Source: Methanobacteriota archaeon (GTDB taxonomy: Archaea > Altiarchaeota > Altiarchaeia > IMC4 > SCGC-AAA252-I15). Taken from it: a stretch of 41,204 nucleotides of DNA. The translations under genes were made by a program, and so were the position numbers. Every line of letters starts with the position of its first letter. Within the stretch, counting starts at the first letter, position 1. The notes below the pieces were generated by a model. The model had not been told where the DNA came from, made no database searches, and saw nothing but the letters and a program-made list of their open reading frames with translations. Location of the stretch: contig JBDRAY010000067.1 in the NCBI GenBank assembly GCA_043823295.1, positions 1 to 41,204 on the forward strand. Reading direction: 5' to 3'. Positions 1 through 41,204 of this stretch are shown here, in pieces.

Positions 1-71
1 CACCCGCTTACTCAGCCCGTACACGTGACACGCAAACTTAAAAAGCCTTGTTTCACAATACTTTACGCACA

Positions 72-136
72 TTGGGGGAGACCTCCGCTAATTTAGATAA
101 CCACCCCCAAGTGGTTACAAATTAGCACTCCCCCAA
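72..136. repeat. Long imperfect inverted repeat (three stacked stems)
   Basis: TTGGGGGAG(72-80)/CTCCCCCAA(128-136), GCTAATTT(87-94)/AAATTAGC(119-126) and TAACCAC(98-104)/GTGGTTA(111-117) around a CCCCAA loop. Confidence 0.8.
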
Positions 137-185
137 AAAAAGCTAGAGGATTGCAACAGAGCTAATAATATAAAGAAAAACCATA

Positions 186-407
186 TTATTGCTTCTTTTT
201 CCCAGCTCTCTCAAGCTTTCGCCTGAAACCCTCACCCCCCAAAAGCTTTTTGGAAAACTCCCCGCCGTCATCCAGACCGGAAATCTCATCCAAGGAAAGC
301 TCACCCTCCTCAACAAGACGCTCCAAACCGTACTTCAAATATACTCTCGCGAAGTCGCTTCCGTCAACAACCCGAACAAGCTTCCTACTCTTGCCACCCA
401 CTTTCAA
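186..407 (-). CDS. Small hypothetical protein
   Basis: 73-aa ORF co-oriented with the upstream phosphatase, with typical E/K/G/L composition; start (TTG or GTG) uncertain. Confidence 0.55.
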   Translation of the reverse strand: MKVGGKSRKLVRVVDGSDFARVYLKYGLERLVEEGELSLDEISGLDDGGEFSKKLLGGEGFRRKLERAGKKKQ

Positions 408-455
408 ATTCCCCCAACTTTTTTTTTAAACTATAATTTAGCTCTGAATAATTAG

Positions 456-1016
456 TTATACCTTGACTTTTCTCCTGCCTTTGGGCCCGTATACATCAAT
501 GAAATCCCGGCGTAAGCCGACCATTAAACCATCGTCTATCTCCTGCCCCAAATCCCTTGCATAAGTGACTAACGCATTTAATTGATCCGCGCTTTCAACA
601 TACCTGACCCGTTTTAACATCTCATCAAACGGCACTCCTTCATGCAAAAGCAATAAACCAGCCATAGTTCCAGTCCTGCCTTTTCCGCCAACACAATGTA
701 GCAAGACTTTCCCCCGCCCCAGTGAATCATTGACTACGCCTATGAACTCGTCCCTCTGCTCGGGAGTCGGCACCCCCATATTCGGAATCTCGAACGTGAA
801 GTGCTCGATTTTTGTTTTTCCCAACATGTCAGCAAATACTTCCGTGTCAGGGAACTCATGATCCGGGATAAACGAAATCACAGTTTCAATACCGTGCCAT
901 TCAAGCGGTTTCAAGTCTTCGCCAAAAGGAACTGCAGAACCCGCAACCTGTTCCTGGTCATCAAACCACCGAAAATTCCCCGGCAACTCCTCAACATACT
1001 CCTCCTCATGACCCAT
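456..1016 (-). CDS. Dual-specificity/protein-tyrosine phosphatase family protein
   Basis: CX5R P-loop HCVGGKGRTG and Q-loop-like VESADQ. Start placed at the ATG of MGHEEEY because the longer ORF runs through the hairpin module. Confidence 0.85.
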   Translation of the reverse strand: MGHEEEYVEELPGNFRWFDDQEQVAGSAVPFGEDLKPLEWHGIETVISFIPDHEFPDTEVFADMLGKTKIEHFTFEIPNMGVPTPEQRDEFIGVVNDSLGRGKVLLHCVGGKGRTGTMAGLLLLHEGVPFDEMLKRVRYVESADQLNALVTYARDLGQEIDDGLMVGLRRDFIDVYGPKGRRKVKV

Positions 1017-1098
1017 CGTGGGGGGGAAATCCTTACCATAAAAACAATGGCAATAACCAATTAAGAATAGAAAAAACAGGCCAAGAAAAAAGAGTTTA

Positions 1099-1193
1099 CC
1101 GCCGGGGGGACGCTCAAAAATGTTTTGCATTTTTAGCGCGCAGGAATCTCTTATGCGATTCCTAGCGTTTGAACAAACTGTTCGAATCCCTGC
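1099..1193. repeat. Copy of tRNA-Phe 3' end plus three-hairpin module with an inverted T-arm copy
   Basis: CCGCCGGGGGGA at 1099-1110 equals 1552-1563. Hairpins at 1111-1138, 1142-1163 and 1168-1187; GTTCGAATCCC at 1180-1190. Confidence 0.65.
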
Positions 1194-1202
1194 TTTTTTT
1201 AT

Positions 1203-1433
1203 CTAATACTGGAAAGCTACTATTTTACATTCTGAACATAGATGGCCTTCACTCATCGTTGATTTATAGGGTGCAGCTTTCGACAACTTGCTTAAAATAT
1301 TCTTAGGTGATTTTGAAAGACACATTTCATTATCGCCTTCACTTTTCCAATAGATGCCAGATGGGCAACCAACATCTGCATAAGAATACACACTCCCTCC
1401 TACCATATCTTTCCCGCAAACCGGACATTTCAT
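1203..1433 (-). CDS. Small Cys-rich zinc-ribbon-like protein (PF20097/DUF6487-like)
   Basis: N-terminal MKCPVCGKDM..G and C-terminal CSECKIVAFQY pattern; visibly AT-richer than flanking core genes. Confidence 0.75.
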   Translation of the reverse strand: MKCPVCGKDMVGGSVYSYADVGCPSGIYWKSEGDNEMCLSKSPKNILSKLSKAAPYKSTMSEGHLCSECKIVAFQY

Positions 1434-1549
1434 GTAAAGTAATCACTCCATGTGAATAAATGTATTGAGGTCAGTTAAGCATGTATTTTACGTGATAGAA
1501 TCGTAAATCTGAAATAATCGATAGACTGTAGGCCTTTTTAGTGGGAAGG

Positions 1550-1623
1550 TGCCGCCGGGGGGATTTGAACCCCCGACACCTCGGTCTTCAGCCGAGTGCT
1601 CTCCCAATCTGAGCTACAGCGGC
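1550..1623 (-). tRNA. tRNA-Phe (GAA)
   Basis: Minus strand GCCGCTGTAGCTCAGATTGGGAGAGCACTCGGCTGAAGACCGAGGTGTCGGGGGTTCAAATCCCCCCGGCGGCA forms a cloverleaf with anticodon GAA and no intron. Confidence 0.97.
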
Positions 1624-1692
1624 GTTTTGTGCTGTGGGACCGTAGCGTCAGCGGAGGTCGTACTCGCGTGTGCACGGAGCGAGCCGTGCGCT

Positions 1693-1723
1693 GAGTGCTC
1701 TCCCAATCTGAGCTACAGCGGCG
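1693..1723 (-). repeat. Exact 31-bp duplicate of the tRNA-Phe 5' part
   Basis: GAGTGCTCTCCCAATCTGAGCTACAGCGGCG occurs at both 1594-1624 and 1693-1723 (99-bp period). Confidence 0.95.
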
Positions 1724-1746
1724 CAAACTTTTTAGGAAAAAGTTTG

Positions 1747-1760
1747 ATTAAAACCTTTTC
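1747..1760 (-). promoter_or_regulatory. Putative BRE/TATA promoter of the tRNA-Phe locus
   Basis: Minus strand GAAAAGGTTTTAAT about 25 nt upstream of the duplicated tRNA 5' end; similar to the motif before porG. Confidence 0.5.
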
Positions 1761-1811
1761 CTTCATATGTAGCGTGTGTATCTTATATGAGATTTGGTTT
1801 TAAAAGTGTTT

Positions 1812-2345
1812 TTATTCTTTTGGTAGGTGTTTTTTCACGACGCTGTGGAATGCCCGCCATAATTTTTCGACTGCCTCGAGTGTTGGTTCTTGGTCGAAGA
1901 TGAGGTTGTAGTCTTGCTCTCCGCCTCTTCTTCGGATCAACTCGCGGGTGTCTTTTTCTTCGCCAACTAGAACGGCAACTCGGCCTGTAACATCTCCGGT
2001 TTTGACTCGAAGCGCCCGAAGTTCTTTGTCGAAGGCTGTGGCCTGATCCAGGCTTTCCGGGTCGGTGTTGTAGATTACATCCAGGTAAGAGCGGGGCCAG
2101 TAGGCTTTGCCTAAGACAGGGTCTTTGATTTCGTCGGCATCGCCCCATTTCGCGCCCGCGCAACATTCACGGGAAGACTTCACGAATGAGGGTTTAATCA
2201 AGTCCTCAAGGAGTTCGGCGATTGAGACATCAACATCTACGACTTTGCCTGTAGGCAGGGTTAATTCCACTTTCTCGTGGCGCGCCCTAGCAGCCTCACT
2301 AATGACCATGGGAGCTTGCCCGGCTTTCTTGGTGACGACGGTCAT
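1812..2345 (-). CDS. Hypothetical protein
   Basis: 177-aa ATG ORF filling the gap, with normal composition and no recognised motif. Confidence 0.7.
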   Translation of the reverse strand: MTVVTKKAGQAPMVISEAARARHEKVELTLPTGKVVDVDVSIAELLEDLIKPSFVKSSRECCAGAKWGDADEIKDPVLGKAYWPRSYLDVIYNTDPESLDQATAFDKELRALRVKTGDVTGRVAVLVGEEKDTRELIRRRGGEQDYNLIFDQEPTLEAVEKLWRAFHSVVKKHLPKE

Positions 2346-2403
2346 AAGAAAAATATTTGGTAGAATATGCGTATTAATCAGAGGGTTTGTTGGGGGGTTT
2401 TAT

Positions 2404-3720
2404 TTAGTCAGATGGTTTCTTGTGTGGTTTTGTGAGTGTGAGCCCTATTGCTGCTGAGGTAAGGCATGCGATTCCGGCTATCAGGAATGGTGTCGTCCAG
2501 GCTTGAACTGAGCCTGCGGCTGCGTCCTTGAAGTAGCCTGCGACTTGAGGTCCTGCAATGCCTGCAACACCGTAGGCGAGAAACACCCAACCGTAGTTTG
2601 TGCCGACATTCTTGTTTCCGAAGAAGTCGGCTGTTGCGGCGGGAAAGAGCGCGAAGTTTCCGCCGAAATTGAATCCGATAATGCATGCTCCGATTATGAG
2701 GCCGAGTTCTGTCTGGCCGACCTTGAAGAAGAGCAGCATCATGGCGCCTTGGAGTGCGCACATGGCGATGAGCGATGTTTTACGTCCGATTTTGTCTGAG
2801 ATTGTGCCCCACACTATTCTGCCGAGGCCGTTTAGTATTGCGTACCATGCCATGGCCGTTCCCGCGACCACTCCCGCCGCATTGACAGTGAGGTTCGGGT
2901 TGCTAGCGACGAGGGCGTCGATGCCGAAAAGCCTTATGCAGTAGATGACCATGAGGCCTGCGAGCGCTGACCCTGCGAACATGAGCCAGAGCATGAAAAA
3001 TTGTTTCGTCCTAAGCATTTCACTGCTCGTGTAGTCTACCCCGCCCGAAGCTTTCTTGTTTTCCTTTTCTTTGAGAGGCTCCCAGCCGGGGGGTTTGTAG
3101 CCTTCCGGCGGGTTGACCATGACAGTGCTTCCGAGAAGTATGAGGATTAGAAATATTATGCCGTAGATTACGAAGACGCTTTGAACGCCTGGAAGTCCGA
3201 AGACGTTGGTCGTGTTTAAAAGGCCTCCGAACCAGCTGCCCGCAAGCTTAACCCAAAGGGTTGCTCCGAATCCGAAGCCTGCTACTGCAAGCCCGGTAAT
3301 CATGCCTTTTTTGTCTGGAAACCATTTCATGCAAACGGCTATGGGGACTACGTATCCGAGTCCTATGCCTGCGCCACCCACGATTCCGATGAAAAGGAAT
3401 TGGAGTGGGAAGTTTGAGCCATAGAATCCTCCGATGATGTAGCCGAGGCCTAAGACTATTCCGCCCGCCATCGCAATCTTTTTAGGGCCTTTTTTAGCCT
3501 GAAGCCTTCCAGCCAAGACCATGATGACTGCGAAAGTTGCAAGCCCCGCCGAGAAAATCCACGCGGCCTGGGAGGCTGTGAAACCGTAAATCCCGCCTTC
3601 AGAAATCGGGATAGTAATCTGTTTTGTGAAAACGCTCCAACTGTAGATGGCACCCAAGCACAGTTGGATTAAGACAGCCCCTAACACAATAATCCAGCGA
3701 TTAGGTAATTTCTCAGTCAC
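2404..3720 (-). CDS. MFS transporter, oxalate:formate antiporter (OFA) family
   Basis: About 12 TM segments; family-typical GAIYSWSVF, KWFPDKKG.ITGLAVAGFG, NGLGRIVWG.ISDKIGR and FFGNKNVGTNYG. Confidence 0.9.
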   Translation of the reverse strand: MTEKLPNRWIIVLGAVLIQLCLGAIYSWSVFTKQITIPISEGGIYGFTASQAAWIFSAGLATFAVIMVLAGRLQAKKGPKKIAMAGGIVLGLGYIIGGFYGSNFPLQFLFIGIVGGAGIGLGYVVPIAVCMKWFPDKKGMITGLAVAGFGFGATLWVKLAGSWFGGLLNTTNVFGLPGVQSVFVIYGIIFLILILLGSTVMVNPPEGYKPPGWEPLKEKENKKASGGVDYTSSEMLRTKQFFMLWLMFAGSALAGLMVIYCIRLFGIDALVASNPNLTVNAAGVVAGTAMAWYAILNGLGRIVWGTISDKIGRKTSLIAMCALQGAMMLLFFKVGQTELGLIIGACIIGFNFGGNFALFPAATADFFGNKNVGTNYGWVFLAYGVAGIAGPQVAGYFKDAAAGSVQAWTTPFLIAGIACLTSAAIGLTLTKPHKKPSD

Positions 3721-3978
3721 TTACTGGACCTCTGCTTCAGTCCCAAGTGCTTGTCCAGGCAAACCCCTTTCGAATTTCGCGAGGACGCCACCCTTCTTGC
3801 CGTGGACTTTGGAAACCACACCGGAAATCTCCTTGCCGGTTGGAGTCTTCCAGACAACCTTCTTGTCCAAGAGCTTCTCGGCGTCCTCCTTGTTTTTAAC
3901 ACCCTCAACCTCCAAGACGAGCTGGTTGGTCTTCTGAGTGTGTCTTCCACCTCGATAACTTAGGATAACTGCCTTCAT
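3721..3978 (-). CDS. rpl35ae: 50S ribosomal protein L35Ae (eL33)
   Basis: SYRGGRHTQ..NQ, HGKKGGVLAKFERGLPGQALG. Confidence 0.95.
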   Translation of the reverse strand: MKAVILSYRGGRHTQKTNQLVLEVEGVKNKEDAEKLLDKKVVWKTPTGKEISGVVSKVHGKKGGVLAKFERGLPGQALGTEAEVQ

Positions 3979-4067
3979 AGGATATACAAATATGACAGGA
4001 GACTTTAAAAAGACTGGGTTTTTCAGGATATGTCTCGAAGGATTATCGCCAATTGCAATCTTTAATA

Positions 4068-4081
4068 GAAAGGTTTTTAAT
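4068..4081 (+). promoter_or_regulatory. Putative BRE/TATA promoter of the por operon (near-leaderless)
   Basis: GAAAGGTTTTTAAT ending about 25 nt before the porG ATG. Confidence 0.5.
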
Positions 4082-4105
4082 GCTTGAAGTTAAATAGGTT
4101 CCTTC

Positions 4106-4690
4106 ATGCTGACTGAGATTCGATTTCACGGGCGAGGAGGCCAGGGAGCCGTTACCGCCGCCACGATTTTGGCTATCGCAGGATTCAAAGACGGGAAATT
4201 CACTCAAGCCTTTCCGCGCTTCGGAGTCGAGCGGAGAGGTGCGCCCGTTGAGGCTTTCACGCGAATGGACGACAAGTTCATCAGGAGAAAAAGCGCCGTG
4301 TATGAACCGGATATTCTAGTGGTATTGGATAGCACGCTCTTCGGAATACCCGCATCCTCTGGGAAAGAAAGCGGGGCGACGCCCGGACCCATGATCCTTG
4401 AGGGACTCAAGGAGGGTGGCACTGTCATAATCAATACCAACAAGGACCCGGAAAGCTTCGGAATCCATAATACTAAGGTCAAGACGGTTGATGTCACAGC
4501 GCTTGCAATGGAAGTGTTGGGACGCGATATTGTAAACACTGCCATGCTGGGCGCGTTCGCAGGATTCACGGGGATGGTTTCAGTAGACGGGATTACTGAC
4601 GGTATAAACGAGCATTTCTCAGGCTCGATAGCCGCGAAAAACGTCGACCTGGTAAAAAAGGTTTATAAGGAGGCCAAAAAGAATGGTTGA
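4106..4690 (+). CDS. porG: Pyruvate/2-oxoacid:ferredoxin oxidoreductase gamma subunit
   Basis: EIRFHGRGGQGAVTAA, FGVERRGAPV, NTAMLGA. Confidence 0.93.
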   Translation: MLTEIRFHGRGGQGAVTAATILAIAGFKDGKFTQAFPRFGVERRGAPVEAFTRMDDKFIRRKSAVYEPDILVVLDSTLFGIPASSGKESGATPGPMILEGLKEGGTVIINTNKDPESFGIHNTKVKTVDVTALAMEVLGRDIVNTAMLGAFAGFTGMVSVDGITDGINEHFSGSIAAKNVDLVKKVYKEAKKNG

Positions 4691-4988
4691 CTGGGACAAG
4701 ATCACTTACAAGGTGGGCGACGTTGAAGTCACGATGGGTGCGGTCCTTCCAAGCAACGGGTCAACTGCAAACACCAAGACTGGCGGCTGGAAGAGTATGA
4801 GGCCCGTCACAGACCATAAAAAGTGCACGGCCTGCGGGATGTGTTGGACGTTTTGCCCTGAAGCCTGCATTCACCCGCGCAAGGAAGATGGTAAATTCCA
4901 GGCGGACTACGATTACTGCAAAGGCTGTGGGATATGCCCGACAGTATGCCCTGTAAAATGTATTGAGATGGTGCCCGAAGAAAAGTGA
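4683..4988 (+). CDS. porD: Pyruvate:ferredoxin oxidoreductase delta subunit (2x[4Fe-4S])
   Basis: TGGWKSMRP, CTACGMCWTFCP, DYDYCKGCGICPTVCP. Confidence 0.93.
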   Translation: MVDWDKITYKVGDVEVTMGAVLPSNGSTANTKTGGWKSMRPVTDHKKCTACGMCWTFCPEACIHPRKEDGKFQADYDYCKGCGICPTVCPVKCIEMVPEEK

Positions 4989-6157
4989 AGGAATTAATTG
5001 AGGCGTCACACGCGATAGCCGAGGCCGTGAAGGCCATAAGACCCGACGTGATCGCAGCATACCCGATAACGCCACAAACCCACGTAGTCGAAAGGCTCTC
5101 AGACTTTGTGGCAGACGGGGAACTTAAGACCGAGTACATTAACGTGGAAAGCGAGTTCAGCGCGCTCTCGGCCTGCTTGGGGGCTTCGGCAACAGGAGTG
5201 CGCTCATACACCGCAACTGCAAGCCAGGGACTGTCACTCATGGACGAGATACTCTACATCGTCTCGGGAATGAGGCTTCCAGTATGCATGACAATCGTAA
5301 ACCGCTCGCTGTCAGCGCCAATCAACATTTGGAACGACCACCAGGACTCTATGACAGCACGGGATGCGGGATGGATTCAAGTATACGGGGAAACAGGCCA
5401 GGAAGGATACGATTTAACGCTCATGCAGTTTAAGATGAGCGAAGACCACAGAGTGCTGTTGCCTTCAATGATGTGCATTGACGGGTTCACCTTAAGCCAC
5501 GTCTACGAGCCGGTGTACACCCTAACCGACGAGCAAGTCCGAGACTTCCTCCCCGACTACAAGCCCTTGCATGCAGTATTGGATCCGAAAGACCCGATCA
5601 CGCAGGGTCCCATAGGATTTCCAAGCCACTTCATGGAGTTTAGGCGAACCCAGGAGCTGGCCATGAGGGAGTCGCTAAAAGTCATCGAGGAAGTCTACAA
5701 TGACTTTAACAAGCGGTTCCCCATGGAAATACCTGATTCACGACCTGAAAAATACGCTCACTTGGAGCACTATCACACAGAGGATGCGGAAGTCATCCTC
5801 GTAGCCATGGGATCGGTCTGCGGGACGATAAAAGACGTTATCGATGAACAACGAAACAAGGGAGTGAAGGTTGGGTTAGTTAAGATAATAACGCACAGGC
5901 CGTTTCCGTTTGAGGCCTTGAGAGCAGCCCTAAAAAACGCCCAGAAAGTCGCCATCATCGAGAAGGCCATATCCCCAGGACTTGGGGGGCCTGTATTCGG
6001 GGAGATAGCTAGCGCACTCTATGACGAGGAGGACAGACCCGAACTCCGAAACTTCATAGTCGGATTAGGAGGCCGGGACGTAAAGCTTGATCACGTGGAA
6101 AAAATCATCGAAATGACTAAATCAGACAAAGGAAACAAAGAGGAGTGGATGTTTTAA
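4985..6157 (+). CDS. porA: Pyruvate:ferredoxin oxidoreductase alpha subunit
   Basis: AAYPITPQT, VESEFSA, TATASQGL, NRSLSAPINIWNDHQD. Confidence 0.95.
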   Translation: MKELIEASHAIAEAVKAIRPDVIAAYPITPQTHVVERLSDFVADGELKTEYINVESEFSALSACLGASATGVRSYTATASQGLSLMDEILYIVSGMRLPVCMTIVNRSLSAPINIWNDHQDSMTARDAGWIQVYGETGQEGYDLTLMQFKMSEDHRVLLPSMMCIDGFTLSHVYEPVYTLTDEQVRDFLPDYKPLHAVLDPKDPITQGPIGFPSHFMEFRRTQELAMRESLKVIEEVYNDFNKRFPMEIPDSRPEKYAHLEHYHTEDAEVILVAMGSVCGTIKDVIDEQRNKGVKVGLVKIITHRPFPFEALRAALKNAQKVAIIEKAISPGLGGPVFGEIASALYDEEDRPELRNFIVGLGGRDVKLDHVEKIIEMTKSDKGNKEEWMF

Positions 6158-7072
6158 ATGGCTATAGCAGGACTTCCTGAGGAGGAGTATTTTTCACCAG
6201 GACACCGCGCCTGCGCAGGATGCGGGGCGGCAATAGCACTTCGACTCATCACCAAGGCAGCCGGCGAAAACACCGTACTCTGCGAATCAACAGGATGCAT
6301 GGAAGTAGTGTCGACCCCATACCCAGAGACAGCGTGGAAACTCCCCTGGATTCACGGAGCATTTGAAAACAACTCTGCAATAGGCTCGGGAGTTGAGAGG
6401 GCGCTTAGATCACTCGGAAAAGAAGACGTGAATGTTGTCGTGTTCGGAGGAGACGGTGCAACATACGACATCGGATTCGGAGGGTTGTCGGGGACGTTCG
6501 AGCGAGGCCACAACCTGACTTACATCTGCTATGACAATGAAGCGTACATGAACACGGGGATACAGAGATCAAGCTCTACACCGTTCGGGGCTTCAACCAC
6601 CACTTCACCTTCAGGCAAGGAAAGCTTTGGAAAACGCGAGTGGAAGAAGGATATAGTCCACATCATGGCGATGCACGGGAGCCCGTATTGCGCGCAGACC
6701 AGCGTTGGATTCCCGCAGGACGCTTACAAGAAGATAAAGACGGCGATAGAGACTGAAGGTCCGGCTTATGTGAATCTATTCGCTCCATGCCCCACAGGAT
6801 GGAGGCACGACAGTGCCTTAACAGTTGAGATTGCAAAGCTTGCTGTCGACACCGGAGTCTACCCGATTTACGAGATAATCGACGGTAAACACAAGATCAC
6901 GCGTCCCTCAGACGTTGAAAAACTGAAACCCGTGGAAGACTACCTGAAAATTCAGGGCAGGTTCAGACACTTGTTCAAGCCCGAGAAAAACGAGGAAGTA
7001 GTAGGAAAGATACAAGAGCAAGTTAAGGCAAACCTGGAATACATCCTGAAATGCCAGGAAAGTGGCTTATAA
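6158..7072 (+). CDS. porB: Pyruvate:ferredoxin oxidoreductase beta subunit (TPP-binding)
   Basis: PGHRACAGCG, GGDG..YDIG, YDNEAYMNTGIQRS, PCPTGW. Confidence 0.95.
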   Translation: MAIAGLPEEEYFSPGHRACAGCGAAIALRLITKAAGENTVLCESTGCMEVVSTPYPETAWKLPWIHGAFENNSAIGSGVERALRSLGKEDVNVVVFGGDGATYDIGFGGLSGTFERGHNLTYICYDNEAYMNTGIQRSSSTPFGASTTTSPSGKESFGKREWKKDIVHIMAMHGSPYCAQTSVGFPQDAYKKIKTAIETEGPAYVNLFAPCPTGWRHDSALTVEIAKLAVDTGVYPIYEIIDGKHKITRPSDVEKLKPVEDYLKIQGRFRHLFKPEKNEEVVGKIQEQVKANLEYILKCQESGL

Positions 7073-7145
7073 GGGCCCCCACGCTTTTTATATAGTAGTT
7101 CCCATAAATAATTCCATTTTTTCTAAAAAAATAATTAGGTGAAGG

Positions 7146-8291
7146 GTGATGGATTCAATAGTATCAGATGTAATACAAAGGACTGAGTTAGACGAGCCAA
7201 AACAGACAGTGGACTCTAAAAAAGGCACTGACGTAACGTCAGATGAGGAATTACGCAGAATAGTTGAGGGTATAAAGACCTCAATTAAGGTTGTTGGCGC
7301 CGGAGGAGCAGGGTCAAACACAGTCGAAAGACTGGTGGAGATGGGAGTTGAAGGGGGCGACGTAATTGCAGTAAACACGGACGCGCTAGATCTCCTTAAT
7401 ACTCCAGTTAACACCAAGGTTTTGATTGGAACGAGCATTACCGGCGGAATCGGGGCTGGAAACAACCCTGAAGTCGGTGAGGAATGCGCTGAAGCAGACA
7501 TTGAAAAGATTTCTCACGCACTATCAGGTGCAGACCTGGTTTTTGTGACTTGTGGTTTGGGGGGCGGAACCGGAACAGGTTCCGCACCAGTTATTGCCGA
7601 GGTCGCACGAGACCTTCAAGCACTCACAATCGCGATTGTAACACTGCCTTTCACTGTTGAAGGGCGGATGAGGGCGCAAAACGCGCTTCGAGGATTGAAA
7701 AAGCTTAGGAAGTACGCTGACACAGTCATCGTGATTCCAAACGACAGGCTTCTTGACATTGCACCAAACCTTCCGATTAACTCGGCATTCAAGGTCGCGG
7801 ACGAGCTTCTTGCAAACGCTGTTAAGGGCATTACTGAGATGGTTACAAAGCCGGGTCTCGTAAACCTTGACTTTGCAGACGTTCGAGCCGTCATGAAGGA
7901 TGGTGGAAGCGCTATGATCGGTTTAGGTCAGTCGACCAAGGAGACGCCAATGGGCGACCGTTCACGCGAGTCTGTTGAGAAGGCACTTCAGTCGCCTCTT
8001 TTGGATACGGACATTTCTAGTGCGACTGGTGCATTAATCAATATTATTGGGTCTCGCGACATGACTCTTGAAGAGGCTGAAGACATTGTTAGAAGGGTTG
8101 CCGAGCGTATTGACTCTAACTCGCAGATTATTTGGGGTGCCCAGATTGATGAATCATTGGACAGAAATATTATTCAGACGCTTGTGATTCTTTCAGGCGT
8201 TCGAATTCCCGGATACGAGGAAGAATTAGAGGAGCGATTAGAGAAGTCGGAGAGTGTAGATCAGTTTGATATGGGATTGAAAAACATCTAA
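7146..8291 (+). CDS. ftsZ: Cell division protein FtsZ
   Basis: GAGGAGSN, tubulin signature [19 protein letters not shown]; typical position before secE-spt5-rpl11. Start may be 7149. Confidence 0.98.
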
Positions 8292-8317
8292 AAAAATCAA
8301 TCCCGCTTATAGCGAAA

Positions 8318-8503
8318 ATGGGACTAAATATAAATATTTCGAAGGCACTTAGCGAAACCAAACGGATTTTACGGTGTACGAGAAAGCCTAGGACGGCCGA
8401 GTTCAGTGAGACTGCAAAAATCACTGGACTTGGGATTATCGTAATCGGTTTCGCGGGATTTGTTGTCTTCTTAATAGCCCAGTTGACTTTGAATTTATTT
8501 TAA
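8318..8503 (+). CDS. secE: Protein translocase SecE/Sec61-gamma
   Basis: RILRCTRKPRTAEF..TAKITGLG followed by one TM segment; synteny. Confidence 0.92.
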   Translation: MGLNINISKALSETKRILRCTRKPRTAEFSETAKITGLGIIVIGFAGFVVFLIAQLTLNLF

Positions 8504-8504
8504 A

Positions 8505-9008
8505 ATGGGAATATACGTCGTTCGTGCTACCGCAGGCCAGGAAAGAGTTGTGGCCGAAATAATGTATCGGGAGGCTTTAAGCCTGAAAGATGAGTTTGAA
8601 AAGCTTGGGAAGGCTGTTTACGGTGTCTTATACACTACGGGCCTTAAAGGATACCTTCTGGTTGAGGCAGACAGCCCGGGAACCGTTGAAGACTTGGCGC
8701 GCAACGTCCCAAAGACTAAGGGGCTGCTACTGAAAAAGAGAGGGGACTTGTCGTCTGCAGGAGTAGTCTCAATAAGCGAGTTGGAAGAGATTCTCGATCC
8801 GACACCCATTGTCACTGAAGTCAACAAGGGCGATCTAGTAGAGCTTATTTCAGGCCCCTTCAAAAACGAGAAGGCTCGTGTAGCTCGGATTGATGCGGAT
8901 AAAAACGAGATTACTGTGGAGTTGATCGAGGCTGCAGTCCCTATCCCGGTGATTGTGCGAGGGGACGATATCAAGATCATTCGAATGGAGGAAGATAAAA
9001 GTGAGTAA
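8505..9008 (+). CDS. spt5: Transcription elongation factor Spt5/NusG
   Basis: NGN domain (TAGQE, LKGYLLVEA) and KOW domain (GDLVELISGPFKNEKARV). Confidence 0.95.
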   Translation: MGIYVVRATAGQERVVAEIMYREALSLKDEFEKLGKAVYGVLYTTGLKGYLLVEADSPGTVEDLARNVPKTKGLLLKKRGDLSSAGVVSISELEEILDPTPIVTEVNKGDLVELISGPFKNEKARVARIDADKNEITVELIEAAVPIPVIVRGDDIKIIRMEEDKSE

Positions 9009-9651
9009 GAAAGAAGTAGATTCCTTAATAGATGGGGGAAACGCATCCGCCGGCCCGCCACTCGGACCATCATTGGGTATGCTAGGCGTTAACGCAGGTC
9101 AAGTCATAGCCGCTATAAACGAGAAGACCAAGGATTTCGAGGGAATGAAGGTTCCGGTAAAGATCATTGTAGACGAGCAGACCAAAGAGTTTGAGATAAA
9201 GGTCGGAAGCCCACCTACTTCAGCATTGATAAAAAAGGAGTTGGGGATTGAAAAAGGAACCGGTGACGGCAGCACTGTCGCGAACATGACTTTCCAACAA
9301 CTCATCAAAATCTCGAAAAACAAGAAGGATTCACTCCTTGCAAACGACCTTAAGGCTGCGGTAAAAGAGGTTGTCGGAGTCTGCCAGACCATGGGAATAA
9401 CCGTTGAAGGCAGAAAATCCAAGGAGCTTACTCAAGAGATTTCAGAAGGCTTGTGGGATGACGTGATTTCCGGCAAGAACGAAGCACTCCCTGATCGAGT
9501 CCACGAGGATGAATTCAAGGCTGACGAATCCAAACTAGTTGTGGAAGACGTAGAAGAAGCACCCGAGGAAGAAGTTTCCGAGGAAGGTGAGAAACCAGCT
9601 GGGGAAGAAGGCAAAGACGAGTCTGAAACTAAGGAAGAAAAGAAGAAGTAA
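9001..9651 (+). CDS. rpl11: 50S ribosomal protein L11 (uL11) with acidic C-terminal extension
   Basis: GGNASAGPPLGPSLG, KVGSPPTSALIKKELG; GTG start at 9001 overlaps the spt5 stop. Confidence 0.95.
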   Translation: MSKKEVDSLIDGGNASAGPPLGPSLGMLGVNAGQVIAAINEKTKDFEGMKVPVKIIVDEQTKEFEIKVGSPPTSALIKKELGIEKGTGDGSTVANMTFQQLIKISKNKKDSLLANDLKAAVKEVVGVCQTMGITVEGRKSKELTQEISEGLWDDVISGKNEALPDRVHEDEFKADESKLVVEDVEEAPEEEVSEEGEKPAGEEGKDESETKEEKKK

Positions 9652-9678
9652 ATTTTTTTCTTCTTCAATTCTTTTTTA

Positions 9679-9966
9679 TTAATCTATCTCAACTTCTATT
9701 CCGCCCACGCGCTTGGAAATAATGTTGTATACTACTGCGATCAGCCAGCCGAGTATAAAGCCCAATATCCCGTAGATAATCGGGATGAACACTATTGCCC
9801 CAATACCTATTCCCGCTGGAACCAGTGCCCACTTAGACCCCGACAATATCCCACCTAAAAGCGCGAAAACTGTGAAAATCACGCCCGGAATCAAGCCGAA
9901 CACCGCATACACTGCTCCAAGCGTCTTTCCGACGGAAACCGCCCCAAAACGCTTAACCTTTGGCAT
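9679..9966 (-). CDS. Small two-TM membrane protein (DUF3566-like)
   Basis: Hydrophobic hairpin with C-terminal YNIISKRVGGIEVE pattern. Confidence 0.7.
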   Translation of the reverse strand: MPKVKRFGAVSVGKTLGAVYAVFGLIPGVIFTVFALLGGILSGSKWALVPAGIGIGAIVFIPIIYGILGFILGWLIAVVYNIISKRVGGIEVEID

Positions 9967-10053
9967 GTAATCTAGTTCGAGTAGGAAAATAAAAAATAAA
10001 ATGAGGGGGGTGATTCAAACCCCGTAAAATCGAGGTTAAAAAAAATAATAATG

Positions 10054-12060
<2,007 letters not shown>

Positions 12061-12248
12061 AAATCATCCCTCTGGTTTATCTGATAGGATATATAATATC
12101 GACTTTGAGCTTAAAAAATAGATGATTGTATCGATTTTGATAGTATTTTTTTGATTTAAATATACTTATTGATATAATTTATCATTTACATGTCAGTATA
12201 CGCAAGATATAGTGGATGTGATATCAAAATATTTGAAGAGAAGTTACA

Positions 12249-12758
12249 ATGAAGTTGGATAAAAACGAAGCTAAAGTGCTTGAAATACTCTTGGAGAGGG
12301 GAAACGCCACGAACCATAAGATTTCAGTGGAGATAGGGATACACCATCAAACAGTCAGTAAAATAAGAAAGAAACTGGAGAATAAACTTGGGTTGAAATA
12401 TACTGTAGAGTTCGACTTCGATAAAATCGGCATAACTTCGATGTACCACATCTACACAAAAATCTATACGCGAGGAAAAACAGAGAAACAACGGCAGAGG
12501 GCTCGGAAATACTTTGATGAAAGACACGTGTTTGTAGGTTACGGTGCAGTATCCCACGCCATATGGGATGGGTACGTGGTTTTAACCTGCAAAGACCATG
12601 AATTCGACAAAATCCTTAGAGACTACAAGGAAGTGTTAGGAGGAGACATAGAAGACATTACGGTGATAAAACACACATACAACATAGGAAAGCACTTGAA
12701 ACTACAAGATGGTTTGAGACAATACATCAAAGAAGATATAGGACAACAGATATCCTAA
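12249..12758 (+). CDS. Winged-HTH transcriptional regulator (Lrp/AsnC-like)
   Basis: N-terminal HTH (KISVEIGIHHQTVSKIRKKLE), linker YTVEFDFDKIG; divergent from acs. Confidence 0.75.
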   Translation: MKLDKNEAKVLEILLERGNATNHKISVEIGIHHQTVSKIRKKLENKLGLKYTVEFDFDKIGITSMYHIYTKIYTRGKTEKQRQRARKYFDERHVFVGYGAVSHAIWDGYVVLTCKDHEFDKILRDYKEVLGGDIEDITVIKHTYNIGKHLKLQDGLRQYIKEDIGQQIS

Positions 12759-13049
12759 ACGAGTGTTGATTGATTATTTATCTTCAGGTTTCGGCTTTTC
12801 ATCAGCCGGAGCATCATTTTCTGGTTCTTTTTTTGCTTCTACTGTGAGTGGTTTCTCTTCGGGCTTGCCTTCTTCTTCCACTGGCTTTTCTTCCTTCTTT
12901 TCCTCGGCTGGTTTCTCTTTTTCCTTTTTATCCTCGGAAGCTTCTGGTTTCTTCTCTTCTTCCTTCTTCTCAGAGGTAGGCTCTTGGTTTTCCTTCTCAC
13001 CTGCTTCAGGTTCCTCGGAAACCGCACCTTCAGATTCCTCAGGTTTTTC

Positions 13050-14015
13050 CTACTTGGGCTCAGGCTCTTCTCCCTTGGGCTCAGCCTTATCCTCTTTGGG
13101 CTTGGGCTCTTCTTGCTTAGACTCAGTCTTCTCGCCCTTAGCTTCGGGCTCTTCCTTTGATTCTTCCGTTTTGGCCTCAGGTGCATCCTCGGGAATATGA
13201 GTTTTTAGAGCGCTCGCCTCAGAGTTTGCCTTGGATACCATAAACTCTAAAGTTTCTTTGGTTATGATGTGTGCATTGAATGCGAGGTTTACGGCCTTTA
13301 CGTATGAGTCTCGGATAATGTGTGGTAGTGTGGTCGAATTTACAATACCTGCATAAATCGACAAATTGAGCGCGTTATTGTATGCTGTGACAATCTTTTG
13401 CCTTGTCTGCTCGACGTCGACGTGAAGGACGTCACCAGGGTAGACTACGCCGTCTTCGAGCGCTGCGAAAAGATTCAAGCCCACCTCAAAAGGCTCCAAG
13501 CCAAAGCGGGTGAGTACGGCAGCAAGCCCTGGGGACACTGCTTCCCCGGCTTGGACTACGATTGAATCCCGCATGACCACGATTTTACCGCCCTCGATCT
13601 TGGCTTTAATGCCAACAGCCTGAAGGTCTCCGATTATGGGACCTGGGGCAAAAGGAGTATCCCCCTTGGGGATTACAATGTCTACCGGCGCGATCGAGCC
13701 TGCCCTTGCAGGCGCACTCGTCTTGTTTTGAAATAAGAGTTTTTCGAGTTTGAAAGGTGATAATTCAGTGATTACGACTGCTGAAGGCCCTTGCAGGTAG
13801 TTGCCGATTTCTTCGTTCACCTTGGCTTTTGAAAGAGCGTGTTTTATGATGTTGTTTCGTGCTACTTGGATTTCGATTTGGTCTTTGAGGTTCTTTCTCA
13901 TCCTCTGCATTTGTTTCGCAGGGATTCCCTCAATTCCCACAACTCCTACGACTTTCGCCTTTGAAAGCTTTTTCGCTATTTCATCGACCTGATTCTTCTT
14001 CCAAGGAGCTACCAT
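13050..14015 (-). CDS. rpl10: 50S ribosomal protein L10/P0 (uL10); frame stays open past the TAG to a TAA at 12774
   Basis: VAPWKK, IPAKQMQRMR, APARAGSIAP.DIVIPKGDTPFAPGP; follows and overlaps rpl1. Confidence 0.95.
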   Translation of the reverse strand: MVAPWKKNQVDEIAKKLSKAKVVGVVGIEGIPAKQMQRMRKNLKDQIEIQVARNNIIKHALSKAKVNEEIGNYLQGPSAVVITELSPFKLEKLLFQNKTSAPARAGSIAPVDIVIPKGDTPFAPGPIIGDLQAVGIKAKIEGGKIVVMRDSIVVQAGEAVSPGLAAVLTRFGLEPFEVGLNLFAALEDGVVYPGDVLHVDVEQTRQKIVTAYNNALNLSIYAGIVNSTTLPHIIRDSYVKAVNLAFNAHIITKETLEFMVSKANSEASALKTHIPEDAPEAKTEESKEEPEAKGEKTESKQEEPKPKEDKAEPKGEEPEPK

Positions 14016-14641
14016 AGTTTGATTGCCTCCCCCATTGTTGTTTTCGCGTGGACTGACTTGATTTTTTCTTTCGGGATTTGACGCTCGATTGTGTTGTATA
14101 CTGCCATGATGTTTTCGAACAGGTCTTCAGGGCTCATTGATTCCACTCCGACGGGGATGTGTATTGTCGGGCTTTTCTTTGATCTTAGTCGCACGCTGTC
14201 TTTCAGCCGCGTTATGACACCTTCAAGGTCTGCGTTCGGAGGTACTGGTTGAGGCATTTTCGATCGAGAACCCAAGACGATTCCCCATGTTTTTCCGATT
14301 GTTGTCATAAGGTCGGGTTGCGCGATGAAGGAGTAGCATTCCTGGGCTATTTTCCTCATTTTCCGCCTGTTTTTAGATATGTCTTCGACTTGGGCTTTCT
14401 CGTATACGTGTTTTGAGAGTTTTTTCGCTCGGACTGCCATGTCTCCTTCGGCGAATACGCCGATCTCGACGTCTTTACCCCTTCCTTTGGGGAGGAAGAC
14501 TGTTGTGTTAAGCTTGTATTGGGTTGACTCCATGTCCACGTCTGTGAAGGTGAAGCTTGCTTCCACTGTTTGTGTGAACTTGCGCTTCTTGGACTTGGAT
14601 AACGCTTCCGTTATGTTTGCAATTATTTCCTTTTTTTCCAT
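14009..14641 (-). CDS. rpl1: 50S ribosomal protein L1 (uL1)
   Basis: SKKRKFTQTVE, LPKGRGK, KMPQPVPP, KTTMG. Confidence 0.95.
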   Translation of the reverse strand: MEKKEIIANITEALSKSKKRKFTQTVEASFTFTDVDMESTQYKLNTTVFLPKGRGKDVEIGVFAEGDMAVRAKKLSKHVYEKAQVEDISKNRRKMRKIAQECYSFIAQPDLMTTIGKTWGIVLGSRSKMPQPVPPNADLEGVITRLKDSVRLRSKKSPTIHIPVGVESMSPEDLFENIMAVYNTIERQIPKEKIKSVHAKTTMGEAIKLW

Positions 14642-14646
14642 TTAAT

Positions 14647-14680
14647 CCCTCCTACACGACTAGTCGAGTAGTGTAACGGG
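14647..14680 (-). promoter_or_regulatory. Putative uL1 autoregulatory RNA site overlapping the Shine-Dalgarno
   Basis: mRNA CCC-GUUACA-CUAC-U-CGACUAGUCG-U-GUAG-GA-GGG-AUUAA-AUG: two helices around a GA versus 6-nt asymmetric loop, containing GGAGG. Confidence 0.65.
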
Positions 14681-14704
14681 TGAAGTATTATATGGTAGGT
14701 TAGT

Positions 14705-15658
14705 CTATAAAAATGCGCTTGTTATGGCGTTAAATATGTATCCGACAAGAATTATGCCCCCACCCACAATTGCAAAAAATACTATGATTAGTTGGGTCTT
14801 CATAACCCTTTTGAGTATGACTGCTTCGGGGAGGCTTAAGGCTGCCGTAGCCATCATGAATGCGAGGGCTGTTCCAAGAGGAACCCCTTTTTCAAACAAT
14901 ACTACTGCTATGGGCACTACTGCACTGCAGTTTGCGTAAATTGGAATTCCCAGAATTGCTGCGAGAGGAACTGAAAAGAATCCTGTCTTCTCAAGAATTC
15001 CGTGGATTGCCTCCTCAGGAATGAAGCCATGTATGATTGCCCCTATTCCAACACCAAGGACAACCCAAAACCAAAGTTTTCTTACTATGAGAAAGGCCTG
15101 CTCACGACCGTATTCTAGTCTTTCACTAAACTGCCAATCCCCCTCTTCTTCGAAATCGTCGGAGGCTTTGAAATCCTTTCGAATGAATCTTCCTAGATTG
15201 AACTTTTCGATTAAAACACCTGACAAGACTCCGATCATAAGTCCAAAGAGGATGTATGCAGCAGTAATCTTTAATCCGAAAAATCCGAGCATGAGAACCA
15301 CCAGATACTCGTTTATCATAGGCGATGTTACGAGGAAGCTGAATGCGGGTCCGGGGGATACTCCAGCTTTCAGAAGGCTCATAAAGATGGGGATTGACGA
15401 GCACGAGCAAAATGGTGTGATTGCCCCGAATAGTGATGCTATTGCGTAGCTTGCTCCCTTCTTCTTTGAGAGTAGTTTTTGGATTTTCTTGTAGCTTATG
15501 TAGGTTCGAACGATTCCAATCAAACCTATCATGAAAAAGAGGAGGAGGAGGATTTTTACGGTATCGTAGATGAAAAAATTAAGGGTTTGGGCGAGCCTTG
15601 AACTTGGTTCCAATTTGAATGCGTAAGTGATGAGAAAGCTTATTGTTTTTTCAATCAT
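14705..15658 (-). CDS. DUF318/ArsP-family permease
   Basis: TPFCSCSSIP, FLVTSPMINE, GTALAFMMATAALSLPE; ATG start at MIEKTIS. Confidence 0.85.
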   Translation of the reverse strand: MIEKTISFLITYAFKLEPSSRLAQTLNFFIYDTVKILLLLFFMIGLIGIVRTYISYKKIQKLLSKKKGASYAIASLFGAITPFCSCSSIPIFMSLLKAGVSPGPAFSFLVTSPMINEYLVVLMLGFFGLKITAAYILFGLMIGVLSGVLIEKFNLGRFIRKDFKASDDFEEEGDWQFSERLEYGREQAFLIVRKLWFWVVLGVGIGAIIHGFIPEEAIHGILEKTGFFSVPLAAILGIPIYANCSAVVPIAVVLFEKGVPLGTALAFMMATAALSLPEAVILKRVMKTQLIIVFFAIVGGGIILVGYIFNAITSAFL

Positions 15659-15665
15659 TTTTTTT

Positions 15666-15926
15666 TTAGATGTAGATTTCAGGTCCCTCCGTTTTGAGAG
15701 GTTCAATTTGTTTCGCAATCGTGTATGCGTCGACTGCGGCCCAAATGCTTATGAATATGTTTAAGATGAATCCTATTTCCCGTGCATAAAAATATGCGTA
15801 GTATGTTGTTAAAGCCTCCAATGCCAGGAAGAAGACTCCTTTTGGGAACCGGTCTATGTAGAAGTGTCCGAATCCCGCGATGATAACCGAGAAAAATGCG
15901 GCTAAAATAGGATTCTTTTTACCCAT
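15666..15926 (-). CDS. Small TM2-like membrane protein
   Basis: KKNPILAAFFS.IIAGFGHFY..R..KG motif. Confidence 0.75.
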   Translation of the reverse strand: MGKKNPILAAFFSVIIAGFGHFYIDRFPKGVFFLALEALTTYYAYFYAREIGFILNIFISIWAAVDAYTIAKQIEPLKTEGPEIYI

Positions 15927-15967
15927 GACTAAATACATAATCCGTAAGTTAATAAAAAAACTCTGGA

Positions 15968-16780
15968 ATGGAAATAAAACTCGACACTCGGAAAACAGTC
16001 GTTGAAAACGCGCAAGACTACTACAGAAGAGCCAAGAAGGCGAAAGCCAAAATCCCGGGGATAGAAGAGTCGATAGCCAAGACAAAACATGAGATAACGC
16101 GTATTTCTGAGAAAATCCGGATAGAGGAGGAGAAACAAAAACTTCCCGAGAAAAAGCCCGTGAAAACACACTGGTACGAAAAGTTCCGGTGGTTTACAAG
16201 CTCTGACGGATTTCTCGTAGTGGGTGGGAGAGATGCGACTTCAAACGAGATTTTAATAAAAAAACACGTCGAAAAAAATGATGTTGTATTCCACGCGGAA
16301 ATCACGGGAGCCCCTTTTTTCGTCGTTAAGAATCCGGAAGGAAAACTGATTCCCGAAGAAACATTGGTTGAGGCAGCCCATGCTTCAGCGTCCTATTCAA
16401 GCGGGTGGGGTAAGGGCGTAGGTTCCCTGGACGTTTACCAGGTTTCACCAGATCAAGTTTCCAAGACTCCTGAAAGCGGTGAATACTTGGCTAAGGGCGC
16501 CTTCGTAATACGGGGTAGGAGGGAGTGGTTTCGAAATACAGTTTTGAAGCTTGCAGTCGGATTCGACGAGGGTGAAGGAAGAATTGTTGGAGGGCCGGTT
16601 TCTGCCGTCGAGGCAAAGTGTAAGAATTTTCCAGTTATTGTACCGGGAGGTAAGAAGCAGGCTGAGGCTGCCCTGGAAGTTAAAAAGTTACTTCAATGGA
16701 AGATTGGCAAGGAAGTAGAGCTTTCTTTGCCGGAAATACAGTATTTCATTCCGGGAGGCAGAACCAAGGTTATTAAATAG
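15968..16780 (+). CDS. NFACT RNA-binding domain protein (short Rqc2/RqcH-like)
   Basis: ENAQDYY..AKK, WYEKFRWF.SSDGFLVVGGRDA..NE, QVSKTPESGEYLAKGAFVIRG; no NFACT-N domain. Confidence 0.88.
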   Translation: MEIKLDTRKTVVENAQDYYRRAKKAKAKIPGIEESIAKTKHEITRISEKIRIEEEKQKLPEKKPVKTHWYEKFRWFTSSDGFLVVGGRDATSNEILIKKHVEKNDVVFHAEITGAPFFVVKNPEGKLIPEETLVEAAHASASYSSGWGKGVGSLDVYQVSPDQVSKTPESGEYLAKGAFVIRGRREWFRNTVLKLAVGFDEGEGRIVGGPVSAVEAKCKNFPVIVPGGKKQAEAALEVKKLLQWKIGKEVELSLPEIQYFIPGGRTKVIK

Positions 16781-16814
16781 GTTTCTCGTGAAATAGTTAT
16801 CACGAGGGTCCAGT

Positions 16815-17006
16815 ATGCCACTTCTTTACAAGATGATTCAGAAGGAGGAGTGCCTCTCCCGTTGGATTGAGGGGAAGATTACTGGTTTCAATGGAAATCA
16901 CACTTGGAATTTCCACAGGATCCCGCACGTCATGTTGAACGGGACTTTAATCGGGTCTTTCGCGGCTATTATATTGATTTTCATGGTGTTATTGAGGATA
17001 CTATGA
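16815..17006 (+). CDS. Possible small membrane protein
   Basis: 63 aa with a C-terminal hydrophobic stretch; ATGA overlap with the next gene. Confidence 0.4.
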   Translation: MPLLYKMIQKEECLSRWIEGKITGFNGNHTWNFHRIPHVMLNGTLIGSFAAIILIFMVLLRIL

Positions 17007-17620
17007 GGTTAAGCCTTCTATTTCTAGTTCTCCTTTTAGTTTCAGGTGGGTGCATTGGAAAAACAGATTGTGTTCTGGTAAACAAGACTGTGAACTTGAC
17101 TGAAGTGTCATTTGAGCGGATCCCGAGAACCGTGTCTGAACGCTACGTTGGGATGGAACCGTACTTGGACAAGAGAGTAAGGAAAATCCCTTTAGACTAT
17201 AAAGTGGTTCATAGTGCAAGGATTACGAAAGAGCATTTGAGTGACGAGTACGGGTATTGGATTGAATACGGCAGGCTTGACCAGGATTTGAATGGTACTG
17301 TAATATTCAGGCTTGAAAATAATGACTCTGTGAATGGTTCTTTTACGATAAACTTGACTTTGATTCGGGGTAACAGTAACTTCACTAAAAGCGTTACGAA
17401 GAATATCTCATCGAATAGTTCCGAGGACTATGCATTCAATTTCGATTTGGTTCGGGGTAGGGATTGGACTTACAGGTTCCAGGTTATTCCATCGACAAGA
17501 GACGTTGAAGTCAGCACGCTTGAATACAGGGACGTTGATGAAAACCGCAATAAAACGGTGTATGAAGTTGTGAGGCTGGAAGTGGTAAAGGCTGTAGTCC
17601 GCCAGGTTGAAGTCTGCTAG
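17003..17620 (+). CDS. Putative lipoprotein/secreted protein
   Basis: MRLSLLFLVLLLVSGGCIG lipobox-like signal; many N-x-S/T sequons. Confidence 0.75.
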   Translation: MRLSLLFLVLLLVSGGCIGKTDCVLVNKTVNLTEVSFERIPRTVSERYVGMEPYLDKRVRKIPLDYKVVHSARITKEHLSDEYGYWIEYGRLDQDLNGTVIFRLENNDSVNGSFTINLTLIRGNSNFTKSVTKNISSNSSEDYAFNFDLVRGRDWTYRFQVIPSTRDVEVSTLEYRDVDENRNKTVYEVVRLEVVKAVVRQVEVC

Positions 17621-17623
17621 GTT

Positions 17624-18679
17624 TTATTTTATGAAAAAAGCTTTCTTGTTTTTCAATCCCACAATGAGCATTAGAAAGAGGAGTATTGCAGCTCCCACAG
17701 ACTTGTGGACTGAGTCCGATAAGATCAATACAGTCAAGTAGATTATTAGGGATAATATGACGGCTGTGAACCGCTGAATTAACCCTAATTTTAGAAATCC
17801 TTCGAAGACTAATACGAAGGGAATAGAGCATAATAGTACCGTGATTGAGTAGGATAGGATTAATATTATCGCACTTAAAGTTAGGAGTGCTATTTCCTGG
17901 ACTTCAAATCCGAATACGTTTACCGTGCTCTCTGAGATGATTATCATGCAGTATGCGAGTATTGCGAAAAAGATGGCACTTACCGGATGCTTGAATAGCG
18001 AGTGGAAGAAAATCTTTATGTCTTTTGTGCTTGGCGCTGATCCTATCGCGAAGCAGAACTGGAGGTATAGGGGTATCCAGAGTATTGGTTGCGGTAGTAC
18101 TGTGAAGAATATTTTTCCGAGGTATTCTATTGAAAGGTTTGCGAGTGTGTAATATATTTCTGTGAACGAGCTTACGTCTATTATTGAGAGGTCTGGCATC
18201 TCTCCCTGGGTTATGAAGTAGTTGAGTGTGAGGACGATAAGTCCGCATCCGATGAAGGGGGAGAATCCGATTATCAGGTTTCGAAGGACTATCCACTTGT
18301 CTTTGGGTTGGGTGTATCCCACAAATCCTAGAAGCCCTGTCCGGGGATTATGTTTGAATAATTGAACCTCGGTTATGTAGCAGCCGGTGAATACTGCTGA
18401 TATTAGATGTGACATTTCGTGCAGTATTGTCCCGGGGGCTATGACGAGGCTGAACCATCTGCGGGTCAACTCCATTTCGTTTGAAAGGTAGATCATTAAG
18501 TAGTCGTTTAGAAAGATTTGGATGAGAAAAAGAAGGGGTATCACCGTCAAATGATTTCGTATCGCGTATCCGTCGAGGGCCTTGAACGTTGAGTAGGATA
18601 GGATTAAAAATAGGATTATGATTGGAAGCCTCGTTGAAAGGATTAATTGAAAGGTTTTCAGGAATCCTTTAGCCTTCAT
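17624..18679 (-). CDS. Membrane zinc metalloprotease-like protein (M50-like)
   Basis: PGTILHEMSH (HEXXH), APSTKD, multiple TM segments. Confidence 0.75.
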   Translation of the reverse strand: MKAKGFLKTFQLILSTRLPIIILFLILSYSTFKALDGYAIRNHLTVIPLLFLIQIFLNDYLMIYLSNEMELTRRWFSLVIAPGTILHEMSHLISAVFTGCYITEVQLFKHNPRTGLLGFVGYTQPKDKWIVLRNLIIGFSPFIGCGLIVLTLNYFITQGEMPDLSIIDVSSFTEIYYTLANLSIEYLGKIFFTVLPQPILWIPLYLQFCFAIGSAPSTKDIKIFFHSLFKHPVSAIFFAILAYCMIIISESTVNVFGFEVQEIALLTLSAIILILSYSITVLLCSIPFVLVFEGFLKLGLIQRFTAVILSLIIYLTVLILSDSVHKSVGAAILLFLMLIVGLKNKKAFFIK

Positions 18680-18714
18680 AGGGTAATATTAATGTTTCCG
18701 ACAAAAAACTAACG

Positions 18715-19812
18715 ATGACCAGTCTCGAAGAGAAGATAAAGGAAATCGAGGATGAGATAGAAAAAACCCCCTACAATAAGGCTTCGCAGCACCACATCGG
18801 AAAGCTTAAGGCCAAGCTTTCAAAGCTTCGGGAAGAGCATTTGAAGCGCACTTCAAAGGGGGGTAGGGGTTACGGGTTCGGACTGAAGAAGGAAGGGCAT
18901 GCCACAGTGGTCATCATGGGTTTTCCTTCAGTTGGAAAGTCTACTCTTCTAAACAAGCTTACGAATGCCGATTCGCCTGTAGGAACCTACGACTTCACAA
19001 CACTTGACGTGATCCCGGGGATGATGGAGTATAAGGGGGTGAACTTTCAGCTACTGGATGTTCCTGGAATAATCGGGGGTGCCGCCAAAGGCAAGGGTCG
19101 TGGCAAGGAGGTCTTGGCAGTTGCTCGAATCGCAGATCTTATAGTCCTTCTCGTCGACGCGCGAAAGATGGGGCAGGTAAAAGACATAGTAGACGAGCTT
19201 GAAGGCGTAGGAGTTCGATTGAACAAGAAACCTGTGAAAATCTCGATTCGAAGAACCAAGGGAGGTGGGATACACATTCTATCCCGGATTAAGCTTGCGA
19301 AAATAGACGAACAGACCGCGCGTTCCGTCGCAAACGCTTATGGGATTCACAACGCCGAGATAAGCGTTGGCGAGGATGTGAGCGTTGACGAGCTCATCGA
19401 CGCCTTCAATGGGAACAGGATTTACATTCCGCTTCTCGTCGCCGTCAACAAGATCGATTTGGTTGGTGGTAAGGAGCTTGGGAAAGTTCGGTTGGTTTCG
19501 CCGGACTGTATTTTGATTTCCGCCGAAGGCGAGGTCGGATTAAGCGAGCTTCGCGACACAATCTTTAGAACGCTCGGTTTCATGCGAGTTTACATGAAGC
19601 CTCAGGGCGAGAAAGCGGATCTTGTGGAGCCGCTCATCCTTGAGGCGGGCTCTTCAATCCGCGACTTGTGCGGAAGCCTTCACAAGGAGTTTCTAAGCAA
19701 ATTCAGGTACGGAGTAGTCTGGGGGAAGTCGGTGAAACACGAAGGCCAGAGGGTGGGTTTAAACCACAAGTTAAAAGACGGGGACATAGTCTCGATCATC
19801 AAGAAACTGTGA
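18715..19812 (+). CDS. DRG/OBG-family GTP-binding protein with TGS domain
   Basis: GFPSVGKST, YDFTT, DVPG, NKID, C-terminal WGKSVKHEGQRVG.NH.LKDGD. Confidence 0.93.
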   Translation: MTSLEEKIKEIEDEIEKTPYNKASQHHIGKLKAKLSKLREEHLKRTSKGGRGYGFGLKKEGHATVVIMGFPSVGKSTLLNKLTNADSPVGTYDFTTLDVIPGMMEYKGVNFQLLDVPGIIGGAAKGKGRGKEVLAVARIADLIVLLVDARKMGQVKDIVDELEGVGVRLNKKPVKISIRRTKGGGIHILSRIKLAKIDEQTARSVANAYGIHNAEISVGEDVSVDELIDAFNGNRIYIPLLVAVNKIDLVGGKELGKVRLVSPDCILISAEGEVGLSELRDTIFRTLGFMRVYMKPQGEKADLVEPLILEAGSSIRDLCGSLHKEFLSKFRYGVVWGKSVKHEGQRVGLNHKLKDGDIVSIIKKL

Positions 19813-19840
19813 TATTTTATTTGGTAACTCCCAAAATATT

Positions 19841-20332
19841 ATGGAGTATAGAGTGCACAAAACGAGAACACGACTTTCAGGGAAGGAGAAGGCGGCAGTA
19901 CGCGCTCTCACAGACTTTATTGACGCGCGCACGATAATCGCAGGGGACGAGGGGACGCTCACGGAGCAACATAAAACCGCGAACACCCAGATTCAGGCGA
20001 CTTTCCCAATGCTTTTAGGCGAGACCGCGACAAGAGATGGTTTGAAGGAATTCGTATCCGAAGCTCCAGACCAGGTGAAATTAACGCTCGTAAACGCGTT
20101 AAAAGACATCCAGGACGGGGGAGAGGAGGGATTCCAGGAGACCATGGAAAGAGCCAATGAGATTCGTGCCGGAAATCCCGGGCTGGATCCCAAGACAACG
20201 GTAGAAATCCCTGGATTTTCACGGATGATAATACTCAAGAAAATCCACACGTCGGCTGGAGGAAACCCAGACGACTTTTTACCCGGAGTAATAACGGTTG
20301 ATAAAGTTTTGGGTTCCCAGAATATCCTTTGA
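19841..20332 (+). CDS. Hypothetical protein
   Basis: 163-aa ATG ORF filling the gap; no recognised motif. Confidence 0.65.
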   Translation: MEYRVHKTRTRLSGKEKAAVRALTDFIDARTIIAGDEGTLTEQHKTANTQIQATFPMLLGETATRDGLKEFVSEAPDQVKLTLVNALKDIQDGGEEGFQETMERANEIRAGNPGLDPKTTVEIPGFSRMIILKKIHTSAGGNPDDFLPGVITVDKVLGSQNIL

Positions 20333-20356
20333 TGGATAAGGTTCTTCAGGCAGTCA

Positions 20357-20524
20357 CTACGGAGTAGCGAGCATTGGTTCCTCGAAGTGCTGGCAGTTTG
20401 AGCAATACCATCGAGATTGTGTGCTCTCGTTTACTATGATTCCTGCAGCTATTTTCTCGTTGATGCACTTGTCGCCGATGCGCCATTTGCACATCTCGTT
20501 GTTGTTGTTTTCTACGGGAACCAT
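20357..20524 (-). CDS. Small four-Cys protein (55 aa), absent from the ORF track
   Basis: MVPVENNNNEMCKWRIGDKCINEKIAAGIIVNESTQSRWYCSNCQHFEEPMLATP, TAG-TGA double stop, TTTAAA about 30 nt upstream. Confidence 0.6.
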   Translation of the reverse strand: MVPVENNNNEMCKWRIGDKCINEKIAAGIIVNESTQSRWYCSNCQHFEEPMLATP

Positions 20525-20608
20525 GTGATCGATTAACTATTCTTTTGGCCATTTAAATACTAAGCCTACCTTGAACAAGGTACGAATATTTTAGGTGTTT
20601 TTTATGCG

Positions 20609-21805
20609 ATGGAGGATAATAAAATTTCCATGACCGACAAGCCGATTAAGGTTTCCCTGGACGGGAAGGAAGTAATCCTTGTTGGAACCGCACACGTTTC
20701 AAAGAAGAGTGTTGAAACGGTAGCAGAGACCATTTCGAAGGAAAAGCCTGATGTAGTGTGCGTGGAATTGTGCAAGGACCGCTTGCACGCGCTGCTCGAG
20801 CAGAAGAAGTGGGATGCCACAGACATTGAGAAGGTCTTGAGGGAGGGTAAAATCTACTTGTTTCTGATTCAGGTCCTGCTTTCCAACTTTCAGCGCAGGA
20901 TCGGGGAGGAACTGGGGGTCAAGCCTGGCGCGGAAATGCTCGCCGCCATAAACACGGCCAAGGACCTGGGGATTCCGATCGAGCTTGTTGACAGGGATGT
21001 TCGAATCACTTTAAAGCGGGCGATTGAAAAGACTAGTCTTTCAGAGAAGCTTAAGTTTATGGGAAGCCTTTTCACTGGTTTTTTTGGAGGAGACGACGAG
21101 ATCGACGAAAAGCTTGTGGAAGATCTTAAGGGTGAGGACATGATAAGCCAGCTTCTCGCAGAGCTTGGTGAAGAAGCACCATCCGTTAAGGAGGTTTTGG
21201 TGGATGAAAGGAACAGGTACATTGCACACAAGATTCGAGCGATTAACGCTAAAAAGATGGTCGTGGTCGTGGGTGCAGGACATCTAAAGGGAATTGAGAA
21301 AGAACTTTCAAGAAAGGTTGGTGACAAAACTGCTAAACGAAATCTTGCCGAGCTTGAGACTATTTCAGAGAAAAAAAGCAGCCTAAGGATTGTTGGATAC
21401 CTTATTCCCGCAGTTTTTGTCGGAATCGTCTTGTGGGGTTTTCTAACTCATGGAAGCGAAGTTACTTTACGGATGCTCTGGCGGTGGTTTATTGTAAACG
21501 GGACGCTTTCGGCTTTGGGGACTTTCATTGCGGGCGGCCACCCCTACTCGATTTTAACGGCCTTTCTCGCGGCACCATTTACGTCCTTAAACCCGACGAT
21601 AGCTGCGGGATGGTTTGCAGGATTCGTTGAGCTTAAGATGAGAAGGCCCAGGGTCGCCGACTTTAAGGGGCTTTTCAAGCTGAAGAGCGTGTGGGATTGG
21701 CGGAAAAACAGGGTCACTAAAATACTTCTAGTCGTAGCACTCGCAAACATTGGCAGCACCGCGGGAACATTTATCGCACTTCCGTATCTAGCAAGCTTAA
21801 TTTAA
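20609..21805 (+). CDS. TraB/PrgY/GumN family protein
   Basis: LVGTAHVS, VCVELC..R, PGAEM.AA, DERN.YIA, VVGAGH, AAPFTSLNP. Confidence 0.92.
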   Translation: MEDNKISMTDKPIKVSLDGKEVILVGTAHVSKKSVETVAETISKEKPDVVCVELCKDRLHALLEQKKWDATDIEKVLREGKIYLFLIQVLLSNFQRRIGEELGVKPGAEMLAAINTAKDLGIPIELVDRDVRITLKRAIEKTSLSEKLKFMGSLFTGFFGGDDEIDEKLVEDLKGEDMISQLLAELGEEAPSVKEVLVDERNRYIAHKIRAINAKKMVVVVGAGHLKGIEKELSRKVGDKTAKRNLAELETISEKKSSLRIVGYLIPAVFVGIVLWGFLTHGSEVTLRMLWRWFIVNGTLSALGTFIAGGHPYSILTAFLAAPFTSLNPTIAAGWFAGFVELKMRRPRVADFKGLFKLKSVWDWRKNRVTKILLVVALANIGSTAGTFIALPYLASLI

Positions 21806-21827
21806 TAAAAATCAAAAAGAATCTATC

Positions 21828-22676
21828 ATGAGCGATTTTGAATTGGGTTTAATCGGCCATCCAGTCGAGCACAGCATGTCTCCTGCAATGCATAATGCCG
21901 TGTTTGAGGGGTTGGGTTTGGATTTCCGGTACGGTTTGTTCGATCTTTTAGAGAATGAGCTTGAAGGCTTCATTGAAAAGGCTAAGGACGAGATGATTGG
22001 TGTCAACGTCACAATCCCCCATAAAGTGAACGTCATTCCATTTGTCGACAAGCTCTCCCGGGAAGCCGAGCTTATAGGTGCTGTGAACACTTTGAAGTTT
22101 GAGGACGGGAGGGTGTTGGGTTTTAACACTGACGGATTAGGTTGTGTGAAGGCTTTGGACGAAGCAGGATTTCCGGTTAAGGGTAAGAACGTCTTGATTT
22201 TGGGGGCGGGCGGTGCGGCCCGGGCGATTTCGTTTCAGGCAGTTCTTGAAGGAGCTAATGTCTCCCTTTCAAATCGGGAGGAGGAAAAGCAGATGGTTTT
22301 GAATCTCGCCTCGGAATTGAATGAGAAGACGAAAAGCGAAGTGATGGTTGTGGATATGGTTGATGAAACGTTGGCAAGAGAGCTTTCAAATACTGACGTC
22401 TTGGTTCATGCCACGCCTGTTGGAATGCACCCACATGAAGACGGAATCTTAATATCTTCTGAATTGATTCCAAGTGAAGTCGCGGTCATGGACATAGTCT
22501 ACAACCCACTTGAAACGCGGCTACTCCGCGAGGCAAAAGAGCGTGGCTGCCCTACTATCTCAGGCGTCGGAATGCTCGTTCACCAGGGGGTTGAATGTGA
22601 AAAAATCTGGCTTGGAATAGACCCGCCAGTAGACGTCATGAAAAAAATCGTAATCCAGGCGTTAAATCAAGGATAG
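21828..22676 (+). CDS. aroE: Shikimate dehydrogenase
   Basis: GHPVEHSMSP.MHN, NVTIPHK, GAVNT, NTDG, GAGGAARA, DIVYNP. Confidence 0.96.
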   Translation: MSDFELGLIGHPVEHSMSPAMHNAVFEGLGLDFRYGLFDLLENELEGFIEKAKDEMIGVNVTIPHKVNVIPFVDKLSREAELIGAVNTLKFEDGRVLGFNTDGLGCVKALDEAGFPVKGKNVLILGAGGAARAISFQAVLEGANVSLSNREEEKQMVLNLASELNEKTKSEVMVVDMVDETLARELSNTDVLVHATPVGMHPHEDGILISSELIPSEVAVMDIVYNPLETRLLREAKERGCPTISGVGMLVHQGVECEKIWLGIDPPVDVMKKIVIQALNQG

Positions 22677-23597
22677 TATTGTTTCCCTGATTTCCTGGCA
22701 GATTTTTTCTTTGGCTTGCATGTGACGCAAGTTCAAGTCTTTTACGTACAATTGGCTTGCCAGAAGTTTTTTCTCATCCTCGGGTGGGTCGAACAGTATT
22801 TTTATGAGGCCTTTCTCCCGATTCTGCTCAAGGGTTAGGAACTCGGAAGTCAACAGTTTCTCGGCTAAAAGAATCGTCGCATCTTTTGCAAGCTCGTTCA
22901 GCCGGGCTAAGTCGAGTCCGTCAGTCTCTGAAGGACTTAGGATATTCAGGGACTCTAGGATATAGATTACGTAACCCGTAGTACAGACGAAGGAAAGGCA
23001 TGTTTTAGGAGTCAAGTCGTGCCCGTGGAGTAGGCACTTGTTGTCGCTTTTAAGAAAAGAGCATGAGCAAGCCGCCCGGTCCAGCCAAAGGCGCAGTCCC
23101 CTAAGGCTTTTTGGTGCGTTTCTTAGGAGGTACTGGCTTATTGGATGATCTGATTTTTTCGTTGAGACTAGCTTTCTCACTCCGTCGATTTCTAGTAGGT
23201 AGTCTGCGATATTGTAGTGTGATTCGACAACCTCCTGTTGTCTTGGAGGGAGAGAATCCCATTCGATGAAAGTGACATACTCACCTAATTTTTTTCCGGA
23301 ACCTTTGATAATCGATTCTATTTCCTGGAGTTTCGCAGGCCTGATTAGAACACCCTCAATGATATTTAAGGGCGAGAAGAAACAGCAGGGCACGCCGCAG
23401 TCGACGTGGCAGTTGATAGTGCAATTGTAGTCGGGAAGCGAAAGCTCGCCTCTTATCTCTTTTACTAGGCCTGTTATTTTCTGATTAAGAGAATCCTCGC
23501 GGGCATGATCTAATTCGACTGAATCCAGACAGACTGCGAAAAGCTTCCTCCGTCTAATCCAGTCCTCAATTGTTTTGAATGATTTCATGGTTAACAT
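22662..23597 (-). CDS. Cysteine-cluster protein (YkgJ/CxxCxxCC-like)
   Basis: CTINCHVDCGVPCC and CSFL....KCLLH....PKTC..FVC spacing; start may be 23588. Confidence 0.6.
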   Translation of the reverse strand: MLTMKSFKTIEDWIRRRKLFAVCLDSVELDHAREDSLNQKITGLVKEIRGELSLPDYNCTINCHVDCGVPCCFFSPLNIIEGVLIRPAKLQEIESIIKGSGKKLGEYVTFIEWDSLPPRQQEVVESHYNIADYLLEIDGVRKLVSTKKSDHPISQYLLRNAPKSLRGLRLWLDRAACSCSFLKSDNKCLLHGHDLTPKTCLSFVCTTGYVIYILESLNILSPSETDGLDLARLNELAKDATILLAEKLLTSEFLTLEQNREKGLIKILFDPPEDEKKLLASQLYVKDLNLRHMQAKEKICQEIRETILSLI

Positions 23598-24238
23598 ACT
23601 ATTGCGCGGAAGACGTTAGGGTAGGGAAGATCCATTTCCCCAGCCCCGAAACCCTCGTTACCACCAGACGGGAATTCTTCTTGAAACCCTTCTGAAATTG
23701 CGGCGACTATGGCCGCACCTGTCGGAGTTGTGATTTCTTTGTCCGAGATTTTTTTCGAAGGTATTGAATACTTTGAGATTATCTCTTGGGTCGCGGGCGC
23801 GGTAAAGCCCAAAGAGACTGGTGAGGTGATTATTCCAGCATCCAAGAGACCCAAATCTTCCAATGCTAACGCAGACGCCGCAGCGTCCACCATTGAGTCG
23901 GCCGCTTCGTGAAGGTGGACTTCATCCAAACTCACTCCATGCGCGCGAGACTCTGCCTCGGCAAGCTTTTCAAGAATTGAAAGAGCAGTGGACTCGGAGT
24001 TTTCCGAGAGGCCAATTGATTTAACCGTCCCAACAAGCTCTGTATACTCCGCCTGATCCATCGGGAAATCGACTATAAAGCGCGTTGCCGAGACACCGGC
24101 TTTGTCGACTTTCTCGGCTTTCAATGAGGCAATATGAGAGAGCTTCTCGTGAATGTTTTCAAAGCTTGCTCCAAGATCGATTAGTGATCCCACGAACATG
24201 TCGCCTGCAATACCGTGGGAGCAGTCTAGATAAAGCAT
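23591..24238 (-). CDS. larC: LarC-family nickel insertion protein, N-terminal domain only
   Basis: LYLDCSHGIAGDMFVGSL.DLG, LAEAESRAHG....VHLHE, TAPAT, EITTPTGAA, PNVFR. Confidence 0.85.
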   Translation of the reverse strand: MLYLDCSHGIAGDMFVGSLIDLGASFENIHEKLSHIASLKAEKVDKAGVSATRFIVDFPMDQAEYTELVGTVKSIGLSENSESTALSILEKLAEAESRAHGVSLDEVHLHEAADSMVDAAASALALEDLGLLDAGIITSPVSLGFTAPATQEIISKYSIPSKKISDKEITTPTGAAIVAAISEGFQEEFPSGGNEGFGAGEMDLPYPNVFRAIVC

Positions 24239-24244
24239 GTCTTA

Positions 24245-24724
24245 TCACTCGGCCATCTTGCTTTTTATGATTCCTTCTAGCAGCCCGTATTTGTCGGTGT
24301 TTTCAGGGTCGAGGTCTAGGAGTATGTCGTATTCCTCCCAGGCGTCTTCAGGGTTTCCGATGTATGCGAGGAGAAGTCCCAGATTGAAGTGTGCTTTAAC
24401 CATTTTTCCGTCGATTTCAACGGCTTTCCTGTATTTCTCGATCGCCCATAAGGCGAGGTGTGGGTTTTTCGAAAGCATTTCGGGTTCAGTGTAAAGGCAG
24501 CCCAGGTTATAGTATGAGTGGGGGTTTTTAGGGTCTATTTCAATTGATTTTTCAAGGATTTTCTCGATTTCATCAAACGCTTGTGTGTGGTGTCCAAGCA
24601 TCGCCGCATAATCGTTTAACACTTCAGCGGCCTTTTCCTTGTCTTTTACGTTAGAAACAATATCCAAGGCGCCTGAAACATTCGCGTTATCCAAAAGCTT
24701 TAAAACATCACTTATGTCTGCCAT
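24245..24724 (-). CDS. Tetratricopeptide repeat protein
   Basis: SIEIDPKNPHSYYNLG, AVEIDGKMVKAHFNLG. Confidence 0.85.
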   Translation of the reverse strand: MADISDVLKLLDNANVSGALDIVSNVKDKEKAAEVLNDYAAMLGHHTQAFDEIEKILEKSIEIDPKNPHSYYNLGCLYTEPEMLSKNPHLALWAIEKYRKAVEIDGKMVKAHFNLGLLLAYIGNPEDAWEEYDILLDLDPENTDKYGLLEGIIKSKMAE

Positions 24725-25386
24725 TTACCTCCCCTCCTAAGTATTTGCGCCGCAATAACTGCAGCACCGTAACCGTTGTCGATGTTGACTACTGCAACCG
24801 GCGTGCACGAGTTAAGCATTGCATAAAGTGCGGCTTTGCCTCCCGCCCCCGTACCATAGCCCACTGAAGTTGGAACGCCGATGACTGGAACGTCAACCAA
24901 GCCTGAGACGACCGAGGGGAGGGCACCCTCCATCCCCGCTAAAACAATCAGTACTTGGGCTTTACTCATGTTGTCGAGTGCGGGATACAGACGGTGTATT
25001 CCGGCAACCCCCACATCGTATTCGGTTAAGACTTTTATTCCAAGCTCTTGCGCTATCTCCTTGGCTTCTTCGGCGATTGGTATGTCCGAGGTTCCGGCAG
25101 TGAGAATCCCGATAATCCCGATCCCGTCGATTTTGTGGTTCTTGTTTTTCACAACCACCGTCTTAGCCCTGGGATTTACAGAAAAGACTGCACCCCTAAG
25201 TTTTAACTTGGATTTAAGCGTTTTCGCTTCTTCTTCCCCCATCTTTGTTATGATCACTCGTCCGCACTCGTCGAGGTGTTTCTGAGCGATTATTACGGTG
25301 TCTGCGAGGAGTTTTCCTTCCGCGTATATTACTTCAGGGATTCCGCAGCGTTCTCTTCGGTCGAAATCTGGTTTTACCACCTTCAT
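24712..25386 (-). CDS. larB: Nickel-pincer cofactor biosynthesis protein LarB (AIR carboxylase-like)
   Basis: R.GIPEVIYAEGK, TAGTSDIPIAEEA, DVGVAGIHRL, AGMEGALPSVV, VPTSVGYG, VVNIDNGYGAA. Confidence 0.93.
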   Translation of the reverse strand: MKVVKPDFDRRERCGIPEVIYAEGKLLADTVIIAQKHLDECGRVIITKMGEEEAKTLKSKLKLRGAVFSVNPRAKTVVVKNKNHKIDGIGIIGILTAGTSDIPIAEEAKEIAQELGIKVLTEYDVGVAGIHRLYPALDNMSKAQVLIVLAGMEGALPSVVSGLVDVPVIGVPTSVGYGTGAGGKAALYAMLNSCTPVAVVNIDNGYGAAVIAAQILRRGGKWQT

Positions 25387-26043
25387 TTATAAACCACCAA
25401 GAATTTTTTTAAGATCTGTGATGCTGTATTGTCCTGGTCCGGAAGGTTCCCGCTGGTCGGGGTGGCCGTAGGTTAGGAAGGAGCCGAGAAGGGGTGCGAG
25501 TATTCGCGATGGTTTGCCTAATTCACCCATGGAAATCACGATCAATGGTGTGGTCTCCTTGAACTCTGAGATGAGACTTAGCGTGTTTAAGACGTCTGTG
25601 TTGTCGTTTGGCGTGAAAGCCACTTTCACAATGTCTGCTCCGATAGCTTTCCCGGATTCAATTAAGGTGTTCATTCCAGCCCTTTTCGGGGTCCCCTCAA
25701 AGTTGTGGTAGGCTATGATCGTCTTCACGCCTTTCTCCCGGGCGTACGATATCATCTCGTCCCTGACTTTGGGGGAAGCTTTAAGCTCGAAGGTGATGTA
25801 TTGGGAGAACTCGCAAGCTTGCTTTAATATTTTCACCCTATCTTCCTCGTCTCCCAAGTATTTCCCCCCCTCCCAAGAAGGTATGCAAGCGGATATGACG
25901 GGTTTTTCAATCCCTGAAAGCTTTTCAAGGTTGTCGAAGGTGGCAAGGCAGTCAAGCCGAAGCTCTATCAAGTCGCAATCACATCCCTTGGCTACGTCAA
26001 CCATGTCTTCGACTGTCTCTTCGGTTATTGAAGCGCAAATCAT
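25387..26043 (-). CDS. aroD: Type I 3-dehydroquinate dehydratase
   Basis: DLIELRLD, YHNFEGTP, DIVKVA, ISMGELGKPSR, PGQ; ATG start at MICASI. Confidence 0.9.
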   Translation of the reverse strand: MICASITEETVEDMVDVAKGCDCDLIELRLDCLATFDNLEKLSGIEKPVISACIPSWEGGKYLGDEEDRVKILKQACEFSQYITFELKASPKVRDEMISYAREKGVKTIIAYHNFEGTPKRAGMNTLIESGKAIGADIVKVAFTPNDNTDVLNTLSLISEFKETTPLIVISMGELGKPSRILAPLLGSFLTYGHPDQREPSGPGQYSITDLKKILGGL

Positions 26044-26083
26044 TTTCCTGATATTAATTAGTTTGAGTGAATATATCAATAAA

Positions 26084-26449
26084 TTGAGGGTATTGAATAA
26101 AACTAGGGACTGTGTTTTAAGCGAAAACGCACGTATCACGAAATCTTTTCTGGGAAGGCTTAGGGGACTATTATTCACTGAAAAGTCCGATCTAGTGCTT
26201 GAATCGCCCAGAGAGACTATCGAACACTCCTCCATACACATGTTCTTTATGGGATATGCGATTGACGTGGTCTGGGTTGATAAGCAGGGTACTGTAGTGG
26301 GTGTTTTAAAGGGTGTTCCCCCGTCAAGCCTTCTAAAACCGGGTACTTTTCTGATTTACAGGCCCCCCAAGCCGAGCAAATACGTTGTAGAGTTGGGGAA
26401 GGGAAGCTTGCATGACACTGAGATTGGGGATTTGATTGAATTTATCTAA
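26084..26449 (+). CDS. DUF192 domain protein
   Basis: RLRGLLF, SIHMFFMGYAIDVVWVD, YVVEL; TTG start inferred. Confidence 0.85.
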   Translation: MRVLNKTRDCVLSENARITKSFLGRLRGLLFTEKSDLVLESPRETIEHSSIHMFFMGYAIDVVWVDKQGTVVGVLKGVPPSSLLKPGTFLIYRPPKPSKYVVELGKGSLHDTEIGDLIEFI

Positions 26450-26907
26450 GTCAGCTTGACTCCGGTTAGCTCAAGCTCGTCCATGGCTTCAATGGAAGCG
26501 TTTATTGCACGGTTAGCTTCGGTTTTTGCTTTAAGACAGGAAGTTGAATTACTTGTGTTTATGCAGTTCATGTCATGCCTGTAGGCTAAACTGAAATGAT
26601 CTGCAGAAGATAAGACGAGAGAGTGGAATCTTTTGAAACCTTGCGGAGGGGTGTTTTTCGAAAAAACATTTCGAATCTCCTCGTTTTTCATGTACGCCAT
26701 AACTGCGTTGTCATACGCCTCCCGGGAATCCATTGAATCATTATTGAATAAAGCCCGGGCATTAAGGTAATTGTTCAGGTTTTCAGAAAGATCCTTCATG
26801 GCAATCTGGGAGACATTCAGATAAGTTTTCGTCCCTGCAAGATCATCATCGGATAAGCAGCCAGAAGCAAGAGAGAAGAGAAGGAGGATTAGAAAAGTTT
26901 TATTCAT
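26446..26907 (-). CDS. Putative lipoprotein
   Basis: MNKTFLILLLFSLASGCL lipobox-like signal. Confidence 0.7.
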   Translation of the reverse strand: MNKTFLILLLFSLASGCLSDDDLAGTKTYLNVSQIAMKDLSENLNNYLNARALFNNDSMDSREAYDNAVMAYMKNEEIRNVFSKNTPPQGFKRFHSLVLSSADHFSLAYRHDMNCINTSNSTSCLKAKTEANRAINASIEAMDELELTGVKLT

Positions 26908-27110
26908 TCCTCTTTTTCGACGATTTTAATGCATCTTACAGGGCAAATCTCCTCTGCCTTGCGATTGCACTCAATCTTGTCGTCGCCTATCTCGATTTTT
27001 TGGGGATTGGATTTGTCACCCTTAAACTGCCAGTTTTCAGGGCAAACGCCAACGCACGCGCCACAGCCTATGCACGCCTCACTGTTAAATTCAATCAAGT
27101 ACAGGACCAT
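26904..27110 (-). CDS. Single-cluster ferredoxin
   Basis: CIGCGACVGVCP ... AEEICPVRCI. Confidence 0.9.
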   Translation of the reverse strand: MVLYLIEFNSEACIGCGACVGVCPENWQFKGDKSNPQKIEIGDDKIECNRKAEEICPVRCIKIVEKEE

Positions 27111-27146
27111 GAATTAATAGATACAAGTTACTACCTTAAAAACATC

Positions 27147-28463
27147 TTAACCGCCCATATTCATCCCGAATTTCTTCATTAAGCGTTCGAGCTTTCGGCC
27201 GGAGCCCACAGACTTCATAACCTTTTTCATGCGCTTGTAGTGATTCAAAAGCTCCCTGACTTCGGCTTGCGTTGTGCCTGAGCCCTTTGCAATACGCTCT
27301 ATGCGGGACTGTTTTATGAGTTGAGGATCCTCCATCTCCTCCTCAGTCATGGAATCCATTATCACCTTGAATTTCTTGATTTTATCTTCCTGAAGGTCGA
27401 CCATGTCTTTCGGAAGTTTACCACCCATTGGAAGCATGTCCAAGACATTGCTCATTGGCCCCATCTTCTTCATCTGCTCTATCTGGTAGTATAGGTCTTG
27501 TAGTGTGAACTTTCCGGACATCATTCGTTTGGCGGTCTCCTCGTCCAAATCCACTTCCTTGGCTTTTTCCATCAAGCCTTCAATGTCTCCGAAGCCGATA
27601 ATTCTCCCGACAAAACGTTTTGGATCGAATAGTTCAAGATCCTGGATGTGCTCTCCGACACCGATGAAAAACACTTTCGCCCCGGTCTCGGCGCACGCTG
27701 AGAGCGCTCCCCCGCCCTTTGCAGTCCCGTCAAGCTTTGAAACTATGACACCGTCAATACTGCACGCCTCCTTGAAGGCTTTCGCATGCTCTCCCGCAGT
27801 CTGGCCGATAGTGCCATCCAATACAAGAAGTGTTTTGTCTGGTTTCAAGTTCTTCGCAACCCGGTTTATGTCGGACATGAGAGACTTGTCAAGCTTGTGG
27901 CGGCCTTCAGAGTCTATTATTATGAGGCCTGTCTTGTGGTGGTCAACACCGCGATTAATTATGGTTAGGGAGTCTTTCTCGCCTTTCTCCCCGTAAAAGG
28001 GTACGTGAATCTCCTCAGAAAGCTGTTTCAGCTGGTCATAAGCTGCAGGCCGGAAAGTGTCGGCGCAGATGAGTTTAGGATTCAAACCCTGCTTCTTGAA
28101 GTACCGAGCCAGTTTCGCGGCCTGGGTTGTCTTACCGCTTCCCTGAACGCCCACGAGAAGGATTCGCTGACCGTCTTCAACTAAAAGCTTTCCGCCCTCC
28201 CCGAGAAGGTTCGTAAGCTCCTCGTAAGTAATTTTTACGAGGTTTTCCTGCCGGGATAAAAGTCCTGGAGGCTTCTCCAAAAGGCCTCGGTCCTCAATCT
28301 GCTTTGATATTTTTTGGACGAGCTGTATTGATACGTCAGATGATATGAGGGTTTTCTGAATCTGCTTTACGTATTCCTTGACAGTTCTTTTATCCAAGAC
28401 AACAGCTTTTCTAAGGTTTTTGATCGCCCCTCGAAGCCCGTCCTGGAGTTTCTCGAATGCCAT
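27147..28463 (-). CDS. srp54: Signal recognition particle protein SRP54
   Basis: GVQGSGKTT, DTFRPAA, KLDGTAKGGG, Met-rich M domain with SRIERIAKGSG; start at MAFEKL. Confidence 0.96.
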   Translation of the reverse strand: MAFEKLQDGLRGAIKNLRKAVVLDKRTVKEYVKQIQKTLISSDVSIQLVQKISKQIEDRGLLEKPPGLLSRQENLVKITYEELTNLLGEGGKLLVEDGQRILLVGVQGSGKTTQAAKLARYFKKQGLNPKLICADTFRPAAYDQLKQLSEEIHVPFYGEKGEKDSLTIINRGVDHHKTGLIIIDSEGRHKLDKSLMSDINRVAKNLKPDKTLLVLDGTIGQTAGEHAKAFKEACSIDGVIVSKLDGTAKGGGALSACAETGAKVFFIGVGEHIQDLELFDPKRFVGRIIGFGDIEGLMEKAKEVDLDEETAKRMMSGKFTLQDLYYQIEQMKKMGPMSNVLDMLPMGGKLPKDMVDLQEDKIKKFKVIMDSMTEEEMEDPQLIKQSRIERIAKGSGTTQAEVRELLNHYKRMKKVMKSVGSGRKLERLMKKFGMNMGG

Positions 28464-28502
28464 TGTAACATTTATTTCAACATACATAATTAAGTAGCTT
28501 TT

Positions 28503-29735
28503 ATGGCAAACTATCTCATGTGGGGGATATATTTCAGCTCCCTGTACTTGGCCATCTTCTGGCTTCTGGTGCTCATAAACAAGTACTTGAGCCGGAGGGA
28601 GGTTGAGCGGATTGAGTTTGAGCCTTCTGTTTCCGTTATTGTCCCGGCGTTCAATGAGGAGGAGCATGTTAAGGAGTGTATTGAGTCTCTTCTAAGCCTT
28701 GAGTATCCGAGGGACAAGCTTGAGGTTATTGTCGTAAATGACGGCTCATCTGATGATACTGGAAATATTTGCAAGAGTTTTGGAAGGAAAATTAAGTTTA
28801 TTGACCTGAAAAAGAACAGTGGGACTAAGGCAGTTCCCTTGAATATTGGTTTGAGGGAGGCAACTGGTGAGATTGTGGCGTGTCTTGATGCCGACTCGAT
28901 TGTGTTGAAAGATAATTTAAAGAAGATGATGCCCTTCTTTGATGCGGAAGACGTCGGCGCTGTAACCCCGGCTCTCAAAGTTTTCGAGCCGAAGACAATC
29001 CTTCAAAAGCTCCAGTGGTATGAATACTTGTTCGCGATCCTGCTTAGAAAACTCATGTCTTTAATAGATTGTATTTACGTGACTCCTGGACCGTTCAGCC
29101 TTTATCGGAGGAAGGTGGTAGAAGAGTTGGGTGGTTTTTCCGAGGACAACATCACCGAGGACATGGAGATGGCGCTTCGGCTTCAGGCTAATCATTTTAA
29201 GATCAGAAATGCCATGGACGCATACGTCTACACCCACGCTCCTGATAATCTCTCAAAACTTTATTCCCAGAGGCGTAGGTGGTATCAAGGCCTTCTCATA
29301 AACAGTAGACTTTATCGGAGAATATTCTTTAACAGGGAGTATGGAGACTTCTCAATCCTTATGCCGTTAAACGTTGCAAGCGTCATCATCCTCATGCTCT
29401 CAACACTATTATTCTTCTACTACCTCTTCAAGCCGATCATAAAGTTTGTCGTGAAACTCTTCCTCATAGACTTCGACTTGACGGTGTATTTTCGAAACCT
29501 CGAGTTCACACTGTTTATGCTCGACTTCAACTACAACAAGATATTCGTACTACTCGCAGTATTTATGTTCGGACTACTCTCCCTGTATCTAAGCCACAGG
29601 TTTTCAAGGGAAAAAATAAGAAGATACGGCATACGCCCAGTCATCGCCTTTTCAATGCTCTACTTCCTCTTTTTAGGCACTCTCTGGCTTGGAGTCGTTT
29701 CCGAATGGGTGAGGGGGAGCAAGATCAAGTGGTAG
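28503..29735 (+). CDS. Membrane GT2 glycosyltransferase, processive type
   Basis: VPAFNEE, NDGSSD, DAD, ITED, QRRRW; N- and C-terminal TM segments. Confidence 0.9.
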   Translation: MANYLMWGIYFSSLYLAIFWLLVLINKYLSRREVERIEFEPSVSVIVPAFNEEEHVKECIESLLSLEYPRDKLEVIVVNDGSSDDTGNICKSFGRKIKFIDLKKNSGTKAVPLNIGLREATGEIVACLDADSIVLKDNLKKMMPFFDAEDVGAVTPALKVFEPKTILQKLQWYEYLFAILLRKLMSLIDCIYVTPGPFSLYRRKVVEELGGFSEDNITEDMEMALRLQANHFKIRNAMDAYVYTHAPDNLSKLYSQRRRWYQGLLINSRLYRRIFFNREYGDFSILMPLNVASVIILMLSTLLFFYYLFKPIIKFVVKLFLIDFDLTVYFRNLEFTLFMLDFNYNKIFVLLAVFMFGLLSLYLSHRFSREKIRRYGIRPVIAFSMLYFLFLGTLWLGVVSEWVRGSKIKW

Positions 29736-29772
29736 GCATTTTTCAAGGAATGTGTAAATAGATACATCAACC

Positions 29773-30453
29773 ATGAGGGTTACGAACACGAAAATTTATG
29801 TTGGAGCGCTTTTTTTAACGGTCGCAATCTTTGTTATGGGACTGCTTTTAGGCCTTGTAATCGAGGGTAAGCGGGTCGCATTCATGGAGGAGTCGGATCG
29901 TGTTCAGAAACTAAATTTTGAAAGCTTAAAGCTTCAGTTCCTGTACCTGTCTTCACTTGAAGGTAGGGAAAGCTGCCCCGCATTCTCATCTGCCTTAAGC
30001 CGGTACATTAAGGAGACTGAGAAGACTCGGGAGCGTCTTGAAGGCTATATCACTCAGGGTGTGGCGTATAATAATGATTTTTTGATTTTGAAGAGGGAGT
30101 ATGTTATTTCCCAGCTGAATTACTGGGTTTTGTCGAAGAATACTAAGAGGTTGTGTGGCACTGATTTCGTTACCGTATTGTATTTTTACTCGGAGGATTG
30201 TGGTGACTGTGAGAATCAGGGTTTTGTCTTGGATTATCTTAAAAGAAGGTTTGGGGATGGGGTTTTGATTTTCGCCTTGGATAGAGAGTTTGTCGAGGAG
30301 CCCATGATTCCTTTTATTGTTGAGACTTTTAATGTTTCCGTTTCCCCAACGCTTGTTGTGGAGGATGATGTTCTCGTGGGATTCCAGCCTAAGGACACTT
30401 TAATCAAGGTAGTCTGCGAGAAGTTTGCGGAAAAGCCCAGTGATTGCCCATGA
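29773..30453 (+). CDS. Membrane-anchored protein with thioredoxin-like C-terminal domain
   Basis: N-terminal TM, YFYSEDCGDC, VSPTLVV. Confidence 0.7.
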   Translation: MRVTNTKIYVGALFLTVAIFVMGLLLGLVIEGKRVAFMEESDRVQKLNFESLKLQFLYLSSLEGRESCPAFSSALSRYIKETEKTRERLEGYITQGVAYNNDFLILKREYVISQLNYWVLSKNTKRLCGTDFVTVLYFYSEDCGDCENQGFVLDYLKRRFGDGVLIFALDREFVEEPMIPFIVETFNVSVSPTLVVEDDVLVGFQPKDTLIKVVCEKFAEKPSDCP

Positions 30454-31028
30454 GCGATGAATTCGTTTTGGAGTTTAAGAGGCAGGTCGTGCACCTTTTA
30501 GTCGGCTTGTTTGAGGCGGTTGTCGTCTTGTTTTTAAAGCCTGCTATTGGAGTTTTCATTCTAGTGCCTCTTTTTGCGACAATACTTTTCTTGTATTACT
30601 CACCGAGACTGCTTCCAAAGGCGCCTGGGATATCGCATCTAATCCATCACTTCGAGCGTGAGGCTGACATTGAGAGCTTCCCGTTTAGGGGTGCATTCTT
30701 CTTCAATGTCGGGATTGTTATTCCTGTCTTGTTGCTTGACGCTCCACTTGCCTCAGCGGTCATCGCAATACTGGCTTTCGGGGATTCATCTTCGACACTC
30801 ATCGGTAAATTCTATGGAAAACATAGAATCGGGCGTAAAAGTCTTGAAGGTCTACTGGCTTTTTTTGTGGGTGGGTCTGTCGGGGCGGCCATGTTCGTTA
30901 GTTTACAGTTTGCCGTAATTTTAGCAGTAGTTGGGGGTCTAGTCGAGTTTTTCATTAAAGTAAACGATAATCTCTCGATTCCGATAAGTCTTACGGGCTT
31001 TGTTATAATACTTAATTTTTTAGTATAG
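30450..31028 (+). CDS. Polyprenol/dolichol kinase-like (CTP-transferase family) membrane protein
   Basis: KRQVVH, FGDSSSTLIGKFYG, KSLEG, NDNLSIP. Confidence 0.85.
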   Translation: MSDEFVLEFKRQVVHLLVGLFEAVVVLFLKPAIGVFILVPLFATILFLYYSPRLLPKAPGISHLIHHFEREADIESFPFRGAFFFNVGIVIPVLLLDAPLASAVIAILAFGDSSSTLIGKFYGKHRIGRKSLEGLLAFFVGGSVGAAMFVSLQFAVILAVVGGLVEFFIKVNDNLSIPISLTGFVIILNFLV

Positions 31029-31851
31029 TATCAGCAACTTTTAGTACTGCAACTGTTTCCCCTATATCGTGCACTCTAAGTATGTTTGCACCTTTTGCTG
31101 CTGCAATCACCGCGATTGCAAGGGAGCCGGAAAGTCTGTCGCAGGGAGGAGCGTTAAGTATTTCCCCGATCATGCTCTTTCTGGACGCCCCTATGAGAAG
31201 GGGTAATCCAAGGTCTCTGAATTCGGGAAGCCTTCGAAGTATTTCGAGGTTGTGGTCGAGGGTTTTGCCGAATCCGATGCCAGGGTCGAGAATGATTTGT
31301 TTTTCCAAGACTCCATGGCTTTTAGCGTGCATTATCCTCTCCTTGAAAAAAGACTTGATATCCATGACAACATCATTGTAGGAAGGATTCTCTTGCATAT
31401 TCTTCGGAGACCCCTGCATGTGCATGACCACTACCGGAAGCCCGGATTCGGCGACAAGCTCAGCCATCCCAACTGATCTTAGCCCGTAGACGTCGTTTAC
31501 CATCGAGGCTCCGGCCGAAATAGCCTTTTCGACTACCTCGGGCTTGTAGGAGTCGATTGAAATCGGGACGCGAAGTTCGCAGGCGAGAGCCTCTACAACT
31601 GGCAAAACCCTCTTAAGTTCCTCTTTAATTGGAACCATATCCGAGCCAGGCCGCGTAGACTCACCCCCAACGTCTATTATGTCCGCCCCCAACTCAACCA
31701 TCTCCCTCCCACGCTCGACGGCAGCATCTACGTCAACCCAACTTCCCCCGTCAAAAAAAGAATCGGGCGTGACATTTAAAATGCCCATGACTAAAGTCTT
31801 GTCTAAATCGAGCTTGAATTTGCCGGAGTAGATTATCTTATCCATTTCCAA
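31012..31851 (-). CDS. folP: Dihydropteroate synthase
   Basis: MGILNVTPDSF.DGG, DVGGESTRPG, DPGIGFGK, GASRKS, RVHD. Confidence 0.97.
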   Translation of the reverse strand: MEMDKIIYSGKFKLDLDKTLVMGILNVTPDSFFDGGSWVDVDAAVERGREMVELGADIIDVGGESTRPGSDMVPIKEELKRVLPVVEALACELRVPISIDSYKPEVVEKAISAGASMVNDVYGLRSVGMAELVAESGLPVVVMHMQGSPKNMQENPSYNDVVMDIKSFFKERIMHAKSHGVLEKQIILDPGIGFGKTLDHNLEILRRLPEFRDLGLPLLIGASRKSMIGEILNAPPCDRLSGSLAIAVIAAAKGANILRVHDIGETVAVLKVADTILKN

Positions 31852-33130
31852 GTTTTTTCTTGACGTCTCCTATGAAAAATATTGAACCAGAGAAAACTAT
31901 ATAATCGTCTTTACCGGCTAGTTTGCGGGATTTTTCGATTGCATCTTGTACTGATTCTGCCTGAGTGCAGGTGATGTTGTGTTTTGAAATTATTTCACAT
32001 AGTTTTTCAGGGTCTGCCGCCTGAGGATGAGTTGAGCGGGCGGTGACGCAAGCCTTCATTTTCGGAGCGATTTTTTCGATTATGCCGTCCAAGTCCTTGT
32101 ATTTTGATATGCCTAACGCGAAAACCCCTTTTTTCCGGCCATATAATTCGGTGAGGGTTTCGGCGAGGGTTTCAGCCCCTTTCGGGTTGTGAGCACAATC
32201 CAAGATTATTGTGGGTTTCCCCCCAATTTTTTCGAATCTGCCAGGCCAAACAGTTTTTTCAATACCACTTCTAACTTTTTCTTGAGGTATGCTGACTCCA
32301 AAGGTTTGAAGGATGTCTAGAGCTGTAACTGCTGTTGCTGCGTTTGTTAGTTGGTGTCTTCCTAAAAAAGGATTGATAAGGTCTTTGTATTTTCTTAGAC
32401 CATTTAAATCGAATAATTGTCCCTGGTTGGTTGTTCCCGTTTTCTTGAATGTAACGTCTTTTCCTATTACGTAGAGTGGTGAACTAGTCTTAGAGCATGC
32501 TGCTTTTATTACTTTAAGGGCTTTTGGATTTGTTTCCGCAGTGACGAGTGGAGTATTTTTTTTTATTATTCCCGCTTTCTCTTGCGCGATCTTTTTGATC
32601 GAGTCGCCGAGTATCTCCGCGTGGTCCATCTGAGCGTTCGTGATGACAGATACTTTAGGTTTAAGGGTGTTTGTCGCATCCAGTCTTCCCCCAAGCCCCA
32701 CTTCCACGACGGCATAGTCGACTTTTTCCTCGGCAAAGTAGGTAAATGCCATTGCAGTTACGACCTCGAAAAACGAGGGTTCCCCCAACTGGGAGTCAGA
32801 TCTCATGGAGTCGATGTAAGGCATTATTTCGATTAGATGTCTGACAATATCGTCTTGCGAGATTTCATCCGTCCCAACCTTAATCCGTTCGGTGAATTCA
32901 GTCAAGTGAGGGGAAGTGTACAAGCCCGTGGAATAACCCACCTCAGAGAGCACTGACTGTATCATCGCGCAGACAGAGCCTTTCCCGTTGGTCCCGGCTA
33001 CGAGAATGGAATCAAATTTTTCTTGAGGGTTACCTAGAAGATTTAGTAGATGTTCTATGTGAGATAACCTAAGCTTGACCCCAGTCCTTCTAAGAGCATA
33101 CAGGTAATCTATTGCCTGCTTGTAGTCCAT
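31838..33130 (-). CDS. folC: Folylpolyglutamate/dihydrofolate synthase
   Basis: VAGTNGKGS, YTSPHL, EVGLGGRLDATN, WPGRFE, DCAHNP. Confidence 0.97.
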   Translation of the reverse strand: MDYKQAIDYLYALRRTGVKLRLSHIEHLLNLLGNPQEKFDSILVAGTNGKGSVCAMIQSVLSEVGYSTGLYTSPHLTEFTERIKVGTDEISQDDIVRHLIEIMPYIDSMRSDSQLGEPSFFEVVTAMAFTYFAEEKVDYAVVEVGLGGRLDATNTLKPKVSVITNAQMDHAEILGDSIKKIAQEKAGIIKKNTPLVTAETNPKALKVIKAACSKTSSPLYVIGKDVTFKKTGTTNQGQLFDLNGLRKYKDLINPFLGRHQLTNAATAVTALDILQTFGVSIPQEKVRSGIEKTVWPGRFEKIGGKPTIILDCAHNPKGAETLAETLTELYGRKKGVFALGISKYKDLDGIIEKIAPKMKACVTARSTHPQAADPEKLCEIISKHNITCTQAESVQDAIEKSRKLAGKDDYIVFSGSIFFIGDVKKKLGNG

Positions 33131-33151
33131 CTCGGAATAAAAAAATTTTTT

Positions 33152-34699
33152 TTAGTGTCTGAAGGCGCGCACTCCCGTGAAAACCATGCTCATGCCGTGT
33201 TCGTTTACCGCGTCGACTACTTCCTTGTCGCGTATGCTGCCTCCAGGCTGGATGACCCCGATTATCCCCGCCTTGGCAGCTTCGTCAATCCCATCCCGGA
33301 ACGGGAAGAATGCGTCAGACGCCATGACCGCCCCCTGGGCTTTTTCCCCGGCCTTAAATGATGCGATTTTCACTGCGTCAACGCGGCTCATCTGGCCTGC
33401 CCCGATTCCTACCGTCTGAAGGCCCTTGCAAAAGAGTATTGAATTGGATTTTATGTGTCGGTTAATCCTCCATGCGTATAGCATGGATTCTATTTCATCT
33501 TCTAAGGGCTCGCGCAAGCTTGCGACTTTAAGATCATTTCTTGAAAATTCAGGGTAACCTCGAGTCTGAATTAAAAGTCCTCCAACAACCTTTTTTACAT
33601 CGTACCCGGAAGGCTTCCGCGATAAATCCCCGGTTTCAAGGACCCTAATGTTCTTTTTGCTTTTAATGATTTCCAATGCTTTCGAATCGAATGATGGCGC
33701 GATCACAGCCTCTACGAATACCTTGTTGATTTCTTCAGCAGTTGCAAGGTCACACTCCCCGTTCAATGCAATTATACCTCCAAAAGCGGACATCGAGTCT
33801 GCTTCATTAGCTTTAACATATGCATCATGGATTGTTTCAGCTGTTGCCACTCCACAGGGATTCGTATGTTTTATGACTGCTGCAGTAGGCCCGTCAAACT
33901 CCTTGATTAGCTCGAATGCATCGTTTATGTCTAAAATGTTGTTGAATGAGAGTTTTTTCCCGTGCAATTGGAGGGCGTTTGTAACACATGATTCTTCGAT
34001 GTGCGCGTCCCGGTAAAAGGCCGCCTTCTGGTACGGGTTCTCTCCGTATCGAAGGTCTTGTATTTTTTCAAATGCGAGCACAAGGTTTTCAGGGAAGTCT
34101 TCATCTGGGTTATATTTTTTTCTAAACCAGTCTTGAATCCAAGTATCGTATCTTGCAGTGTGGTTGAAGGCTTTGTAGGCGAGTTGTGAGCGTGTTTCCT
34201 CTGAGACGGACCCGTTTAGATCTTGTAGTTCGCCTACTACTTTGTGGTAGTCGGAGGGGTTTACGATGACTATTACGTCCTTGAAGTTTTTCGCTGCCGC
34301 GCGGATGAGTGTGGGCCCGCCTATGTCGATTTCCTCTATGACTTCGTCGTCTGAAGCATCAACTCGGTTGGATTTTTCCTTGAATGGGTAGAGGTTCACG
34401 CAGACTAAGTCGATTGGTTTAATGTCTTTGTCTGACAGCTGTTTCATGTGCCCTGCATTGTCTCTTTTAGCCAGTATTCCTCCGTGGACGCTTGGGTGTA
34501 GTGTTTTAACACGGCCGTCGAGCATTTCCGAGAATCCCGTTAAATCTGACACTTCGGTTACTGTTATTCTGGCTTCCCTGATTTTTTTTGCGGTTCCGCC
34601 GGTTGATATTAACTCTACGTGAAGCTTTGCAAGGCTTTCTGCGAATTCCACAATGCCTTCCTTCTCGGATACACTTAGAAGCGCCCTTTGGACTTGCAT
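33152..34699 (-). CDS. purH: Bifunctional AICAR transformylase/IMP cyclohydrolase
   Basis: RALLSVS, GRVKTLHP, IDIGGP, LRYGENP, KHTNPCG, ASDAFFPF, FRH. Confidence 0.98.
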   Translation of the reverse strand: MQVQRALLSVSEKEGIVEFAESLAKLHVELISTGGTAKKIREARITVTEVSDLTGFSEMLDGRVKTLHPSVHGGILAKRDNAGHMKQLSDKDIKPIDLVCVNLYPFKEKSNRVDASDDEVIEEIDIGGPTLIRAAAKNFKDVIVIVNPSDYHKVVGELQDLNGSVSEETRSQLAYKAFNHTARYDTWIQDWFRKKYNPDEDFPENLVLAFEKIQDLRYGENPYQKAAFYRDAHIEESCVTNALQLHGKKLSFNNILDINDAFELIKEFDGPTAAVIKHTNPCGVATAETIHDAYVKANEADSMSAFGGIIALNGECDLATAEEINKVFVEAVIAPSFDSKALEIIKSKKNIRVLETGDLSRKPSGYDVKKVVGGLLIQTRGYPEFSRNDLKVASLREPLEDEIESMLYAWRINRHIKSNSILFCKGLQTVGIGAGQMSRVDAVKIASFKAGEKAQGAVMASDAFFPFRDGIDEAAKAGIIGVIQPGGSIRDKEVVDAVNEHGMSMVFTGVRAFRH

Positions 34700-34736
34700 G
34701 AGAAAACACCCAGTTTATGACTTAAGACTTGTTGAC

Positions 34737-35582
34737 TTAAAAATGAGCTTGGGAAGCTGCAGTAATCGTGTTTTGAAGGAGGATTGCAATGGTCATTGGG
34801 CCGACTCCGCCGGGGACTGGGGTTATGTGTGACGCCTTTTCTTTGACTTTTTCAAAGTCTACGTCGCCTGTGATTCCTTCCTCCGTCTTGCTTACGCCCA
34901 CATCAATCACTATCGCACCCTCTGCTACCATGTCTTTTTTAATTAGTTTTGGAACTCCGGTTGCTGAAATGAGGATGTCGGCGGCTTTAGTATGATTTGC
35001 AAGATTTTTCGTGTAGACGTGGCATACGTCTACTGTCGCATTTCTTGATAAGAGCATAAGGGCTAAGGGTTTCCCGACCACGATGCTGTGGTTTACAATG
35101 CACACGTTTTTCCCTTCAAGCCTTGTTAAGTCTTCAAGCAAGACAACAATCCCTTTAGGGGTTGCAGGTGCGAGAGCTTCGTCTTTAAAGGCGAGTTTAC
35201 CTAGGTTTTGGGGGTGGAATCCGTCAACGTCTTTGGAAGGATTAATATTTGATAAAGTCTTGTATTCGTTAAGATGCTTTGGAAGTGGAAGCTGTACTAA
35301 AATTCCGTGGACGAGCTCGTCTGAATTGAGTTTCGTAATTAGTGATATTACTTCACCTTCGGATGCGTCGGCTGGAAGCTCGAATTGATTCGATTTAATT
35401 CCGACTTCAACGCAAGCTTTCTCCTTGAGTTTAAGATAGATTCTGGATGAAGAATCATCTCCGACAAGAATCGTCGCAAGAGCTGGAGTCACCCCTTTTT
35501 CAGAAAGCGTTTTTACTTCCTTTTTCAATGAGGCTTTTATTTCTAAAGCCTTTTTCGCTCCGTCAATGATCTGAGCGGTCAT
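34737..35582 (-). CDS. folD: Methylene-THF dehydrogenase/cyclohydrolase
   Basis: GILVQLPLP, KDVDG, PATP, VGKP, TPVPGGVGPMT. Confidence 0.97.
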   Translation of the reverse strand: MTAQIIDGAKKALEIKASLKKEVKTLSEKGVTPALATILVGDDSSSRIYLKLKEKACVEVGIKSNQFELPADASEGEVISLITKLNSDELVHGILVQLPLPKHLNEYKTLSNINPSKDVDGFHPQNLGKLAFKDEALAPATPKGIVVLLEDLTRLEGKNVCIVNHSIVVGKPLALMLLSRNATVDVCHVYTKNLANHTKAADILISATGVPKLIKKDMVAEGAIVIDVGVSKTEEGITGDVDFEKVKEKASHITPVPGGVGPMTIAILLQNTITAASQAHF

Positions 35583-35587
35583 CGTGT

Positions 35588-36832
35588 TTAGTGGACGGGA
35601 AATCTTTTGCAGAGTTCGTTAACCTTTCTTCTTGTTTCAGCGAGTATTTTCTCGTCTTCTAGGTTTTTTAGCGCTGTTTCAACGTATTCCGCGATTAGCT
35701 GCATTTCACCCTCTTTCATGCCGCGTGATGTCACGCAAGGCGTTCCAATCCTTATTCCCGAAGTTACGAATGTTTTTTCAGTGTCGAATGGTATAATATT
35801 TTTGTTTAAGATTATTCCAGCCTTGCTTAACGCTTCTTCGCCTTGTTTGCCATTTAATCCCATGTCGCGAAGGTCTACTAGCATTAGATGGTTGTCTGTT
35901 CCACCCGAGACGATGCGAAATCCTTTTTCAATGAGGGTGTCGGAGATTACTTTCGCGTTTTTCACGATTTGTTGCTGGTACTCTCTCCACTTGGGAGTCA
36001 ATGCTTCCTTAAAGCACACGGCCTTGGCAGCTATCGCATGCATGAACGGCCCGCCCTGGATTCCTGGGAAAACCGACTTGTCGAGCGCTTTAGCGTGCTC
36101 TTCCTTGCACATGACTAGGGCACCCCGAGGACCTCGAAGCGTTTTATGAGTTGTCGTCGTCACAAAGTCGGCGTAAGGTACGGGTGAAGGATGAACTTTA
36201 GCTGCGACAAGACCTGCAATATGCGCGATGTCTGCCATAAGAATCGCATCTACTTCGTCGGCTATCTCCCTGAAAGCCTTAAAGTCGATTGTTCTGGGAT
36301 ACGCGCTCGCACCGCAAACAATCACCTTAGGTTTTACTTCACGCGCCTTCGCAGACAATTCAGAATAGTCGATTTGCTCTGTATCGCGGCTTACACCGTA
36401 AAACTCGTTTTGGTAAAGCTTGCCTGAAAAGCTAGCGGGATGACCGTGGGATAAGTGACCTCCGTGAGTCAAGTCCATGCCAAGAAGCGTGTCTCCGGGT
36501 TCCATTACCGCGAAGTAGACTGCCATGTTAGCCTGCGTCCCTGCGTGAGGTTGCACGTTCACGTGCTCGCAGTCGAAAAGTTTCTTGGCGCGCTCGACAG
36601 CCAAATCCTCTGCAACATCTACGAACTCGCACCCGCCGTAGTATCTCTTACGGGGGTAGCCTTCAGCATACTTGTCGCTCATAATAGACGACATAGCCTC
36701 CCGAACCGCCAAGCTCGAGTGGTTTTCAGACGCAATCAACTGTAAAAGCGTATTCTGCCTGTTTATCTCGTTTTCAATCGCCTCGAAGATTTCGGGGTCC
36801 GTTCCCTTAAGATTCTCGTAATGTCCAACCAT
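35588..36832 (-). CDS. glyA: Serine hydroxymethyltransferase
   Basis: [46 protein letters not shown]. Confidence 0.98.
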
Positions 36833-36904
36833 TTTTACACAAAGAGTAAATTATGAGAGCCTTTAAAATAAAAAAGAAACAAGAACAATTTTATTTCTTG
36901 GGTT

Positions 36905-37026
36905 GAAAGCAGCATCTGGTCGGATTGTGCCGTCTTTTACGGCACGAATGCTTCTCACGCTCTGAGGGGCTAAGCGACTGAAAGGAGTGCATGCCCCTCC
37001 CGCATGTGAACTGGGCGTGACAGTTC
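36905..37026 (+). other. Structured GC-rich element between the glyA promoter and the tRNA-Arg 3' end
   Basis: TTGTGCCGT/ACGGCACGA, TCACGCTC/GGGCGTGA and GAGGGGC/GCCCCTC stems; function unknown. Confidence 0.5.
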
Positions 37027-37100
37027 GGACCCGCTGGGATTCGAACCCAGGATCCCCGGATTAGAAGTCCGGTGCCCTATCCAGGCTAGGCTACGGGCCC
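37026..37100 (-). tRNA. tRNA-Arg (TCT)
   Basis: Minus strand GGGCCCGTAGCCTAGCCTGGATAGGGCACCGGACTTCTAATCCGGGGATCCTGGGTTCGAATCCCAGCGGGTCCG; anticodon TCT, CCA not encoded. Confidence 0.97.
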
Positions 37101-37147
37101 AGTTGAGGTAATCTTATAGTGGTTTAAAGTAAAATAGTTTCTTTTCC

Positions 37148-37222
37148 GTGCACGCTTCGCGACCGACTTTGTCGGGCGCGTGTCGGACTTCGTCCGCCAC
37201 ATTCTTTTCTAAAGAAAAGGGT
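37148..37222. repeat. REP-like palindrome cluster
   Basis: CCGAC-TTT-GTCGG nested in GCACGC/GCGTGT, then CGGAC-TTC-GTCCG and ATTCTTTTC-TAAA-GAAAAGGGT. Confidence 0.6.
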
Positions 37223-37242
37223 GCATTGATTGTGCGTTTGTT

Positions 37243-38307
37243 TTATAAAATTAGGGTTATGGACAGTAGATTCCACCCGAGTATGAGTGCGGACGTCAGG
37301 CGTATGCTGGTGGTCTGTATTTGGACGCTAGTGTTTTTGGGGACGCCGTATTCTATTCCGTCGTAGGGTGTTATCCTGCAGTATAGCGTGTCTCCTCCAC
37401 TGAAGTTTCCTGGCGCAAGACTTGTGTTCGTGATGTTTAAAGTTATTGATCCTATAATCCAGTTGTAGGTTAAAGTCACGTTGTCTACGTCCAGGTCGCT
37501 CGCTGTTCCGCTGCAGTTTATGGTTGCGTTGTCGTATGGGTAGGCGGGCACTATCTGCAGGGAATCGACTGTGGGGAGCGCGTTTCCGACCGTGAAATTT
37601 CCGAGTGGGAAGGAGTCGTTTACGTTTCCGCTCAGGTCAGACGCTACCAGCTTCCAGAATACTTTTGTTCCTCGCGTGAAGTTTGTCGTGTTTAGTTCGG
37701 CCTGGATTTTCTTCCCGGGATTGTGGACACTATTGTTGTCGGTTAGGTTTAGGCTCTCATTTAATACTACAGTGTGATTGGCCCAGGTTCCCGTCCCGTT
37801 GTGGAGTATGAAAAGGTTTATTTTCCCGGAATTGTCCTTCCAGGTGACATTCGCGATCTTGGTCATGCCTCTTCGGAGTGTGTCTGGAGTTAACTGCGAG
37901 TTATAGTATTGTGGTGGTTTGATGTCGTCGATGTGCAAGTTTATTGGTATGTAGTCGTCTCCGGGTTGGGTTGTGTATTTGGATATGCCGACGTACCCTG
38001 TCAAGTCGCTTCTAATTGATTCGACCGTTATTACTTCTCCCGTCGCGTAGCTTATGTTTTGGCCTGTGCTGTATGCCGCCCCGCTTGGATGGGAATAATA
38101 AGGGAGTGTAGTGTTCATGTAGAATGAGTATCCAGTGTATATGTGGCCGGTCGTGTTTCCGGTTATGTTTATGAGTATCTCAGACCGTCCCGCACCCGTG
38201 ACGTTGTCGAATATTGAGCCGTCTATGAGCGGTGGGAATGCTGCGTGAATGCTTTCTATCGCTAGTATTAAGGCTAATAGCTGGATGATAAAGGTTTTTT
38301 CTTTCAT
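37243..38307 (-). CDS. Secreted/surface glycoprotein with Ig-like domains
   Basis: Signal peptide, many N-x-T/S sequons, SDLDVD..TLTYNW and CRITPYDG..YG, C-terminal GWNLLS motif. Confidence 0.8.
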   Translation of the reverse strand: MKEKTFIIQLLALILAIESIHAAFPPLIDGSIFDNVTGAGRSEILINITGNTTGHIYTGYSFYMNTTLPYYSHPSGAAYSTGQNISYATGEVITVESIRSDLTGYVGISKYTTQPGDDYIPINLHIDDIKPPQYYNSQLTPDTLRRGMTKIANVTWKDNSGKINLFILHNGTGTWANHTVVLNESLNLTDNNSVHNPGKKIQAELNTTNFTRGTKVFWKLVASDLSGNVNDSFPLGNFTVGNALPTVDSLQIVPAYPYDNATINCSGTASDLDVDNVTLTYNWIIGSITLNITNTSLAPGNFSGGDTLYCRITPYDGIEYGVPKNTSVQIQTTSIRLTSALILGWNLLSITLIL

Positions 38308-38336
38308 TGCGAGCTTCTATGTGAAGGAAGGATTAT

Positions 38337-39422
38337 TTATTTTGTTTTCTTCTTTCGCTTGATAACCCACAACAAGATTATTGCCAGAAGCAGTAGTACT
38401 AGTACTAGAAACGCCGCTATTCCGCCGAATAATCCCCAAAGACTTTTTCCTTTAATGCATGGAGGGCATGTTCCGCCGCAGTCCACTCCTTCCTCCCCGA
38501 CATCCCAGACTCCATTGAAACACAATCTTATTGGCGGGGCTGTGGTGGAAGTAGTCTTCGGTAGTGTGGTTATTGAGGGTATGGTAGTCAATCGCGGACG
38601 CGGTACCGTCGTCACAACGCATGCAGCACATGGGCCGCCACAGTCGGTTCCTTCCTCGCCGTGGTCTTTCAGGTTGTTAAAGCACCTTGTGTCGACCTCG
38701 CACACACCGTTCACGCACATAAAGCCTACTTCACAGTCTGATTCGACGACACAGGCAGGCTCGACAGTGAATACGAAGGGTATATAGTTTACTCCGCCTT
38801 CAAATATTATCTTGACAATCAAGTCATATGTTCCTACCGCAGCGTCTCTTGGAATCGAAAGCCTTAAAAGCATTTCCCCTTCCTTGTCTCTTTCCAAGTC
38901 AATAAGGTTTGTCCCTGAAACACTCCACCCTGTGGGAAGACCCTCAATTACAACTTCAATTCCGATTTCACGCTGGTCTCCAATGTTTTCAAGAGATACG
39001 GTTAGATTACCGTCTTCACCAAGCCTTCCTGAAGCATTAAAAAGGAGTAACCCCGTGACATTCCTGACTTGCTGCCTGTGTCTTGGACGGTCAACGACCA
39101 CCGGCACCTTAAGCTCGAAAAGTGTTCTCGCACCCAAACCCCTGTGAGATACATTAACTGGCGCTCCAAGCCAACTGGTCTGGGCGAGCAGTTCCTCGCC
39201 TTGGCCTATGTAAGACATGTAGCCGGAATTGAAGTATCCGCCGCTTCGGCTGGTTCCCTCCCAAACCAGGCCGGACTCGTTTCCAGTAACGGAAACTCTC
39301 GCTCCGACAATCCCCCAACCAGTTTGGTCGGTCACGTACCCGTAAATCCTGTGTCCCGGCACTGGCTGTCCGAAAACAACCGACGCCATCAAAACCATCG
39401 TTAAAAGAATCTTCCACTTCAT
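38337..39422 (-). CDS. Membrane-anchored surface protein with Cys-rich repeats
   Basis: Signal peptide MKWKILL, GYVTD.TG..I.GARV domain, two C.N...D.GEEG.DCGG.C..C repeats, Thr/Pro linker, C-terminal TM with basic tail. Confidence 0.85.
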   Translation of the reverse strand: MKWKILLTMVLMASVVFGQPVPGHRIYGYVTDQTGWGIVGARVSVTGNESGLVWEGTSRSGGYFNSGYMSYIGQGEELLAQTSWLGAPVNVSHRGLGARTLFELKVPVVVDRPRHRQQVRNVTGLLLFNASGRLGEDGNLTVSLENIGDQREIGIEVVIEGLPTGWSVSGTNLIDLERDKEGEMLLRLSIPRDAAVGTYDLIVKIIFEGGVNYIPFVFTVEPACVVESDCEVGFMCVNGVCEVDTRCFNNLKDHGEEGTDCGGPCAACVVTTVPRPRLTTIPSITTLPKTTSTTAPPIRLCFNGVWDVGEEGVDCGGTCPPCIKGKSLWGLFGGIAAFLVLVLLLLAIILLWVIKRKKKTK

Positions 39423-39429
39423 TTTTTTT

Positions 39430-41202
39430 TTAAACCCCTGTATCATAATTCCAGCAGTTTTCCCACGCTCCGCTAACCGAATTCCAGCAGTATTCGTCTT
39501 CACCTACGAATGGCTCCCAAGTTTCATAGTCCCAGCCGTCGTCTGCCCCGCTGTCTCCGTCCCCTCCATCGCACATTTGCCCCGGAGGCTCTCCGGTGGG
39601 TTTTTTGATGTAGTATCCCATGCAAGGCATTATGTAGGTGATGTCTGCCGTGTTGGCCGTCACGTAGTCGAAGCCTTGGGTACCGGAATTCCATACCGCA
39701 AGGGATGTGCCGGTTTCAGCGCAGTCTGACCTGAATAGGGATAATGGACCTGCGTTGAGGGAGTGGTATCCCGCCGCCGCGTCCCAGCACTGGTCTCCAT
39801 TGCAGACTTCTGGTGCAGTGAATGTTGTTTGTGCTGAAGCTACTTCGGTTCCTTGAAATACTCCTATGGCAGCGTAGGTGCAGTGGAGCCAGTAGGAGCT
39901 TCCCCCTATTGTTGTTTGGTCTTGGAATTCGTTTGCCGCTGGCTTCCACTCGACCAGGATTGTGCAGTTGTCGTCTACTCCGAGGCCTGCGATTGTTGCA
40001 GTGTCTAGTGTTACTGGGCTGGAGAAGAAGTTCCAGCCTGCGACGAATTGTGTTGTCGGATATACTGTTATCGTGAAGGCGTTTATTGAGTCTCCTCCGG
40101 GGTCGTATCCCATTGTCGCGGCGGCCGCGCCTCCGGCGTCGTAACTGGATGATGAGTCTACTGCGAAGAAGGATATGTTGTAGCTTCGAGACTTGAGTGT
40201 TCCGTTCCAGTAGTATACTTTACCGTCTGTGTAGGTCGTATCTGAGGAGTCTGCTTCCTCCATTTCAAAACACATCGTCCCGATGCAGATGTTGATGTCG
40301 AATGGGGGGTTGTTGTCTGCGTCCGTGTAGTTTACTGTGAAGTTGAAGAGTGTTGATGAAGTGCCTTGCGTGGGTGATACTCCCTGATCGGTCAGGGTTG
40401 GTGGCACATCGCCTCCACACGTTGTCCCTTCTAAAGCCAAGTTTTCTATTGCAGTCCCAGTGACGTTGAATACGATGCAAAAGTCGGATGTTGTAGTGTT
40501 GTCTATCCTTGCCGCCGGGACTTCCGTCCCGCCCGTGATGCAGCCGAACATGCTGCCAGTGCATTCGCTCAGGTTCCTGCAGTCGTTGTCCCAGTTTGGC
40601 ACGTAGAAGGTGGCGTTCGAAGCCGACGCGGACTGGAAGCCCGAAGCCGCCACAAAACTCGCCCCCCGTTCGACCATTATGGAGGCGCTAAGGTTTAAGC
40701 TTCCGCTCACGTTGAAGTCGTGCCACCAGTACACGAGTACGTCGTCTGCGGTGATGCCATTTAAAAGCGCAATCCGGTACTTGCCCTGCAGGTTTTTCCG
40801 CCTTAGGCTGTCGCGAATATTCCTCCGCTGGTTCGAGGAAGCTGCAACCGGCATCCCCACGAACTTGTTCGGTAAAAGCTCAACTCCCAAAACCACATTA
40901 CTCTGGTTTTTCGGTATGCCGCCAGAAAGCGGGTAACCCGACAGAATCCAACCCGCCGGACAGTGAATGTCGCCCGTGCACACCGAACTTGAACAGCAGT
41001 CTTCGGAGTCCGCGCAGTCGATTAAGTTGTCGCCGTCATTGTCCAAGCCGTCATTGCAAAGACTTCCAGTCGTCGCCTCCGCACCCCAAGACAACTCCTG
41101 GTCAGCGTTGTTTATGTTAGAGTATTCAAAGCGTATCCAGGCGGCGGAACGGTTGGTGTCTGATAAGCGGACTTCGTCAATCTCACCATCAAAAGAAGCA
41201 TA
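39430..41202 (-). CDS. Large surface protein, 5'-truncated by the window (LamG/DUF2341-like end plus Ca-binding-like motif)
   Basis: Frame open to the window edge: FDGEIDEVRLSDTNRSAAWIRFEY; also CNDGLDNDGDNLIDCAD, YTDADNNPP and AGWNFFS. Confidence 0.8.
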   Translation of the reverse strand, partial: YASFDGEIDEVRLSDTNRSAAWIRFEYSNINNADQELSWGAEATTGSLCNDGLDNDGDNLIDCADSEDCCSSSVCTGDIHCPAGWILSGYPLSGGIPKNQSNVVLGVELLPNKFVGMPVAASSNQRRNIRDSLRRKNLQGKYRIALLNGITADDVLVYWWHDFNVSGSLNLSASIMVERGASFVAASGFQSASASNATFYVPNWDNDCRNLSECTGSMFGCITGGTEVPAARIDNTTTSDFCIVFNVTGTAIENLALEGTTCGGDVPPTLTDQGVSPTQGTSSTLFNFTVNYTDADNNPPFDINICIGTMCFEMEEADSSDTTYTDGKVYYWNGTLKSRSYNISFFAVDSSSSYDAGGAAAATMGYDPGGDSINAFTITVYPTTQFVAGWNFFSSPVTLDTATIAGLGVDDNCTILVEWKPAANEFQDQTTIGGSSYWLHCTYAAIGVFQGTEVASAQTTFTAPEVCNGDQCWDAAAGYHSLNAGPLSLFRSDCAETGTSLAVWNSGTQGFDYVTANTADITYIMPCMGYYIKKPTGEPPGQMCDGGDGDSGADDGWDYETWEPFVGEDEYCWNSVSGAWENCWNYDTGV

Positions 41203-41204
41203 CC

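Follow-up and report, generated by a model that had tools for sequence, protein, structure and literature searches.

Intron-bearing attP sites, as well as tRNA fragments left behind by integration, have been described in archaea (Sugahara et al. 2012, PMC3293823). In archaeal elements with SSV-type and pNOB8-type integrases, a partial copy of a tRNA end lies beyond an intact tRNA gene with foreign DNA in between, 5′ fragments of the tRNA are found upstream, and an intron is present in one of the two repeat copies. Similar features are found at a tRNA-Phe locus of the archaeon whose contig JBDRAY010000067.1 (assembly GCA_043823295.1, positions 1 to 41,204) is the 41,204-nt stretch of DNA analyzed here, hereafter the window; in a relative (locus G003:C43), the likeness goes further, as an integrase and a long repeat are present and the far end carries a two-hairpin element. 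There are, however, differences. No integrase is found at our locus, nor near almost any of the related structures, which we call modules. The distance between tRNA and copy is usually 0–25 nt, a spacing that does not result from integration and excision; the insert belongs to one conserved structured family common to many tRNA types; and the breakpoints of the variable DNA lie away from the repeat.

A second precedent is provided by the non-canonical introns of Thermoproteales and their “intron transposition” (Fujishima et al. 2010, cited through the review PMC4090602). These introns have a bulge-helix-bulge at the junctions, as is also seen here. Unlike those introns, the copies described below occur in Altiarchaeales, reside mostly in spare partial tRNA ends instead of a working gene, and have a fixed two-hairpin core whose 3′ end is predicted to pair with the universal T loop. 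The review calls the mechanism by which tRNA introns arrive in archaeal genes unknown. The features that we report are a variant of two known kinds of object, tRNA att-type duplications and non-canonical archaeal introns.

Other systems share fewer traits with the locus. Integron cassettes resemble it in having a folded site whose structure is kept more than its sequence, located beside small accessory genes that look promoterless, in lacking a recombinase inside the unit, and in a few array-like arrangements. They differ in that no IntI, attI or Pc was found here, and in that a tRNA tail carrying an intron-like insert serves as the site, which does not travel with the gene, most sites being geneless. 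Cis-mobilizable elements (CIMEs), a bacterial concept, are att-flanked remnants of integrative elements that have lost the integrase; DNA without recombination genes likewise lies here between a tRNA end and a repeat, but the repeats do not delimit the variable segment, and there is no known helper element. Archaeal split tRNA genes also show isolated 5′ and 3′ pieces beside conserved flanks. Here, however, tRNA-Phe is intact, the pieces (positions 1–33, and from the T loop to the 3′ end) could not be assembled into a tRNA, and the flanks are not complementary.

Table 1. Features of the tRNA-Phe locus (window coordinates)
Feature	Position	Strand	Basis or remarks
DSP/PTP-type phosphatase gene, accessory, downstream of the module	456–1016	−	PF22784, E 1.1e-12
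3′ pseudo-exon: T-loop position 60, T-stem 3′ strand, 6 nt of acceptor 3′ strand	1099–1110	−	Copy of 1552–1563
Two-hairpin insert (2HP), 57 nt, at T-loop 59/60	1111–1167	−	Model R1, 78 bits, E 7.5e-18
Degenerate 5′ side of pseudo T arm	1168–1198	−	T stem 2/5
Strain-variable segment, 324 nt: DUF6487 gene and flanks, GC 36%	1192–1515		Segment skipped in X1 contig
DUF6487 zinc-ribbon gene, 76 aa, CxxC...CxxC	1203–1433	−	PF20097, E 4.6e-8, 33.8 bits (cut-off 24)
tRNA-Phe(GAA), intact, intronless	1548–1623	−	ARAGORN; Rfam tRNA, 66.2 bits
A unit, conserved structured element between 5′-half copy and tRNA-Phe	1630–1689	−	Recurrence, covariation
tRNA-Phe 5′-half copy, position −1/+1 to ~33	1690–1723	−	34 nt, 97% identical to 1591–1624

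The features of the locus are listed in Table 1. An earlier, sequence-only reading had reported an exact 12-nt repeat of the tRNA-Phe end, and CCGCCGGGGGGA is indeed present identically (12/12 nt) at 1099–1110 and 1552–1563. When up to one mismatch was allowed, the window contained 2 matches against 0.10 expected, and none of 100 shuffles reached 2. The 12-nt repeat genuinely duplicates the 3′ end of the tRNA. Homologous tRNA-end repeats are also present in relatives. In the tRNA-Phe genes of many relatives, and also in a contig from DNA run X1 that is described below, an intron is found at position 37/38.

When read on the tRNA strand, the stretch 1099–1198 duplicates the 3′ end of tRNA-Phe in degenerate form, and a 57-nt two-hairpin element (2HP) splits this copy between T-loop positions 59 and 60. 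In the family alignment, 1099–1110 aligns with the tRNA-matching 3′ piece of the modules of relatives. The hairpins of the window 2HP are formed by 1142–1148/1157–1163 and 1115–1122/1127–1134, and its 4-nt ends read CGCU...AGCG on the minus strand. Pairing is complete in the helix formed with the T loop (H helix, 4/4) and in the closing stem (4/4), the T stem retains 2 of 5 pairs, and the bulges are AA|C and CG|U. On the degenerate 5′ side we found a T-loop-like TTCAAA (1168–1173), a local GAAC/GUUC hairpin where the 5′ strand of the T stem would be, and GGGAUUCGAAC, an inverted T-loop fragment when the plus strand is read; a module of a relative (G019:C97) has this unusual 5′ side as well. 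T runs are located beyond the module on the minus strand.

Several structural claims of the sequence-only reading held. The minimum-energy fold of 1095–1205 on the plus strand (−37.5 kcal/mol, z −4.37, 0/200 shuffles as good) contains the three hairpins and the GGGA/TCCC closure that had been proposed, and GTTCGAATCCC at 1180–1190 is an inverted copy (10/11) of the tRNA-Phe T arm. The third hairpin (TTTGAAC/GTTCGAA), however, is not a feature of the family; most relatives have a T stem there. On the minus strand the fold of 1095–1205 has a z of −2.88. The covariance model of the family (R1) scores the module at 78 bits on the minus strand and 28 bits on the plus strand, so the strand of the tRNA is the meaningful reading. 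When window positions 900–1900 and a second stretch (L116, 4750–5200) were compared with Rfam at E values up to 10, tRNA was the sole model to pass.

Similar modules do occur at other tRNAs, so the sequence-only reading is not refuted on that count: R1 detected this architecture downstream of at least 12 kinds of tRNA, and 23 of the 49 Altiarchaeales genomes contain it. A member of this family is a copy of the tRNA's own variable loop, T arm and acceptor 3′ strand, plus a few trailer bases, with the 2HP in the T loop. In the alignment (A1), compensatory changes were found at 8 of the 19 pairs, with 95.5% of the cells paired; none of 500 shuffles reached this, and in slid controls 36–59% of the cells were paired. 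Most modules lie 0–190 nt past the tRNA gene. Among 42 modules examined (five placed by eye where ARAGORN ends were off), 14 are located at most 25 nt past their cognate tRNA and 10 at 26–190 nt or in tandem arrays; 4 lie at most 14 nt past a tRNA and yet carry the T arm of another one, 3 are separated from the tRNA by ORFs, and one resides within a full-length tRNA-Ser copy. For the remaining 10, the sequence at hand contains no tRNA. Of the 42, 28 lie within 190 nt past a tRNA with no gene between. In the relatives, modules directly past a tRNA repeat the T arm and the acceptor end of that tRNA. An Ile-type module comes after a tRNA-Met in genome G027, where a tRNA-Ile has a Met-type module behind it.

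The nearest neighbor of an insert belongs to the same isotype in 4 of 38 cases; a Gly and a Phe insert from different genera are 93% identical, and inserts in tRNA-Arg(TCT) and tRNA-Arg(TCG) are likewise 93% identical. Insert sequences do not track tRNA type, which suggests that the insert moves, and highly similar inserts in different tRNA types, as seen here, are the mark of a transposed intron family. Scans of viral contigs gave 11 matches to the hairpin pattern, all without T-loop context or second hairpin and read as chance, and 0 matches to the core of the A unit; hence, no viral attP was found in these scans. A pattern scan of genome contigs gave 6 matches, 4 archaeal and 2 bacterial, the latter chance-like. 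Near-identical inserts with locally matching flanks fit local insertion into T loops better than an imported attP, a point against the interpretation that we prefer below.

The archaeal bulge-helix-bulge consists of two 3-nt bulges with a 4-bp helix between them and an exon helix flanking them. In most members of the family, UGAG, the last four nucleotides of the insert but two, is predicted to pair with the universal T-loop bases 54–57, leaving a 3-nt bulge on each side and the T stem outside. Judged by these pairings, the geometry of insert and T arm is that of a bulge-helix-bulge as cut by the archaeal splicing endonuclease, in a position equivalent to the canonical 37/38 site of the anticodon loop. 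The T stem is complete (5/5) in 27 of 39 modules, and so is the H helix (4/4, 27/39), while the closing stem is complete (4/4) in only 17/39; a canonical bulge-helix-bulge of insert ends and T arm is formed in 27 of the 39. One double change is consistent with pairing: in locus G019:C56, a T loop UUAGAA is accompanied by CUAG. The two-hairpin element was also detected inside ordinary 37/38 introns, including those of tRNA-Met and tRNA-Trp, and in D loops of tRNA 5′ fragments; another contig of the source genome (C149) has it embedded within its A unit. Full-length tRNA-Ser copies that carry the insert are found in contig C64 of the source genome and in G003:C37; they show mismatches in the acceptor and the T stem, and an intact, insert-free copy lies 85 nt downstream. 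Splice-site geometry and presence in tRNA introns together speak for an intron-like RNA element and not for a DNA site of the attC type. The window copy has a broken T stem and may therefore remain unspliced even if the family undergoes splicing.

We then turn to the DNA between the module and tRNA-Phe. The sequence-only reading described a single small, AT-rich zinc-ribbon gene between the repeats, and the description was accurate: the DUF6487 gene is the sole ORF there, and its GC content is 39%, compared with 47% for the whole window. The clusters of the Atlas nearest to its product are bacterial DUF6487 proteins, which we take as a lead only; a word-based homologue search gave no match, and a metagenome scan returned one weak partial relative. 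Presence or absence of the gene among relatives marks it as accessory, since it was found in 1 of 40 relatives (40% identity, away from a tRNA there) and is absent from the X1 contig. Searches of sequencing runs, homologues and metagenomes detected neither circles nor other contexts for it. The gene is an accessory, strain-specific passenger and no proven cassette.

Comparison of alleles shows what actually varies. The X1 contig (6278 nt, ~89% identical to the window) covers 912–1191 with 28 differences and 4 gaps, carries 22 other letters in place of 1192–1515, and then continues through 1516–1623; it therefore retains the module and both repeats, and its module lies ~54 nt from tRNA-Phe. Contig C139 shares 1004–1198 (2 mismatches in 195 nt) and departs after 1198, where a different gene adjoins. 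The three alleles (window, X1 contig and C139) thus diverge just on the tRNA side of the module. These data contradict three expectations of the sequence-only reading, which had proposed a unit of ~450 bp between the repeats, breakpoints at the 12-nt repeat, and a folded end moving with the gene: the variable unit is 1192–1515, the X1 contig departs at 1191 and resumes at 1516, and the same module adjoins another gene in C139 and lies almost directly beside the tRNA in X1. The 12-nt repeat does not delimit the small gene as a unit. Breakpoints 1191 and 1516 lack any repeat or site, and because they do so and a 22-nt stretch replaces the segment, nothing marks a site-specific event. Of the features of an att duplication made by an integrase, the locus shows the tRNA-end copy; DUF6487 is the only ORF in the bounded DNA, no integrase gene lies in or beside it, and the points at which the alleles part do not coincide with the repeats.

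Genes without an integrase also fill the space between tRNA and cognate module in two other genera, where they occupy 0.5 and 2.9 kb: a 134-aa ORF in G010:C71, and genes for Fic and a Cys-rich protein in G015:C3. No common motif was seen by eye at the edges of the three cargo segments. In two further loci, modules flank ORFs on both sides. G014:C19 has a module-ORF-module arrangement; in G008:C400, the last 48 nt of the ORF and the module are repeated together, so that the ORF end plus module is present twice. Both layouts look more cassette-like than a plain relic would.

The source assembly (1.75 Mb, 87.6% complete) gave 0 matches to the integrase family PF00589, while control matches were obtained in 14 of 14 genomes; the missing part of the assembly leaves some room for an integrase. 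The claim of a unit without recombinase thus stands, and the search for a co-occurring one found none associated with the modules. When R1 matches were compared with integrase matches, only two weak R1 matches lay within 10 kb on the same contig. Locus G003:C43 contains a 3.4-kb element at tRNA-Lys with an integrase, a direct repeat of at least 60 nt that starts in the T loop, and a 2HP located 9 nt before the distal repeat. Among 12 further integrase loci, 9 have a tRNA within 800 nt; scanning 12 integrase loci (152 kb) with R1 gave 1 weak match of 18 bits. Integrases were consequently discarded as regular neighbors of modules, with one case only. The reverse transcriptase family PF00078 was also discarded as a general partner since it is rare: 6 of the 49 genomes have a match, as does a single one of the 20 genomes in the family richest in modules.

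Our preferred interpretation, to which we assign a probability of roughly 0.55, is that the module is a spare tRNA tail split by a mobile intron-like element, and that the interval occupied by the gene was filled by recombination at the tRNA 3′ end. The 2HP would be a mobile intron-like element that fits T loops, and the module would be a pseudo-exon: a tRNA tail, either displaced or duplicated, without present function of its own; at most, it might provide a 3′ structure before the T-run terminator of the small gene's transcript. The interval between the tRNA and the spare tail serves as a lodging place for foreign DNA, 324 nt of it here. Our best guess is that tRNA-targeting integrases acting in trans recombined the tRNA 3′ end, so that the tail was displaced, the gene came in, and an integrase-free remnant was left; illegitimate recombination in a neutral spacer would be nearly as likely. 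Ordinary integrase excision does not leave a tRNA-spacer-module scar, and the 0–25 nt spacer, the commonest one, is therefore not explained by integration followed by loss. The link to integrases is in any case thin, with no PF00589 in the genome and few shared loci.

An alternative that we regard as unlikely places the spread at the RNA level. The UGAG of the element would pair with any T loop, the endonuclease and ligase reactions would run in reverse, and a partial DNA copy of the pre-tRNA, extending from the 3′ trailer back to the variable loop, would be laid down behind the parent gene; the product would be a tRNA, a short filler, and a unit made of variable loop, T arm with insert, acceptor and trailer. 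Unrelated illegitimate recombination would have brought the small gene into the spacer afterwards. Such a history agrees with the match between module flanks and the local tRNA, with inserts common to tRNA types and genera, and with the independence of modules from integrases. The ends of the duplicated stretch are constant: it runs from the variable loop to 3–7 nt of trailer, after which the original downstream sequence follows (G004:C10, G019:C93), and upstream 5′ fragments begin exactly at tRNA +1. The scarcity of PF00078 speaks against it, however, as do the lack of an encoded CCA in the copies and their trailer bases, which indicate that mature tRNA was not the origin; nor would purely local copying explain the swapped Met and Ile modules of G027. 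To our knowledge, reverse splicing by archaeal enzymes has not been demonstrated.

A different reading, close to that of an integron attC site, treats the tRNA 3′ end and the folded module as a capture platform where integrase-free cassettes move in and out in trans. We consider it improbable. It draws on the accessory, integrase-free genes that lie between tRNA and cognate module in three genera (the window, G010:C71 and G015:C3), on the 93% identity between the inserts of the latter two, on the module-ORF-module arrays, on a structure conserved amid variable sequence, and on three alleles that differ just on the tRNA side of the module. In these alleles, however, the gene upstream differs and the module keeps to the DNA downstream of it, the opposite of what a site-carrying cassette would do, and the breakpoints coincide neither with the repeat nor with a common motif. 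Two thirds of the modules (28/42) have no gene in the interval, the same element occurs inside spliced tRNA introns, and no recombinase was found nearby or in the source genome. Neither circles nor other gene contexts were detected, and viral contigs did not yield the insert. Accessory integrase-free genes and a recurring module were thus rightly anticipated by the sequence-only reading; travel of the module, breakpoints and recombinase failed to agree, and capture is unsupported.

That the hairpins are merely a 3′ untranslated structure or terminator of the small gene, or a plus-strand small RNA, with a 12-nt repeat due to chance, is extremely improbable: T runs do follow the module on the minus strand and the window holds 33 direct 12-mer repeats spaced at most 600 nt apart, but chance predicts 0.10 occurrences of this particular 12-mer, the module has dozens of covarying tRNA-linked homologs, and it exists without the small gene in the X1 contig and C139. 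In our judgment, covariation, the 23-genome family and the X1 contig already contradict such a view.

Altiarchaeales offer a sharp case for the question of intron arrival: one structured element common to at least 12 tRNA types, at a site with a universal pairing partner, the T loop. The element sits mostly in spare tRNA tails beside intact genes, as if these were the footprint of insertion or of the cell's escape from it. One speculation goes further. An active mobile intron would recognize the universal T loop through UGAG, its insertion would make the spare tail, and the resulting pairs of tRNA and tail would serve as landing pads for integrase-free genes exchanged between strains; this is unlikely in our estimation, and were it true, these loci would catch intron arrival and gene capture in the act. 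On the practical side, the scar of a spare tRNA tail is common behind tRNA genes in this archaeal group (23 of 49 genomes), and modules should not be annotated without context as provirus att sites or small RNA genes. Neither the module family nor the A unit is present in Rfam, and the literature that we searched does not mention them for this lineage. Together they explain the low recovery of tRNAs by tRNA finders here.

The other side of tRNA-Phe is also unusual. A copy of its 5′ half, missed by the sequence-only reading, lies upstream of the intact gene, behind the sole AT-rich promoter-like stretch, and is followed by the conserved structured A unit; the same 5′-half arrangement occurs in G026, G008 and G005. 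The core of the A unit (1665–1688) is identical at five further tRNA loci of the source genome and, if up to 3 mismatches are allowed, occurs in 17 of the 49 genomes, whereas a reversed control pattern gave 0; its closing pair covaries (C..G, A..U, G..C). As a candidate ribozyme or C/D box RNA, the A unit had no Rfam match, and no boxes were seen. A split or trans-spliced tRNA was rejected, as an intact tRNA is present, the pieces add up to no tRNA, and the flanks are copies and not complements. A splice motif in the arrangement of 5′ fragment and A unit was also rejected by hand inspection, since the helix strands are identical and not complementary.

The phosphatase gene on the far side of the module is likewise accessory; it was found in 3 of 40 relatives (27–35% identity) and in none of the 3 genomes from its own genus. 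Among the sequencing runs, the best share of sampled window words was 0.05–0.06, and no run had half of them. A single RNA-library contig spans 1602–1726, outside the module; it gives a weak hint that the 5′-half copy and the tRNA-Phe region are co-transcribed.

The DNA under study is one whole contig (C67) of a 156-contig, 1.75-Mb assembly that is 87.6% complete. The sequence-only reading had described a cassette at tRNA-Phe, made of a 12-nt direct repeat, three hairpins with a closing stem and one small zinc-ribbon gene. All three were recovered, and the observation therefore holds. The repeat is exact, with its second copy inside the tRNA gene, and occurs twice in the window when ≤1 mismatch is allowed (0.10 expected). 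The minimum-energy fold of the plus strand includes the three hairpins and their closure (z −4.37), and the minus strand of the hairpin block folds more weakly (z −2.88). The product of the sole ORF between the repeats is 76 aa long and has two CxxC pairs (Pfam DUF6487, E 4.6e-8). A long ORF call (456-1130) would cross the repeat and part of the insert (window 1017-1130); this extension is probably non-coding, as the phosphatase start at 1016 (MGHEEE..) agrees with the Pfam match and a TATA-like stretch.

Features of the tRNA-Phe locus and related sites
Feature	Position	Strand	Remark
12-nt repeat	1110-1099	minus	order as in the block of relatives; second copy 1552-1563
Insert	1167-1111	minus	order as in the block of relatives
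T-loop-like TTCAAA	1173-1168	minus	order as in the block of relatives
DUF6487 gene	1203-1433	minus
tRNA-Phe(GAA)	1548-1623	minus
A unit	1630-1689	minus	core 1665-1688
Other A unit sites			own-genome contigs C71, C66, C112, C64, C117, C149; loci L082-L112
5'-half copy of tRNA-Phe	1690-1723
Leader (possible)	1625-1723	minus	99 nt
A-unit variant	36960-37024	minus	after tRNA-Arg(TCT)
tRNA-Arg(TCT)	37025-37101		second tRNA of the window

We consider it likely, with a probability of about 0.85, that the hairpin-bearing module (1099-1198) belongs to a new and well-supported family of spare tRNA tails with an intron-like element in the T loop. In relatives, a homologous block directly follows a tRNA gene (tRNA-Phe in three genomes, G012, G004 and G005, and other tRNAs elsewhere). 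Its 5' side carries the variable loop of its own tRNA, the 5' strand of the T stem and TTCRAA; its middle is a conserved insert of ~55 nt with two hairpins; and its 3' side carries T-loop position 60, the 3' strands of the T stem and acceptor, the discriminator base and 3-7 trailer bases. Because the minus strand of the window has the same order of elements, the 12-nt repeat is the exon-like 3' segment of a spare tail.

A covariance model of the module was built from 7 copies, with 19 pairs. Both partners changed in eight of these, and 95.5% of cells were paired; none of 500 shuffles was as good, and slid controls reached 36-59%. In the window the model scored 78 bits on the minus strand versus 28 on the plus strand. 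Matches were found in 23 of the 49 Altiarchaeales genomes compared, often several per genome (15/20 in the window's own family, 2/2 in family f3 and 2/22 in f5).

The archaeal splice motif consists of a 4-bp helix with a 3-nt bulge on either side. The insert lies between the sixth and seventh of the seven T-loop nucleotides, a place that corresponds to 37/38 in the anticodon loop. Near the end of the insert, four bases (mostly UGAG) just ahead of the final two pair fully with T-loop positions 54-57 in 27 of 39 modules, at three positions in five and at two or fewer in seven; the outer T stem is complete (5/5) in 27/39, while an alternative closing stem of the insert reaches 4/4 in only 17/39. 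In one module (T loop UUAGAA with CUAG) both sides have changed and pairing is kept. In the window's copy the T-loop helix is 4/4 with the bulges in place and the T stem 2/5, and the place of the latter is taken by a local GAAC/GUUC hairpin (the third hairpin of the sequence-only reading), as also in G019:C97. The insert thus resembles an intron of the archaeal type, and its splicing is predicted; no public sequencing run contained the stretch.

The same two-hairpin element is found within ordinary 37/38 introns (tRNA-Met, tRNA-Trp and others), within D loops of 5' fragments that lie upstream, in other hairpin loops and, on own contig C149, nested in an A unit behind a tRNA-Cys-like gene. Of 38 inserts, four have a nearest neighbour of their own isotype and eight have one from their own genome, and the inserts of a tRNA-Gly (G014) and a tRNA-Phe (G005) are 93% identical. 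On these comparisons, insert relationships do not track the tRNA. Such a pattern is called "intron transposition" for Thermoproteales in PMC4090602. Two further small elements recur both within tRNA introns and directly behind tRNA genes (e.g., L002 1300-1400, own C117, L047), the first with long CCCCUUUUCUUUCUU..AAGAAAGAAAAGG hairpins, the second with GGGCCAUCUUCG..CUCGAUGACCC. In the whole own genome, ARAGORN with the intron option found only 17 tRNA genes, 10 of them with predicted introns of 43-169 nt, and missed tRNA-Phe in that run; many tRNAs are probably either masked by unusual introns or missing because of assembly gaps.

Forty-two T-loop-type modules were placed, five of them (L052, L117, L062, L119 and the window's) by eye because ARAGORN ends were off. 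Fourteen lie ≤25 nt after the cognate tRNA; four lie ≤14 nt after a tRNA but carry the T arm of another; ten are 26-190 nt away or are later members of tandem arrays; three are separated from the tRNA by ORFs; one is within a full-length tRNA-Ser copy; and ten have no cognate tRNA in the sequence at hand, often just a few hundred bases. The tRNAs concerned are Phe, Ile, Pro, Gly, Arg (two anticodons), Gln, Asp, Ser (three anticodons), Ala, Thr, Val and Met. In one genome, tRNA-Met is followed by an Ile-type T-arm module and tRNA-Ile by a Met-type one (G027:C68 and G027:C10); the two tRNAs have their acceptor end in common. This swap suggests exchange between loci. An exact 101-nt tandem repeat of spacer plus module lies behind tRNA-Val at G019:C93:1202-1404, followed by an A unit. 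Two tRNA-Ser(GCU) copies stand in tandem at own C64:9100-9460 (minus) and in G003:C37, the upstream one full length with a T-loop insert and mismatches in acceptor and T stem, the downstream one intact and with an A unit behind it; another 5' fragment, of 10 nt, stands upstream.

Two other alleles of the locus were available. A 6278-nt contig from a DNA run (X1) aligned over 912-1191 with 28 differences and 4 gaps; 22 other letters then replace 1192-1515, and alignment resumes over 1516-1623. Because of this replacement, the order in the related strain is phosphatase, module, ~54 nt, tRNA-Phe, with no DUF6487 gene. The missing segment has a GC content of 36% (47% in the window). The X1 tRNA-Phe has ~76 extra bases at position 37/38 (window 1585/1586), and the window gene is without an intron; within the genus, the intron is absent in G002 and present in G001. 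The second is C139 of the same assembly, another assembly path for the module and phosphatase start that may be a second copy or a strain variant: its 3018-3212 equal window 1004-1198 with 2 mismatches, and beyond lie a different gene (a 328-aa protein without Pfam match) and a PEP synthase-like gene. From these alleles, the module is constant and the DNA on its tRNA side variable. None of the breakpoints (1191, 1198 and 1516) falls at the 12-nt repeat, and the gene is not a unit bounded by the repeats. Among 40 relatives, the DUF6487 gene was detected in one, where it has 40% identity and does not adjoin a tRNA, and the phosphatase gene in three; in the Atlas, the small protein has bacterial clusters of DUF6487 as its neighbours, a lead only. 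In our reading the module is a relic, and the small gene is strain-specific cargo in a recombination-prone interval.

As to how the tail arose, we rank first that tail and gene would have been placed by recombination through integrases acting in trans. The window's genome, as assembled (87.6% complete), gave 0 matches to PF00589; across the order, 30 of 49 genomes had matches. A tRNA gene lay within 800 nt at 9 of the 12 integrase loci fetched, so tRNA-targeting elements are common in the group. One such element supports the link: in G003:C43, tRNA-Lys is followed by a 259-aa integrase and, 3.4 kb downstream, by a repeat of at least 60 nt that begins in the T loop, with a two-hairpin element 9 nt before it. 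Attachment sites (attP) of this intron-bearing kind, and tRNA fragments that integration leaves behind, were proposed by Sugahara et al. (PMC3293823). However, the module model gave just one match (18 bits) in the 152 kb of the 12 loci, and the commonest state, tRNA-spacer-module, is unexplained by integration, because integration and then excision leave no such scar. Ranked second is a footprint of intron arrival: the duplicated stretch has constant limits, which a retro-copy model would fit, but reverse transcriptase was rarely found (6/49 genomes, 1/20 of the module-rich family).

Cargo was seen at four other loci, none with an integrase: tRNA-Arg, 534 nt with one 134-aa repeat protein and a cognate module (G010:C71); tRNA-Arg(TCT), 2.85 kb encoding both a Cys-rich protein of 491 aa and one with a Fic domain, and a cognate module (G015:C3); the last 48 nt of an ORF plus module, twice, around a 149-aa ORF (G008:C400); and module-ORF-module (G014:C19). 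These loci keep the cassette idea in play. Against it, module and gene do not move together across the three alleles here. Integron-like capture of tail and gene ranks third.

Upstream of tRNA-Phe lies a 34-nt copy of its 5' half, 97% identical, which the sequence-only reading had missed. The motif after it is found again at five further tRNA loci in this genome. This A unit, with a core of CACGGCUCGCUCCGUG..ACACGCG and a variable hairpin behind it, was detected with ≤3 mismatches in 17/49 genomes (0 for a reversed control pattern); its closing pair covaries, and it had no match in Rfam. Apart from three copies preceded by a conserved non-tRNA end (..CCCCTTGTTCATG), it always follows a tRNA-derived end: the 3' end of a full tRNA, a module, or else a 5' fragment that begins at +1 and ends in the D loop or anticodon stem. 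G026, from another family, and G008 share the order 5'-half copy, A unit, tRNA-Phe, and in G005 the same order occurs at another tRNA gene (anticodon CAT). Because an AT-rich promoter-like stretch is present only upstream of the 5'-half copy, with none between A unit and tRNA, the 5'-half copy and A unit may form a long leader; the lone RNA-library contig on the locus, which spans 1602-1726 only and not the module, is a weak hint. The A-unit variant behind the second tRNA of the window (ACUGUCACGCCCAGUU..ACAUGCG.. plus hairpin) also follows a module in G027:C68. At L017, L018 and L020 (G017:C105, G009:C72 and G022:C51), the gene is preceded by one to three additional 5' halves of tRNA-Phe in tandem; some run on into intron-like sequence, and some have a multi-hairpin insert in the D loop.

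Follow-up and report, generated by a model that had tools for sequence, protein, structure and literature searches.

A short folded element, very probably a mobile insertion, beside a duplicated tRNA-Phe 5' part in an altiarchaeal genome, and its apparently widespread family

The origin of introns, fragments and split forms in archaeal tRNA genes is an old open question. It is raised here by a locus in which the 5' part of a tRNA-Phe gene occurs twice, first as a fragment directly behind the promoter and then in the intact gene: how did the fragment, and the short sequence that separates it from the gene, come to be there? The locus lies in the window (the whole stretch of 41,204 nt analysed, from contig JBDRAY010000067.1 of assembly GCA_043823295.1) of an altiarchaeal genome of 1.75 Mb in 156 contigs, 87.6% complete, referred to below as the host genome. 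ARAGORN placed tRNA-Phe(GAA) at 1548-1623 on the minus strand, where the Rfam tRNA model scored 66.2 bits. The exact 31-bp repeat reported by a first-pass annotation of this DNA was recovered: the 31-mer is present exactly twice in the 41-kb window (1594-1624 and 1693-1723) and had no match in any of 100 dinucleotide shuffles of the window. The repeat could be extended to 34 nt (1591-1624 and 1690-1723) with a single mismatch at 1593/1692, and a third copy was found neither in the window nor in the genome.

On the tRNA strand, an AT-rich region is followed by the fragment, a GC-rich 65-nt insert and the intact tRNA-Phe (Table 1). The TATA-like box in front of the fragment is likely the native tRNA-Phe promoter, judging from the sequence. 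That it is the sole obvious TATA, as noted on first pass, was borne out, and no AT-rich sequence separates the fragment from the intact gene. The palindrome between this box and the fragment is similar to the hairpin that opens one intron module of the same genome. The fragment, hereafter called the stump, comprises the acceptor 5' strand, the D-arm, the 5' strand of the anticodon stem and the first base of the anticodon loop. It differs from the gene by a G-to-A change at 1692, in the anticodon stem (standard position 30), which would break an anticodon-stem pair; the stump is non-functional.

Table 1. Features of the tRNA-Phe locus and of the inserted element E, in window coordinates
Feature	Position	Strand	Remark
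TATA-like box TTTTAATC	1753→1746	-	24-31 nt before G+1 of the fragment
Perfect 10-bp palindrome CAAACTTTTT / AAAAAGTTTG, 3-nt loop	1724..1746		between TATA-like box and fragment
Left duplication copy (stump)	1723→1690	-	base -1 and tRNA-Phe nt 1-33
Element E, class III, 65 nt	1689→1625	-	inserted sequence
Conserved 5' domain of E	1663..1689	-	hairpin P1 and H-type pseudoknot
Hairpin P1 of E	1689-1684 paired with 1677-1672	-	
P1 loop CUCGCU	1683-1678	-	
Linker ACAC of E	1671-1668	-	
GCGAG of E	1667-1663	-	pairs with P1 loop, giving the H-type pseudoknot
Variable hairpin P3 GUACGACC ... GGUCCCAC, apical part CCGCUGACGCUACGG	1635..1662	-	two mismatches in the window copy
3' tail of E CAGCACAAAA	1625..1634	-	GCAC-like tail in most classes
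Right duplication copy	1591..1624	-	base -1 and first 33 nt of the intact gene
Intact intron-less tRNA-Phe(GAA)	1548..1623	-	sole tRNA-Phe found in the genome

An artefact of assembly was considered and rejected as the source of the duplication. An independent metagenome contig of 143 kb (L118), sharing the neighbour genes for an MFS transporter and a PTP phosphatase, carries the same fragment including the G-to-A change, then a 67-nt copy of the insert and then the gene, and analogous layouts were present in dozens of other assemblies. The tRNA-Phe of L118 also has a 77-nt canonical intron, absent from the window gene. The position of the fragment, directly behind the promoter and ending in the anticodon loop, would suit the 5' half of a split or trans-spliced tRNA, one of the origins proposed on first pass. 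This proposal did not hold, because the intact tRNA-Phe follows directly and a search of the genome gave neither a separate tRNA-Phe 3' half nor a complement of the spacer; the stem-breaking change in the stump also stands against it. A split tRNA or an artefact is considered extremely improbable at this locus.

Further copies of the spacer, for which the first-pass annotation had proposed a search, do exist: its first 25-28 nt were found at 5 other loci of the genome. The inserted sequence, designated E, has 6 canonical copies in the host genome, with the conserved 25-mer directly adjoining a tRNA piece in every one, and 2 expanded copies with expansions of roughly 50 nt after the first hairpin. 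At the genes for tRNA-Met(CAU), tRNA-Thr(UGU) and tRNA-Arg(GCG), E and then a spacer lie between a 16-21-nt 5' fragment and the complete tRNA of that kind. In the case of tRNA-Arg(UCG) and tRNA-Ser(GCU), E begins 1-3 nt past the discriminator base of a complete tRNA, the last 18-21 nt of which, from the T-loop, are repeated 126 and 652 nt later, respectively. No decayed copies were detected in the host genome, where there were no further matches when as many as 7 mismatches were tolerated provided that the fold was preserved.

Beyond the host genome, the 25-mer with up to 3 mismatches was found in 14 of 41 relatives; among the 61 genomes of the phylum, carriers numbered 14. A reversed-pattern control gave no matches. 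Carriers had 1 to 6 copies each and numbered 10 of 20 in the family f1 (besides the host genome), 2 of 22 in f5, 1 of 1 in f7 and 0 of 12 in f8 and f9. The exact 22-nt core was present in 29 stretches of a species-representative genome collection and in 21 of metagenome contigs. Most of the representative-genome records were titled Candidatus Altiarchaeales or Altiarchaeota, and others Thermoplasmatota, Nanoarchaeota, Woesearchaeota and Methanosarcinales; a single Microbacterium record was taken for a chance match. Viral contigs gave no exact match to the core. No description of an element like E was found in the literature covered, which comprised papers other than subscription-only ones, and the family is apparently both widespread and undescribed.

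The consensus of E opens, at its exact end, with a hairpin and pseudoknot of 25 nt, G-N-ACGG-CUCGCU-CCGU-N'-C-ACAC-GCG, and continues into a hairpin. The window copy agrees with it at 25 of 25 bases, and every pair is formed in P1 (6 of 6) and in the pseudoknot (5 of 5). In 35 distinct 27-mers of the 5' domain, 96.8% of the cells were paired (nt 1-6 with 13-18 and 9-11 with 23-25) and 5 of 9 pairs were changed on both sides, with visible variation capped by the mismatch-limited pattern through which the sequences were retrieved. Examples are pair 2-17, found as C-G, A-U and G-C, and pair 9-25, found as C-G, U-A and A-U. None of 500 shuffles attained the observed values, and partners slid out of register were 14-61% paired. 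Covariation extends to the hairpin after the 5' domain: among 15 class I copies, two-sided changes affect 5 of its 8 pairs. For the outer P3 helix, 10 class III copies (that of the window among them) gave 76.7% pairing and two-sided changes in 4 of 6 pairs, in a structure hand-drawn from those same 10 sequences; RNAalifold did not call the variable hairpin in the class III copies. The P3 hairpin of L118 has one mismatch fewer than that of the window.

At least five classes of 3' domain were distinguished, by lineage. Class I has a second GCGAG able to pair with the whole P1 loop; in one copy (C50) a G-to-A change in the loop is matched by a C-to-U change in this partner, and another class I change favours a small local hairpin over the pairing with the second GCGAG. 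Departures from the helices were of the G.U type about as often as of the A.C type (manual count), which favours neither strand as the folded one. The two ends of E are unlike each other and have no terminal inverted repeats, and the 65-nt insert contains no ORF.

Target duplication is a general feature of the family. In 39 of 68 distinct copies, counted after dropping copies identical in the first 60 nt and including orthologous copies of related genomes, the sequence ending 0-7 nt before E recurs past the insert. The repeats have a median length of 23 nt (range 11-80) and the inserts one of 105 nt (range 53-652). At the conserved end, 25 of the 39 junctions have no extra base and 14 have 1-7 unmatched bases. 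The 5' fragments break off after nt 10-12, 15-20, about 27 and about 33, that is, at the D-stem end, in the D-loop and at the start of the anticodon loop, and the duplications sometimes extend 19-41 nt upstream of the tRNA. The 3' repeats run from the T-loop to 1-3 nt (once 8) past the discriminator and never include CCA. The first-pass remark that integration scars usually duplicate 3' ends of tRNA genes is a fair one, except that this family duplicates 5' as well as 3' parts.

ARAGORN was used to assign the contexts of 69 rows. A same-strand tRNA starts 66-317 nt after the start of E in 25 rows and ends 0-2 nt before E in 6; E lies inside the tRNA span in 2, a same-strand tRNA lies farther upstream in 2, only antisense tRNAs are present in 9, and 25 have no tRNA. 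At protein-gene starts in several genomes, the conserved end of E adjoins an opposite-strand ATG and the first 11-80 nt of the gene are repeated after the insert; in one genome, the last 30 or so codons of a helicase-like gene are duplicated. One locus (L060) is a tandem array of the form repeat-E-repeat-E-repeat. At another (L015), E forms an intron of about 80 nt between the anticodon loop and the 3' anticodon-stem strand of tRNA-Arg(GCG), with no duplication, and the 3' part of this intron pairs with the anticodon loop. The survival of copies near gene ends could be explained by selection alone, because only there does a short duplication leave the gene whole. A role of the variable part of E as a guide pairing with its own target was tested and rejected as a general rule, own targets giving on average -21.3 and cross targets -21.0 kcal/mol over 40 loci; for the window copy the value was -31.3 kcal/mol, with 3% of cross pairs as good, and for L118 it was -24.9 kcal/mol, with 26%.

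On these sequence comparisons, E is very probably a small non-autonomous mobile insertion with target duplication, placed after nt 33 of tRNA-Phe. The 34 nt before that point are found on both sides of E; the left copy, a dead stump, retains the likely native promoter and the right copy runs into the intact gene. Members of the family have an exact, nearly invariant 25-nt end, a variable hairpin, a ragged other end, no ORF and a strong preference for tRNA genes, and their variable duplications of 11-80 nt keep the target gene whole. Of the origins proposed on first pass, a mini-element insertion that restored the tRNA is the one sustained, the spacer belonging to a conserved, repeated family with target duplications at many loci. 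The sequences show the family membership, the fold, the pattern of duplication, the patchy distribution and the old orthologous copies; we infer that E is or was mobile.

A partial tRNA duplication beside an insertion, here a 34-nt repeat with 1 mismatch, is also the classic mark of an integrase-type element, and a virus or plasmid carrying the tRNA 5' part might have integrated and later been almost wholly deleted. In the available text of Sugahara et al. 2012 (PMC3293823), Caldiarchaeum offers a precedent in a 5' fragment followed by a 1,868-bp insertion with a putative recombinase gene and then the full tRNA-Thr. Such a scar is very unlikely here: the insert is of 65 nt and ORF-less, the same short element is found at many different targets with repeats of differing length, no Phage_integrase match was obtained in the genome, no third copy of the repeat is present in the window or genome, and the viral contigs had no match to the E core. 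E does not have the features of a MITE or other DNA transposon either: terminal inverted repeats are absent and the duplications vary from 11 to 80 nt and are not of fixed length.

The exact structured end, the ragged opposite end, the variable duplication, the filler bases and the mostly-sense preference for tRNAs together resemble retroposition more closely than the action of a known DNA transposase or integrase. E could move via RNA in the manner of a SINE, a 5'-defined E RNA being copied into DNA at nicked tRNA genes. In favour of this route are the variable length of the duplications, the one exact and one variable end, the unmatched bases that 14 of 39 copies have at their conserved end, the breakpoints at the D-stem end, D-loop, anticodon loop and T-loop, and the mostly sense orientation to tRNAs. 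We nevertheless regard it as rather unlikely. Among incomplete MAGs, searched in their binned sequence, RVT_1 was found in 4 of 41 relatives and 1 of 14 E carriers, so that a reverse transcriptase is absent from 13 of 14 E-carrying genomes. The richness in A at the 3' ends may not be particular to E: A 181 and T 91 were counted over the final 12 nt of the inserts vs 162 and 107 in the native flank upstream of the left repeat. Moreover, the tRNA 3' junctions never carry CCA, and some duplications extend past the tRNA by 19-41 nt on its upstream side. E may instead have moved as small circles of repeat plus E integrating by homologous recombination, or by another host pathway.

Other candidate enzymes were also searched for. 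No TnpB zinc ribbon, Y1 transposase, tyrosine recombinase (PF00589) or LAGLIDADG_3 was found in the host genome at its 87.6% completeness. Around E at 16 metagenome loci, the 52 ORFs scanned out of 65 of at least 110 aa included no mobile-element enzyme, being housekeeping genes or having no family, and a 175-aa ORF within the 652-nt insert after tRNA-Ser had no Pfam match.

Comparison of genomes provided information on the age of the copies. Within genera the presence of E is patchy, and empty sites were observed: the tRNA-Phe of a same-genus genome has neither stump nor E, and two orthologues of the helicase-like target gene have no E. Other sites are shared widely. In tRNA-Thr(UGU), E follows the 18th base both in the host genome and in two other sources, a metagenome contig and a genome from another genus; in tRNA-Phe, the 33-nt stump with a class III E is present in the window, L118, L116 and a genome of another family; and in tRNA-Arg(GCG), copies occupy the same position in different genera. 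Many copies are therefore old and vertically inherited, being at the same position of the same tRNA in different genera. In these orthologous copies, the 25-nt domain is the same or changed with compensation and the hairpins change with compensation, while the flanks diverge; apart from L118, the flanks cannot be aligned with those of relatives at the DNA level outside the tRNA. The absence of decayed copies and the conservation fit a function in cis as well as they fit mobility.

The tRNA-Thr and tRNA-Arg stumps of the host genome each carry a base that is found in the full gene of another genus or species. A stump may thus preserve an older state of its tRNA gene; alternatively, one repeat copy may have been converted by the other. 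At the helicase-like gene, 13 positions distinguish the repeat copies; 12 of these are spaced by three bases, and nearly all are third positions of codons. The copy joined to the gene body turns from GC-rich to AT-rich third positions just before E, and the detached copy has the native stop codon and the syntenic downstream gene and is closer to an orthologue (about 85% vs 75%, manual count). This pattern of codon usage and similarity to the orthologue indicates that E-bearing alleles have also spread between lineages together with flanking homologous DNA.

The single tRNA-Phe is presumably made with a 99-nt leader of stump and E, since the only AT-rich, promoter-like sequence precedes the stump. 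Transcription from the native promoter would give the stump, then E and then the tRNA, which RNase P would free from its leader; the genome contains a full-length RNase P RNA-like match (39 bits, E = 7e-10) that is below the family cut-off. The spacer hairpins described on first pass (GCACGG/CCGTGC and GACC/GGTC) are present and predicted to fold, and the back-pairing of GTACTC onto GAGTGC, read from the sequence, would comprise 5 of 6 pairs. In the predicted fold of the precursor, the stump pairs with the 3' acceptor strand of the tRNA and with the apical segment of E. The further idea that a competing fold controls maturation received no specific support: the z-score of this fold, -1.86, is not unusual, and E is also located 3' of tRNAs, antisense to tRNAs and at the ends of protein genes.

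The extreme conservation of the 25-nt domain raises another reading, compatible with a mobile origin, in which E is a working RNA part of the tRNA transcript, for example a self-cleaving or enzyme-recognised signal cutting at its own 5' edge. Such a signal would free the stump after 5' insertions or trim the 3' trailer, and would be kept by selection because the host depends on it. If E or an enzyme cut at the first base of E, the competition from the stump for the 3' acceptor strand would be removed and the conservation explained, so stump removal could matter. The 25-nt domain is retained or compensated in orthologues despite diverged 3' domains and flanks and is kept across several phyla, decayed copies are absent from the genome, the conserved end is base-exact at every junction, and six copies begin 0-2 nt after a tRNA end. 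On the other side, no Rfam family matched E at E <= 1 in the window or E <= 5 at 12 other loci, and at the same thresholds covariance models of self-cleaving ribozymes (HDV-like, hatchet, pistol, twister and hammerhead) gave no match on E. The helix order of what we take to be the HDV-like fold cannot be mapped onto E. E is also found antisense to tRNAs and to protein genes, where its RNA would not serve the gene, and the near-equal G.U and A.C departures make no working strand evident. Some weight, though limited, is given to this possibility.

In a bolder form that we consider distinctly unlikely, the invariant pseudoknot and hairpin would be a new type of RNA, catalytic or acting in processing, and would itself set its 5' end, and E and a sister family would be RNA-mediated archaeal mini-elements that colonise tRNA genes without harm as leaders, trailers and introns and form a living source of introns and orphan fragments. 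In the host genome, ARAGORN predicted 13 tRNAs without the intron option and 28 with introns allowed, 15 of which are intron-bearing (19-169 nt). These introns are built of repeated modules; one shares its internal motif with the hairpin of class III E, and another equals the 3' domain that E has at a site in a relative. A further family of small elements, with a different opening hairpin, was found at 9 sites of the host genome beside duplicated target pieces; it closes some of the long E inserts, in opposite orientation.

To our knowledge, only one natural case of such a change in a tRNA gene has been documented, that of a 1.9-kb element. A folded element of 57-65 nt that lies as leader, trailer or intron at many tRNA genes provides a concrete, testable system for the origin of introns and fragments. 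The element shares modules with the canonical introns of the host genome, and its conservation extends, at the level of single bases, to distant archaea. E is also of interest as a compact, strongly conserved pseudoknot whose candidate partner is an enzyme or the RNA itself. Stumps such as that of tRNA-Phe can mislead tRNA annotation and searches for split tRNAs.

Several known systems invite comparison with E. In integrase-bearing viruses, plasmids and islands, attL and attR partial tRNA duplications flank the foreign DNA and the gene stays intact. Unlike these, E comes without an integrase or a large element, has repeats of variable length, duplicates 5' parts as often as 3' parts and is also found at the starts and ends of protein genes. 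Archaeal bulge-helix-bulge tRNA introns include some at unusual positions, which may transpose in Thermoproteales. The copy at L015, located in the anticodon loop, is like them, and 3' domains of E are common to the canonical introns of the host genome; the E of the window, in contrast, is not part of the mature tRNA, has a duplication on its two sides and neither needs nor shows a bulge-helix-bulge motif. Its place is in the 5' leader, ahead of a gene that is complete without any removal, unlike the situation with an intron, whereas L015 does lie inside the tRNA as one and its removal restores a cloverleaf. SINEs and other non-LTR retroposons, R2 elements with a ribozyme at the 5' end, and the ribozymes located just 3' of phage tRNAs form a further set. 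E is like members of this set in being small and non-coding, with variable duplication, an exact end, a preference for tRNAs and co-transcription with the host gene. It differs in that no partner reverse transcriptase was found, that its A-rich ends may not be specific, that no ribozyme family matches, and in its archaeal hosts.

A survey of MITEs, in its available text, gives the highest density of conserved MITEs among archaea for Candidatus Altiarchaeum hamiconexum (PMC11602168). E is like MITEs in being tiny, non-coding and multi-copy, and the surveyed archaeon belongs to the same organism group; unlike MITEs in general, E lacks terminal inverted repeats and a duplication of fixed length, and the elements surveyed may include E. 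The closest parallel in organization is the tRNA-Thr(GGU) of Caldiarchaeum subterraneum, in which, according to the available text of Sugahara et al. 2012 (PMC3293823), a 5' fragment (nt 1-27) is followed by a 1,868-bp insertion and the full tRNA. The insert has an ORF for a predicted DNA-binding or recombinase protein and is repeated six times, and the authors tie the locus to intron gain and scattered tRNA fragments (PMC3293823). As far as that text describes it, the order of fragment, insert and complete tRNA is the same as in the window, and in both the fragment retains the upstream flank (PMC3293823). This is different from E in that the Caldiarchaeum insert is of 1,868 bp, whereas the E insert has 65 nt, no ORF and a 25-nt pseudoknot and is found in several archaeal phyla.

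Introns were found in 15 of the 28 tRNA genes detected in the whole genome to which the window belongs; they are 19–169 nt long, are positioned at or near the canonical site, and are composed of a few repeated structured modules. These modules also occur outside tRNAs, for example 3′ of tRNA-Phe in a same-genus genome. The order stump (non-functional copy of the tRNA start), E (the 57–65-nt ORF-less structured element) and tRNA-Phe was common to the window and L118, a syntenic metagenome contig from a close relative. The tRNA-Phe of the window has no intron, whereas that of L118 carries an additional 77-nt canonical intron composed of a repeated module; the tRNA-Phe intron thus differs in presence between near relatives. 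On another metagenome contig, L116, the tRNA-Phe start is present three times in succession: first as a 33-nt stump with E, next as a 12-nt stump with an insert of another, module type, and last in the gene itself, which lies at the end of the contig. A single gene has here received insertions one after another. In the window, the TATA-like box and the stump are separated by a perfect 10-bp palindrome, similar to the opening hairpin of one intron module. Coordinates of the features are as follows.

Locations of tRNA-associated features, small elements and the RNase P RNA match (C, contigs of the window's own genome)
Feature	Location	Strand
Stump-E-tRNA-Phe region, window	1500-1760	
Stump-E-tRNA-Phe region, L118	2499-2800	
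Palindrome, window	1724-1746	
tRNA-Ser(GCU) locus (L003)	C64:8900-9450	minus
Second element family, all sites	C21, C43, C50, C64, C71, C112, C115, C129, C141	
Second element family, example	C43:~330-420	
Archaeal RNase P RNA match	C36:5341-5645	

At the tRNA-Ser(GCU) locus, the intact gene is followed downstream by an E insert of 652 nt containing a 175-aa hydrophobic ORF, for which no match was found in Pfam. Upstream of the intact gene is another Ser(GCU)-like copy, with a T-loop insert of approximately 58 nt and an acceptor-stem mismatch. The genome also has a second family of small elements, the hallmark of which is a 19-nt hairpin (GTCGTCGGC-NAAY-TCCGAC). The example on C43 showed nine T/A in a row, together with direct repeats, 22 nt in length, of the tRNA-Arg(CCU) 5′ end. 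On C71 and C50, the same hairpin in opposite orientation closes the long E inserts.

In several genomes (L012, L021, L022, and L068/L093), the conserved end of E adjoins the ATG of an opposite-strand gene. On the strand of that gene, the invariant loop of E reads as its complement, GGAGCGAG, which begins 14 nt upstream of the ATG and could serve as a ribosome-binding site.

The archaeal RNase P RNA match was full-length, but its score was only 39 bits, the cut-off for the family being 84; given this low score, the sequence may represent a divergent form of RNase P RNA.
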